From the NCBI GenBank assembly GCA_030704615.1, contig CM060734.1, positions 35,030,001 through 35,094,000 on the forward strand: DNA of 64,000 nucleotides, read 5' to 3'. Below are positions 1 to 64,000 of this stretch, one piece after another; position 1 is the stretch's first letter; every line of letters starts with the position of its first letter. The position numbers and the translations under genes were made by a program. The notes beneath the pieces were generated by a model. The model was not told the origin of the DNA and made no database searches. It was given only the letters and a program-made list of their open reading frames with translations. The stretch is from Takakia lepidozioides. Taxonomy: Eukaryota > Plantae > Bryophyta.

Positions 1-195
1 ATCGCACCGCTCCCTGGGTCAACCTTTATGGCACCCACTTTAGAGGTTATTTCTTCTCTTTGTATCCCTTGGGAATTTAGTCCCCCTGCTAGAAATTTCA
101 GGGCTTCCATCCCCTTTTTTATTTTAAGAAAAAAACTGATAGTGAAACTCATTTGTGGGTGTCAATTTAACTTGGGCATATTTGGTAGGGGATAA

Positions 196-520
196 GGCAT
201 CTCCACCGGGGGTACACCAAACATCATTGCAACGGTAACCTCCTGCGGCCTCCAACACTCCCCTCCCCCAGCGGCAACCCCATCAAACTACCCTGCACGT
301 CTTTTTGGCCTACATGCCTTGCTCCGGAGGGACCACCTGGACAGACGCCGCCTTACCCTCACGCCATAAATGCAGTCGTGTTTTTTAGTCGCTCCAGCAG
401 GTACCAGCCAGGCCTAGAGGGCCTCCATCCTGCACGAAATACGGCCAGGGGTGCGGATACCAGGGCCGGGGGCTCCTTTGCCGTTGCCGGGGCATTTAGG
501 GACCCCTAGTTGAGATGCTC
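196..520. mobile_element. Tourist/PIF-Harbinger-like MITE
   Basis: Ends GGCATCTCCACC.GGGGT / ACCCCTAGTTGAGATGCTC form an imperfect inverted repeat of the GAGCATCTCC type, flanked by TAA at 193-195 and 521-523. GC-rich non-coding interior. Confidence 0.6.
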
Positions 521-1269
521 TAAGGACAAACAACTAAATGGTTTTAAGTTCTAAAATTTAGACTTGAAAGAAATGGTGGGTTTCCTCATGAAACGGGAAC
601 AATTACTGTAAAATCACATCTCTGACCAAATTAGCATCTTATGCATCAGTGCATGCAATCCAATTTCGTTTCTACATAGCCCACCTTGTATATCAGCATT
701 AATGCATGTAACTGGGTTCGCTTATTTGCTGGAGCAAGTGCAATTTACTGGGTTGGTAAGAAATGTCCTATATATGGCGTAATCGGTGAAGGGTTTCGAT
801 CCCAAGGAGCGGTTGATTCCATTGAACACCTATAGTTTGTTGTTTTACACCACCAATTTGGTTTATATGGGTGGATGCCAAAGTGACTGAAAGACGAGAC
901 TACTCAGAGAACAATTGAATGATCTAGTTTCTCTCCGCATGATATATCAAGTAAAAATAAGATAGAAAACCTTGCCGGTTGTTGCATGGCATATTCTATC
1001 ACAATCAGGGCTGCTTTCTCAACAACAAAGATGTCTGTGATCAAACAATGTACCATTCCAGGTATATCATCACCAAGGTGCCAAGTGTTGTTCATCCAAA
1101 CTAATGGAATACGTCCGCAATACTCGACCTGGTGTAACATTCTTGAATTGTAAGCTGCACATTGCTTGTAGAATAGTGCGACATGACAGCCTCTGAACTT
1201 CAACCTGTGTTCTCTGACCTCAGGACTTACAAGATTTGTAGACCTACAACATGAACGGCAATCTTATGA

Positions 1270-1440
1270 GAAGCAACCCTCTTTTAGAAAGGCCAGGAAG
1301 CAACCCTCTTGTATCTCACTTATCCAGGGATATCCAAGAAGCAAGAAGCAACCAAGAAGCAATCCTCTTTTTGGAAGGATATCCCTCTTTTAGGAAGCAA
1401 CCAGGGATATCCTTACCTCCCAGGATATCCTTATCTATCT
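1270..1440. repeat. Modular short tandem repeat region (AAGCAACC / CCTCTTTT / GGATATCC units)
   Basis: Repeated AAGCAACC(CTCTT) and GGATATCC motifs are directly visible. Confidence 0.55.
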
Positions 1441-2565
1441 CACTCTGCATTATGGATACCAAATTTGGCAACTGGTTGCAGACTTTCGTAACTCAGAGAC
1501 AGTTGTGTCATTTCAAATGAGTGGTCAAAGAACAACAAGAATAAACTTCAAAGCATTGCTACCCAAAAGCTCCCCAAAAGCTCGCAAGTCAGATGTATGA
1601 AGTGATTCATATTAACCACCAATGTCTGCTGGGGGAAGGCTATCGAGGATTTCCTCCATTAGTATTGGGGTCCATAGTAAGGTTCACCTGCAGAAAGTGA
1701 AACATAACAAGTTTTCTTCAGTTCCCCCAAGCAATCTTGCAATGGGCCCCAAAGTGTCGGTGATGAAATGTCATTGTGCTGTTGGTGAGAGGCTTCATCC
1801 GCGGTGTTGAGCTGGAGTGCACTGCCTTTATAACTAGAGTAGATTAAAATCAAAGAGAGCACACTCCAGGAATCCAATCGACAAATACGACAATCGGTAC
1901 CAATTCCAAGCAAAAATACTCTTGGTCTCATTTCTTATCAGTTCAAACAACTGCGCACTGGAAGATCGCGACACATTACAAATACCTATGAAACCCCCAT
2001 AAACCTGACAATTATTTCTTCTTTCAATCATCTCCTTCTCTTTTTTCCTTGACATCTCATGGATACGGCCCAAAGTCCAACACAACCTCATGCTGCAAGC
2101 CAAGTGCATGGTTCTGAGGCTGCTGGATATACAGATGGTTTTTGTGCTTGCATAATGACTGCATATCAAGTGTGATCATTATCCTACTGAATTGTCAACC
2201 GACAATCGCAAATAATGTTCATGGCACATTTCAAATAGAGATACCCAACCATCCCAACCCACCAGAAAGATAATCTTCCTACAAATCGGGACTAGAGAGT
2301 AAGATATACACCTTATAGGTATGCCAAATCAGATATCAGATTGTAGCTGCGGGTAATGGAGTTATTCAAATAAGGCCAATGCCTACAACAGAGAGAGATA
2401 TAAAACAACGGATGGTAGAAAGGAAAGTGGAAGCTTTGAGCATGCAAGTCCAAGATTCCACGGTGATAGGGTTAACTGTGAGGTGCCCTTTCCTGCAGAG
2501 AGACAATGTCACAAGCATAAGGCAGTGATGGTGAGCACATGCCTCTTCTGGCTTGCAATGATAAT

Positions 2566-5536
2566 CTATGTAAGCTCATCCTCCTGAGTCTCCTTAGCTT
2601 TTAATGCATTCTTGGCACGCAGCAGCAGCGTTGTCTTCCATTGATCCTGACATTCACAATCACCAAGACAGGTACAGGTGTGAGCAATTCCATCCAAGTA
2701 TTACGTATATATGTGCTGGATTGAGGTGTGAGCTTTCTCAGTATGGCGTTCAACCAACTGTTGCAGACTCATGGTCGTAAGAGGTGAGACCAGCTGGATC
2801 ACCACTAGATGATTTTCAAAGATAAATGTGTTTGGGTAGTTGTACAGCTCTTCAAGGAGATGAATGAGAAAATCCATGCAAGACTCTTCATTTCTGGCTG
2901 CCTAAGCCATTCGTCCATAGTCACATCCATATTAGCAGGGAGGAACACCTGGCACAAAGTACATCTCTTTTTCACTGCAAAGTATCAAAGACAGGTACTG
3001 CAAACCATGTATCTAAGAAACAACTATTTGTTGCATCATAATCATCAGCAAGGTGCCTCAGAAGTGCCTGTACACTGACATTGAAGGTTGCCACGAACAT
3101 CCTTCCTGTCAGTCATCACCACAGGAAAGAGAGAAACATACAAGACGAGACATGCTGTCAAACTCCTTCACAACATCCGTATACTTGACAACGTCCACTT
3201 CATCAATAGCAGCAGCCAACTCCTGAAGCAACACAGGCACCCAGCACAGTCAGCATTTGACAGTAGGTCCGACCTAACTGTGAAGGACGCATATCCAACA
3301 CTAACACAAATAGTACCCACAGCTCTGGTCAAATACTGCCTATTGTACTGCAAATATTGCAAAGCACTCATGCTATATAAACGGCAACATAACTTGTTCC
3401 AACAACTTTCATCTACTGCAATAACCTTGGGGCCCAAGATCACACGCCGGATTTGAATGTTATACGACAGGAGTCAGTGAGGAAGACAGGAGGAACAACA
3501 CAGGGCTTGCTCAGTAGCCTTCTAGTTTGCTCTTGAACATGGCACCGATTTGCTGCCCTAATAACATTACCCAATACAACAATGAAGGCAGTGGAGCGGT
3601 ACCAGCAAAAACTTGCATTCCCGCGTGTTTGAAAATGAAGGATCCATCTCCTGCAGCATCAAATGCACAACATTGTGTCACAGACAAACTAGCACCCACC
3701 ACTTTGCCAGAATTGTGTACAACCACTACCAACTGCTTACTAGGGTCAATAAGACATTAGGTCCATCTCCTGCAGCATCAAATGCACAAGCATTGTGTTA
3801 CATACAAACTAAAACCACTTTGCGAGAATCCTGCACGACCATTCACCAATTGCCCACTAAGGTCAAAGAAGAAACAGCAAAGGGCAAGGGCTGTTACCTG
3901 GTACTTGTCAATTGCATTATGAATAGCCACTTCATCATGCGCGCAGATGTGGCAAAGGCCAGCATTTAAGAGGTAACCCTTTACACTATACTTCAACAAA
4001 TTGCTGTCCAAAGATTGCCGCCCCACCATTTCGTAGATCTCAATTGCTCTATCATACCTGTCAAAACCACCAATTATTGGGACCTCATAACCTCCTTCAA
4101 GATCTAGTCTAAGGTCTAATCTGCCTATGAGCAACAGACAAGAGTTTGTTGGACAGGCAGGATGACATGAAAATTGCAACGTTAGTGAACAGAGAGTCTA
4201 CATGAACTCCTCCAGTACTGAGGATGAGGCCAACTTTCGAGCCCGTGTCAGCTCCATGACTGGAAGAATATGCCCTTTAACAATGATATAGAGTCTAATT
4301 TGCACAGGAACTATGAGATTTGGGCGTTTAAAGGAGGCCATTGCTTGTTTTCACTTGATCAAACACATTAAGAAGCAATAGGGAGATGATGAAACGCACT
4401 GTTCAAGCTGAGCAGAGAACTGGGCAACCTTAAGCTTGCACTGATTGGCTGTACTTTCCGTACCCTCCCCTGAGTAGAGCTCCCCTGCCTTGTCATAATA
4501 CACCATGGCCCTCTCTGGAGACTCCTCCTTTTCATAAAGGTCCCCAATCTCCTGCAAACAGGCTCGCCTGCCTTCATCTCAGAATGCACAAAAGCTGGCC
4601 TTCTCACTGTTTGATGACCATGTGACTACAGATTGACAATGTACCAACACAGAGAGGAAGAGAACATCATGCCTAACTATTGACACAATTCTGATCATTC
4701 GGCAAAAACCCATACCTTATAATGCTTGGCAGCTGTGGATAGTCGCCCAATTTCCTCAAACATCTGGACTGCTGTCAGTAACATTCTCACAGCCTCTGCA
4801 TTGTACAGTAATATCTCGATGAATAAACCAGAGCCTAGAAAGAGACCGAAAGATGTACCACTATTGACAAATCATTGATCTTCACTTTCTAGGCCTTCAT
4901 CCAGACACACTGTTCGAATCACAATCTTCTCAGCTGGATCAACTAAAGATGCTCAAACCTTCATCATAGGAGAAGGACATTTGTAACCTCAACATTGGCA
5001 ATCAAGCATCGCCGTGCACTAACCGTGAGGTTGGGATTTCTTGTAGCAGTTGGCAGCATCCACATATGCTGCAGCTGCTTCATGCTTGCTCTCCAGCTGG
5101 CTCCACCAACAATCCATAAACAATCGTATTTAGACTTAGTTCTGGACCTAGAAAAAAATACTGCTACAATAAATGTCCTGTGAATATATGTCCACTCCGG
5201 AGGCACCCTGCTTCACCAACAAGACAGCCATACCTTCAACTGGCAGTTAGCAAGCTTGATGAATACAGCTGCTGCCTTGTCCCCTGCCACACCAAACCCA
5301 CAAAAGATCTTATACTCCAGCTTATTTAGTTCACCTAATTAGCAATCAAAAGACTGAGAGCTGCAGATGAGAGGGGGAAACAGATAACCGCTGAAAGAGG
5401 AGGTAGCCGTGAGTTGAGGGGACGCTGGCAGGAATAGCCGCTTGCTAAGCCAGACTATTCTTTATGTTCCTTTTAAGATGTTTACTGAAACTAAAACAGT
5501 ATCAACAGGCTGTGCATACTGCAGCCTTGTGCCCGC

Positions 5537-5567
<31 letters not shown>

Positions 5568-5861
5568 CACTGATCGAAAATTCCTATTCTGAATAAGATT
5601 GACATAGCACGAGGAGAAATACTCTCTCTCCACTAAGGTTGCACAGCTACATCCGGCACTAACCCTAAAAGACAAAATGGATGCACGGAAAGCAGAGTTA
5701 ACTAAAGGACACATACATGATTTGGCAAGCTTGTAATTGTTCGCGGACTTCTCCAAAAGCTCGGCCGCGTCATCATACTTACTCCCAAAAAGACCCCATC
5801 CATTCAGCTTCTTCTCTGCCTTCTTCTCAAACTCAGCTCCCTTCGCCTCAAAATCCCCCAT
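2566..5861 (-). CDS. SNAP: Alpha-soluble NSF attachment protein (alpha-SNAP), 9 exons
   Basis: Exons with GT-AG sites: 5861-5717 ([48 protein letters not shown]), ~5283-5234, ~5097-5023 ([20 protein letters not shown]), ~4795-4716, ~4551-4399 ([26 protein letters not shown]), ~4057-3897 ([17 protein letters not shown]), 3650-3603 ([16 protein letters not shown]), ~3222-3142 ([10 protein letters not shown]), 2646-2566 ([26 protein letters not shown]). All are characteristic alpha-SNAP motifs. Confidence 0.95.
3643..3867. repeat. Intronic tandem duplication (~119-bp period) copying the exon-7 acceptor of alpha-SNAP
   Basis: TCCATCTCCTGCAGCATCAAATGCACAA... starts at 3643 and again at 3762, and the similarity continues ~105 bp. 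Confidence 0.85.
5541..5567. repeat. (AG)n microsatellite in alpha-SNAP intron 1
   Basis: Direct reading. Confidence 0.9.
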
Positions 5862-6147
5862 TCCTTCGCACAGAATCCTCAATCATAAGCTGCAGATCAC
5901 TGAGATCACAATCCTCCACCAAATTACAGCTCGTCAGGCCGCAATGCTCAGGGTTTGCGTGATGTGCAACCAACAGAATACCCCTGCTCTGAAGCTTCCA
6001 ATCCCGCGCTCTTTCCCCAGGAATCAACCCGTTTTTCCCCAACCCTAAATCGAATTACAGTTCTCCATTTCCCTTTATTATTACTATTTTTTTTTTCCCA
6101 AAAATAAAAAGGGCCCATGTTGTTACCTGGAAGACAATAGGAATAAT

Positions 6148-6390
6148 GTCGTAGCTCAGTTGGTATAGTGCACTGAGTGCCATCCGGATGACACTCGGGT
6201 CAAATCCTGCTACTTGACGGGTGTGGTACGCTCTTCTCCCCCTTCCCTGCGCGGTGTCGCATTCGGAAAGCCTTACGGCGAGGTTACTGAGAGGTTATTT
6301 TTTCCTTCTCTATCAAGGGGCCTGATTTGTGAGCTGTCGCTCCCAGGTGTTTCCCTTTAAAAAATAAAATAAAAAATAAAATAAAATAAA
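6148..6390 (+). mobile_element. tRNA-derived SINE, copy 1
   Basis: Pol III A box TAGCTCAGTTGG (6152-6163), B box GGGTCAAATCC (6197-6207), A-rich tail 6359-6390. Body is homologous to 17280-17474. Confidence 0.8.
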
Positions 6391-6395
6391 CTTAA

Positions 6396-9300
6396 TGGAC
6401 GAGTGTGATCTGACAGTACTTTCGACGGATTCCGGGGCTCCTCCGGCGGGCCCCCTGTCAAATCCTCCCCACCCCCTATTACCTCGGTTTCATTGTTAAA
6501 TTCTAGCGACGACCAAAGGTCGAAAGCTAGTTTAGTGTGGAACAGATATAGGGTGCCATAGTGCCTCGTCATCGCCGCCACGTTTTGTCATCGCCATGTC
6601 ATCGTAGCCACGTCATCGTCATCAATTTTTTTGGGGACCTGCCCGAACTGCCCGCCCGGAAAACCCGAAAGGAACTCGTCGCCGGAGCCTGCCCGTACTG
6701 CCCGGTTCTTGATCTTCTTGGACTTCTTGTGGTCTGACAGATACAGAGAACGCAGTTCCGCAGTGGTTGCTTCCACCTTGCAGGGATGTTAGCGCGCTTT
6801 GGCAGCAGGAAGAACGTAGCCAAGCTCGTGGTAACTTAGGTCCTTGTGACATCGTGCAACATGTTAATGGGCCAGGCTGTGGGGCAGAAATGGGTACCCA
6901 TTTTAGCAATGTGGGGTCCTGTGATGGCCAGGAAAGTTTCCCAGCCTCCGGGCAATCAGAAGAAAGGTATTAATGGTATTCTCTGTTTGTTCTTTTCTTT
7001 TCGGTCTCTGAAATGTGCTACAAAGCAATCTAGGCTCCATTCTCACCTCAAATCTGGATCCCAACAGAAGCTGATGGAGCCGACCCCAGTCAATGGTGGG
7101 ACAATGGAGACAAAAAGGTGAATGCCCGTTGGACTACAGAGAGAAGCAGATGCAATTCAGAATTGGAACTCTGTAATAAGTAGGGTTGGGGTGTTTGTTG
7201 ACAACCGCAATCGCAAGGTGCGGTTTTTTCTTGATGTACGATGTGAAGAAGTTTGTCCATCCTGCAAATGTGGGCTCTTGGCTGCTGTTAATACCATGAT
7301 TTGGTACTCTTCATGATGTTTACAAGGTTCTTGGGAGAGTCGGCTTGGTCTTAGCAGGCCGTGTTTCAATCTCTGCCTGCTCAGCTGCACCGTGGTGGTT
7401 CAGCCTGTTTTACCCTCTCATTAGACTCGGCCCTGAGATGCATATTGAATTTTGTAAGTTAGCTTTTTGGGTGGATATGTGGTGGTTTGGAGTGATTTTG
7501 ACATGTTGTTGACTAAAAAAGAGGGGAACAAAAGTTTGAGGGATTGGATGCTGCTTCTCCAAGTGATACCAATGCTTTGCAGCTTACCAAAATCTGGAAA
7601 GGGCACCTGTGAGGCAACAGTCTTGGAACCTCTTGGCACATGAAGATATGAGGGTGTAATAGCTCTGGCTCCTTTTTATTGCAACACCGATGAGATTCTG
7701 CATGCTCCTTGATATTCTCTCCAGCATTTGCATTTAGATTTATCTTCAGATGTATCTGGTTGGGATGCACTATTTCTGTTATTGACTTGCATGCCCTCGC
7801 TGGCGATCTTGCAGTCCCATCGAGTGGAGGTTGAGATGGTTGAACAATCTCCCACAAAAGTCAAAGCTGGTGAGCCCTCTATGTCATTTATTTTAGTACA
7901 AGCAGCAACTATTGATGTCATCATGCAATATGAATCCAGCATTTCTGCCAGCTAATAATGAGCCTCAAATACACATCATGATGAGCTAAATAGCTATCTG
8001 CAGTTTGTACAAGCTGACCACAACTTGGTCAAGCTATGTTCTAGCCACTGATGTATGTAAGACTACAACTGATTTTTTTCAGTTCGTTTGCATTATGCAT
8101 TCTTCTGAAATCCTCATTTGATTCAGTAGTTTCCAAAGTCTGTCTTTAATCTTCATGTTAATGCTTTCTGGCAGAGGCAGGCAGCAAAAGTATCACAGGC
8201 GGCAAGAGACAATACACAAGAAAGAATGTTACCATGGTAAGAGATGCATCATTGTCAAGATGAAAATGTATTTCTTCATTTTGCTGGTTGTGTTTGGGTT
8301 GGATGGATTTTTTTAGCCTTGTGGTTACTCTATTCGTTGGTGTTCAATCAAGCTGCCTGGCCCCTAAAATCTTCTTAGGACATTCTACGGCAGCACAATG
8401 TATTGGTTTGTATGCCAACAAGTTTTCTTCTCTTATATGGGGATCCTTCAGAGGTGTCAATCAGTTAGTTGTCATGCCAGAGAGTACAACAACTGGTGAG
8501 TGTGATAGCGAGTTTGACAGTACTCATGGCATCTCCACCTAGTCCTGCAATGAGTATTAATGACCGTTGACGGACACAAGCTTTAGTGGAATTTTTGTGT
8601 ATCGAATAACACCTATTGTATGGGAGATGTCAGCTCTGATGGAAACCTTCATTTGAGCTCTCAGAGGTCGAAGTTGTGAAGGACGTTACCTATATCAAAA
8701 AAATTGAGTTGAAATATCCACAACCGAGAGACTGAGGAGATTTCAGATTCTAGCAAGGAAGTTGTTCATACACTCAAAAGCGGGGTCAGATGTGAAGTGA
8801 TTCCTATCTATGCATTGTCTGTATGCCTTAATTCTTTTTTGTTCTTGTCTTGAGAGAATCCAAGACTGCCACATGCAGTTGCTACAATCTGATGTGATTA
8901 TTCGGAAAATGTGTTGGTTACCTGCCGTCAATTTGGCCCCTTGTTGACAGAAAGTTAAAAAGTTAGTGTCAGTGCTAGGGACATCCATGGTTCATTCATC
9001 TCCATCATCTGTGGGACTTGACACAAACCAAACTTGTCACAGTTTTAGAATGGGAAATGGTAAAACTGTGCGTCTGGAGTCTGCTGAAGTAACTTAGTGA
9101 TTCCTACAGAAGGCACCTACTCCAAGAAAACCACTCTCAGAAAGCACATGTAATCTAAAAATTAACCTCATTCAAGTCACATGGACCTGTGATTGGATTA
9201 AGATACCAAGCTGCTTTTTAAACCTCTAGACTCCAGGAGTTACAATGTCATTCCAATCTGCTATATATGATCGTCACTTATATATGGAAGCTAAGGCACG

Positions 9301-11163
9301 CCCACAACTTCTCCGCACGCAGCAAGCTCATGTGGCAGGGGCAGGAGGCACAACTCCAGCGCCTCACACCACCGATGAGCTAAGTTATGGCGTACCCCAT
9401 GCAGCTTCTCCTTTCCCATCAACCCTTCAAATGATTATTCTGTGGCATATGCCCCACTAGCCAATGTAGCATTAGGTTAAATCCATGCTATTTCAATTCT
9501 GTTGCAGCTCCTATGTTTAGATGCCAGTATCCAAATAGGTCTAGTTAAAGTCTGGTTCAATTTTTAGACTTCCATATTTTATACATAATATACCAATTGG
9601 CAAATTTCAGACCATTGTATAAAGGTCTTTTAACCCCTAAACGACGAGCCGACCCGAATCGGGTCGGCCTGATTTTTCATCCATCCGTAGCATGCACGGA
9701 TGAAGTCTGATGAACGAGCGGCTTGAACAAAAAATGTAGCGCGGAACGAGCTGCACACGCAAGTCTTTATGGCACCCCCAACAGAGAAAAACTCCGCCGT
9801 CAGGAATTTTTTGAAGTTTGGAAATTATAGGATTTTGGGTGGAGGGTGGGGGCACGACAGTTGACCGTCGACGTGGCAGGTGGCAGCGGCAACACGGGTG
9901 GGATTTTGCGGCGGGGGGCAATGCAGGGGTTGGAGTCGGCTGCTTGTGAGGCCCTCCCCAAAACGCCGACGAACACGGGGACGGCTCGAATGAGTTGGCC
10001 CTGGCAAATAATGGGAAACCTCGACGTGGCCCGGAAAATGTCGACAGATTCAGGCGAAATTCCAGCCACCGATTGCCTGACCTGGAGGAGGCCGGAAATT
10101 CCACCAAATCCCACATCCCAAATGCAATTTAGGGAATTTTTGGGGAATTCTTGGGCAGGCTTGTGTAGTTCTTGGCCTATGAGGGACGGACCGTTGGAAT
10201 TCCCAAATGAAGGAGAATTTGGGGTCCCAATGGGGCCTATACCATTTCCTTTGCAAATTTTCTTTTTGGACCCCATTCCAATCACATACAAAGCACCCCC
10301 CCTTTCATTTTGGCAGATTGGGGTGAAATTTGGTGTGAGGGTTTGGGATTGTGCACTTCACAGGAATATAACACTTTTTCTCCCAGGAAAATTTGGGATC
10401 ATGGATAATTTGCTTGGTCAAACATGCACTTTTGCTTTGTTTTTTCCATTTTCAAAAAAATGCACCGTCTTCAAATGTTATAATCTCCCAAACTACACGG
10501 TGGAATCTCCGTAAATTTGGGGGGCTTGTGCATCTTGTAGGTAGGAAGCAGTTTGTACGGTTCATCCATGTGGATGAACGTTGGTGGGCAGGTAGCTGCT
10601 GACGTGTGAGGGTGGATCCCGGAATTGTCCAAATACCCAAAAACACCTCTCTTCCTTTAGGGGTTAAAATCGAAGTGCTCATTGACGATTAATGGACTGA
10701 AAATTACTTTTTAAGCAAACGTGACATGATAACTTTGGCAACACTCCGTCGTTCTTCTTGCGAAGAACAATGAAACACGAGATGTGTATTTATGTAACAC
10801 CGTGGGATGACCCCTGCCCTTTTTGTGCAAATTGAACGAAGTTCTCAGAATTCGTCGCTAGTAGTGCGGAGCAACGCGAAGCTCTAGTACTTATGAATCC
10901 GAGAGGGTTGCAAGCTGTGCAAGCTGTCGTGGGTAGCGTGATGGTAAGATGATAGCAATGGAGGCAGTGAGGTTTTGGGGCTCTGGCAGTGTAACCCTGG
11001 TTGATGTAACCCTCCACTTGGTACACCTCGTCGTGTAACCCAGTGTAACCCCGACTGGAGTTGACACTCTTTCAGTTCCATGTCACTCTCCAGAGAGGGT
11101 GGGGAAGATTTGGCCAGAAACCGGAGTACCATCCTGTCATGACTCCGAGGTTGCATGTGTGCA
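6396..11163. mobile_element. Candidate large degenerate non-autonomous DNA transposon bounded by TTAA
   Basis: AACTTAATGGAC (left) vs reverse complement AACTTAATGCAC (right). Inverted patches CAAATC[C/T]TCCCCACCC (6459-6474 / 11097-11112) and GTTTCATTGTT (6487-6497 / 10766-10776). No transposase ORF recognised. Confidence 0.35.
9634..10663. mobile_element. piggyBac-like non-autonomous element (1030 bp)
   Basis: TTAA at 9630-9633 and 10664-10667. 15-bp TIR CCCCTAAACGACGAG vs CCCCTAAAGGAAGAG (2 mismatches). Subterminal perfect hairpin GCCGACCCGA-A-TCGGGTCGGC at 9648-9668. Confidence 0.7.
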
Positions 11164-11771
11164 TTAAGTTCTTACATTATTACTATTATCTTCCTTGTTA
11201 CCTTGTTACCAAAAAAAATTAGATTACAGTTTTCCATTTCCCTTTATTATTACCATTTTGTTTTGCCTCTCATTATTTGTTAATAGCCATTTCAATGCAC
11301 CTATGGGCCCGCCAGTAGGCCCATGGGGTGAGCGGATAAACCCACCGCCTATTCACAGGGTCCAAATTCTGAATTTTTTCTAAGTCCTGCTTCTTCATAC
11401 CCTCCCCTGAGACTAACTCCTCCGGGGGACTCACTGCAACCTTCGAGAGGACTAACGAGCGGACTGGCCAGCAGAGAAAGGGCCCAAAAATAAAAAGGGC
11501 CCATGTTACGTTGTCCAAAAAAATTAGATTACTTTAAATACTTAATAAAGGAGCACAATAGGAATAATATAAGACTTTGGAGGTTTATTTTGTTGGATCA
11601 TAAACTACTATGTCGACTAGCTGCTGTCTCACATATGCCGGTACAGGTCTATAATACACTACCTCATGCACAAGTATTTTTACTCATGAACAACCGGAGC
11701 AACAGTACCAACTGAAGATTCACAGAAGTTTATTGCTTTTCTCGCTAGGTAGTCTGTGGCCCTCTATGGCA

Positions 11772-14700
11772 CTAAGTTAGCGCCGGCACCAGCCAGTCTT
11801 CGCCATCGATGAAGCTGAAGTCCATGAAAGCCTGAGCTTCTTCGGCAGAAAGTTCATGGCTCCAGGGTACGCGTTTGGATTCATCAGCACCAGGTCCGTA
11901 GCACTTGTACTGTCCGTAGTACACCGTTCTGCACAAAAATGGAATCACGAATAATTTCGACTTCATCAGACTTTGAAAGACCATGATCTGGAGTCTGGAA
12001 TTAGAAATTCTATATAGAAGTTCTGAAAAGATACAAATACGTGTTGAAATAGCCTTTTTAACGAATTTCCTGAGAGAAAAACAAGTTCGGGACGAATTGG
12101 AATCAGATTTTCTCAAAGATGTTATATCTGTATCGTCCTAAGAATGACTCACAGAACCGAGCAAACTCAGATCAGAATAGGACTCATCACACAACATGTG
12201 TGATTTCCATCATTTGCTTACCTTGTAAGGTCAATTCCATGGTCATTGCAAAGAGTATTGATTCTGCATGTCGAAGAGAGCAGCAGACTGAAAATGGAAA
12301 CAAAATCAATTTTCAACTCGATTTGAGATCATCAACCAGAAGTCTGCAGATCAAAAAGGGATGTGTAAGGAGGTGAAGGGTTCGTACCCGTCTCTCGAGG
12401 GATCATCCCAGTCCGACCAACCAGGAGGTACTATGAGGTTTCCTAAGTATGTGTAGGAATACACCACGCGTGAATATGGCCCCCAAGCTCGCCCCAACAT
12501 ATCCATTGCGGATCCAACAACAGTACAATTGATAAATGAGAAACCGGAAGGATCGTTGGCGGAACGCCGTGACTGAGCCGTTAGAGAACCCGTCTGGTCA
12601 ATTGAATGCAGCATACACCCCTGGATTCATCTCCCTCGCAAGCATGAAGGTTCACTGTTAGGTTAGTCTTCATTAAACGGAGCAGTAATATAGTTCTGGG
12701 ATATATGGTGGAAACATGCTCGTCTTCGTCCATTTCTACGGCAAGTTTTACGTTCTAACAACTCTGGTTGTACCATGTACACTTTACTTTACAGTTGCCT
12801 GTAATGGAAACTCAAGTCCAGTGCTCATCAGATTGCGATTGAGAAGGTCAGCCTAGCCTAGAACAGAACTTCTTCTGCATGCAGTACTTCTTAACTTCCC
12901 CTCAGAAGCTCCGTGACAGGTAGAAAAGAGCAGTCGTGCAGGAGGGTCAATGCGATGGCCATCTATTATTCTCCTAAATTACTCTTCTTCATCCTTTTAA
13001 GGGTTGCGAATTTTGAAGATCTCGAATTAGATCCACAAAGACAGAAAGTACAGAGCTCAAGAAACAGAGAAATCGACATCATGCTGTACAACTGCTAAGT
13101 GGCACGAGCGCTGGTAAATATATATTCTTTGCTCTTGGTTTCTGACTTGCAGTCTGGTCTGATTAAAACTCGATGAAGAAGCTTTTGGTGACAAAACGTA
13201 AGATGCGAGGAGATGGGTGACTAGGCGCGAACTTACCTTATAAAGAGACTGCCCCCCACCAAAGATATAATCGATGGACCCCTCAATGTAGCAGTTCTGG
13301 AAATAGTGACGGCCTCTGTGGTCATACAAAGTATCTTGGGCCCCGTAGAATGCGCAGTTGTAGAATGCCGCCATGTCTCCCGATATCCGCAACGCCACAG
13401 CTTGCATCCCCTCCAAGCCAGGATCTGGGTGGTCTGCTTTGTTCTGTTCTCCAGAGACATTTTAAATCATTAAAGCGTATCATAGCATTCAAACAGTCCC
13501 ACGATCTTAGCTTACATATGATGCCCGACGAGCCCATTCACAGAGCTTGACGAGATTGTTAAGACCCTCGAGGAATTGTCGAGATATTATAGCAAGTAAC
13601 TAGTCTGATGTGGGTTATCAGGCCAAATGAAGTCGTGCGTACAGCAATCCAGATCCGTGATTGTGGTCATTGAAGCCACAGGCTCGGTTTGCGATCCAGA
13701 CCTGATGGTAGCTGGATACGTTAATTATGGTCCCTTCTCGCCATAGCTGGATCAGGTAAACTTGAACCGGTGAAATTTGCCAAGATCATATAATACACAT
13801 GGGGAGAAGAACCCTCAGATTTTGCTTCTTGGTGCTTATTCACGTGCAGGATCCATCGACATTAGTAATCAACCAGATATTATATAATCTACGCGATGGG
13901 AGAAGATTATGTCCACGGACATGTAGCTCGTGTTTGACTGAAATACATAGAAACTGCACGGTCATATGATGGTCACCGCTCAGAACACTGCGTTACAAAG
14001 TATTGATCTGTAAAGGCCGACGTGGTAGCATCGACCGCTAAGTTAGAAGAACATGTGTGTTACATACCTCAACGCTCAGGTAGCGTGCAACAAAGTGGGG
14101 TGCATTGATAGCAACAGTTGCACTGTTGTAGGTACCCAAAGGTTCCAGGCCATCCTGACCACAGACATGAGCAGCGTCCTGCCATGTGATGATCGTTGAC
14201 CCTTGCCCCCTGCCCCAAAAGGTGATGTAGGGCTTGCTGGGTGGAATCACCACCTTTTCCCTGGTGCCCTCAACACAATTCCCGGAAAATGACGCCCAGT
14301 TGGGCACAGCATAGAAATGGGGATACAGTTTGGGGACCTAAGTACTAACTGAGATATCCATTAATGAAGCAAACAACACATGACAAGTTCCTAGTATTAT
14401 GATCCTCTGAAGAACAGTCTTGAACAGGTAAAGGTAAGATTGAGTAAATGAGCACTTATGCAGAACTCAGATCAAGTATACCAACTACATTAATTTGTCC
14501 ACACCGATGTGACTGCCTCTCCAGTTATTGACAAACATGCATATGTATCATTGTATTTTACTGGCATACTGAAAATTTCCCCATTCCCATGTCAAAGTGC
14601 CTACAATACACATGTGACCCAGTTCTTTTCGTTAACTCATTTACAATGTGTGACACTGGCAGTACAATAATACTTTATCAACCATCACCCTGGAGCTGAT

Positions 14701-15323
14701 TTCCCCTTGATCTATATATTCCGAGTATGCAATTTTGATCTCTGTCAGGATAGTACAGAATAAATTAACAGATTCTCCTGGCTATCTCTGATATAATGTT
14801 ATTTAACCGGTTCAACTGGTTTCGGCTTAAACTTACAGGGGCAACAGTCGAGGGAAAACACTTACTCATATGTTCCAGCATTGATGTAGATGACAACACG
14901 CTGCCGATTTAGTGTAGGAACATTATCCACAGCGTCTTGTACTGTGCAGAAGTCACCAAATCCCTCCTGATCCACCACTATCATACCTGGACGCACACTC
15001 AAGTCCTCTAAATTTGGGCCATTGAGCAGAGACTCCTTATTTCTATCGATTGCATTGTGCTGCTCCTTGTAATTTGATTGGACGCGGGAGACCCACTCAT
15101 TGAATCGCTTGTGCGCCAATTGATGGGCTTTGAGGCTTTCTGGTGTAGTAGTCCTTAACTTGGAGATCTCCATTTCATTTCTTCCTGGGTCGGATCTGGC
15201 CGGGACCCCTAACTCAATGTTCCATCTGAAAGCGACAGAGTGTCCTGTTAAAAAAAGATTGAAACATAGCATCACTGAAACAGCCCTCAGTCTATGCATG
15301 GGGTGTTGCCGCTGGGTAAGCAT
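11772..15323 (-). CDS. PME: Pectin methylesterase (pectinesterase, no PMEI pro-domain), 5 exons
   Basis: Exons 15323-14866, 14260-14068, 13443-13237, 12620-12388, 11928-11772, all GT-AG and in phase. Motifs [65 protein letters not shown]-terminal hydrophobic signal. The ORF-track start at 15332 is GTG; the first ATG is 15323. Confidence 0.93.
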
Positions 15324-17228
15324 GTTCTTCACTGGATCTTTAGTGTGGAGGGAACCTTAAGGAGTGGTGTTGACGGTTCCTGGACCTCTGCAAAATTCTA
15401 GCTCAGACAACTCAAAAAAATTGCTCCAAAGGTGCTATTCCACTATTGCCCCGAAAGGTCGGGGCAGTGACTCTCAATCTTCTCGAGACAAATTCTTTCC
15501 CGGAAAGGGAGGTGAGCTTAGCGCAGTGAGACGTATTCTAATCTTCCTACAAAACAGAACACCTTCCAGAGACTGGCTTTCCTGCAGCCTGGTGCGAATA
15601 TTGAAATGCTAGTCTGTGAAGAGTTTCGTGATTCCCCCAGAATAGAGATCCTCTCTCTCCTCCCTGTCACTATTTCTCTCCCACCTTGTACAATTCTCAG
15701 ACTTGGTATTCAATCTAGCCCTTCTTGATGTCTATTTTCATTGCTCTACGCCCTGAAGCGCGATCTTCTCTACTAAATCACGCCACTCTACTGATTGTAG
15801 GACTGCAGACAGTACACACGCGATGACATGGGATCTAGAATCTCTCTCTCTCTTTCTTCCCTCCTCCTCCTTTCGCGAAAAATTGGGACTCGCCTCTCGT
15901 ACTGCGCAAACAGTCATTTCTCAAATGCAACAGACGCCCCGCTCAAGTTAGGCGTCAAAGGTTTGAATTTCAACGGTTCCCCGCAGCCAGTCGCCATTAC
16001 CGGTCTCACCGGTGTCTTTACCGTTACCGCGAGAGCAGGAGCAGATGACGGATGAATCCCAGGTGTTAGGCAAGCTTTCGTCGCCCAATTTGACCGGGTC
16101 CTCATCCACGCCATCGTGCGAAGCTTTCTCATCCATTATCCTGTACTGATCAATTTTACTAAGAGTCCAACAAAGGCCCAACTCACACAATGGACTGTCC
16201 AATATCGAAGTGGCTTGATTTAAAGACGAGCATATGAACGAGGACTGTATAGTGTTCACAATTTTGTGTGAATATTCCATCCTCGTGAAAAGTGAGTTTA
16301 GTATATGGAATAATTGAGGTTGAAGTTATAAGTTAGAACAGTATTGCCAATATGTACCCCAATCGCTCCAAAAAAAAAATCAAGCAAAAGGGCAAGGACA
16401 TCTAGCAAGCTGACTCAACTAGCGTGGCTATTTGCATTGGGCCCACATGGCTATTGCATGCCCCTTGTAAGTGGCTATAGCATCTGGCCCCACATGGCTA
16501 CCACATGCCCTGTGAAAATGGCAGGTGCATGTGGGGCCCACATGGCAAGGAATGCTATGGAAGGTTCTAGAATGGAGGTGATTATAGCCCGAAGTGGGAG
16601 ATCACGCAAGGACCAGAGGGTGCAGGATCGAGGGTCGAGTAGGGTGGGTGATTTCAAGGTCGCACGGTCATTGCGGGAGGAGTGGGCCCAGGTCTACGAG
16701 ATGGAAGGATGTTGGAAGACGGTGGTTTACTTGGGGCAGAAGGGTTGGTTGGTATTGTGCTGATCCGCACGACATGACTGACTTGAGGGATGTATTGTAA
16801 GTAACCAGAACCAAGTGTATTGCGTCCATTGAATAGGTTCCGGCTGCCGTTGAAGAATATATACAACCTAGTAGTAGAGAGTAGTTAAGATAAAATTGCA
16901 TGGCGCTAAGGGCCCCGCTTCTACCTGCAGACAAGTCTATCGGATCATAGACTTGAAGCACAAGGCGTGGCGTTCGAGTTACTACTGATCCACGGGTGAG
17001 GTCTGTAGTCCCCTTGCTTATTACATGCACGTGAAGACTGTTGATATAACGATGAACTGACGAGGTTTTATGCTGACTTGTATTATTATTATGTCATGCT
17101 CTCCATATTGAAGGCCAAATTTTCTGCTCGAAATTACATCTCCAACGCATTTGGCTGTATTCCATTATAACGCGATATGCCTCTACACCGAATTAATACG
17201 ACATCGAAGTGAATATACAGAGAGTGCC

Positions 17229-17474
17229 ATAGTGCAGTGAGTACCCAAAAAAACCAAAAAAAGTACCACCCAAATGATTCTGGGGTCAAATCCTGCTACA
17301 TTGTTGGGTGTGGTATGTTTTTCTCCCCCTTCCTTTAGGCGGTGTTCCACCAACAAGCTTTTACAACGAGGTTACTTGAAAAGATGTTATTTTCTCCTCT
17401 CACTATATTTTTAGGGGCCTCAAATGTGAGCAGGGGCTCCCAGGTGTTTCTTTTTGAGAAAAAAAAAAAAAAAA
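17229..17474 (+). mobile_element. tRNA-derived SINE, copy 2 (5'-damaged)
   Basis: GGGTCAAATCCTGCTAC..GGTGTGGTA..TTCTCCCCCTTCC..GAGGTTAC..GGGGCCT..GTGAGC..GCTCCCAGGTGTTTC plus poly(A), colinear with 6165-6390. A box missing. Confidence 0.75.
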
Positions 17475-18094
17475 CATTAATGTCTCGATATATTTCAAGC
17501 GTCTTCACAATTTTCTATATCTTCTTAAGACCATGTCTTGGATTCAATTTCAAATGTTGATATAGGAAGGGATTGATTGGCTTGGAATGATATTTCATCA
17601 TTTTCTAGGAAATACTACATAAACAAGAAATATGTCGGAAACATATTACAAAGACATATTATAATGGAATGAAGAAAGAGATAACAACAAAAGATCATGA
17701 ATGATCCTGACTGAAATAAAAAGTGCACTAAGAATTTTGAATTATAGCTTAACTAATGACACCCCTTGATTGGAGTTTCAAATACAAAACATTGTAACGG
17801 ATAAGGATCTCTTGCCACACCCACACGCCGATCTTGGGTACCCGTAGTTTCTCTCCAAGAAAGGACCATATGGGCATTACCCATGCTTGCCCAGCAGTTA
17901 ATAACGATGTTGTGTTTGACAATTTCGTCATCTCCATTGTATATGGACATCACCAATGTGGGCCGAGAATGGTTGGTTCTCTCATCCTCATATGCAAGAA
18001 GAATATCACCGTATACCTTGAGCGATGATACTCTTGCACAGATGTACTCTTCTGCAAGGGATTCTCCATTGATAACACACCTATTGGAAAACCA

Positions 18095-18190
18095 CTGGCG
18101 TGTGGTCGGGCTAGGGATTGAACCTAGGACCTCCGGACTAAAATGCCAGACATCATTCTGTATGATTCTAACCACATTGCATCTCTGACC
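18095..18190 (-). mobile_element. tRNA-like SINE head (different family) with adjacent 35-bp duplication
   Basis: Minus-strand B box GGTTCAATCCC. GACCTCCGGACTAAAATGCCAGACATCATTCTGTAT is repeated at ~18128 and ~18188. Confidence 0.45.
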
Positions 18191-18324
18191 TCCGGACTAA
18201 AATGCCAGACATCATTCTGTATCGTTCTTTAGTTGTGAATAGATCGAGGAAATTTCCACCACTCTGTCAAGTTATCTTACCACTAGTATGAAGTTAGCTA
18301 GGAAATAGCTAGCTTTCATATATT

Positions 18325-20995
18325 GACATTTGGGATTGATCCAAGTGTCAATCCAGGGGCCAATACATGTTTGGGCACTTGGCATTGTTATCTTCACGGC
18401 AGATTGCAGTGGGCTCATCTTTCTCGAGTTGAGCCTCACCGCGTCTAACTATGGCGCCATAGTGTGGATTCCCCATGGCGTGGGATGCACTTGGCTCGAC
18501 TTAATATATGAGTGATGTTTTCATGTGCAAGTGTGTGAGTTTGAGAGAGCTTGTATGCTTGTATGATTCCTTTCCTTATCACTCGAGAAAGATGAGCTCG
18601 AGTCTGTGAGCGCTAGGTTCGAGTTAGTTGTAGCACTTGTGTTTTCAGATCATGAGAAATGGTTCAGCCTAGAGTGCAGGGAGCCGTGCATGAGCCTATC
18701 CAAAGCGGATAGAGTGCAAAGACGAACAGGTTGCAGGTTTGCCATGGATAGAGAGGCGGGTAGCCTATGTTGAAGAGCGGCGTTGCATAGCTCAACGCTA
18801 TGGCAACCAAGTTTGGGCTTCTAGTGTGAAGCAAAGGAGATGTTGGCCACGAGTGGGCGAACTGGTGGTCGTCTTCTTCAGCTGCAGGCCGAGTTAAGGA
18901 GCTGCAGAAATGTGGGCTGCGCATGGGAAACTAGCGTGTTGCAGTTTGGAGATGATATGATCAGTTCTAGGTATTAATGAGGAACAGCCGAATGGTGGAG
19001 CTGTGAGGGGATGCATCGCAGCCCGTTGGGAGCTTCAGCTCCAAGTTCCTGAAGAGGTATGAGTGAAGAGAGGTCCCTCTTGTGTGCAAATCAGTGCACT
19101 TATGAAGCATGTGCTGAGTTGGAGTTTCAATCTGAAACTTAGCAGTATAAGGGCTCTTGGAGTGGCAAGAGCGGGGCTGGAAGGGCAACAATGAGGCGCC
19201 CTAGAGCCAAGGGATATGCATGAGAAGTGCAGGTGCACCAAGTTTGTAAAAGTGTGTATTTTCAGATTCGTTTTTGTGGGCTTCATGAAGAAATAGAGCT
19301 TGTTGGGCAGCATAATGCTTGCTTGTTGAGTTTAGGGTGCCTTTGGTGGGTCGTGAGAGCCCAAGAGAGCATGGCAGCAGGTCTGGTGGCTTTGCAGAAG
19401 CCATAGCTCGTCGGCGGCAGGTGCAGGAGCAAACCCCAGCTAGGGAACGCCCGGGAACGCAGGGGAACTCGTTGGGAGTTCCAGGGAACAGAGAATAGTG
19501 GCTATGACAGGCCGTTGGGGCGGTATCACGAGATACCACGAGCCTAGGTCGTGATGGTTGACCATGACTGTTGGAAGTCGTGCTGCGGACACAACGGGTG
19601 GGCACGGTGACCAGATCGTAGGGATGGCGGGCCGTGAAGGCTCGTGGGAGTGGTACCACTGGGTATCACTGGGCAGTCCGTGGCCAACGAGCGCCTAGGG
19701 TGGGCCGTGAGGAGTAGTGGCAGGTAGAGCCACGGAAGGCCGCGAACAGACAGAGTGGCCAAAAAAAAAAAAAAAAAAAAAAACGAGGATGCACGTTTCA
19801 CTCTTTTCACTCGTTTCGTGGGACCTTGATGGGGAGGCTGGGCTCTGAAGAACAACAGTTTTGAGCTAGCTGATCCTGCAGAAAAGTCGGAATTGCCTCC
19901 CTGTTGTGTTTTAACAAAGGGATTACTTCCCTGCAGGTAAGCTTTTCGGGTTTTCAGCCCAGTTTTTAATTATGGGGGAGACCAGCCTACAGGTAATTCC
20001 TTTGGACAGAATGTTGTTGGGGCCTATATGTACCTCTATTTGCTCCATTTTTGAACCTTCAGCGAATGGTGTGGTTTCTTGAGGTGGTTCCATTATGAGG
20101 AATGGCTGGTGGACGTAAAGAGGCACTGGCAGACCCTGTGGAGGCTTGCATGGGGCCTTGGAGGCCAAGTTAAGCTACACTCTATGAGAGTAGGGAGGTT
20201 ACTTCATCTTCTGCGGAGATAGTGGGAGGCGTAGTGACGGACGGATCCTCGGATGTGATGGTCAAGACTGCCACGGCGGGGCCATGACAAGCTGCAGCTG
20301 CCACGTTGATGGAGCTGCCAGCTAGGCCAGCCATTGAGCTCGCCATGGTGACACTTGGAGTTGCCATGTTAGACAACCAGGATGACATTTTCTGTTTGAG
20401 TGGACCGGCAGGCAAGAGGTACCGGCCACTTCGAATCTTGTTGGACTCGGGAGCTCAGCCATTGATGCTAGGCAGAGTTGCTATTGCAGGCTTGGGCCTC
20501 ACGGAGGCGGATATGGAGCCGTGCCCTTTCCAGATACAGACATCTCTGGGAGGATCAGAACAGGCTGGGGGCATGACACGGCGTGACTTGGCTATTAGAC
20601 TACAGCCGGATCATCCTACAGATGGCTCAGTGCTGAGAGCCAAGGTCATTGTGACAGACGCGGTCTCATACGATGTCTTTGTTGGTGGGGCAGTGTTGTA
20701 CCCCATGGGCTTCACCCTGGATTTTTGGGAGGAGTCAGCTTCCTATAGGCCTGGATGGCAGTCAGGGGAGGGCCGACGTGTGCAGCTCCCCGTGACGTTC
20801 ATAGAAGGAGTTGCGGTTGCCCAACGAGGCAAGATGCCAACACAGGTAGCATTCACAGCTGCAATGACTTGGCCTGGAGAGTTGTTGGATGGCAACACTC
20901 ATTCAGAGGATGTGTCACCTCCGGGAGAGCAGGATGATATGTATGGTATGGCGGAGTTATCTGTCATGGTTGCTTACACTCCATTGTGGGGCTCG
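18325..20995 (+). mobile_element. Ty3/Gypsy element A, 5' part (LTR-like region, degenerate gag, aspartic protease)
   Basis: Protease motif RILLDSGAQPLMLG ... YDVFVGG. Upstream frame is broken by stops. The left boundary is approximate. Confidence 0.6.
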
Positions 20996-23386
20996 AGGAC
21001 GAGGTATGGTTCGAATGAGTTCTTGGTGATGCCTTTTAGGCTCACCAACGCACCCGCGACCTTTAGCACGCTGATGAACAGTCTTTTCCAGGAGTGGTTG
21101 GATGACTTTGTGATCGTGTACATCGACGACATCTTGGTGTATTCGAAAACAAAGGAGGAGCACCTGGAGCACCTCAAAAGGGTGTTCCAGAAATTGCGAG
21201 AAATGAAGCTGTATGCCAAAGTTTCAAAGTGCGAATTCGGGGTCACAAAAGTGGAGTTCCTGGGGTATGTGATTACACAGGATGGGATCAAAATGGATGA
21301 TAGAAAGGTGAGGGCGATCTTGGACTGGGAGCCTCTGACTTCGGTCCCGGGAGTGCGATCCTTCCTTGGACTCGCCTCCTATTATCAGAAGTATGTGAGA
21401 AATTTCGCCAAGATCGCGGGGCCGTTGTCAAACCTTCTGTGTAAATCTAAAGTCTGGGCATGGAACACATTTTGTGGCCAAGCTTTTGCTGAATTGAAGC
21501 AGCGGATGGCGGAAGCTCCAATCTTGAAAATCCCGGAGTTCGATCGTCTGTTCGAGATACATACAGATGCGTCAGACTTCGCGATTGGGGGTGTACTGAT
21601 GCAAGATGGACGTCCAGTGGCTTACGAAAGTAGGAAACTGAATGAAGTGGAGCGACGGTGGCCGACGCACGAGAAAGAGATGAATGCGGTGGTGCACTGT
21701 CTTGAGCTTTGGCGCCACTATGTTGGTTCCAACCCAGTAAAGGTGTTCAGGGACAATGTCACGGTGAAGTATTTTGCCACGCAGCCCAAGTTGTCCCCAA
21801 AACAACTTAGGTGGCAAGATACTTTGGCGGTGTTCGACGTGGATATCCAGTACAAACCGGGACGAGACAACGTGGTGGCCGATGCTTTAAGTAGAAAGCA
21901 GCAGCTCTTGTTGGTGTACAAGGGCGAGACGGCGCTCCAAAGGAAGATCCGGAAGGCTTCCCGGAAGGATGAGCTGGCGAAGTCCGTGATGCAGGACTTG
22001 AGGATGGGGGTTAAATCGCAGTTCCACTTGCAAAATGGACTGCTCCGGTATAAGCAAAAGCGTCTCTACATGCCGAAGGGAGGGATCAGAGATAGCCTCT
22101 TGAGAGAATGCCATGATAGCCCGCTTGCGGGCCACGGCGGAGCCAAGCGCACTGCGGCACTCTTGAAGAAAGAGTATTTCTGGCCCAAACTGAGGGAGGA
22201 GGCAGAGGAGTATGTCAAGACATGCACCACATGCCAACAAAACCGAAGCGAGTACAAAAAGCAAGCGGGGCTGTTACAACCCTTACCGATTCCAGAGGGG
22301 ACTTGGGAAAGCGTCTCGATGGATTTCATGACTGCTATGCCGCTGTCAAAAGGATTCGATGCAATCATGGTGGTGGTGGATAGGTTCAATAAAATGGGTC
22401 ATTTCATCCCCACCAAGGAGACGGCAACGGCACAGGAAACAGGGCGACTTTACTTTGCCCACGTCTTAAAGCATCATGGAGTCCCGAAGGATATTGTCTC
22501 GGACCGCGATCCAAAGTTTACGAGTAAATTTTGGAGGGCACTTTGGAAGAAGATGGGGACGAGGCTGAAGATGAGCACCGCCTTCCGACCTACGACCGAC
22601 GGCCAAACAGAAAGAGTGAATTCCGTAGTGAAGAAGATCTTGCGGAATTACGTGTCGGCAGACCAAACAGACTGGGTGGAACACTTAGACGCGGCAGAGT
22701 TCTGTTATAATAACACAGAACACTCCGCAACGGGAGTTTCCCCTTTCGTATTGGTCTATGGAAAAACACCTCTGGTGCCGACAAGTTGGGCCGCCCAGGA
22801 CGTTGAGGAACCGGCAGTAGCGGCAGTACTGGAAGAACGCGAGCGTTTGTTGAAGCTCGCAAAGTACAACATTGCCAAAGCTAGGAAACGATATGAAAGG
22901 CAGGCGAATCAGAAGCGGAGGGAAGTGAAGTTTGAGGCAGGCACAGAGGTCTGGTTGAACATTAAGAATTTCCGACTACCTCCGGAAGTCAGTCCGAAGT
23001 TCGTACCTCCGTATGCGGGACCCTTTCGCATTCGGAAGGTTATGAATGAGGATGTGTATGAATTGGAGCTGTCGGCAAACAGCAAGGTGCACCCAGTATT
23101 CCATGTCTCCCTTTTGAAGCCTTACTTCAAAGATGAAGCGCGTCCGAATCGGCATCAAGTGTTGCATCCGCCACCTATGCTGTTGGATCATGAAAATGAA
23201 CCTGAGTACGAGGTGGAGGCAATACTTAAGTCGAGGAGGTTCAAGAACCGAGAAACGGAGTATCTCGTCAAATGGAAGGGCTATCATCAGGTGGAGGCAT
23301 CTTGGGTGCGTGCCTCAGAAATGGGAAACGCATCCGAGGCGGTTGCAGCTTTCGAAGGGCGACCTCAAAAGTGGAAGAAGCGTTAA
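20306..23386 (+). CDS. Chimeric Gypsy pol ORF: protease of element A fused in frame to N-terminally truncated RT + RNase H + integrase + chromodomain of chromovirus B
   Basis: LLDSGA protease, then an abrupt switch at ~20995 to TRYGSNEFLVMPF.LTNAPATF and YIDDIL. RNase H TDASDFAIGGVL, integrase HHCC zinc finger and DDE (SMDF, VSDRD, GQTER), GPF motif, chromodomain YEVEAILK..YLVKWKGY..SW. RT N-terminal motifs, including the first catalytic Asp, are absent. Confidence 0.9.
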   Translation: MMELPARPAIELAMVTLGVAMLDNQDDIFCLSGPAGKRYRPLRILLDSGAQPLMLGRVAIAGLGLTEADMEPCPFQIQTSLGGSEQAGGMTRRDLAIRLQPDHPTDGSVLRAKVIVTDAVSYDVFVGGAVLYPMGFTLDFWEESASYRPGWQSGEGRRVQLPVTFIEGVAVAQRGKMPTQVAFTAAMTWPGELLDGNTHSEDVSPPGEQDDMYGMAELSVMVAYTPLWGSRTRYGSNEFLVMPFRLTNAPATFSTLMNSLFQEWLDDFVIVYIDDILVYSKTKEEHLEHLKRVFQKLREMKLYAKVSKCEFGVTKVEFLGYVITQDGIKMDDRKVRAILDWEPLTSVPGVRSFLGLASYYQKYVRNFAKIAGPLSNLLCKSKVWAWNTFCGQAFAELKQRMAEAPILKIPEFDRLFEIHTDASDFAIGGVLMQDGRPVAYESRKLNEVERRWPTHEKEMNAVVHCLELWRHYVGSNPVKVFRDNVTVKYFATQPKLSPKQLRWQDTLAVFDVDIQYKPGRDNVVADALSRKQQLLLVYKGETALQRKIRKASRKDELAKSVMQDLRMGVKSQFHLQNGLLRYKQKRLYMPKGGIRDSLLRECHDSPLAGHGGAKRTAALLKKEYFWPKLREEAEEYVKTCTTCQQNRSEYKKQAGLLQPLPIPEGTWESVSMDFMTAMPLSKGFDAIMVVVDRFNKMGHFIPTKETATAQETGRLYFAHVLKHHGVPKDIVSDRDPKFTSKFWRALWKKMGTRLKMSTAFRPTTDGQTERVNSVVKKILRNYVSADQTDWVEHLDAAEFCYNNTEHSATGVSPFVLVYGKTPLVPTSWAAQDVEEPAVAAVLEERERLLKLAKYNIAKARKRYERQANQKRREVKFEAGTEVWLNIKNFRLPPEVSPKFVPPYAGPFRIRKVMNEDVYELELSANSKVHPVFHVSLLKPYFKDEARPNRHQVLHPPPMLLDHENEPEYEVEAILKSRRFKNRETEYLVKWKGYHQVEASWVRASEMGNASEAVAAFEGRPQKWKKR

Positions 23387-23404
23387 TGGGGACATCAACC
23401 TTGG

Positions 23405-25010
23405 AGCGTGGGGGAAGAAATGCATGCTTAGCCCGGCTTAGCTGGCTCAGGAATCCGATTGCAAAAACTTGTATTGTACAAAACGTGCTATAAATGAAAT
23501 GGCTTCCAAATGTTGTGCGTCCTATTTTGTTTGGAATGGTGATGCATGGTATGGTTGGCTAGTGTGTAGAATGCATGCTAGCTTATAAAAGTGGGAAGGT
23601 AAATTGGGTTAATCGTGTGTTTGCGTAGTGCCGAAATCGGGTGACCCCCATCCAAGGGGCAAGGAAACTTGCGCCTTCTTTGGGAGTTCACGTGCTAGTG
23701 CGCACTTGGCGCGTGCGCGTACTATAACTGCGCTACCGAGGGGGTTGCCTTGTGCGGGCTAACGCGGAAGCTACGTGCTTCTGTTCACGTACTATAATCG
23801 TGTAGCCTCGGGACGAAGTCGTAGTGCGGCTTCGGCGTGTTCCCGTACCTCAGGCCAACATTCCAAGGCGGACCCAATTGTAATGATTGGGGCGCACGGT
23901 TGGTTCAAGGTTATCTTCCTAGTCAAAGAGGGTTCCAGGTGAACCCTTGCTCAAGGTGATGCCAAAAGCGGCATCATGAGCGGTCGCAAGCAATGTTGTT
24001 GCAGTAAGGCGATTCGATCCTCGGGGATGATCGTTCCTTGGCCTTGAAGTAGGCCAAGAAGAGTGCACTGGGAGGAGCTAGAGAGGCTCCACCCTTGGCC
24101 GGGACTTGGAGGAAGTCGGCCAAACTAGCTAGTGGAGAGTAGAGTCAAGTGTGGGGTTTGGTTCTTTGCCATGGGACGCCATGGTACGGAAACAAACTCC
24201 TTGATGTGGGACGCCACAACTTGGATGTTCGTGTCTACAAAATGGACAAGTCGATGAGGACATCGACTCCCTGTTGGTAGGGGTGTGTGTCGCGCCCCCT
24301 TGCCTCGAGAGAAGGGGGGTCGGGATACATGAGGGGCTGCCCCTGTGGTGCGGGCAGCGGCAGCGATAGGTATGGGGGGCTGAAGCACCCTTGAGTGCCC
24401 AAGGCACTCAAGGAGGCGGAGGCGCTCACTAGGTGGAGCCCCGCACACCGGGTTGCGGTGGGGATGGCTCCACAAGGGGTGGTGGTAGCTTAGCGGGACT
24501 TAGTGGGGGTGGCATAGGACTCACCATGGGGGCGGAGACCTCGTGGTGGGAGTCGTGGGGAATCTTGGGACTCGTCACGGTCCATAGGGGCCGTGGTGAG
24601 TGGGGCAAGACTCACCGCGACTCATCACCGGGAGTCGAGGGTTTTCGTGGTGGTTCGCCATAAAATGGCATGGCTGGTTGTGAAACCCCCGCGGACAGCT
24701 ACAGAAGTATATATAGGGAGTAGTAACCCCGAGAACGGTGCAAGCCCGTTGGTGACCAAAAACTAGTGAGTAAGCGAGCGAGCCGGAAATCGACCAAAGA
24801 GTGGGGAGCTGTTCCGGACTGCCGTCTACCAAAGGGAATTCCACTAGGCCCAAATAGGTGGAGGGTTTAGTGGAGGAGCGAAGGGGGACCGTTATGTCCC
24901 GGTGAGCAGCCGAAGCTCCAAGTTGGCCCGGCGGCCAGGTTGGGAGTCAGGCGCGCGCATCAAAGCGAGTAACTATGACTTGAAGGGGAGTTTACCGAAG
25001 TGAGGTGCGC
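23405..25010 (+). repeat. PPT and probable 3' LTR (truncated) of chromovirus B
   Basis: Purine tract GAGCGTGGGGAAGAAA right after the pol stop, followed by TG at 23420 and TATA-like motifs. No partner LTR in the window; right boundary inferred from the junction with the LTR of element C. Confidence 0.45.
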
Positions 25011-25020
25011 GACAATGGGG

Positions 25021-28000
25021 CAGGGTACAAGATATTGGAACACGACTTGAATACTGGAATGCTGGAAACTGGACTAGAGTACCAGATACCGGAAACTGGG
25101 CTAGGGTATTGGGAACCGGACTGGAGTACTGGGACTGGAAACAAAAGTAGCTTGAACTGGTGCTTGCGAGACTGAAGAGTGTCCAGTCTCGCCTCTTATA
25201 TATACTGGCTACTAAGAAGCTTCCCTAAGAAGCTTCCTCTATGGAGGTTTCTTGCTGAAGAAGTTTCCAAGATTAAATAAAGGTTTCTTGATGGAGAAGC
25301 TTCCTTAAACAAATGAGGTATTTTGATGGAGGAGTTTCCTCCAAAGGAAGCTTCATCAGCAGTTTCCCAAGTTATTCGTGGTAATTTGGTAAACTCTCGG
25401 TAACTTGGTAAGTAATGGTAAATCATGGTAGATCATGGTAAATTATGGTAAGTCATGGTAACTTCCAATAACATGGTAACTCGGTAACTTTTGATATTTA
25501 CTCCTGGTAAATTCCTCTGGGATATGTCCGTGACATCACCCCCTCCTCTAGCGCCGAGTTCCTCGAGAGATGGTAAAATCTTGGACTTGCTTAGAGTTGG
25601 AGAAAATCCAAAATCCGGCGAATGGTACTTGCCATGTATTCGGCTCTTCATTCTTGACTCAAATGATTTATAGGTCCCTGCAACCATCGATAGTGTCCAA
25701 CACCTTGAATTTGGGACCACGCAGTGATTTGAGCATTCTGATTCTCGAAGCTGCCTTCAAACATGATTTCATTGCTCTCTGCATCCGAAACCTCAACCTC
25801 TAGCAGATTGAACATACTGGCCAAGTCTCAAAGCGAACCAAAATCATCTCGATGGCCAACCAATGTTAAAAATTCCTTATCCATTGACTCCCACCCTTGA
25901 TGCCAGCCATTGAGAATGAAATGACAATAAGCCATTGAGAATAAGAATGGCCTTTTTTATCCTGATGAAGGACCCTGCAAACCGGATTCATAGGAAGACT
26001 TCGAGTAGGCTTCACTTGCCGTCTACGGGGTCCAGACGAGGAAGTACGCGTCGCATTGGTGGCCTATCGTCTCGAGAGCGTCGGCGTGATGTTGAAGGTT
26101 GTGAGAGTCGGAACGGCTGATCTGGTAGCTGGGTAAGCGACAACTCCAATGTATCTGGTTCCTGTGACTCCGTACTATCAATACAAGATGCAAGAGTGCT
26201 AGAAATGTAGCTATATATACTGATGTGTAGTGCTCCTCCCTCCTTAGCGTGTATCAGGTACATTGAATGTTGAGTCTTCACCTTGAAGCTAACTTAGCTG
26301 ACATCATCATTGAATGTCTTATTGACGTGTAGCTCGGGGCTTAGCTAGATATCGTTGATGAAACTCTTGGACTTTGTCAGATGCATTGGCGAGGTTAGAT
26401 GAAGGTTCCCACATTCGTTCGCTGATGTCGTAGCTTTTTCAATGTACGAAATACTCAAGACGCTTATACTTGATGCGAGAGTCTAAGACTTCGTCGACTT
26501 CATACTCAATTTCCTGATTGACTTTGATTGGTGGAGGTAGTATGGAGACTTTCCCTGGATATTCGATGGTTGATACAACTTCAATAATGAAACATGAAAA
26601 ACTGGATGGATGCGCATACTTCGTGGGAGTTTAGGCCGAAAACTAACCGGATTTATTTGTCGAATAATTTTGAATGGTCCCAGGCGTTGATAATCCAATT
26701 TCCTTGATGGTCGCAAGGTTTGCATGTCCCGTCGAAGAAGCCACACATGATCTCCGACCTTGAACTGGGGTTGGAGTTGGCGACGTTGATCTGCATACTC
26801 CTTGTATTGTTTTTGAGCTTCTGCGAAGTGGAATGTAAGCTCCTTGTAGCAAGATGAGTAGCAAGGTTTTCTGCAGCAGGGTTTCCAACAGTCTTCATGT
26901 GGAAAGGGTTTGCTCGAGGATGATGACCATAATTGGAGAAAAATGGACTTTGCTTGGTCGAAGAATGTATAGTGTTGTTGTAGGCAAACTCAGCCAATGA
27001 CAGAAGGTCTGTCCAATTATCTTGGTGATAATTTATCGTACAACGAAGATACTGCTCCAAAATCTGGTTTACACGTTCGGTTTGACCATCAGTCTGTGGA
27101 TGATTAGCTGTAGAGATGTTGATCTTAGTATCCAATATGTGAAATAATCCCCTCCAGAAATTTGATATGAACTGTGGTCCTCGATCAGATACGATGTCCT
27201 TCGATAGTCGATGAATGCGGTAGATATTATTGAGGAAGAGTCTTGCAGTTTCCTCGCCGGTAACCGTCTTATTACATGGAATGAAATGTGTCATATTCGT
27301 AAAACGATCTACAATAACAATGATTGAATCGGTGGTCTTAGAAATTGGAAGGTCCGTAATAAAGTCCATAGACACGGACGACCATGGACCCTTGGGAATG
27401 GGTAATGGTTGAAGAAGGCCGTAAGGTCGATGTCATGGTCCCTTCGCTCTAGCACACGTGTCACAAGACTTTCACGAGTTTCCACATCTATGGCCACCAA
27501 TAGTCCTTTGATATCAATTCCATTTGTTTTGTTGAAACCAAAATGTCCTACAGCCGGAAGATCATGACATGTTTAAAGAATTCGAAGTCGTATGGGTCCT
27601 GGAGGTACATAGAGAAGTCCCTTGAAATAAAGTAAGTCATCTTTGAATTCGAAGTCGTTTGTAACATGTGGGTTGTCTCGAGGTCGATTTAGTTGACTTC
27701 GTAGTATCGTGGCAAATTGGTCGCTCTTCAGTGCTCCCTGAATCTCCTTTATGATCTCTACATCGTCATAGGTGGACATGGATAACATATTCACTTGGAG
27801 ATTTTGGTTTCAAGATGATGGATTTCTGTTGGTCAAAAGCTGCATCCCCTTCTTTTGGCGCAAGATACGATCGTCGAGAAAGAGCATCTGGTTTTCCTTG
27901 AAGATGTCCGGGACAGTAGGTAATAACAAAATCAAACCTTGCTAGTGACATACTCCATCTCGCTTGATGTCAATTCAAAACACAAGCACTCATAAAATAC

Positions 28001-31000
28001 TCGAGGTTTTTGTGATCGGTATAGACTGTGACCTGATGTTTAGCTCCCTCCAATAGATGACGTCACTCCTCAAAAACATCAATAATCGCTAGAAGTTCTT
28101 TGTCATGGATTTCATAATTGATCTCCGCAGCGGAAAATTGGCGAGAACGAAAACCAACAGGGTGAAGTCAGCCATCTGTACCGTATTGAAAGAGAACCGC
28201 ACCAAGTGTAAAGTCCGATGCATCTGCTTTAAAAAAGAAGAATGATTTAGATGGGTCTGCATGTACCAGTATTGGAGCCATTGTGAATGTCTGCTTCAGC
28301 CTTTCAAATGCTTGGTCAGCCTTCTCGTCCCATACAAATTTGTCCTTCCCTGTAAGTCGTATCAATGGTGCAGCAATTTTAGAGTAGTCCTTGATGAAGA
28401 TTCTATACAAATTTGCAAATCCTAGAAAACATTGTACATCTCGGACCGAAATTGGTTTAATCCACTCGATGATGGTTTGTATTTTTTTCTGATCCATAAA
28501 GACTCATTTGTCGAAAATAATGTAGCCCAAAAATTCGACTTCAGATTGGTGGAAAATACATTTTTCCAACTTGACATATAGTCATGTTTCCCTCAATTTA
28601 TCAAGGACAAGGCGTACATGGCGACCATGTTCTTCTTCATTCTGTGAAAATATCAAAAGTCGTCCAAATGATAGAGACTACAAAGTCATTTAAAAATTCT
28701 CGAAAGATGTCATTCATCATGTGTTGAAAATTGCTGGAGCATTTGTAAGACCGAAAGGCATAACATTGTATTCGAAATGTCCGTACCTTGTGCGAAAAAC
28801 GGTCTTCCATTCGTCTCCTTCTTTTATTCGTACAAGGTTGTAAGCTCCTCTCAAGTCGATCTTTGTGAAAAAATTTGCTCGTCCAAGTTGTTCGAGGAGT
28901 CCGGAAATCAGCGATAGTGGGTAACGATTTTTTATAGTGACTTTGTTGAGCCCACGATAATCCACACACATGCGTAACGATCCGTCCTTCTTCTTCACAA
29001 ATAAGATAGGTGCTCCCGCGAGTGATTTTGAATGTCGAATGAAATTCTTTGACAAAATTTTCATCAATTATTCACGTAAAGCAGCCAGCTCCGTCTGAGA
29101 TAAATTGTAGATCGGCGAATAGTGGTTGAGCTCCTTCTTGCAACTAAATTGCACAATCGTAAGGTCGATGTTCTGGCAACATGTCTGCATTTTTTTTCTC
29201 GAAGACATCCTTGAAATCTTAATATTGAGTGGGTAATGTCGAAGTACCTTGGTCTGTTGTGGTTTTGATCGAAGTCGCATAAAGTGCAAATGTCGCGTCT
29301 TTCTTCGTAGCTCTCATGAAGGCCCTAGCTCCAAGAAACAGGGGTTGAATACCTTTGGGTACTTTTGCATTTTTGTCTTGCCGAATTTTTTGTTATCGCC
29401 AGTCGATGTCAGGATTATGAAGTATAAACCACAGGGAAGTCCAAGGATCACATGATTCGTTGGAGACTAGATGACATGAAAACAATATGTGATGCTTGAT
29501 TTTTAAGCTTCACTTCACAAGGGGTCGAGTTTCATGGTCAATATTTCATGATGCTAACGGTCGTCCATCAATGACTTCAACAGGGGCCGAGAATTTCTTT
29601 TTTACGAGCGTTAAATTGTGTTGCTTCGCAAAGTCTTTGTCAAAAAAACACGCTGAAGTGCCCGAGTCCAAAAGTGCTTCTACGGAAATATCTCGATTTT
29701 GCTTCCTGATTTTTACTGGAACTGTGAAACAAGGTACAAGGTCTGGAGGTAGAAAGAGATTTTTTTTTTGGTGAGGAATTTGGGGTGTCCAGCCGCATGG
29801 TCCCTATTGTGACTGGACATCTTCATTTTCCGACCTCCTCGTATCGAACACTTGAGTTTTGCCCCGAGCTTCGAATCTTCTCTGTTGGGGTAGTTTAATG
29901 CTATGTGATCATCTTCTCCGCAATAAAGACATAATCCATTGAGCGCCGTCTTTTTGTTTTCCTTGTGGCGTCAATGGCTTGAATCGGACAACATCAATCT
30001 GCATAGGATCATTACCGGATGTCTGATGGATCGTTGTGTTTGGTGCCATAGTAGCAGCGGCATGGTGCATCGTTGACCATCCAGATCGCTTCTCTTGACG
30101 TCTTTTGAACAAACGATTATCGCATGTAATGACTTGGGTGATGAATTCGCTCAGTGTACTCACGTTTGGCATTGTCAGGCACAAATCTTTTACATCCTCT
30201 TTTATGCCACATCGAAACTGACTAATGAGACTCTTCTCATTCCAGTCGAGGTCCGCACGCAAGTTGTCGAAATCGCAGCATAAACGGAAGCTGGCCGTTC
30301 CTTGTCGAAGATTTCGCATCTTTGTCTCTGCAACTCTCTCTCTATCATTCTCTCCAAACGTTGCAGTTAACTCGGACATGAACGCTTCAAAATTATATAG
30401 TATATGCGAATTTTTCTTTAATAGCGGTGCCAACCAAGATAGGGCAGTGCCGGATAGAAGGGCGCCCACAAATCCCACTTGAATATCTTCAACAGGGTAG
30501 CGTTGTGGATGTAGTCGTAGGAACAATCGTACTTGTTGAACAAAACCGCGAAATCTGATTTCGTCCCATCAAATTTTTCGGGCATGCTGACCTTTATTAT
30601 TTGTTTTTTGTAATCGTTGAAGATTTGGAGGAACCGTTGCAGTAGGATTATTTGTAGTAGGGACTCGTAAGGTTGAAGATCCATTGTTCGACTCATTCAA
30701 CTTTGAAATTTGTTGTTGCAAATTGTTGAGAGCGTTGCCAAGATCTTAGACTGATCAGCTTGTAGTTGGGCAGTAGATACACGAAGTTTTTTCATCTGGA
30801 GCTTAAGACTATGCAATGTGGCGACCATTTCCGCAAATGTGCCTTCCATCTTAACTAACTAAGGAACAAACTTTAGTCTCGCCAAACTGTCAATGACGAG
30901 AACATGACTGAACACAAACAAAAGATCAGACTAGAGATACAAGACTAGGCTACAAGTTAAGGTCGGCGTGGCCGTATGCACAATGAGTAAATATGAATCA

Positions 31001-31539
31001 AGGCGATCTTTATAACAATGAACAAGGGTACAAGATATTGGAACACGACTTGAATACTGAACTGCTGGAAACTAGACTGGAGTACCATATACTGGAAACT
31101 GGGCTAGGGTACTGGACCGTGGACTGAAGTATAGGGACTGGAAACAAAAGTAGCTTGAAACTGGTGTAGGCGAGACTGAAGAGTGTCCAGTCTCGCCTCT
31201 TATATATACTGGCTACTAAGAAGCTTCCCTAAGAAGCTTCCTCTATGGAGGTTTCTTGCTGGAAAAGTTTCCAAGATTAAACAAAGGTTTCTTGATGGAG
31301 AAGCTTCCTTAAACAAATGATGTATCTTGATGGAGAAGTTTCCTCCAAATGAAGTTTCCTCAGCAGTTTCCCAAGTTACTCTTAGCAATTTGATAAACTC
31401 CCGATAACTTGGTAAGTAATGATAAATCATGGTAGATCATGGTACATTACGGTAAGTCATGGTAACTTCCGGTAACATGGTAACCCGATAACTTTTGGTA
31501 TTTACTCCTCGTAAGTTCTTCTGGACTATGTCCGTGACA
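25021..31539 (-). mobile_element. Ty3/Gypsy chromovirus C (Tcn1-like), degenerate gag-pol with two LTRs
   Basis: 5' LTR 31539-30888 (TGTCA...TGACA). PBS 30887-30871. gag ATG 30849 (PEKFDG, DPMQID, zinc-knuckle remnant). Protease LLDSGTS, RT ([19 protein letters not shown]), RNase H (DASDF), integrase (SMDFITDLP, VSDRGPQF, DGQTERVNQ), chromodomain remnant ~26350-26520. PPT AGAGGAGGGGGTGA 25549-25536. 3' LTR 25535-~25021, outer ~130 bp missing. Many frameshifts. Confidence 0.92.
30888..31539 (-). repeat. 5' LTR of element C (652 bp)
   Basis: Direct repeat of 25021-25535 (roughly 10% diverged by eye). TG..CA ends, TATA at ~31207-31200, 11-bp stem AGGCGAGACTG/CAGTCTCGCCT at 31168-31198. Confidence 0.9.
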
Positions 31540-34500
31540 GGAATTGCTTTGCCTTCAGTTTGAAGGATTTGAGAGCACTGAAGGGTCAGGAGATTCGTAT
31601 TGAGTTGGCCACGGACACGCCAATCTTTCGGAGACCTTATAGATACAGTGACATGGAGAGGTCTTTGATTCAGATGAGGACTCAACACTACAACAGATCG
31701 CGGTATTTATGACTGTATATATGACTATTCTGCAATCATAAACGGTACATATGACCTCTATGACTGTAAGTCTCAAACCAAGTCAATACAATGAGTACAG
31801 GATGGTACGGTCCGGATGACTACAGTCATATAAACCAAGTGATATCTCTTACTGCAGTCATATATATCATACTGCCCCCCACGTGGCGAGGCGCAATTGA
31901 TTTAAAAAATTTAATTAAATTAAATTAAAACTAAAAAAATAAAAACATATGTCAAACGCCGCGTCGCACCGCATTGTGCCACGTGGTATAATGCATTTTA
32001 TAATAACAAAAAAACCACGTGGCAGTCCATCTAGGTACCACTTGCTATCCCTAGCTCGCCACTATCCCCCTACCCGCTCCCCCCCCACCCCATCCCCACC
32101 CCCCCCGCCACTTACTCAACCTTTTGTTTTACAAAAAAAAAAGCCTTGTTTTTTTTTTTGATGTGTATTTTTTGTTAGAGGTTTTTTGTTTTTTTGTTTG
32201 TTTTTTTTTTCTTTGTGGTTTTTGTTTTGGTTTTTGAACATTTTCTTGACACCTGCACCTTTACTATAAGAATTATAATTCACTACTTGTTAACCAACTA
32301 CACCCATTAGTCATTCATAATCATATGTTTTTTAAATTGTATTATACACACCAAATTACAAAATCCAAGTCCATCATTGACTATGTAACCTATCCATGTA
32401 CACTTTAGTCATTGACTAACATGAATGGTTGAGCTAAATTTGGTCAATTGCCGTTTGACCAGCCTTCCGCCCATTCCGGAGCCATGTAGTCATACAGATG
32501 ACTATTTTAGATAGTCGTTCATATGAATACATTCGTATGAGCGATGCGGGAGGTCAATTTCATATAAAAACATGGTGAGTCATGGTCAAAGTCATAAAAC
32601 CATGACTACCACGGTTTGGCATTCATAACTACCGCGATCTGTTGTAGTGCAAGATCTCGGAGAGGCTGGTTTGGTGGAGCTTTCTGATGGAGAGTATGCT
32701 TCAGCCACGGTGATGTCAGTCCAGAAAAAGATGTCTATGACAATTGGACGGAGAGACGTATGTGCGGTGACTACCTGGCCTTGTAAATGTCAGACCAAGT
32801 CTGATAAGTATGTCATGCCCATACATGAGGAGATCCTTTGATGCATTGGGCATACAAGGATACCAAGGTCTTTAGCACTTTGGACTTGCGGTCCGGATAT
32901 CACCAGTTGGCCGAATCGAGGAGAGGCGACAAGCAGAAGATGACTTTTGGGGAATCAATGAGCACGGGGAATATTGTTATATCATTGGCGGTTCTTACCA
33001 TTCGGGCTTAAGAACGCTCCTGCAAAGTTCCAGAGAGTCATGGACAGGATTCTAGCAGGGGTAGACTTTGCTCGGTGTTACATAGATGACATCATCATCT
33101 TTAGCTGCTACGGTGGAGGAGCACGAGAGACAACCTTCAAGTGATGTTTGGAAGCGCTTGAGAGCGCATGGATTGAATCTAACAACATCCGGGGAAGTGC
33201 AAGTTCTTCCACAACCAGATTGAGTATCTGGGCCATATGATATATCCTGGAGGATTGGGGGTGCAACAGACTAAGATAGAGGCCATCGCACAGATTCCAC
33301 GTCCCGCGGATGGGAGCCGAGTTCGAGCTTTGATGGGGTGACAAACTACTATAGACGGTTTTGTCAAGGGATTTAGTGCTATTGCAAAGGCTCTAACCAA
33401 GCTGACCAAGGTAGACCAGGAGTGGTAGTGGGAAGATGAGCAAGAGCGAGTTTTTCAGGAGCTCAAGGCTAGGTTGATCTCCGGCGCCGATCTTGAGACG
33501 ACCTAATCATGGGGGCTTCCTTTCAGGTGCCATACAGATTGGAGCATGCTGGGGCTTGGAGCGGTGCTCACGTAGGTGGATGATGAAGGAAGAGAGTTCG
33601 TAGTGGCTTATGCTAGGCGCTCGAACAACGCTGCACAGTCTAAGTATAGCTCATATGAGGGGGAGTGCTTAGCTACAGTGTGGGCCGTGACACACTTTAG
33701 GTGTTATCTATATAACAATCTCTTCACTCTTGTCACGGATCACCAGCCACTCAAGTGGTTGATGGAGTCAAACAAGCTTATGGGGAAGCTTGCACGGTAG
33801 GCACTTATACTCCAAGAGTATGACTTTCAAGTTGTGCATCGACCGGGTTTGGTCAATAGGGATGAGGATGGATTGAGTTGCAATCCATGCACGAACAAGC
33901 AGGATGACACTGGAGCTCGGTGGCATGGTGAGACGGACGAGGAGATGGTGTCGGGATGACATGCATCTGCCTTTTTGTGTATCTTGGCATCGGGAGGTCA
34001 GGTTGGACCTACAACAGGGATGACTGTAGACGGAGTGTCTGAGGACCCTGAGGCTAGTGATGAGCCAGGTAGTGCCAGAGATATACATGAGGATTCGGTT
34101 GTGTTGGATTACCTCCGCGCTGGAGATACGGCAGCTAGTGTGACTACCAAGGAGAGAGATCGGATCCTGCAACGAGCTAAGAGGTTCAAGTGGGAGGGGA
34201 TACACCTGCTTCGAGTGTGGGAGGATGGTCGGCTGAGGATCGTGCCTCACCCAACACAGCGTGCACGTTTAGTGCGACATGCCCATGAGGAATTGAGGCA
34301 TTTTGGAGTGCGACGCACTCATAGTTTACTGCAGGGGCAGTATTGGTGGCGTGGTATGCACACAGAGGTGCAATAGTTCGTGGCTAGGTGCATGGTGTGT
34401 GACAGGGTGCGTGCTTCATTCAACGCCCCTACACCACAGTTGCATCCATTACCCATCATGGGATTGGGCTACAGGTGAAGTCTTGACTTCGCAGGACTGT

Positions 34501-34796
34501 TGCCACTGACGATGCGCCACCACAAATATGTGTTAGTGATGGTGGAGCACTTCTCCAAGTGGATTGAGTTGGTTCCATTACCTGACAAGGCTAGTGAGGG
34601 GGTTGCGTATGCATTCATGGATCGTGTGCTTAGCCGATTCGGTGCTCTAGCTGAGGTACTCACGGACCAAGGGAGAGAGTTCTTGGGGGAGTTTCAGGCT
34701 TTGTGTGATAAAGCCTTGATAGACCACCGTACCACTTCTTGGGATCATCCTGAGGCCGATGGCTTGGCAGAGAGAGTGGTTCAGACAGTGAAGAGG
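31540..34796 (+). pseudogene. Ty3/Gypsy element A, degenerate RT-RNase H-integrase (interrupted by CACTA, truncated in integrase)
   Basis: FAFSLKDL..PIFRRPYRYS..RTQ|DLGEAGLVELSDGEYASATVM, FSTLDLRSGYHQ, YIDDI, YSSYEGECLA, LVTDHQPLKWL, AHEEL.HFG, LTDQGREF, HPEADGLAER. Multiple stops and frameshifts. Confidence 0.88.
31686..32649. mobile_element. Non-autonomous CACTA (EnSpm) element, 964 bp
   Basis: Perfect 20-bp TIR CACTACAACAGATCGCGGTA, 3-bp TSD CAA (31683-31685, 32650-32652), subterminal ATGAC repeats. Excision restores the RT frame of element A. Confidence 0.95.
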
Positions 34797-35419
34797 AAAG
34801 GGGAAAAAAGCCAGAAAGCCCGCGTTCAGTGGTGGATGTCACCATAAAGCACCACGGGAACCACCCCTTGGCGCCTGGAACCGGATCCCGTGGCACCCGC
34901 CATCCAACAACTGGCGCCTGTTGGCGTGGTAGCCGTGGGGGATCTCGCCACATGAACAGCCATGGGCCGTCCGTTCGCCAAGCGTTTTAGGGCTGGTGGT
35001 GTGGCCATGTGACCTCCCTCAAAAACTATTGTTGAGGTAATTTTCTTCTTAAAAAAATATAATGGTTGATATGTGATAAAAATATATATATAAGATATGT
35101 TATAATTTTTTGCTATATAGGAATAACAAATATCTAGGGTCGACTGTATGGAGCCAGATTAGGTAATGACATTGGCCTTTTTATGGTAGCCACTTTGTTG
35201 CAATATACGGGCCTTTGAGCCAAATTTATCTGCCTTGCTTTGAACATGTGTCGCCCTTGCAATGTCTTCTTGTCATATATGGTCACCATATTATAACAAT
35301 ATGGTCCATAGTTGTAGCCGCGTACAATCCACGTGGAAAACAGCTGGTTCGTCACCTACACACTCTACCCCACCAGTTTGTAGCCACATGGCCACTGTAC
35401 ATGAAATGAAAAAAAATGG

Positions 35420-35560
35420 GCTGATGCCTGGCGAAGGAAACGTAAGTTATGATGTCTCTTGACTTGAAGGAGTGCCTTCGAGTAGAAAGTGGACAACATA
35501 TTTGTGACACCAACCAATGGATTGAACCCACAACCACTTCTGAGGTGGTATTTGCCCATT
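35420..35560. repeat. Dispersed copy of the foldback/MITE family seen at 48645-49690
   Basis: GTGACACCAACCAATGGATTGAACCCACAACCACTTC..GTGGTAT.TGCCC matches 48735-48792 and the reverse complement of 48814-48849 + 49580-49690. Confidence 0.6.
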
Positions 35561-38500
35561 ATGAGTGGGCTATCTCATCATAGAATGAATATGTAGAGCA
35601 GTTTCATTCTAAAGTGGTCCAAGAATTACTCTGGCCCATGAATTAGAGCGAGGGGCTTATGTAGTAAGGCCATTTGTATTAAGGAATGAGATCAAGGGTA
35701 AAAAAAAAGAAGGGAGGAACGCGAGATGTATTAAATTGGCCAAATTTAGATAGGGAGTCTTGTAGGGACCTTTGAGTAAAGGTCCCAAGTTTTGGGAGGG
35801 GTTATTCCGAAGGTCGAAAAATGGGAGAGCAACGGAGCAGCCAATGGGGAGGGAGGCCATTGGGTGTGGGAATGGCTGATATGTGAGGCCATGTGTGAAG
35901 CCTGAAGGAGAGGCGGTGGGCCTCCTTCTAGAGATTTCTCACTGACCCTCCTTCTAGTGTTTTCCACATAAGTAGGATGTGGTGGTGGGCCTCTTAGAGA
36001 AGGCTCCACCAGAGGCCCACCACCACACGAGATTGTATATGAACTTTTGAAGGAGGATGAGTGAGGGCCTCGAAGCTTGTTCCGAGATCTCATCACAATT
36101 CCTGCATGCCATGTACTTTGTCAAACATCCGGAATTGATTGTATTCAGCGTTGAAGCATTCAATCCACACCTGGGCTCAGAGTGTACAGGCCATTGATCA
36201 CCGATAACAGACTAAGCGGTAGCAGTCAGTCACAGTTACAAAACCTTATTTTAAGTGAGCCCGGAATGAGTTTTGGCGTTACAAGTCGTACTAAGTTGTC
36301 AGCTTTTCCACCGTGAAAGCCGAGTTGGATGGAGTGTCGAGTAGAAAGAGACGTTGGGGGAGGAGTCATGAGAGCAGTGCTCTGTCAGCCAGCATCTCTC
36401 GCCTGCCATGTGCAGTGGGCCCTCTGCCGAGTTCCTGCATGATGGTTCAATCAGAGTTAGGAAGGGATTTTGGAGGGGTAGGTGCGTGCATGATGATTGT
36501 GAAATCAAACTCTTTCAACATCTTTTAGTCTGGGAGGAACAGTATTCCGTGCTAACAGTTCTTCCTATTTGAGAAGCAAAAACAACTGGAACTTGAGCAC
36601 TTTGGGCTTGAACTTTCTTTGATGTTCTCATATGACCCTGTGGCTATGGAAACTTGGAGTGTCAGGTCTCAACATTTGCATATCTTTTTGAGACAGAATA
36701 ATTAAACCTAGTACAAATGGAACTCAACCAAAATAATCGTAATGACTGTCGAAACCTGCGAAATTCTCTTGAAACAATTCAAAAAGCACTCCACTTTTGG
36801 TCTTCAAAGCTGACAGATTTGCAGTGGGCTGTGGTTGGTTCTCTCTCATAATTTGGAATCATATGTGTCCTACCCATAGCGAACCTCCTGCAAAAGGGAA
36901 AAGGCTCTTGCATTGTTTCCTTGCAGACGTGTTTGCACACCTAATCACTCCTCAAATATGCCACAATTTATGGAAATCCGTGAGCGTCCGTGGAAAATTT
37001 CCCAAGTAGCGTTGCCTGGCGTGATGATTAGATCTGCAGAAATGATCTCGGTCTCAAATCGTGAATACTACATTGCACGGTGAGGTTGCCGTTGTGACTA
37101 AGTTTGTGCCGGCTGGTATTTGTAACCTCATGTCTTCTAAAGGAAATGGGTCTTCCCATGGAAATTGAGAGCTTGTTCTCACCACAGTTGGCCTGCGCGG
37201 AACAGCCAAATAGTCGGTGGGGCTAAACTCTGAGCTTAGATGATTGGGGGTGCAGAGCAGCATGCAGGGGTCCAAGACAAAGTTCCTAATTAAGGTCCCA
37301 CTACCGGTCTTCACAGTTGGCACGGTTGTCCTAGCTACCCAGCTGGTCCCAATTGTCAGAATTGGTCCTACCATCTCTCAAAATTCCAACTTGTAAAGGG
37401 TAGACCTTGTTGGAGTTCTCGCATGAATAATGCAACTCTCCAGCTTGCATGTTATGTCACGGGTGAAAATTGAAGACCATCCGGCAAGGTATCAAAAGCA
37501 GTTTGATTGATGAGTAAATTGGCGGTGTTTGGCTGCATAAAGGTACTTTGTACATACCACAATTTAGCTTTCAAGAGTAGCTTGAGGTAATAGCGCCATG
37601 GTAAAGCGATAGTCACATGTAGGCAAAGTTTGCTTTGAACAAATGTCTGCACGAAGGCTAAGAATAAAATCATGGTTCCCTATATTTTATCTCTTCCACT
37701 ATTTTTGAGCAGTACTCGGTAGGGTAACTCTTGAAACGCAAAGTCTGTGATGGAAAGGATTTCCACTTCAGCGTGTCTCAGGCCCTGCACTGACCAGTTC
37801 GGTGTAGGGTAATCTAAGAGATGTAAGCAATTCCGAATTTGGAGATGAATACTCACAACTGGTGATTCCGTGTCCAATCTCAGAGAGAAGTCAGCATCTC
37901 GTGGCTGTAACCCTCGTGATAGTTTGTACGATCTTAGCGGTATCTGGGGTTGCAAGTTATGATTTACGTGAAACTGGAAGACGTAAACTTGTACTAGCAC
38001 CTGACGTCTGGTACAAAAGGATTACGTCCTTACCTTGTTCTGTGTACTTTCACAACGCTCATTTCTTATGTCCATTCTCCCCCTGATCCTCTCCTTTGAA
38101 CAGTCTCTTCACATCCGCCACACTACAAGTTTCGACCCTCCCAAAGCTCAACAAATTGAACGAATTTACTGGACGTAGAAGCAGCTCTAGAAACAGTAGT
38201 AAACCTGTAGGTGAAGCCACGTTTTAGGCAGACTCAGTTTAGAGAAAAGTAAAAGCTGCTGCAGCTTGCCTCGGGAAATGGAAATTCCTCATTCATGATA
38301 GGAAACACCCAAGTCTGACAATGCGCCAGCGCTCTTCACAACGTTTCCCGTTGGATTCCATCTCACTTTCGAGAAGTGTAAGAGATTGGATTAAATTCTG
38401 TGCCTCCGCTTCGTGTTAAGCTTAGGAGCTGCGGAAGATAGAGGATGCCAACCAAGTCTCTACTCCCTGGCAGAGCGTAAGAGGGAAATGGGGGAAATTT

Positions 38501-38909
38501 CCAGCGCAATCAGTGAGACATTGCGTTCGTGCACGTTCTGAAGCCATGTCAGAGTATCATTAACATGTCGGATGGCACTTACAGTAGCCGTGCATGATGC
38601 GTTCCTCCAGCCTCTCTCTCAATATAAACAGAGGTTCCCGTCATTTATCACCCGTTGCTGACTAAAGCCTAGGAGAATTGAGAGGAAATAGACTGAGACT
38701 TAGTGAGGAAAGGTAGCGACTGGATACAGTCACAGACACTTGTCATATCTCATGAGAAACTGTCGTCGACTGTCCCAGACTGAAACTCAAGCTAAGAATT
38801 GACACTAGCAGCTTGCGCAAGCTGTGGCCGCACTTCCACTTGAGTCGAAAGCTCCCGGAATTCTCGATTCCAGCTAATATTGGAAGTCCTCTCACCAACG
38901 CGATTTCAA

Positions 38910-41128
38910 ATGGACCGCATTATATGGAATCCTATTGCTGTCATAGTGGTATGCTTTTTAATTCTATCTTCATCCCATTTGGTTCAGTCTGAGAAAGTAT
39001 TAGACACATCACTTAAGGGAAAGGTCTCTAACACAGTGCCAACGACCACAGCCGAACTTGCTGCTGAATTCGAGAGTTGGGTGGCTTACATGGGTGCCAA
39101 GCATCCCGCCCTCAGTAGTCCTATCGACAACCCTCCCGTTTTCATTGATCCACTTAGTAAACTAGGTCCCCGTATCATCGTTGTGGCCAAAAATGGAAGG
39201 GGAAACTTCAAGACTGTGCAGGAAGCCGTTGATGCAGTTCCGATCAACAACAAAGAGCGTGTTATTATTGAAGTGCGTGCAGGAGTCTACAAGTAAGATA
39301 CCTGACCGCCATCTCAGAAATTTTGTTTCAATGGGGACCGTTTTAGTGTTACAAGCGGTTTCTTTGTCTGCGTGTCTGAAGAATTACACACGTTTGTAAA
39401 CGTCCTCTGAGTTTTTTGAAGTAAGACTTTTCGATTAAACATCGGGAGGATTCAGGAGAATTGTCTGTGTCCGGGGGAGGGATGAATTCACTCGGAAAAC
39501 ATTGCTTCCGCCGGTAGTTAAGCTGTGGAGAAGATATGTGGGAGACTCCTTAGTGTAACTAGTGCTGCCATCTCTCTACAGGGTTGCGTATCTAGATAAT
39601 ATGGTACACGGATTGATTTTGAGTTCGGGTGCATGAACAGGGAGAGAGTCTCCATCCCAAAAACAAAACCTTTCATCACATTGAAAGGAGCTGGTCGCGA
39701 TGTCACAACCATTGTTCACGGAGAGACTGCCGGGAAAGCTGGAAGTACTTATAAAAGTGCAACTTTCGGAGTTAGCGCCCAGCATTTTATTGCAAGAAAT
39801 ATCAGCTTCAAGGTGCACACAATCACTTCAATTAAATGTTCAAGAACGGTTTTGGTTTGAGTACAAGTTTCCAGTATGTCTTTGCAACACATGTATGATC
39901 GTTGAACCACTGTGACTTTGCAAGCTAAAAGTTTCTAAGTAAGTTTAATGCCTCTGATCATGTGCACTATTCTGCGATTGTACAGAATTCAGCCCCAGCA
40001 CCAAAAGGTGGGGCAAAACTGAGGCAGGCTGTAGCGCTCCGCATCACAGGTGATTTTGGCGCTTTCTACGGTTGTGGTTTTCACGGGGCTCAAGACACTC
40101 TGTATGATGATCAAGGACGCCACTACTTCAAAGAATGCGTCATTGAAGGATCAATTGACTTCGTGTTTGGCAACGGACTCTCCATATACAAGGTGCGTAT
40201 GATCGCAGGATTTTGGCGGTTGGACAACACAAATTCTAGGCATCTAGGCCTGAGTGTGTACATGATTTGTCGTCAGCGATCATGCCTTGAGTCCAGTCTA
40301 AGTACTGCTCAAGATCTAGTCAGTAATTATGGTCCGTGTCTCCTTTCAGCACTGTGAATTGAAAGCCATTGCAACTCCGTACGGATCCCTCACAGCGCAA
40401 CACAGGATCACAGCTCGCCAAGATAGCGGGTTCTCGTTTGTGAACTGCACTGTGACGGGGACTGGTCAAATCTACTTGGGACGAGCGTGGGGATCCTACT
40501 CCCGTGTTGTGTTCGCCTACACATGGATGGACGACATCGTCGTTCCCCAAGGATGGTTTAACTGGGGACTTCCTGCCAGGCAAAGGTATGTCACCAAATC
40601 GTAAATCTGACGATCACAGAAATAACAACCGAATCGCCTGTCTCTACCTCCCCACAAGGGATGTGGGATCGTATAAGAATTATAATAACATGTCAACTGT
40701 TGGAAATGGTTCCAAACTTTCATATGCTTTTGGCGCCAGTGAGCTACGTAGTCGAGAGACAACAAAAAGAAATCTGGTGAACAGCCAACTTAGACGATCC
40801 ATCGACAATCCTATATGCTATATGATAATTGTTCAAGATCGATCTTGTGCAGCTTGTGTGGATCTTCGAATTACAAAACCTTCCTGGAGCTAACTAGTCC
40901 AGCCTGAGATCATCGTCTTATATGCTTCTGAAAACCTTGTCATTAATTATCTGTGAATTGTTCTTGAAATTTTTCAGAACTGTTTACTATGGACAATACC
41001 AATGCTCAGGACCGGGAGCAAGTCGGAAGGGTCGGGTCAGGTGGTCTCACGAACTCACAGAAGTCCAGGCCGCGCCCTTCCTCTCCTTGAGATTCATCGA
41101 TGGTCAGCTGTGGGTTCCTGAAGTATAG
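38910..41128 (+). CDS. PME: Pectin methylesterase (no PMEI pro-domain), 5 exons
   Basis: Exons 38910-39292, 39641-39812, 39986-40192, 40350-40585, 40978-41128, all GT-AG and in phase. Signal peptide; [64 protein letters not shown]. Confidence 0.95.
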
Positions 41129-43128
41129 ATCTTTGATGCTGGATCTAGATAGTATTTCATCAAAAAACGTATTCTTAACCTGGGTCAAGATTCTGTTAAA
41201 TTAGCAGTTCACGTTATCTCGTATCACACAGCTCCATATATGAATGTTCAAGCAACAATCAGCCATGATTTCCGGCTTACCACAGAGAAGAACACAAAGA
41301 AAAAGAATACAAACACAGTTATAGGTTATAACTCGCTGGAGCTGGGACCAACTTAGACAACTTGCGATCTTTATATTTTGCCAGTTGTGCACATCTCACA
41401 TGACATCGAAGTCGGGACAAGAAATAACCTGGACCCAAGACTCCAGCACTAGGTGAGGCTGGAGCAAGGATGGTTGCAAGCGGTGGAGTCCAGACCAAAA
41501 TAAAACTAGATCGGTGTACACCTAAATTATAAACTTATGTGCTTCAGTGTACTTGTTTCATATCCAAATTTTTACTGCAATTCCCATTTCTCTCGACAAT
41601 TATTTTGTTCGTTCCCCTCTAGCCAGAGGGCCAAACTGTGTCACCAGCATTGCATTGAGAAAGATAGCGCCTGCAGGCTTTTGGTGAAACAATTGTCAAA
41701 CGAACTGATGTATCAACGACTAGCTAGTATGCCTCTCATGATCAAGTACATGGCTGTCGTTGCTCTTACTTTGAGGGAAACTTGCCTCATTTCGGTAATC
41801 TGTGCTCAAAGAATCCAGCCAGACAGTTGTGTCCAGACATGCACGCCATCGAGTTATTGTTTTTCCTGTTTCAAGTGTTTCGTGCTCTGGATTCTGTTAT
41901 TTGTCTTGTTAGGGTAAAGAACCAGGGCAAGGGGGGAGTACCAGGGTTAGGTAGCTAGTGAAGCAGGACACCCTTGCATAAAGGATATTTCAAAGAAAAA
42001 ATATCAACCAGCCTTGCTGGCAGAGTGTGAACATAACACTAGTTCCCTGCGGGTTTACAAGACCAAGAAACATGTGTTGATTTTTTCCTTATGATGTCTG
42101 ATGTTGCTGAGATTGATTAATTGACGGTTGCAGTGCATTTCGGACAGTTGCGGCTGTTCATTGTCCAGGTAACCATCAGCATGCCAAAGTTGCACATAAG
42201 CTTTTTTGCTATTTAAATATAACAAGAAGATTTAGCATTGAGTGCAACCTCCGGCCGAGATGGAATTAGGGATTCTTAGAAGGACCCAAGACAGGATTAT
42301 GGCTCTCTACATTTCATAAAATTTCCACCATATATACCAATATGAAGCAGAATGTCAAAGAGGGAACCTACAAAAGGTATCCAGAATAAGTGCATTTCTA
42401 CTGAAACTACTGTATGATGGTCAGACAAAACAGTCATCGAATGGTAAAGTTGATTGTCATTTGGTATCAAGCGCGAAATACCAGTGGTTTGGTTGCTCAC
42501 ATTCTATCTGCAACTATCCAGCACAACTCTAAAAACTGATGAACCCTTCACCACAGAATGTGGGTACAGATTGAGGTTCTAATTTCCAAATGGAGTGCCC
42601 GTGTGGATGGGCAATGAATTTTTACCTTATCATAACAATCTACACGTTCCCAGTAATTAGGGGCATTCACTATTAGCCAGGGATTCCGATGGTGTGGCAC
42701 ATGTCAAAAACGCGATGCTAGTAGTCCCTACAAAGTGAGAACCCTACATATATTCTGTTGTATAGTAGATCTACAAGCAAATTATTGCCTAACCTTGATT
42801 GACCTCTTGGAGACCTAAAGGTTCATTCATGCTGGGACTTACCAAGTCACAAGATGTGTCGATTTGAGTGGACCACAGTTTTCAGTGATGTGGCCCAGCT
42901 CTCGAGTTGTATCTCAGACATGGATGAAGTCATAATCTAGAGGCATTGAAAAGACTAACCCTAGTGCATGCAAAGCACTCGAACAGAATTTGAAACGGTT
43001 GTTCTACAAGAAGGGCATTATAGAAGAAAACTCTCATTTGTTCAAATGCATTATACCCTGACGCCCCCACCTGCAATGAATCTCTGAAAGACTGCAGCCA
43101 AATTTCTCAGAGCAACCAACCCAGGTAG

Positions 43129-46100
43129 TCACGCAGGAACTGGCTCTACCTTTGCTGGCAGCTCTGCATGCTCCCCAACCTGCACCTTCCACAGCCAAAA
43201 ATTAGCCAACTCAATCTTTCTTCGCGGTCCTGATCATACTTGTCAACATTCCTCCATTGAGGGTTGGATTCATCTGCACAGTAGGCCAGATTAGGTTGCG
43301 TCTCCATAGGAAACATCTGCGAGATCATTTACTTCTACAGAATCAACTTCTCTTTACTTTTCTTTGATGAAACCTTCCACAAGGAAGCATTATGAATATA
43401 GCACATTCTGGCTAACAAAAACTGCTGATCTCTTCGTCTATCTGCCCCTTTCCTCAACAATGTAACGCAACCACATCTAAATGGAACATATCTTGTGAGC
43501 TGGGGGTCCAGAGGAGCAATGCTGGTATGACGCCAATGCCAGTTTATCTGACACATCCTGTGCTCGTAACAGGATTATTGCCAGCTGTGCACAAGCACCG
43601 TAGATTTTTCAGGCTGAACTGGATAAATACTGTGGTGGACTGAAACCCCATGACCAGGTCTAGGAGGTTTGGTAACCTGTAGGAACTAAATACCATCCAG
43701 TACATGTCCTAGCCATCTTTCCGTAACGACAAGTCAACTGTCCCAGGGGTCCTATAAACCCCCAACCTTTGGATTGTTCCTTTTTACTGGTGGTTTGCCT
43801 GGTCATTGTAAGGTCACTAGTGAGATGGGTCAAGCCACCTCTAGCTTTTTCAGTGACCAACTCAATTCCAACCAAGCAGAGTGTACCTTGGCAGATTTGA
43901 AAAGCTCGTCCAGCACTTCAGATAGGGTTGGGTGTGCATGCACAGCATACTTAATTTCCTGTTAACCAGACACACACAATGCCATGTTTCCCTTCAGATT
44001 AGTACATCTTTCCCTCTACTTCATCATGTGGCACATCTGAGCAACAGCAGCAGCTCTAAGAAATTTAAGAACTTCCATAAAATTGAGATATTGGCATAAG
44101 CAGATGCTTTGAACGGACTAAGAACTTTTCAATGTCACAAGTAAGAACCACCAACCTTAATGGAGGTGCCCAAAGCTATGGCATTTGAAGCTTCATGAAT
44201 GAGATCAGCCGCATGCAGGCCAAGAATGTGAACTCCTAAAATCTCCCCAGTGTCTGCTCTATATATTAACTGCCACATGTCACAATGATACCTTCATCAG
44301 CTATGATTTAATGAATTTTTTCCTTTAACCAAAGCCTGGTGAAATAAAATCATTGGCATGAAGCTGGTCCCGAGATTGCCTCTATAAATACTGGTGAGTC
44401 CATTCTCTCTCTCCTCTGAAAAGTTAATCCAAGAGTCACTCTAGTTCTGAGCTTTGAGAAGGGACAAGGGAAGAACTAAAAAAACCTTTCCTTATATCAT
44501 ACCTTAGCAAGGCCCTCGCCCTCATTCTCGGCAAGAGCTTTGGTGTTGGCTTTGAAGCTGGTCTTAGCGATGCTCACTTCAAAGCCTTCTGCTTCTGCCT
44601 TTGCTCTGGCTTGCGGCTGCAGCAAACAAGTCAAGTCCACAAATCAAGCTGCAGTTTTGAACGACTGAGAGGCAAGAAAAACAGAGCATCTGCTTGGAAG
44701 GGTTGTTTATACCTCTGTGAGGCCAGCCATGCTGATCTCAGGGTGCGTGAAGCAAGCTGCTGGAATACTGAGATGGTTCAAAACATTGTCTCTCCCCACA
44801 ATCTGCTCTATCACTGTGTAACACCAATGGACCCAAAAACTTGGTCAGTATATCAGCTGACTTTTAGCCTGATAAAAACCAGAATTTTACAAGGTTAAAC
44901 TGATCTTGACTTAGTGTGGGGATGGCACTACCAAACTGATGGAAGACAGAAACCTGTTGATTAACTCACCTGAAATCCCCTGAGCACTTGCTGCATGAGC
45001 AAGCATCATCTTGCCATTGGCATCACCTATGCAAAACAAATTTGGCACCTGCCCTCTCACCATGAGCCCCACAGATGTTAGTACACATCCTCTTCAGCTA
45101 TTTCAATGACAAAGTGGAAAGATGAACAGTTTGAAAATAAAAGAGAGCTATGAAGAGGTACATAAGACAACACATACCAGCTCGCCTTCTGAATCAAGCA
45201 CTCGCATCCGCTCATCCACAGGTACATAGCCTCTCTGTGTCACCACCTTCACCTGCAAAGAGCCAGATTGTTGGAAACTGATGAGTCAAAACTAGCACAC
45301 CTAAGCTCGGGAATTCAACAAGATGCAAACAAGACATGAAAGGGTCTGGCATAGTGCCCCTGAGTCAACCCAAACAGCACAAGACAATGTACAAATCTAT
45401 GAATACTTCGTTCCTACTGAAATCCCACCCAGATTTCAGTGCAAGTCCTGAGGAGGAGCAACCCACATTCTCAAGCCCTAAGCCTTTTGTGAAAGGAGCA
45501 CGTCCTGTGGCAATAAGAGCTGCATCCACCTGCAATGTCCAGTATATATTTATGTCACATCTTCACACATTGATTGTCTATCAGACATAGACAGGGCACG
45601 AATGTGATCGAAGTGGATTGCAGCAGCCTTTCTACTAGACCCCACCCCCAAGTTGGATGATTGAGAAAGAGAGATTAAAACTTATAATGGTAGACAGGTT
45701 TCTAAAACATGTAGGCCCACCTTGGTTTCTTCTTCAGTGAGTCATGGCTGCTGCATATCCACTGCTAAGATAAACTGAATCTCAAGACCAAGCTCTGGTC
45801 CTGCTCTCTGATGTTCACCAAATTAAGTAAAACGGGATTAGGAATGGACCTCCAGAACATCCTTGAGCTCCTTTGTCTTTGTGTCAATTAGTTCAATTGT
45901 CACTGGTCTTCCATCCTTTGCAGGAGTTATCTGCAGACAAGAAATATCAAATGAACTCAAAAATTATTCTTGGAACAATCAGCTCTTAACAGGTTGTATG
46001 CAGACTAGGGTGGATCTGTGGACACATACAGCACAGTGACAGATGCACAAAGAGTCCGACTTTAATCAGTGCTGTTCACAAACAGTCTTAGAACAACATT

Positions 46101-48243
46101 GTACCTTCTTGGCCAGCACTCCAACATGATAGTCAATTTTGCGGGGGTTGATCAAAATTCTCTGTGCCAGCTTCCCAATTTCAGGGTCGAAGCCGGGCAT
46201 CAAACCATCAAGTGCTTCAATGAATGTCACCTGTCAAGCCAAACAGGACAAACAACTGCATCAATTGCCTCCAAATTGCCAGAGAATAACAGTCATATCA
46301 GAGAAGTCTCAGAGACAGTCAATTAAATAAGATTAAGATTCACAAACCTCACTTCCGAGGGCTGTGTAGACATCACTGAACTCCAGACCAATATAGCCAC
46401 TACCCACAATTGCAAGCCAGTCAGGGATCCACTCCAGCTTCAAGGCATGGTCACTTGTAAACACCGTCTTTCCTGTAGCCCCACTTTTCGCATTCAAGTT
46501 ACTCGTGGTTTCATTGCATTTCTAGAGATCTTATCATATGATCTTGGCAAGTGTTAAACAGATGGAAGTTAGAATGTTGTAGAACAGAAGAACTTCTGAA
46601 GATCCAAATTCAAGTTTGTTCAAAAAGAAGGCTTACCATCTATCTCAATGCCTGGAGGTACAAATGGAACAGACCCCGTGGCAATAATGATGTTACGTGC
46701 GGTTACAGTCTTGTCAGGATACCCAACCTTTCCATATTTCACCTTCTGAGGGGCCTGTTAAGAATCCATCCAACAGCATCAGTCATTGAACCTTCTAACA
46801 GTAACATTCTTACCCCCCCACCAGTCAGGAAAATACTGCAGAGGGGTTTAGGGTTTAAGATCATCAAACCACAGAGACCAAACTAAAACAATTTGATCAG
46901 AAATAGCAAGCATACCACGATTGTACCGACGCCGTTCAGAATGTCAACCCCCATACCCTTCATAGAGTTTGTTAGATTCCCCCGAATTTTGGTGGCCAGG
47001 TTATTGGCATGGTCAGCAACCGCCTGCCTGTCATAACCAGCAGCTGCCACCTGGATTACATGTCCCACCACACCCAATGTAGTGTGAGAAAATCACTACA
47101 GTTCACTGCAAACATCAACAATCAGGTTGGCTGTGAAGCACCTGCTTGGTATAGGCTTATACCTCAACGAGAGAGCCAAAGCTCAACGACGTTTAGTTCG
47201 AAAGTCGAATGAGACAGAGACATCCAGTATTATACGGAGAGGGAGATAGACAGACAAAGACAGACACAGAGAGCGTTGGACAATGCTTCGATAACCCAGA
47301 GACCATAGGTCCAGCAGACGTTTTTGAAAGAGAATAGCAAAGTGCTCATCTTATACACCTGAAAGAAATCTCAGTACCATTTGGCTCTTCGGCTTCCTTC
47401 GGGAGAAAATGTGCTGGACAATGAGGTCAATGATGGGGTAGTTTTCACTACCTAACTCCCTATATACTCCTTGAATGGAGAGTGCACAATTTGTAAAAGA
47501 TCTAATGGGAGGGCTCGTAGGCAGATTATTGTGGCAGGAATTTGAACTTTATTTCCATCATTGAAATTACGCATGCAGATAGGAGTACCTGGATACCAAG
47601 AGCCTTGAGGTGGTGCTCATCGTGGAGTTCACGCATACGCCCACTCACAGCCAGCAATGCCTTGGACGGCACACAACCTCTGTTCACGCAAGTCCCTCCC
47701 ACTACATCACCTTCTATGATCGCGGTCCTCAAACCCTGCCATGCGAGAACGGAAGTCCAGGTTAAAAGAACTTTTCAGCAACAAGTGATTGATGTAACCT
47801 GCAGTTCAGTGACTTAAGTTCCTACCAAACCAAAGCTATCGTATCACGGAATCCCTGCTCATAGGAGATTCCACCAAACTATTTGTAGCCACAACATGCG
47901 GGTAACTAACCTGCTCAACTGCGTGAAGAGCGGCACCATGGCCTCCAACACCAGCTCCGATAATGACAACATCATAATCAAATGCTTGGGGAACGCCATT
48001 GGTGGAAGCTTCAACTCTCAATTGCCGTCGGCCTATCTGAGTACTCTGCCTTTTCATGGAAGGCACCCGGAAGCCTTGAGACCCCTTGGAAGCTGAGAGG
48101 CAGAAGCTATGCTTTCGCAGTCCATTATAAACGCTGAGTGACGTCACATTGGAGCATGACGGTGAAGGTGAATTGCTCACTCTGGAGATCTCCAACCCGG
48201 AACATACCCCTGTCACTGGCCTGGAAGCCAGGATTGCTTCCAT
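43129..48243 (-). CDS. LPD: Plastidial dihydrolipoamide dehydrogenase (pyruvate dehydrogenase E3), 15 exons
   Basis: Ser-rich transit peptide; [18 protein letters not shown], redox motif [59 protein letters not shown]. Last exon 43179-43129 ([16 protein letters not shown]) is inferred from its AG acceptor and phase. Confidence 0.95.
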
Positions 48244-48644
48244 AACTCCCTGTCCCTAATAGCACTGAAAGAAAACTCAGCTCTCTCTCTCCTTCCACCA
48301 CTCTGTAATTTAAAACCGTATACGCTGGCACTCAGCCTCCTTCCTGAATCTACCAACAACCAAGCTTCCTCTGCTAGCGATCTAATAAAAGTCGGAGTCC
48401 GATGAAAGCACTGAGCTCCAGACGCAGGCAGTGTGAATGCGCATTGAGAGTACCGCAGCCCGATGATCCCGAGGACCGTCCCTCGCAATCATCGCTCAAG
48501 CTACGGTTCCCTACATTTTTCTTGTTTTCATTATTTTCCTTGCATGTTTCACCGACCAGGCTCCCAGTAGTATCAAGTATCATACTGTTTAATATTTTCA
48601 TACCCGGACAACCAGTGGTAGCCCAGTCACTGGGCCAAAAAAAA

Positions 48645-49690
48645 AGTATGACGCCTCCCAAGGGAGCCTAACTTATGGTGTCCCTTCACCTCACCACACG
48701 GGCTACTACCTTCCAGCTGAAAGGTGGACACCTTCATGACACACCAGACCATGGTTTGAACCCACAACCACATCCAACGTGGTATGTGCCCATTACCACT
48801 AGGCTACATGCTGGGCACATACACCTCGGAAGTGGCTGTGGGTTCAATCCGGTGTTGGCCGGGTACCAGCCCTCTTCCGGTCCCGGTTATGGCCTACTCC
48901 TTGAAAAAAATGGATGGCCGGGGCAGGGTATATCAATAGGTTTGAAAAACATATCGGTTACAGGTTCTCATTAAACACATGAATTTTTTCTTGTCCAGTT
49001 CTCAATCTACCGGTTATGCCATCTTAAAAATTGCCAGTACCAGTTATGGGATTCATCCATTTTATATTTTTACTTTCTCTAGCATTTTTGTGTATGTGTG
49101 TGAAAGTACACAAGAGGGATGTGCCCTGGTGGTAACCCACTCGTGAATTGGCATGTGGGTCTCGGGTTCAAACGTTCAACCCCTATCATCTATTTATTGC
49201 CTTCAGGCTGCCCCTTGTAATACACCAAGTTTATAAATATTGTTTAGCCAAATGCCCAACTAATTAATTTCCTATTTACTTGAGCATCCTCAATGTTGTG
49301 CACCTAATCTTAACTACCATCACCCTACCATCACCAACCCCTATACCTATATTATCTAGAACCGCCTCTAGGCCATCCCTATTTGCTCTGGATCCTGCTC
49401 CGGGTATAACTGCCTTATAATCGCAATGCCGGTTAGGAAGCTCGATGGCTTTTGCCAATTCCTTCCATAGCCGGTTCTTCCGGGGGCTGCACTTTCCGGG
49501 TATGCATATGTGCATAACCGGCAAATAACCGCCGGGTATGCATGTCCAGATGCCATACCCGGCCAACACTGGTTCAATCCACGATTGGTGTCACAAAGGT
49601 GTCACAAAGGTGTCCACCTTCCTGCTGGCAGGCAGTACCTTTCTAGGTCGAGACACCATAATTTACGCTTCTTTTGGGAGGCGTCACATA
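48645..49690. mobile_element. Foldback/MITE-like element with long inverted arms upstream of LPD, interrupted by a hAT insert
   Basis: TGACGCCTCCCA..GGTGGACACC..TTGAACCCACA.CCAC..TATGTGCCC (48649-48792) is mirrored by GGGCACATA..GTGGGTTCAATC (48814-48849) + ..GGTGTCCACC..TGGGAGGCGTCA (49580-49686). Confidence 0.65.
48850..49571. mobile_element. Non-autonomous hAT element, 722 bp
   Basis: 16-bp TIR C[G/A]GTGTTGGCCGGGTA, 8-bp TSD GTTCAATC (48842-48849, 49572-49579), subterminal CCGGTTAT-type repeats. tRNA-like SINE head (GGGTTCAAAC) near 49117-49175. Confidence 0.9.
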
Positions 49691-50130
49691 TGCGTATATT
49701 TTCCTACCCGTGGGACTATGTGCATATATGAATATATCAATATATGATGCGAGTCGTTTGTGCGCTCTGTTGTAGAGAGAGACTTTGCGGAAACATGCAT
49801 GTTAATGAAGAAATGTGGTCAAAGTACCTTACACCGTTAGGCGCTGATTCCTGTGTTGTGCTTAGTCGTGCTCCCTAGTCTTATCTTCCTCTTGTGTTGA
49901 GCCAAAGCAAAGCAAGAGAGCCAATTGTCGTTTGAGGCCTGTTTTGTTTTGTTGGCGAGTCCGTCTTTCAGGGGCAGAGACTTTGCATCGTGTTGAAGTC
50001 AATGGAGAAAATGTGGTCAATGGACCTTACAGTGTGTCAAGAGTATGATTGGTCTGAAATTGCTCTTAAGTATAAACCACTTGTCAAAATTGTTGCTTCA
50101 ATGGACAGAGCCTCTCGCGGTTTGCGGCTT

Positions 50131-50802
50131 GTTTTGTTTTGTTTGTTTTGTTTTGTCACGTTGAGATGTCCCAAACCGTAGGCCCAGCCTTGGTGCTTTG
50201 TACCGTTGGAAAGCCCTCGATGAGGAGGGGTGCACCGTCTTGGTCTCATGATTTTTGGACCTGCGGTGTGGGAGATGTTGAATTTCAAGTACTTTTGGTC
50301 ATTGGAAACTCCCAAAAAATAGGAAAGTAGACATTCCTAGACAATGGTTGGAGCCTCAACAGCAGAGATATCAAGGAAAAGGTCTCCGGTTCAAATCAGG
50401 TCGTAGATTCCGTGGAAAAAAAACTGATTAGACTTAGATGACATTGGACATTTAGGCCAACGACACAGGCTACCCTAGTCAATATATGAAGGAAGCCAGT
50501 TTGTTTGTTTTGTTTTGTTTTGTAACGTTGAGATGTCCCGAACCGCGAGGCCCCAACCCTAATGCTTGGTAAGTTGGAAAGCCCTCGACGAGAAGGGGTG
50601 CACGGGCTTGGTCTCATAATTTTTGGACCTGTGATGTGATGTGGGAGATGTGAAATTCCAAGTACTTTTGGTCGCTCGAAATTCCCAAAAAATAGCAAAA
50701 TGGATTTTCCTGGAACAATGGTTGGAGCCTCAACAGGAGAGATCTCAAGAGAAAGGTCTCCGGTTCAAATCTGATCGTAAGCTCTCTGGAAAAAAAATGA
50801 TT
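50131..50802. repeat. Tandem duplication of a ~300-bp repeat unit (~365-bp period)
   Basis: GTTTTG..CGTTGAGATGTCCC..GTTGGAAAGCCCTCGA..TTTTTGGACCTG..ACAATGGTTGGAGCCTCAACAG..GGTCTCCGGTTCAAATC occurs at ~50131-50430 and ~50500-50802. Confidence 0.85.
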
Positions 50803-53800
50803 GGCCCTTCATTTCTCTTTTGTGCATGTGGATATAAATGTAATTGGGTCATTTTAGAATATTGGCGTTCACAATATGTTTTGTAGCCAAATAAGTGCGG
50901 CTAGCGGACGGTCGAGGGTCACGGCGTGGGAGCCGTTGAGGGGCGAAACCTGCGGACTTGGTGGAGGGTCTCATCTATGTGGTGCTGGAGGAACCAACTG
51001 GTCACATCGGGCACATGCTCTGGCACAAATTCTCCAAGCAAACCCGCGCGAAATGCATGTGATTGCGAGCTTGGGCATCAAGTCATGGCTGCAATATGCG
51101 TAGTATACGACGCATCAATACTTATATCGTAATTTGGTTTCATTTATGCTTACCAATCATACTATATTATTACATATATCAAATGTATTATGAATGAATG
51201 TTAATGAGAGGGGTAGAAAAAAACTCACCTTCGTCGCATTTGCAATCAAGTTTTTTCGCGAATGTTTTTCGACAATATGCGGTAGCCGCCTCGGTGTGGT
51301 CTGGTGCCGCCTGGCGGTATGCGTGCCCAACACTTAGTGCACCAACACTCAATCCTATTGGGGGGTCAAAGGTAACACTCAATCTTATGGGGGGGTCAAA
51401 GGTGGACGTGCGTGGGCATTGTACCTCTAGACTGTCAAGGGTCACACCAAGGGGTGGTCCGCGAAGGGGCAACCCGGCGCGCCCTAAACCCTCGATCCCG
51501 AAGTGTCACCATCCTCCGCATCACCTGAAATTTGGCCCCGGTCCCTTCTATGATTGTGTCCGCCAACCTGTATCGGATCAGTTGCAATGGATCGCTCCTC
51601 GCCACGAAAAACAGTCGCTCCTCAGCCACAATCGTTATGTGGTACTACCTCCCTATCCAAGAGGGAGACGAGTCAATGTTGACTAAGCAACTTCCATAGT
51701 AATCCCATTGCTACAAAGCCTATGGTTTGATTATATCATTCATCATCACACTGATTCCCAAGTTAAACTGCAACCAGAAACCTTATGTGGAGCTTACCCT
51801 GGTTTGCAAGCAAGATTCCCTAGAGTGTTTAATTTACGTGCTATGAAGAAACAAATTTACCATATATCAGGCTGATACCAGGCTATAAAAACCAGGCTAT
51901 AAGGTATTGCTTCAAAGCCTTATCAGACTGCAATCATATTGGTAAACACACTCAACAAGCATAAAACTCAAAAGTCAACATCTCAAGCACCTGAATCATT
52001 TACATTTTCTTGTACTCTAACCGTATAGGTTATGACAGCAGATGATTCCAAGAACTGAGATTGTAGTTTATGGCATCCATGTTATGATGAAACATAAGGA
52101 AACCTCAGTTTTATCATAGATCAAAACTCCAACTACAAAGTTGTACCCTGAATTGATCTACAACTAGAAGTACTGGAGCTTGAACAGTGTATGACCAGAC
52201 TGTCTCTCTGGTTAACACCTTTCAAAAACTAGGTATTCATAAACACATACCTAGCCTCTGAAAACAGGGATCTTTAAATGAAGCTTCCATATAAGAGCTG
52301 TTTCCAAACAAGTATTGTTACCAAGTGTGCCAGTCCACTGTATGTTTCTGACCAGTATAGTCAGTTGACGTTATGTTACTGTTTGAAACATGTAATTTAC
52401 TTAGAACCAGCATGAAATCCAGGGCAGAGCATATTAATTCATGCTTTTAGATTTCTGTCCCCTAGCCCATTAATCATAGCTGATTTAAACCCAGGTTCTC
52501 AGTGTAATATAATCAACCATTGGCCAATGCAAAATGACATCAGAATCCACTCTAAGTAGTGTAGATTCACTTGTGTTTTGTCAAAACAAGCTTAAAGAGA
52601 AACCAGAAACATCAGTCTCATAGAGTTCCCTGGTTCTTATGTGCTACTCATCTGAAGACAAACAGGGTGACTGATGATGACCTCCCCTGTCTCCTCCGAG
52701 CAACCTCATCTGTAAATGTCATGCCATAGTCTCCAATCTTCCATTTCTCCAATGCACAAGACCCTCACCTGTCGCCCGTCCCAAAAACAAACACAAAAGT
52801 GAGTGTTAGTGAGGAAGCTCGAGGTGCATAGCGGGTCTCTGCGCTTGCTATCGCTTTCCAAAAACCATGAAATTGCACCATACAAAAGAGACATCATGTC
52901 CAAGTTTATAAAAACTTTGAGTTCTTGAGGTAAGATTATAGCTACTGACATGAAAACATACATAACAAGGCATAGTATTATGTAATCTGTCTGCAGGGAT
53001 TCCAAGCCACATAAACAGGGTTATAACCAAATGCATCCGTGATATGCTCTTTGCTGGGTTCTTCACATGCAAAACACCCATAGGGTTACCACACGATGTA
53101 CTCCCTGCTGGGTTTTTCACCCGCTTTTGAGTTAGACCAAAAACATTCCCAGATGGTCGTTTATTGCACCTTAATAGCTTGCGGAAGAATTGCTTGTGAC
53201 ATGACTGATCTGAGCAGATCGCAGTAGGACACACAAATCGCAATACACACCGACCTAGCAGCTTCAATGGAACCAGTTTAAGAAAGTGTGTTCAAGAAAT
53301 ACTAGAGCCCTGGCAGCGAAAGGAAGCTCAAAGGGCTCTGAAAGCGAGTTGCCAGTCTGAACATCTTCCCCCGAAGCACTCATAAGAAGAAAGCCCCAAT
53401 TCTCTTCAAGGAAGCCTGCATAGCCATCATACAAGCAACTCCCTGTGGCACGTCTCTTTCAGAAATCGTGGAGCTCCCTGTGATGATGGACTTGCAGAAA
53501 CGGGGGCATCTTTGTGCGCCGCTTAGGTGCTTTTTTGTACCTGCTCTTAGAAAGCAACAGGCTGAAGGGAGTAACCCTATCCCTCTATTTTGATTTCCAC
53601 CATATCCCTCATAGCCCTATCTCGTCGAACTTTACTGATTCAAACAGGTCAAGCTGCATAAACGAGGGTAGCGGGCTGTTTGCCTGGTTGGTTAGAACTA
53701 CCGTTGAGGTGATACCAGATTATTTGTATCTTTCCTAACCTGGTCCAAGTGAGGCAGCGACTGTTCCCAAGAAATTTGTGCCCTCATTACGTTGATGTTG

Positions 53801-54433
53801 AGCAGGGCTGTATGTGCTGCGGGGAAAGAGAGATCTGGCCCACCACTCCAAGTTTTCATGCATTCAATCGATCATCCCAAAAATATCTGGATCTCTTTCT
53901 AGGGAAGACTGTATCGCAATTATCCAAGCAATCCCCTGCACGATAGGTATGATTCTGCCCTTCCAAGCGATTTATCCTGAAGCACTCGTGTCAGTAACAT
54001 CAGATCGCTTATGAGCAGGCCTGTGTAATCATGATCCGAGCACTTCCCTGTAGCAGAGAGGATTACTCATACCGTGTAGTACTCTGGCAGGTTTGCAGTG
54101 ACGTTGTCTTGCTCCAGAGTGAGCTTCGAGGCCTCCTGTGTAATCATCAAACGAGCAATTCCATGTGTAACAGAGAGGAATACCCATTCTTTGTAGTTAC
54201 CTTGGCAGGTTTATCGTGATCTTGTCGGGTTCCAGAACATATCAAAGCACGTTTTCTGGACTGTTTAAAAGATCTTGGTGTCCAAGAAAACCGTCTCTGG
54301 GGTAATCATGTCATGTACCTTATGGGCTAGGACACACTTGTCATCTTGTCATTGTGTCGCCAGTTTTGCAATATTCACACTGACATATAACCCTGCTGCA
54401 GATGAATCCCTTGTAGAAAACTTAGTCATCGTG

Positions 54434-54794
54434 TAGGGAATTCCAAAAAGGCCTTGATGTGAAATGCAGCGCAATTCACTTGATCAGATGCCAATTCAAT
54501 TGAATTGCGATGTCAATTCAATTGAACTAACCCTAATTTGCAATTCAATTGAATTGCTGACTGCAATTCAATTGAATTGTAATCTATAATTTTTAACGCA
54601 GTTTTGTATATAATATATATAATATATTATCATGTATATGTATATGTATATGTATCGTATACACATATACATACGAGAGTATAAGCTGAATATACATGCT
54701 GGCCCATCTATTCCTGCTGCCCGTCCATCCTTTGCTTGTGGCAAGGCCTAAGTCACGACATGAGTCGCGTAGCCTAAAGGAGAGATATATACTA
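54434..54794. repeat. Left TIR (361 bp) with palindromic CAATTCAATTGAATTG repeats
   Basis: Reverse complement of 61044-61367. The 16-bp palindrome occurs ~4 times on the left and ~2 times on the right. Confidence 0.92.
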
Positions 54795-54809
54795 CACATA
54801 TATACTAGT

Positions 54810-55057
54810 AGAGGTATCGTCATTAGGTTGTAGCCCTGTTTGATATATCTACAGAGGTATAGTATTTCATTTTACAAGAAAAGTTGGCCAAATTAATCTA
54901 TATTTATGCGGAGGTATCGTCATGAGACAGTAGCCCTGTTTAGTATACCACCAGAGGTATAGCGCCTGACTAACAAAGAAACCTGGTCAAATCAGCCTAT
55001 ATGCAGGTTGAGGTATCGTTATGAGGTAGTTGCCCTGTTTAGTATACCTACAGAGGG
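54810..55057. repeat. ~100-bp tandem repeat, about 2.5 copies
   Basis: GAGGTATCGT.AT.AG...GT.GCCCTGTTT.GTATA....CAGAGG at ~54812, ~54912 and ~55010. Confidence 0.75.
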
Positions 55058-55461
55058 ATTGGCAACGTATGCATTCTTATCTCTGTTTTTATCCCAGTCC
55101 TCGCTTGTTAGATTCTACAGCTGTTCATCGCGTAGCACTTGGCTACATGATTGTCTATTGTTTCTGGTTTACTCAATAAGAAGAGTGGGATAGAAATGTC
55201 AAGTGAGTTTTTCATGGTACGTGTCATGGTTGGGTGGACAGGAAGAGGCCAAGGAAGAGGCAGCAGCAGAACTGACACATTTGGTAAGGCAACCGTGTCC
55301 ATCCTCAGTATGAAGGATGCTGCACCCTCGGAAATACAAGATGCTTCAAGTAAGTTCAAAGAGCTTTCTTCTCTTTCTGGTGTGCTGGATATGTATGCGG
55401 AGGACAACTAATATCACCTTAGGTGCCAAGGGAGAAACAAACAACCAGACCCTATTTCATT

Positions 55462-55464
<3 letters not shown>

Positions 55465-55522
<58 letters not shown>
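55465..55522. repeat. (TC)29 microsatellite
   Basis: Direct reading. Confidence 0.95.
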
Positions 55523-55525
<3 letters not shown>

Positions 55526-57139
55526 TTTCTCCCTGTCCTCTAGGAAGCCTATTGACATTGGGTGGACTTGAAACGGGAGTACATTAATGTCTCTGTCACT
55601 AAATGCCGGCCTTCTGACCTCGTGTCCTTGTTTGTTTCGACCTTAAGCGTTTTGCTTCAGGTAAGGTAGTGCATTGGATTTAGTTGGAAAACTTGGGGCC
55701 TTTCCCTCTTTAGAATATGCCTACACAGGCCATTCCCTGCAACTCCCTGGAGTGTGATCTCTGAATGGTAACAAGCGGACTCCTACCGCTTGGGGGCAGC
55801 CCCTCCGCCCAAATTGGGCAGTCGTATGCTCTGTCTAGCATACTCGGCACTTGGGCTCGGGTTGGTTCCTGTGCTTAAACTTATGGCCTGCGAAAACAAT
55901 CAAAAATTTAGCTCCTATCAACAGGAATTGGTTACTTATGCCAAATCTAGGGCTTCATGTGTAGTTTTTGGGGTGAATCCCAGGATGGACCATGTGTCCT
56001 TTAAAACTACATGCTCTACCTTAGGCTTGGATTTCATGGTTAATGGTACCATCTCGAGACTTGATAACAGGGGTACGTTGAAGGTTGCAATGACCAAAAG
56101 TGCTTCTAATAGAGTCCCGCATCAATTCAATCTCAAATAAGTTCGTCCGTGATTTCTTGTTTGACAATTGTGAAATTATCAACAAGGGTTTGAGGTACGA
56201 GCATAGTATCTGGCTAAAACTGAATTTGAAGGGCGGCATGAGTACTCTGCTGGACCTCTTTGTCCGTTGTGTTTACATGCCACAGAGGGGACCCTGTGTG
56301 CTGACGCAGACAAGGCCTCACAAGTTTTGAAGCTGGACTGTGCTTCATTCCTTGCCAAAGGTCAGGTGGTACTATTGGGGGACTTCAATGCCTGGGTGGG
56401 CAAAGGGATCCATCAGGACGATATCATTGGACCTTTTGGTGAGGACGAGCTGAATTCTAATGGCAGACGGTTAATTAACTGTCTAGAAGAACTTCAGCTT
56501 TTGACCTTGAATAACAGGACAAGAGGTGACCAAGTGCAGTGGACTCGTGAGAAACCCCAAACTGGGGAACGTTCCATTGTGGACTATATCATAATGGACA
56601 AAATTTTGTTCCCCCAGTGTGCCGATGTGTTGATCGACAGAACTGATATTGGTACCTCTGACCACTTGCTGGTTTGGACTGACATCAAAAGGTGTTTTCC
56701 CACCACCAAGAGATCTGTGAAACGTTCGATTCGGAAGTGGCGCATAGAAAAATTCCACAATGAGGAGGTCAAGGCTGAGTACGTCCAGGCCTTGCAAGAG
56801 GCTCTCCCTCATTTTGTCCAATCGCTCCAAGAACTTCAGTCACGCTCTGTTAACGCAATAAATGAAGTCGAAAGAGCAGTGGACTCTTGGGAGAGTTTCG
56901 TTTCCTCCGTGGCTGACAAGATCATTGGGAGGAAACTAATTGTCTGCGGTAGAGCAGTTAGTTGGTGGACTAATGAGATTAAACTCAAGATAGCTGAGAG
57001 AGGAGCCCTCTATAAACAGTGCTGCAATTTGGAAACCAACAGAGAATTGTGGGCGAGGTACTACCAGCTCCGTAAAGATATCAATCAGCTTGTTAGGTCT
57101 CAGAAAAAATTATACTGGGACAAGTATACAGTGAAATAA
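55523..57139 (+). mobile_element. Truncated non-LTR retrotransposon (LINE) fragment: APE endonuclease and linker, no RT
   Basis: HSIWLKL..LFVRCVYMP (56100 frame) is frameshifted into ORF 56267-57139 with VVLLGDFNAWVG, N.NG..L, SIVDYI, TSDHLLV, WWT.EIK. Ends abruptly before RT. Left boundary approximate. Confidence 0.85.
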
Positions 57140-57313
57140 ACTCAAACCACCATGGTGGTAATGACAAGAAATTCTGCTTGGCCCTTCAACGTTTGTAGTC
57201 ACGCTCTGTAGAGGTATTGAGCACAAGGGGAAGCAATATAACTTGGCATAGGGGCTGATATGGACTTGACATTGATCTTCCATATGCACACCTCTCTCCA
57301 TGTGCTGCTCATC

Positions 57314-57518
57314 CACCACTCTACCCACTGCCTGCGTATCGCTGGTTTGACTAAGTGACTGGTCACTAGATCACCAGTCACACCTTCATAGGAGTGGGCA
57401 TGTGGCTTGCAAGTGTTGGGCTGCCAATAACAAACCCACTACAACGTTGCACTACAACCATAATCTCATCACTATTGCAGAACTCAGCATACATGCTCTC
57501 GATTCCCACTCCAGCCTT
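57314..57518 (-). pseudogene. Captured flavodiiron protein (FLV/FDP) gene fragment
   Basis: 57518-57384 translates KAGVGIESMYAEFCNSDEIMVVVQRCSGFVIGSPTLASHMPTPMK, ending at a GT, and matches the flavodoxin-domain GF.IGSPTL.GHMPTP motif. 57349-57314 QTSDTQAVGRVV resembles the start of the FLV flavin-reductase domain. Confidence 0.8.
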
Positions 57519-58204
57519 TCAAATTCCTCAACTTCCATTCAGCATCCCATGAACCCCACATGCAGCCCGAGTGTTATTACAAGCACGTTATGTGCTTTGG
57601 TAAATACTGTTGTTGGAATGAGGCAAAGCCCTCAAACCTTGGCCAAATGTTTATGCAAACCTCTTTAAACTGCTTGTGAGCTAAATGGGTTTGATGTGCA
57701 TGCCAGGGCTAGCTCCATCTCATTTTTTGGGGGACCCTTTGGGAGACAGATGGCTTACTCAGAAGTGCTTCAGCTTCCTCTGATTCACTGGCAAAAGAAA
57801 TATGGCTAGCTCTGAAAGAAACAGACAATTTCAAACCTCACAATTGATGAATGGCTTCCCCTGCATCATCATGTACTCCCCTGGCACTAGTATCTGGCCC
57901 CCATGACACAACCCCAGAGAAAACAAAAGACATGTTCATTTCGAGAATTATCTCCAATAATCTTGTTTCGATACCCTTACAAAGGTATCATGTTGCAATT
58001 GGGATGTGTGTTCGATAGAGAGTTTAATATATCAACTCTTAGACGTTGATACTCTTACAGTGGTATCATGTTTGGTATATGTACATAGCCATATTTTGGC
58101 ACTATAAGGGCTTGGCAGTATGAAATTGGTTAGTGTCTCAAGGTGCAGATGAAACATGCTAACATATTTAGATTGTAAGCAACACCCACCAGTCAAACTC
58201 ATCC

Positions 58205-58344
58205 TCAGAAGAGATTGATACACAAAAATTTCTCAGGGTCGTTGGTGCGCAGGCTTTTGTCAAGGGCTTGATATCATCATCGGTCAACTCAAAGTCAAAG
58301 ACATCAAGGTTCTACTTCAATCTCTCCATCTTGTCTGACTTAGG
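58205..58344 (-). pseudogene. Captured aldo-keto reductase C-terminal fragment (sorbitol-6-P dehydrogenase / mannose-6-P reductase-like)
   Basis: PKSDKMERLK*NLDVFDFELTDDDIK / ALDKSLRTNDPEKFLCINLF*, matching the AKR PKS...RLKEN..VFDFEL motif. One stop (58312-58314) and one frameshift. Confidence 0.8.
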
Positions 58345-58688
58345 ATTTTTATTACTGTATGCAAAATTCTTAGATTATGAATAAAGGGTTCTTGAAAATG
58401 AGGCAAGTTGGTCATCATTGTCTCATATGTGGGGCAGACAAAGATTGTTGGAGATAAAAGGCGGCCTCATGAGCCTCACGCTGTGCACTTCCCAATGAAA
58501 CCCAACAATTTCACAACCCTCCAGAGATCGTACAACCCAGGCCCTGCCCCCAAATAGTATGGTTTGATGTTTAGGGTGTATGGTTCAATATGGACAATGG
58601 ATATGATGATGACATTTATTTAACAGAAATCCTCAAAGTACGTGACATAAAATAATTATCTTTGAATGTGATTGTCCCACTTATTCAG

Positions 58689-60381
58689 TTAATCACAATT
58701 ACATACAAGAGCTTGTGTAATTAAAAGTTGGAGAGCTTCCCTACTTAACACAGTATTACCAATGAGGTCCAATTGATCAAAATATCTATGTTCATGCGTT
58801 GCCAAACCACAATACCGAGACATGTAGTAGTGGAGATGAAAACAAGAGATCGAATCCTTCCCAACCTTTCCAATTTCATAAGCTTGTGCACGGACACGAA
58901 CCATGTCAGGAATGAGTTCAGCTCCTTTGGTAGGAAGGTCATGCAAACCACCTGCACATCGCCACCTTTGATTCCCACGAGGCCCCAAGTCTTGGTTACC
59001 AATGTGTCGGGGGTCTTCCCTGAATCGTGGGTCATCAATAAGGTGGCTGGTCCATCTACATGATCAAACACATCACCACATTAGAATAACATTCCAATGT
59101 AAATTGTAGCTTAACAATGAAAGTACAAACAAGAGAAAACCATGAGCTTACCCATGCAAAAGTTCATACTCACGAAAGAAATGAGCAGGAACATGTGATC
59201 GACGATATCGACCGTTTTCATTAATCGTGCGAACTCGATGTCCATTCCAAATCTTCACGTATTCATCAACAGCTTCTTGTAGTATGGGCATATATATGTC
59301 AATAAAAGATTCTCGTTGTCACGGATCGTCCATATCCAATAATCCATCATTGACCATTGTTTGGAAGCAATTTTTGTAGTAGAACATTACCTTCTCCCAT
59401 AGATGCCGCCAAAAGTGTTCAATCCTCTAGCGTGGTGATTACACCACACAAAGTATTAGGAATATGCACAACATTACACACTCAATGATTAATAAAGATG
59501 AACCAAGAAATATGACAGAAACGTAAAGTTGATATGCAAGATAGAATTGTATAGAACACTAACCTGATTGTGTGTAGAAGACCCAGTCAAGTACGGATTG
59601 GGTGTTTCAGAACGTGTGGCTTCAATGTGTTGTTTTATAAGAGAGTGCTCTACTGCAAAATCAGATCGAATTCGTAAAGGTGCTCCAAACTTGGAAACTG
59701 CATCGTGATATCCTTTGAAAATGGTTTTTTCTTTCTTGTTTCTTGCAACGTTCGCCCATAAAACAAAATGAGAGGCCCCATCAATGCCAGCATGTACTCG
59801 AAGACCAAACATAACCAATTTGTCATAAGCTGCACCTCGAATTGCACACATGTTTTAGTTTGCCTACAATTTTGTGCGATATGTAATGCAAGAAAACGTC
59901 TTGCATGTGCATCTTCAAATAACCTTAAGATGCATGAGATAAAATACTTACAGTCAATGTGCCATAGAGCCATAGGCATTGTCACATTATACTGAGTCCT
60001 CCGAATTGCCTGTGCCCTTCTCCTACGCTCATAATGGTAGGGTGAGATGATTTTCAAAGCTTCCCCCACCTTCCTTCGAGAAATCCGCCAATTTGACCTC
60101 CTTAAGGCAGATTGCACTGTTCTCATTCCCCAATTTGTCCCATTCTCTTCAATAGGAAGTAACTCTTGAATCTTTTCACACAAGCGTTGGACACTCAATT
60201 GATGATGAACTTTGAAAGGAGACCCTTGGACTTCTGATAACAATCTTCTCAATGGTCGTACATCATCAAAAGAAAGGGCAGTGGCGATTGATTTCATTGT
60301 GGCACCCTCATTCAACATTGCTTCCACATAAAGTACTAAATCATCCACTACTTTGTCACCATCCAAATGGTTGTTTTCCAT
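58689..60381 (-). pseudogene. Spliced IS3/IS481-family (IS3EU-type) DDE transposase, 4 exons, one premature stop
   Basis: Exons 60381-59952, 59829-59564, 59426-59152, 59055-58689 join in phase at GT-AG sites. They give an HTH-like N-terminus, WG.RTVQSALR..RISRRKV, LWHIDSYDKL..GLRVHAGIDGASH, PLRIRSD, GSSTHNQRIEHFWR, WNGHRVR. In-frame TGA at 59321-59319. Exon 4 and the start codon are less certain. Confidence 0.88.
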
Positions 60382-61043
60382 GCTCACATGATCTGTCTTA
60401 TCTCTGCTTAATAGCCCCAGTGCCAATGCCTTCGACCTTGCCCTTGTTGTAATTGTTTGCTGTTAATTCTGTAGTCACTGCATCCACTCACACACTCCCC
60501 ATAGGACTTACGTCACTAAAGTTCACATAGGCTATCAAGTAGATGAACCAAATGTACTTTGAAACAACAACTACTCTATCCTAAAATGTATTAGCAAACC
60601 ACAGTACACAGTGTGGGCAGGTTGAAGACAAACCATGTGATCAAGCTCTTTCTTTCAGTGTGTGTGTTGAGGAGCGTTTGGTAACCCACTCTACTACCCC
60701 TAAAGTTCTCTCCTCAAAACTCATGAGTTACCTGCACGTACACAAGAACTACAGCTTTAGCTAAAATGATATCTTTATCAATGATTGGGGGAACTCATGC
60801 CAATATGGGAATGTGCTTACTCATGGGCAGATCTTGTCATTTGGTGATCCAAGAAAGCTTCCATCATACATAGCGCCACCACCGCTCCACCACCGCTCAA
60901 CCCTAAACTTGTTGTTGCATTCTTCTCTACGTTACTTCTCGTCCTCCAACTGATTTGATCCTTTCACTTTTAGGGCACCTCTGCCCTAAAAACCCTTCAT
61001 CACTTCATTTCTCTCTCCCTTTCCCTCGCTCTCGCTCTCTCTC

Positions 61044-61367
61044 TAGTATATATCTCTCCTTTAGGCTACGCGACTCATGTTGTGACTTAGGCCTTACCAC
61101 AAGCAAAGGATGGACGGGCAGTAGGAATAGACGGGCCAGCATGTATATTCAGCTTATACTCTCGTATGTATATGTGTATATGATACATATATATATACAT
61201 ATACATGATAATATATTATATATATTATATACAAAACTGCATTAAAAATTATAGATTACAATTATTAGGGTTAGTTCAATTGAATTGGCATCGCAATTCA
61301 ATTGAATTGGCATCTGATCAAGTGAATTGCGTTGCATTTCACATCAAGGCCTTTTTGGAATTCCCTA
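61044..61367. repeat. Right TIR (324 bp)
   Basis: Ends ...GGCCTTTTTGGAATTCCCTA, followed by TSD ATCGTG. Confidence 0.92.
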
Positions 61368-61754
61368 ATCGTGAGTCACAGGGGAACTATTTTGTTCCAT
61401 TGCCCTCTGTAGTGCTGGGATCCATCCATGCAGCCTCATTAACTTAGATCAACCTATGTCGTCTTGGGATCAACCCCCATGCTGTGTTAAATCATATGAT
61501 GGCCAGGTCATGTATTTATCTTAGTTCAGATAAGTCAGGCCTTTGTAAAAAAGTTTTTTTTCAAAAAAAGTTACACACTTAAGGGTTACACCACTTAAGC
61601 AAATAGGTCATTAGTTCAGATAAGTCAGGCCTTATACCTTCTCCCATTCATCTTAAATGGGAGCTGTAAGGTCCAGGGATCAAATCCCTTAGTGCTTAGT
61701 ATTTGTCATCTTAACCAGGAATTTTTTTTTTTTTTGTAATAAAAAATCTTGTTA

Positions 61755-61960
61755 TCCAAGAGAGCCACCTCTGGGATAATCATGACAGCGCATGTCATGT
61801 ACCTTATGGGCTAGGATACACCTGTCATTTTACCATTGTAATGCCAATTTTGCATACTGATATGTAAATTTGCTGCAGATTAGTCCTTCGTAGAAACTCA
61901 TTCATCGTGACTCATAGGGGAACTATCTTGTTCCATTCATCCCATGTAGTCCTGGGATCA
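61755..61960. repeat. Paralogous empty copy of the transposon target sequence
   Basis: Colinear with 54281-54433 joined to 61374-61420 (CATGTCATGTACCTTATGGGCTAGGA.ACAC..TGCTGCAGAT..GTAGAAA..TC-ATCGTG-A.TCA.AGGGGAACTAT.TTGTTCCATT). Confidence 0.88.
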
Positions 61961-62207
61961 AATCCCGCAGCATCTTTAGATCACATAATGGTCAAGTCAG
62001 GTCTTATCTCATTTTAGATAAGCGAGACCATTGCATATCTTAAAAATGTTTTTACACATATAAACTACCCCAGTTTTCTTAAAAAAATTAATAGGTAAAC
62101 TGCAGCATTAGGATTGCAGAGAGGGAGAGATCAAGAAACAACAAAAAAAAAAAAAAAAAAGGGTGGGGGAGGGAGTGACTGAGCAGCTGCTAATTGGCCA
62201 GTTCTAT

Positions 62208-62455
62208 CAGTGTTGATTTCCTGTTTTTCATCCATACCAGATGAATTTTGGCAATGTTTCATCCATCCTCTAACAATTTTTCATCCATACCGGATGAGCT
62301 ACCAAGGGGGACACTGAATTACCTCTAGGATGAGTTTTGATTTTTCATTCCTCTTTTATTGACTTTCATCCATACCGGATGAGTCACCAGAGAATGAGGA
62401 ATTACCTCTATGGGGGTTGCCACTGACATCATGTTTTTCATCCATACCAGACAAA
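62208..62455. mobile_element. Probable left end of a hAT-like element with subterminal TTTCATCCATACCRGATGA repeats
   Basis: Starts CAGTGTTG like the hAT TIR at 49571. About 4-5 copies of TTTCATCCATACC[A/G]GA follow. No partner TIR seen in the window. Confidence 0.4.
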
Positions 62456-64000
62456 TTTATGTTTTTATGGTACCACGTGGTAGAACTACTCCTGGACCCA
62501 CCAATGCTTTAGTTCAATGGAAGAACTGGTTTTTTTCAGGTCACAATTTTCGCACTACATTAGTCTATGTCCCCTTGTGTGGCCTGATAAAAGTTTTTAC
62601 CAAGTGGACAGAGGCTAAGGCGGTTAAGAAGGCCAACGCACAGGTAACTGCTTATTTCATTTGTGAGTATATCTAGAATAGAGAATGGAGCTGCATGAAA
62701 AATGTAATATAGAGATGGTAGGAGTATTATGCGGATAATGTGCAAATAAAGGGAGCCGACAATTACTTAAATGCTCTCATTACAAACAGGTACGTAAATA
62801 TTTATAGCTATTTTTTTTTTTTTAGCATATGTCGGTAGGGCAATGTCAATTTGGCATTGACAACCTTGACAAATTAGTGCGTTGAATTACCTGTGAGGAT
62901 GTAAACCGTTGTCGTGGATGTTATTCCTATTTTTTCATTCTGCTGATGGATTTTTCCAATGGATGAGCTCATGGATGATATTTTTTCTCTGTCATCTAGA
63001 CCGGATGATGTGTACAGCTGTTTATGGCCCTGAACTGATCTTAACTACCCCTAATTATGGTTAATTACGGTGTGAAACCCTAACTCTTACCCTAAAACCT
63101 AATTTTTAACCTAGCTACGGATGAAATCCGTCGGGTTTGAGGGATGTTATGTTTATTGTTCATCCTGCGCGGATTAAAAATTGGGCAAATGCCCTATGTC
63201 GTCTCTCCCGCCATCAAAAGCACGACTCGTGCTTCTGAGCTCGCGGGGAGAGCAATATGGCGTCTGCGTTTTTGTTACTGCCCTGTTTGCTGCATCATAC
63301 CCGTGCTGGGCAATCTCATGGGGATGCGCAATGGTGGCGCTTGGTCTCTCTTGCATGCGGGAGACAATGTTGTGAATGCATCATCTTGTTCCCTCCTCCG
63401 ACCTTTAATTTTTGCAGCGGCGCCTGTGTTGGGAAGTCTCTCTCCCTCTCTTTCTTAACCTTGCAAGCTTGCTTGTATGCCTCATTGCTTCTTTGCTTTG
63501 CTGGAGGCGACTTGCTGGTGGTAATGGCGCACAGCTCTCTTCGCCAATCGCTCAAGGTGCTTTTGGTGACTAGGGTTCCTTCTGTTTTTGTCTTCATCTC
63601 TTGCTTTTGAAGTTCTTAGTTGACATTGATGACAAGTGTGGGGATATGTGATTCACCTGGGGTTCCACAATCCTCACTAACTTGTTGGTTTTTTTGGGAG
63701 CTTGTGATGGGACCAGATGACGATTCCCACTTGCTTTGAATTTTCTTGAGCATGCAGATGTGGATGTGGGCAGAGGAGCCCCTTGTCTTGTTGCGTCTTA
63801 ATATGACTCATGATGACACCAGCCTCGATTTCGGCCCCTCTGCTCCTAGCCTGGCATGCTGCCGCTTCTGTAAGGCTTGTGTTTTGCTGCCGTCTATGGG
63901 GCATCTCAGTTTCAAAGGCCTGTTTTCTGAAGTTTTGCATCCAACCTTTACCTTGTCTTTGGATCCCTGACAGCAGATCCTGTGGATCACTAGGCTAAGT

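Follow-up and report, generated by a model that had tools for sequence, protein, structure and literature searches.

GingerRoot elements were described by Cerbin et al. (2019), with type elements in Selaginella lepidophylla and further members detected in 18 moss species; no members were found in charophytes (PMC6839031). The hallmarks of the group are a 6-bp target site duplication (TSD), TA..TA ends, long terminal inverted repeats (TIRs), and capture of gene fragments (PMC6839031). GingerRoot was later merged with IS3EU (Kojima 2023, PMC10045372), and a TSD of 6 bp is also produced by most IS481 members (PMC10045372).

The 64,000-nucleotide stretch of Takakia lepidozioides DNA analysed here (the window) contains a 6.9-kb element, located at positions 54434-61367, with ends TAGGG..CCCTA. 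We assign this element with high confidence to the GingerRoot/IS3EU DNA transposons, as a single copy inserted in the genome of a land plant. By description, it resembles GingerRoot (PMC6839031) in its 6-bp TSD, TA..TA ends, and long TIRs, in its size (inside the 3.9-12.9 kb range), in the host gene fragments it carries, and in its integrase-related DDE transposase, which lacks an HHCC finger; GingerRoot has, moreover, been reported in mosses. The TIRs are 324-361 nt long, compared to 100-150 nt in S. lepidophylla GingerRoot, and the host, unlike that of the GingerRoot type elements, is not Selaginella. Four transposase exons can be delimited here, whereas the GingerRoot paper (PMC6839031) gives no exon-intron structure. 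With IS3EU, the element shares TA..TA ends, a 6-bp TSD, and a transposase related to that of prokaryotic IS3/IS481. Its terminal sequences, TAGGG..CCCTA, are comparable to the TAYGG..CCRTA of fungal IS3EU (Kojima 2025, PMC12730594). Fungal members may carry TET/JBP and alpha-kinase genes, neither of which is present in this copy. The likeness to prokaryotic IS481 and IS3 lies in a DDE transposase with a helix-turn-helix upstream. IS3/IS481 elements have TG..CA ends, no introns, and much shorter TIRs, while the element here has TA..TA ends, three introns, and longer TIRs.

An earlier note on this DNA had taken the element for a little-described or undescribed plant family. This view is wrong, since GingerRoot, with the same hallmarks, was published in 2019 and is already known from lycophytes and mosses (PMC6839031). 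The copy is an ordinary addition to the family described that year in clubmosses and mosses.

Boundaries and terminal inverted repeats

The features of the element are collected in Table 1. The hexanucleotide ATCGTG, proposed earlier as the TSD, was confirmed on both flanks, with a perfect 6/6 match (n = 1 copy), and the TIRs, expected at about 320-360 bp, were found to be 361 and 324 nt long. The terminal 20-nt sequence occurs exactly two times in the window, in inverted orientation (chance expectation 0.00). A search of JGI metagenomes with the TIR-end pattern gave one 30-nt chance match (L004) and no further copies. No bounding inverted repeats were found within the fetched flanks of related loci L001-L003 and L008-L011.

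Table 1. Positions of element features in the window.
Feature	Position	Strand	Evidence
Left TSD copy, ATCGTG	54428-54433		Read directly; equals 61368-61373
Left TIR, 361 nt, begins TAGGGAATTCC	54434-54794	+	Pairs with 61367-61044
Non-LTR retrotransposon (LINE) ORF fragment, apurinic-type endonuclease domain	56207-57136	+	Pfam Exo_endo_phos_2, E 3e-6
Captured flavodiiron gene fragment, flavodoxin-like domain	57381-57518	-	PDB 6h0d/6h0c residues 282-326, E 8e-8
Possible captured aldo-keto reductase C-terminal fragment	58171-58311	-	PDB 3wg6, E 0.48 (weak)
Exon 4, C-terminal region, TAA stop at 58689-58691	58689-59055	-	L001 downstream ORF, E 1.8e-17
Intron 3, 96 nt, GTAAGC..TGTAG, phase 2	59056-59151	-	Joined in P0281, P0296, P0277
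Exon 3, RIEHFWR..WNGHRVR..ELLHG, catalytic Glu	59152-59426	-	Pfam rva_4
In-frame TGA stop within exon 3	59319-59321	-	Tyr or Phe there in relatives
Intron 2, 137 nt, GTTAGT..CTAG, phase 0	59427-59563	-	Joined gap-free in P0003 (residues 83|84) and others
Exon 2, YDKL..GIDG..RIRSD..HNQ, second catalytic Asp	59564-59829	-	Pfam rva_4, E 2e-14
Intron 1, 122 nt, GTAAGT..GCAG, phase 1	59830-59951	-	Junction joined in P0303/L006
Exon 1, ATG to WHID plus first base of split Ser codon	59952-60381	-	Aligns with L001 N-terminal ORF, P0303
Right TIR, 324 nt	61044-61367	-	Aligned to left TIR
Right TSD copy, ATCGTG	61368-61373		Read directly

The two TIR arms differ by 9 mismatches, every one of them a transition (~97% identity over aligned bases), and by one 37-nt indel. 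The 37 nt, which are absent from the right arm, comprise two copies of a 16-nt palindromic motif that is present four times in the left TIR (54492-54579). Given their lengths of 361 and 324 nt and an identity of ~97%, the arms cannot be called near-identical, as had been supposed. We infer that transposition would proceed by a cut-and-paste pathway, in which an integrase-like DD35E transposase with an N-terminal helix-turn-helix would bind the TIRs, the 16-nt palindromic motif being the putative binding site. The enzyme would cut at the TA ends and join them to the target with a 6-bp stagger, whose repair would generate the 6-bp TSD.

Transposase gene and family assignment

The transposase gene is located on the minus strand and consists of four exons, which together span 1338 nt (divisible by three), and three GT-AG introns; the reading frames fit. 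The exons were searched and compared one by one. The N-terminus encoded by exon 1 is helix-turn-helix-like, and the first catalytic Asp lies in the same exon; a search with exon 1 in a set of 5.8 billion proteins found nothing. An exhaustive search with exon 2 gave 674 matches, and exon 3 is 58-66% identical to moss-clade proteins. Exon 4, for which no Pfam family was found, also matches P0281, P0296, and P0305. All three predicted exon junctions occur already joined in relatives, at exactly the predicted sites. The sequence across the joined intron-3 junction reads ..ERLHG|WTSHI.. in P0281, P0296, and P0277, and intron 3 is retained in frame in P0305; L001 and Ceratodon L008 are without intron 2. 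Homology and the joined junctions in relatives suggest that the three introns are spliced out in this genome as well.

The catalytic triad (D, D, E) is intact and divided among exons 1, 2, and 3, one residue per exon, and the motifs WHID-S-YDKL, HAGIDG, RIRSD, HNQ|RIE, and WNGH are all present. In the alignment, WHID, RSD, and RIE fall on conserved columns of the family, and the distance from the second Asp to the Glu is 35 residues (DD35E). The three introns, the motif set with its intact triad, and the single nonsense change (a TGA codon) had all been read correctly in the earlier note.

Each of the three core exon pieces matches Pfam rva_4; the matches fall on exons 2 and 3. A weak match to Pfam rve (E 0.04) would speak for another integrase-related superfamily (Ginger1, Ginger2/TDD, a Polinton remnant, IS481EU, or an LTR retrotransposon integrase), but rva_4 outperforms it by over ten orders of magnitude. 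With exon 1, only weak matches to Pfam HTH_21, NCBIfam IS481 (E 0.003), and IS3 were obtained. No H2C2 zinc-finger, chromodomain, or SH3 match was found in exon 1, which also argues against these superfamilies; the window's own gypsy ORF matches all three. A search with this gypsy ORF returned matches from land plants only, none of them above 60% identity. Among the aligned family members, 32 of 33 match rva_4, while NCBIfam IS481 is matched by 27/33 (best 3e-18) and IS3 by 26/33 (best 4e-14). Proteins of cnidarians, amphioxus, hemichordates, and fungi also contain rva_4.

In its fold, the family is similar to retroviral integrase, a further point in favour of a different superfamily. A structure predicted for P0029, the nearest full-length relative (core pLDDT >90), matches integrases of retroviral intasomes, as well as the Mu, TnsB, and IstA transposases. 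P0003 alone gave no match in the PDB, and the family profile gave only marginal integrase matches among structures (E about 0.06). A tblastn search of 72,556 plasmids with the closest full-length relative (E up to 1) revealed no similarity. In trees, the transposase and proteins of Ceratodon purpureus form a clade (SH-aLRT 87 and 98). Its wider cluster comprises rva_4 proteins of mosses, green algae, animals, and fungi, which serve as a proxy for named IS3EU/GingerRoot references. The grouping with LTR integrases, against which the earlier note had weighed its reading, is not seen: the trees set the family apart from gypsy integrases with a support of 100.

The integrases of Ginger1 and Ginger2 (TDD) contain HHCC and GPY/F-type modules. 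Polintons (Mavericks), which share a 6-bp TSD and inverted repeats with the present element, are 15-20-kb units with genes for a protein-primed DNA polymerase B, a packaging ATPase, a protease, and capsid proteins. Ty3/gypsy elements have direct LTRs and carry gag, RT, and RNase H beside an rve integrase with an H2C2 finger. Neither polymerase B, ATPase, protease, capsid, RT, nor gag genes of the element's own were found among its ORFs or by Pfam. Polinton/Maverick was rejected based on the 6.9-kb size and the absence of matching ORFs or Pfam matches in 54795-58690, and a Ty3/gypsy integrase based on the inverted repeats, the rve E value, and the tree separation. The TSD is 4 bp in Ginger1 and 4-5 bp in Ginger2, while IS481EU, known from parabasalids, has TSDs of 4/15/25 bp and TGT..ACA ends (PMC10045372). 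Ginger1/Ginger2 (TDD) was thus ruled out by the 6-bp TSD, together with the lack of H2C2 or chromo/SH3 matches, and IS481EU by the 6-bp TSD and TA..TA ends. Membership in any of these superfamilies is, in our judgement, exceedingly unlikely. The assignment to GingerRoot/IS3EU agrees with the earlier "IS3EU-like" label, which is supported by rva_4, by the IS481/IS3 profile similarity of the family, and by the hallmarks known from the literature; an IS3/IS481-related DDE transposase, the 6-bp TSD, and TA..TA termini were all found as proposed.

Cargo and state of the copy

The copy is a short derivative that has picked up foreign DNA, namely, flavodiiron and LINE endonuclease fragments, and perhaps an aldo-keto reductase fragment. 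No reverse transcriptase follows the endonuclease fragment (56207-57136). Capture of an aldo-keto reductase is possible, judging from the sequence of the candidate (58171-58311), which has an Atlas feature score of 0.90 to aldo/keto reductase clusters and no Pfam match. Two other pieces on the minus strand were without a match in the PDB, and a Pfam search with the putative cargo pieces was empty. In two moss-like contigs and in Coccomyxa (L002, L003, L009), all of the same transposase clade, a HECT-type gene adjoins the transposase gene; the present copy differs from these relatives, as no HECT remnant is detectable in its 6.9 kb.

The copy is disabled: because exon 3 carries an in-frame TGA, its own enzyme can no longer be made. 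That it is instead autonomous and currently active, the TGA being an assembly or sequencing error or being read through, is very improbable. The gene does contain one stop only and zero frameshifts in 445 codons, all near-invariant residues of the family are retained, and the TSD is perfect. However, the 9 transitions and the 37-nt indel between the TIR arms indicate decay, and the relatives in public assemblies are mostly fragments too. The disabled copy could in principle be mobilised by a transposase supplied by another copy, since its ends are intact. Fairly recent activity, suggested earlier from the TIRs and the single nonsense change, is weakly founded, because TIR arms do not date an insertion, ~3% of their sites differ, and the gene is already broken.

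Intron positions and the green lineage

The moss clade (Ceratodon purpureus) to which the transposase belongs is nested in a green clade that also includes Coccomyxa and Trebouxia. At the position of intron 1 (WHID-S|Y, phase 1), Coccomyxa has an intron in the same phase, and the corresponding exon of Trebouxia begins there too. A Coccomyxa intron also coincides in position with intron 2 (NQ|RIE, phase 0). Both shared positions are missing from the amphioxus, hemichordate, and one fungal homologue; the homologue in amphioxus has one exon only, and the introns of the fungal homologue lie at other positions.

Spliceosomal introns, two of them at positions conserved with algal homologues, would also be expected of a host gene domesticated from a transposase and found between inverted repeats by chance. 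We give this explanation almost no credence, as the gene has a premature stop and lies inside a unit with TIRs, TA ends, and a 6-bp TSD, captured fragments travel with it, and in moss assemblies its relatives occur in multiple copies, most of them degraded. For the GingerRoot/IS3EU copy, the two intron positions in common with the green-algal homologues speak against the acquisition of introns after a horizontal transfer, which was considered earlier. An intron-bearing green branch of IS3EU/GingerRoot, common to mosses and trebouxiophyte algae (Coccomyxa, Trebouxia), may well exist, though we stop short of calling it probable.

With this copy, a superfamily that is rare in plants gains one well-delimited member, for which the exact ends, the exons and introns, and the cargo are given. 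The idea of the family as undescribed in plants is corrected, and no new kind of system is opened. If the green branch is real, the family would long have resided in green plants, from before the origin of land plants, or would have been transferred at the DNA level between terrestrial algae and mosses; neither has been reported in the literature searched. The intron positions shared with algae provide a handle on vertical inheritance versus transfer of the family in the green lineage.

Ends and inverted repeats of the element

The element is genuine and exactly delimited. In an inverted-repeat search, two adjoining blocks of the terminal arms paired with 97-98% complementarity, both arms open with the identical sequence TAGGGAATTCC, and ATCGTG stands directly outside both of them as a 6-bp duplication. 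In the whole 64-kb window the terminal 20 nt have exactly two occurrences, inverted relative to each other (shuffled sequences give an expectation of 0.00). The element with terminal inverted repeats and the duplication ATCGTG, as proposed in the earlier note, is thus borne out by both ends as read; its description of the repeats as near-identical has to be corrected, because global alignment of arm against arm gave 9 mismatches and one 37-nt indel, that is, about 97% identity at unequal lengths (361 nt on the left, 324 nt on the right).

The 37-nt difference in length amounts to two units of a palindromic 16-nt motif, of which the left arm has four, the right arm two and the rest of the 64-kb window none. 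This palindrome is a candidate transposase-binding site. All 9 of the mismatches between the arms (54434-54794 and 61044-61367) are transitions, the pattern expected of methylated-cytosine deamination. A JGI metagenome contig (L004:1652-1681) matches the repeat over nothing but its outermost 30 nt, which is taken as chance or a relic end. Some 200 bp outside the left end lies a tandem repeat.

Features of the element and of the surrounding window
Feature	Position	Strand	Details
Host gene exon	3778-4179	-	alpha-SNAP-like (Pfam SNAP, E 6e-19)
Host gene exon	14862-15332	-	start of pectinesterase domain
Chromovirus-type Ty3/gypsy ORF	20306-23386	+	open, 1026 aa; RT, RNase H, H2C2, rve, SH3, chromodomain
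Tandem repeat	54020-54236		period ~118 bp, 1.9 copies, 76% matches
Target-site duplication	54428-54433 and 61368-61373		ATCGTG
Repeat blocks, outer	54434-54537 and 61264-61367		inverted
Repeat blocks, inner	54575-54794 and 61044-61263		inverted
16-nt motif	54492-54579 and 61272-61309		palindromic
Non-LTR retrotransposon endonuclease fragment	56207-57136	+	opposite to transposase; no reverse transcriptase after it
Flavodiiron protein fragment	57381-57518	-	E 8e-8 to PDB 6h0d
Aldo-keto reductase tail	58171-58311		weakly supported
Exon 4	59055-58689	-	splice sites and frame
Intron 3	59151-59056	-	GTAAGC..TGTAG
Exon 3	59426-59152	-	splice sites and frame
Intron 2	59563-59427	-	GTTAGT..CTAG
Exon 2	59829-59564	-	splice sites and frame
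Intron 1	59951-59830	-	GTAAGT..GCAG
Exon 1	60381-59952	-	splice sites and frame

Transposase gene and catalytic core

The pieces of the transposase gene are spread over three minus-strand frames and were fitted together by splice sites and frames, giving a total exon length of 1338 nt (445 codons and a stop). The exons were searched one by one, as separate queries, and at the sequence level all three predicted junctions are independently supported by relatives. In the protein P0303, from a 1.7-kb contig (L006) on which the equivalents of all four exons are contiguous, exon 1 continues into exon 2; in P0003, from a 180-kb contig, the last residue of exon 2 (83) is directly followed by the first of exon 3 (84); and P0281, P0296, and P0277 have ERLHG/WTSHI precisely at the point joining exon 3 (ELLHG) to exon 4 (WTSHL). 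A further relative, P0305, retains intron 3 in frame. The sole defect of the gene is a TGA in frame at 59321-59319, a position held by Tyr or Phe in relatives; no frameshift was seen in the gene model.

Exon 2 matched the Pfam family PF24764 (rva_4, "integrase core domain") with an E value of 2e-14, and the retroviral-type rve family only with 0.04; two parts of exon 3 match adjoining positions of the rva_4 profile. Aligned with 28 longer relatives and P0003, the four window pieces land seamlessly on conserved blocks. The first catalytic Asp lies in WHID (exon 1), the second in RIRSD (exon 2), and the catalytic Glu in RIE (exon 3), 35 residues past the second Asp, making the core DD35E; all three residues occupy conserved columns of the family. 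The three GT-AG introns, the single nonsense change, and the intact D-D-E triad read in the earlier note therefore all stand.

Among 33 aligned rows, rva_4 was matched by 32 and rve by 22, while the NCBIfam models of IS481 and IS3 were matched by 27 (best 3e-18) and 26 (best 4e-14), respectively. Exon 1 of the window copy matched the latter two weakly (IS481, E 0.003; IS3, E 0.026). Its similarity is helix-turn-helix-like only, and an H2C2 finger was not found in it; in contrast, the gypsy ORF of the same window matches H2C2, rve, SH3, and chromo. The best public matches of that ORF are just 55-60% identical. The predicted structure of the Coccomyxa protein P0029, the closest full-length relative (core pLDDT above 90), resembles retroviral intasome integrases and the Mu, TnsB, and IstA transposases.

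Kinship with IS3EU and GingerRoot

The hallmarks of the element are those of IS3EU/GingerRoot. TA..TA ends are invariable and 6-bp duplications usual in complete IS3EU families; in GingerRoot of Selaginella lepidophylla the duplications measure 6 bp and the ends are mostly TA..TA; and a single lineage unites the two with 99% bootstrap (Kojima 2023, PMC10045372). Fungal IS3EU termini, TAYGG..CCRTA (PMC12730594), are close to the TAGGG..CCCTA of the window element. The 77 intact GingerRoots are 3.9-12.9 kb long with repeats of 100-150 bp, and reads matching the GingerRoot DDE region come from 18 Bryopsida and 3 Lycopodiopsida species (Cerbin et al. 2019, PMC6839031). This kinship was judged against the hallmarks in the papers and, as a proxy, by trees of moss, green-algal, animal and fungal rva_4 proteins with gypsy integrases; the duplication length was seen here in one copy, the family-wide figure being that of the literature. 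The earlier note, correct and careful in its observation, was right to class the element as IS3EU-like and wrong to call it a little-described or undescribed plant family: since the published hallmarks match, the family is already catalogued from plants, in S. lepidophylla and, as DDE-region reads, in 18 Bryopsida.

Several foreign pieces lie in the 3.9 kb separating the transposase from the left repeat. LINE insertions are usually 5'-truncated. The LINE-like endonuclease ORF is, on the contrary, a 5' piece, which suggests capture or later deletion. In carrying fragments the element is like GingerRoot, 28.6% of whose elements contain host gene fragments (PMC6839031). In Coccomyxa subellipsoidea (L009:1-8780) and on two moss-like contigs (L002:2369-8479; L003:10001-16119), the rva_4 transposase has a HECT-domain gene as a neighbour, a few kilobases away at most; no HECT remnant was found in the window element.

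Relatives and intron history

Exon 2, used as the query of an exhaustive HMMER search, matched 674 proteins. Those with a named source belong to the green algae Coccomyxa and Trebouxia, to basidiomycete fungi, and, among animals, to a jellyfish, amphioxus, and a hemichordate; of all named proteins, those of the moss Ceratodon purpureus are closest. The regions of exons 2 and 3 were each given a separate tree, with 147 and 57 rows, respectively; the alignments were short and the searches quick, and reliance on the trees is limited to starred groupings. Both place the window piece in a clade with C. purpureus proteins (SH-aLRT 87 and 98). This clade is nested in a larger one (95 and 97) that takes in Coccomyxa in both trees and Trebouxia in that of exon 2, and gypsy integrases stand apart from the entire family (100). 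The host is a land plant whose transposase has moss-like kin.

Introns 1 and 2 of the window copy have counterparts of identical position and phase in the annotated Coccomyxa gene (L009:6674-6822 and 7081-7212): the first splits the Ser codon after WHID, and the second separates NT from KIE, a point aligned with NQ/RIE. In the Trebouxia model an exon starts at the same YEKL, and intervening sequence is found at VNQ..RIE (L011:6687-6926). The amphioxus gene (L010) is a single exon without introns 1 and 2, and in a fungal gene (L013) the introns lie elsewhere. The model of the hemichordate Ptychodera flava (L012:1760-3293) has one 1.5-kb gap, between WHI and DG, four bases off green-lineage intron 1, and nothing at intron 2; this "intron" may be a nested insertion and no true intron. 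The equivalents of exons 2 and 3 are contiguous on one moss-like contig (L001:8001-8528) and in the V-chromosome copy KC19_VG294400 of C. purpureus (L008:9983-10525), and therefore intron 2 was lost in that sub-branch.

Introns gained after a horizontal acquisition, one origin offered in the earlier note, are disfavoured, because the positions of introns 1 and 2 are shared with the algal homologues. The data fit an old intron-bearing green branch, with transfer of DNA between terrestrial algae and mosses a possible alternative. The shared introns are the main point of interest of this copy.

Follow-up and report, generated by a model that had tools for sequence, protein, structure and literature searches.

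Fragments of a flavodiiron and an aldo-keto reductase gene in a putative GingerRoot/IS3EU transposon of the moss Takakia lepidozioides

The window, a stretch of 64,000 nucleotides of contig CM060734.1 of Takakia lepidozioides, contains an element of 6934 bp at 54434-61367 (Table 1). It has TA..TA ends, starting with TAGGG and finishing with CCCTA, and a 6-bp target-site duplication (TSD), ATCGTG, on both sides. The arms of the terminal inverted repeats (TIRs) are 97-98% complementary, except for 37 bp extra in the left arm. A paralogue of the flanking repeat (approximately 61790-61940) carries a single ATCGTG and no insert, the empty site lying at approximately 61880-61940, and the borders of the element are thereby fixed. 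The element thus occupies one unit of a local repeat (flanks 54300-54433 and 61368-61940), of which more units may exist at 53400-54240. A search of Rfam across the element gave no matches. Outside the element, a unit of about 370 bp is present in two tandem copies (81-91% alike) at 50130-50800, and at 62214-63008 there are five short dispersed repeats that share a CATCCATACCGGATGA-like core and may be subterminal repeats belonging to a different transposon.

Table 1 Features of the element and its borders (positions in the window)
Feature	Positions	Strand	Basis
Left target-site duplication, ATCGTG	54428-54433	.	Sequence at border
Left TIR, 361 bp, begins TAGGG	54434-54794	+	Inverted-arm comparison
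Three tandem subterminal repeats, ~100 bp each, 75-80% alike	54799-55059	.	Self-comparison
Exon-like piece, 42 nt, clean AG/GT borders; candidate host capture or LINE leader	55242-55283	+	Sequence
High-copy LINE fragment, endonuclease domain, 3' side cut off	55540 or earlier to ~57200	+	PF14529, E=3.2e-6
FLVA piece 2: AVGRVV exon, first 22 nt, after GCAG acceptor	57310-57331	-	Moss genomic comparison
Putative hybrid intron, 52 nt, GT..AG, 9-bp inverted repeat	57332-57383	-	Replaces ~0.9 kb (two exons + introns) of moss FLVA gene
FLVA piece 1: complete exon of the flavodoxin domain (148 nt) with moss-type AAG acceptor, GT donor and two TGA codons	57384-57531	-	Protein and bryophyte genomic comparison, RNA contigs
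Piece of another dispersed repeat, higher copy number	57771-58102	.	Read-contig depth
AKR gene 3' end, from the PKS motif through the stop and 12 nt into the 3' UTR	58193-58345	-	RNA contigs, bacterial AKR alignment
Transposase last coding exon	58689-59055	-	RNA contig continues to 58620, beside AATAAA
Transposase exon, catalytic E (RIEHFW)	59152-59426	-	Homologue; RNA contig
Transposase exon, integrase core (RSDFAVEH, GSSTHNQ)	59564-59829	-	PF24764, E=1.4e-14; RNA splice to upstream exon
Transposase first coding exon, start codon at 60381, with the first catalytic D in its terminal WHID	59952-60477	-	Homologue and RNA contigs
~74-nt match to abundant RNA contig	60633-60706	-	X8 contig, depth ~152; end derived from binned depths
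Right TIR, 324 bp, finishes CCCTA	61044-61367	-	Inverted-arm comparison
Right target-site duplication, ATCGTG	61368-61373	.	Sequence at border

The transposase gene lies on the minus strand and has four coding exons (60381-59952, 59829-59564, 59426-59152 and 59055-58689), which were searched exon by exon; continuity of the reading frame was derived from the exon lengths (430+266+275+367 nt = 446 codons). Besides the PF24764 match of the core, a homologue in a public contig (P0097/L003) showed 57-71% identity per exon with intron positions in common, and no relatives emerged when metagenomes were scanned with the transposase core. A probable 5'-UTR intron has its donor near 60731 and its acceptor at 60478. 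Contigs of X6, a probable RNA run, were 97-99% identical to the transposase exons and one was spliced exactly across 59951-59830, indicating that the transposase family is transcribed. These contigs come from a sibling copy of the element, which is transcribed and spliced, X6 being presumed RNA. The copy at 54434-61367 is interrupted by a TGA codon in frame (59321-19; Leu in the homologue L003); it has no intact transposase reading frame and is not an autonomous element. The earlier note on this DNA, made from the sequence alone, had proposed that the element keeps its own transposase gene, which holds for the family but not for this copy.

The TA..TA termini, the 6-bp TSD, the TIRs and an integrase-like DDE transposase are all characters of IS3EU and GingerRoot elements, which Kojima and Bao (2023, PMC10045372) place in a single lineage characterized by TA..TA ends and 6-bp TSDs. 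When the transposase was compared with the DDE region of Sl-GR-005 printed in PMC6839031, 55 of 115 residues were identical, as counted by eye, and RSDxAVEH, TGSSTHNQ and IExFWRHL were shared. Judged by these sequence characters, the element is a GingerRoot/IS3EU cut-and-paste transposon.

Pieces of a flavodiiron (FLV) and an aldo-keto reductase (AKR) gene had been reported between the TIRs, downstream of the transposase and co-oriented with it, and the coordinates and strands bear this out. Since the pieces are too short, neither gave a match in Pfam, and PDB, plasmid and local comparisons were used instead. The 45 codons of 57384-57518 (minus strand) matched Synechocystis Flv1 (6h0c, E=1.1e-7). 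This stretch was matched by 91 library proteins, with plant FLVA proteins reaching 32 of 49 amino acids, and the full-length plant matches highest in identity to piece 1 had moss-type endings such as TPMK of Ceratodon. The host's own FLVA protein was absent among these matches, the best of which was the 32/49 one; a homologue search with the 45-amino-acid piece and exact-protein look-ups gave no matches. In the FLVA loci of Marchantia, Ceratodon and Sphagnum one exon of 148 nt begins with the last base of a Ser codon and finishes at the donor after TP(M/V/I)(K/Q), and piece 1 is flanked by GAAG, common to both moss introns, and by GT. The 45-codon flavodiiron piece ending at a GT donor, as first described, is therefore real, with the exon starting earlier, at 57531, and two TGA codons near its start (57530-28 and 57521-19). 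Over this exon the cargo has borders identical to those of the moss and liverwort genes (MpFLV1, Sphagnum, Ceratodon) and 63-75% DNA identity to them, but with only 170 nt of coding sequence and two nonsense codons it cannot give a working flavodiiron protein.

Only part of the second FLV-like piece that had been proposed was retained. Its exon portion is AVGRVV(D), at 57331-57310, which agreed with Sphagnum FLVA genomic DNA in 24 of 26 nt, a score reached by 0 of 300 shuffles, and a chance likeness was rejected on this moss-gene comparison. The 'QTSDTQ' half was discarded, as the parent gene has an intron there. No tblastn match to piece 2 was obtained with MpFLV1 and no RNA contig aligned to it. 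In Marchantia, Ceratodon and Sphagnum AVGRVV begins the exon two exons downstream of the 148-nt exon, 0.9 kb away in the mosses. The 52 nt separating the two pieces in the element begin with GT and end with GCAG; within them, 57354-57381 holds a perfect 9-bp inverted repeat, possibly filler DNA of deletion repair. Because piece 1 corresponds to a conserved exon with its acceptor and donor, and the start of piece 2 coincides with a conserved acceptor, the splice-site positions of other bryophytes point to capture at the DNA level followed by deletion. The simplest reading is that a genomic FLVA stretch of about 1.1 kb was captured and that an internal deletion then fused two introns.

The AKR piece is broken as well. 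The segment 58344-58267 (PKS..FDFELTDDD, with the stop read as X) aligned with the PKS..ENLDVFDF C-terminus of annotated bacterial aldo/keto reductases with scores of 91 and 87, against a shuffle maximum of 48 (0 of 2000 shuffles equal). The captured tail is presumably like that of plant mannose/aldose-6-phosphate reductases. Contigs of the parent gene covered 58193-58345 at depths of 90 in X6 and 252 in X8, both probable RNA runs, with at least 255 unmatched letters beyond this segment, on either side of it in X6, the 3' overhang in X8 being 8 letters. These contigs have WGIERKTVVV upstream of PKS, a different 3' UTR and 10 extra bases after 58266. In the captured copy a TAG at 58314-12 stops the frame early, and 10 bp are deleted after 58266, between two ATCAAG repeats, which puts a frameshift before the tail that ends at the natural stop, 58207-05. 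The identification as an AKR C-terminus with its stop is thus supported by the RNA contigs and the shuffles, whereas the intact run of about 45 codons first described is not, owing to the TAG and the deletion. The piece falls within one coding stretch and fits DNA capture and RNA capture alike.

The cargo adjoins a LINE fragment of at least 1.65 kb, oriented opposite to the transposase, whose left end lies at or beyond a (CT)n run. Its depth was about 40-180 times that of the element body, and other copies of the LINE continue past 57197. As it has no 3' end, it is not a normal retro-insertion. Neither this fragment nor the TGA in the transposase had been mentioned in the earlier note. Its position beside the FLV and AKR cargo would fit an alternative origin, in which mRNA was the source of the fragments and a retro-copying step, performed perhaps by this LINE, preceded their insertion into the element. 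The limits of FLVA piece 1, which are almost exactly those of the exon, also agree with such an origin, as do the 52 nt before AVGRVV, which translate like a Sphagnum linker exon (E=0.09 with a redundant FLV set). However, bryophyte FLVA mRNAs read TPMK-(D/E)ALG and VEQ-AVGRVV where the element has GT and GCAG, neither piece has a poly(A) or a TSD, and a LINE fragment lacking its 3' end is the opposite of what retro-insertion leaves. Contigs of two probable RNA runs covered about 147 nt at the FLV exon with the flanks uncovered; coverage ending at the exon limits agrees with a spliced parent mRNA, and the contigs stop short of 57383-57332. We therefore regard capture from mRNA as very unlikely, and DNA-level capture as the reading to which the splice sites point.

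Other contents of the element are of mixed nature. The dispersed repeat at 57771-58102 has short GATAC..GTATC hairpin units, and similar GGTATC motifs occur in the 54799-55059 repeats and at 57207. The earlier note had listed 57837-57895 as a possible further capture; it lies inside this higher-copy repeat and was rejected as a host exon, since unspliced contigs run across its borders at a depth typical of repeats. For the other exon-like segment listed there, 55241-55282, the AG/GT borders were found (at 55242-55283), but the segment had no match in Pfam or Atlas, and no usable result came from Atlas for either 55194-55310 or 55772-56137. The RNA contig matching 60633-60706 continues into unrelated sequence, and the minus strand of this segment reads like a 5' UTR ending at ATG; this segment, located in the probable 5'-UTR intron of the transposase, was probably captured from a third host gene. 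No parent of the cargo was found in the 64-kb window.

The number of loaded copies was estimated from contigs of the DNA run X1, contig depth being only a rough guide to copy number and 54795-55539 being excluded from the read-contig comparison because of the (CT)n run. For AKR, the parent form accounted for a depth of 27.5 out of 542 and the deleted form for about 515, a ratio of approximately 19. For FLV, contig depths were 740 against about 25 (approximately 30 times), and the transposase stood at about 600. These rough ratios suggest about 20-30 near-identical cargo-bearing copies, so that capture preceded amplification. With parent sequences in the same species, many copies and no poly(A) or TSD of their own, the two fragments uphold the claim of capture from unrelated host genes. 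The pieces could alternatively be remains of the host region that happen to lie between TIRs, or later insertions peculiar to one copy. A mosaic internal region with other repeats, and one sample differing at the cargo junctions, might be read in that way. Yet a single X1 contig at a depth of about 740 covers 57347-57887, the deleted AKR form stands at about 515 against 27.5 for the parent, and TIRs, TSD and empty site together delimit one mobile unit. The fragment junctions are free of poly(A) and TSDs, as the earlier note required of pieces that are not independent later insertions, and we consider this alternative extremely improbable.

The sample that differs is X5, a plant metagenome which may contain a related species. 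One X5 contig follows 58604-58344 and continues into 707 nt of other sequence, breaking exactly at the AKR border, as with different or extra cargo; another follows 57512-57207 and then has 308 nt unlike the LINE junction of the element at 54434-61367. These departures at 58344 and 57207 indicate that the cargo varies between copies, populations or close species. In X1, a joint of 58253 to 60576 was seen at a depth of 240, with 2-bp microhomology and a short side of only 28 letters. Such a joint would be expected of a non-autonomous derivative in which the cargo was kept and the transposase lost.

Chimeric read-through transcripts had also been envisaged. None into the cargo was seen among the contigs of X6 and X8, which show presence and cannot prove absence, and the last transposase contig stops at 58620. 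In both runs no contig lay over 58346-58619, the bin depths were fully accounted for by transposase and parent AKR contigs, and the depth at the AKR marker sites was all of the parent type. With stops in both fragments and a transposase RNA contig that does not reach the cargo, exon shuffling into a new protein is unlikely. The cargo might nevertheless act through siRNAs on FLVA and the AKR gene, or through chimeric transcripts, and be retained for that reason. Some 20-30 copies with fragments aligning to the parent mRNAs at 80% or more would favor such a role, as would the transcription of the family and the lower methylation of cargo-bearing GingerRoots reported in PMC6839031. We consider a functional cargo unlikely, as both fragments have nonsense or frameshift changes, and the parent-type marker depths and the gap at 58346-58619 also speak against it, on data that record presence only. 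Most likely, the element carries the cargo as a neutral passenger. A more elaborate picture, in which an active, transcribed GingerRoot family amplifies the loaded element, swaps cargo at fixed internal junctions between copies or populations and yields small RNAs against the photoprotective FLVA gene of the moss, is distinctly unlikely.

Taken together, we conclude with high confidence that a GingerRoot/IS3EU transposon has gathered short genomic pieces (FLVA, the 3' end of AKR, LINE, repeat and probably a host 5' UTR) and been amplified. What was observed are the borders of the element, parent sequences in the same species, the FLV splice sites, fragment decay, many copies and a spliced family transcript. 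The cargo would have entered as DNA copies made when breaks within the element were mended, through template-switch gap repair, a mechanism proposed for Pack-MULEs. Deletions may then have trimmed it, with a loss of about 0.9 kb from FLV that produced the hybrid intron and of 10 bp from AKR, between the ATCAAG repeats, after which the family transposase would have multiplied the loaded element to the present 20-30 or so copies. This is a useful case for the study of capture, since the parents are known, two introns appear fused, one deletion lies at microhomology, the copies number about 20-30 and some junctions vary. The mechanism by which DNA transposons capture genes is still open (PMC6839031), and a family whose transposase is expressed could contribute to testing it. 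Copies of the element are also an annotation hazard, giving false FLV and AKR matches and mis-mapping small RNAs.

The element resembles Pack-MULEs, and also Pack-CACTA and Helitron capture, in having short, multi-gene, putatively intron-containing fragments in a DNA transposon, and Pack-MULE-type capture probably uses the same repair-based mechanism. Pack-MULEs, however, have a Mutator-type transposase and a 9-11-bp TSD, whereas the present element has an integrase-type core, a 6-bp TSD and a transposase gene inside it; Pack-MULE identity is ruled out by the core and the TSD. No published case of FLV capture came up in a literature search.

The closest parallel is with the GingerRoots of the clubmoss Selaginella lepidophylla (Cerbin et al. 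2019, PMC6839031), where 22 of 77 intact elements carry gene fragments of 84-1654 bp. According to that paper, these fragments hold introns as well as exons, several elements drew on two genes, the DDE motif is kept in 6 of the 22, and expressed relatives exist in mosses. The moss element shares with them the TA..TA termini, 6-bp TSD and TIRs, a size within 3.9-12.9 kb, a closely similar DDE region, fragments with exon and putative intron parts, two-gene cargo lying beside the DDE region, and a lineage present in mosses. The earlier proposal of a new exon-shuffling vehicle therefore does not stand, because the same behaviour, including multi-gene, intron-containing fragments with the DDE retained in some elements, is described there. 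The differences are TIRs of 324-361 bp here against 100-150 bp, a moss instead of a clubmoss host, FLVA and AKR as cargo, neither gene being named in the text consulted, one cargo layout apparently amplified to about 20-30 copies, and a spliced transposase transcript where expression in S. lepidophylla was scarce. Neither a new element class nor a new function is established. The modest novelty lies in the longer TIRs, the moss host, the FLVA/AKR cargo and the apparent amplification of one layout, and the case extends GingerRoot gene-fragment capture from clubmoss to moss.
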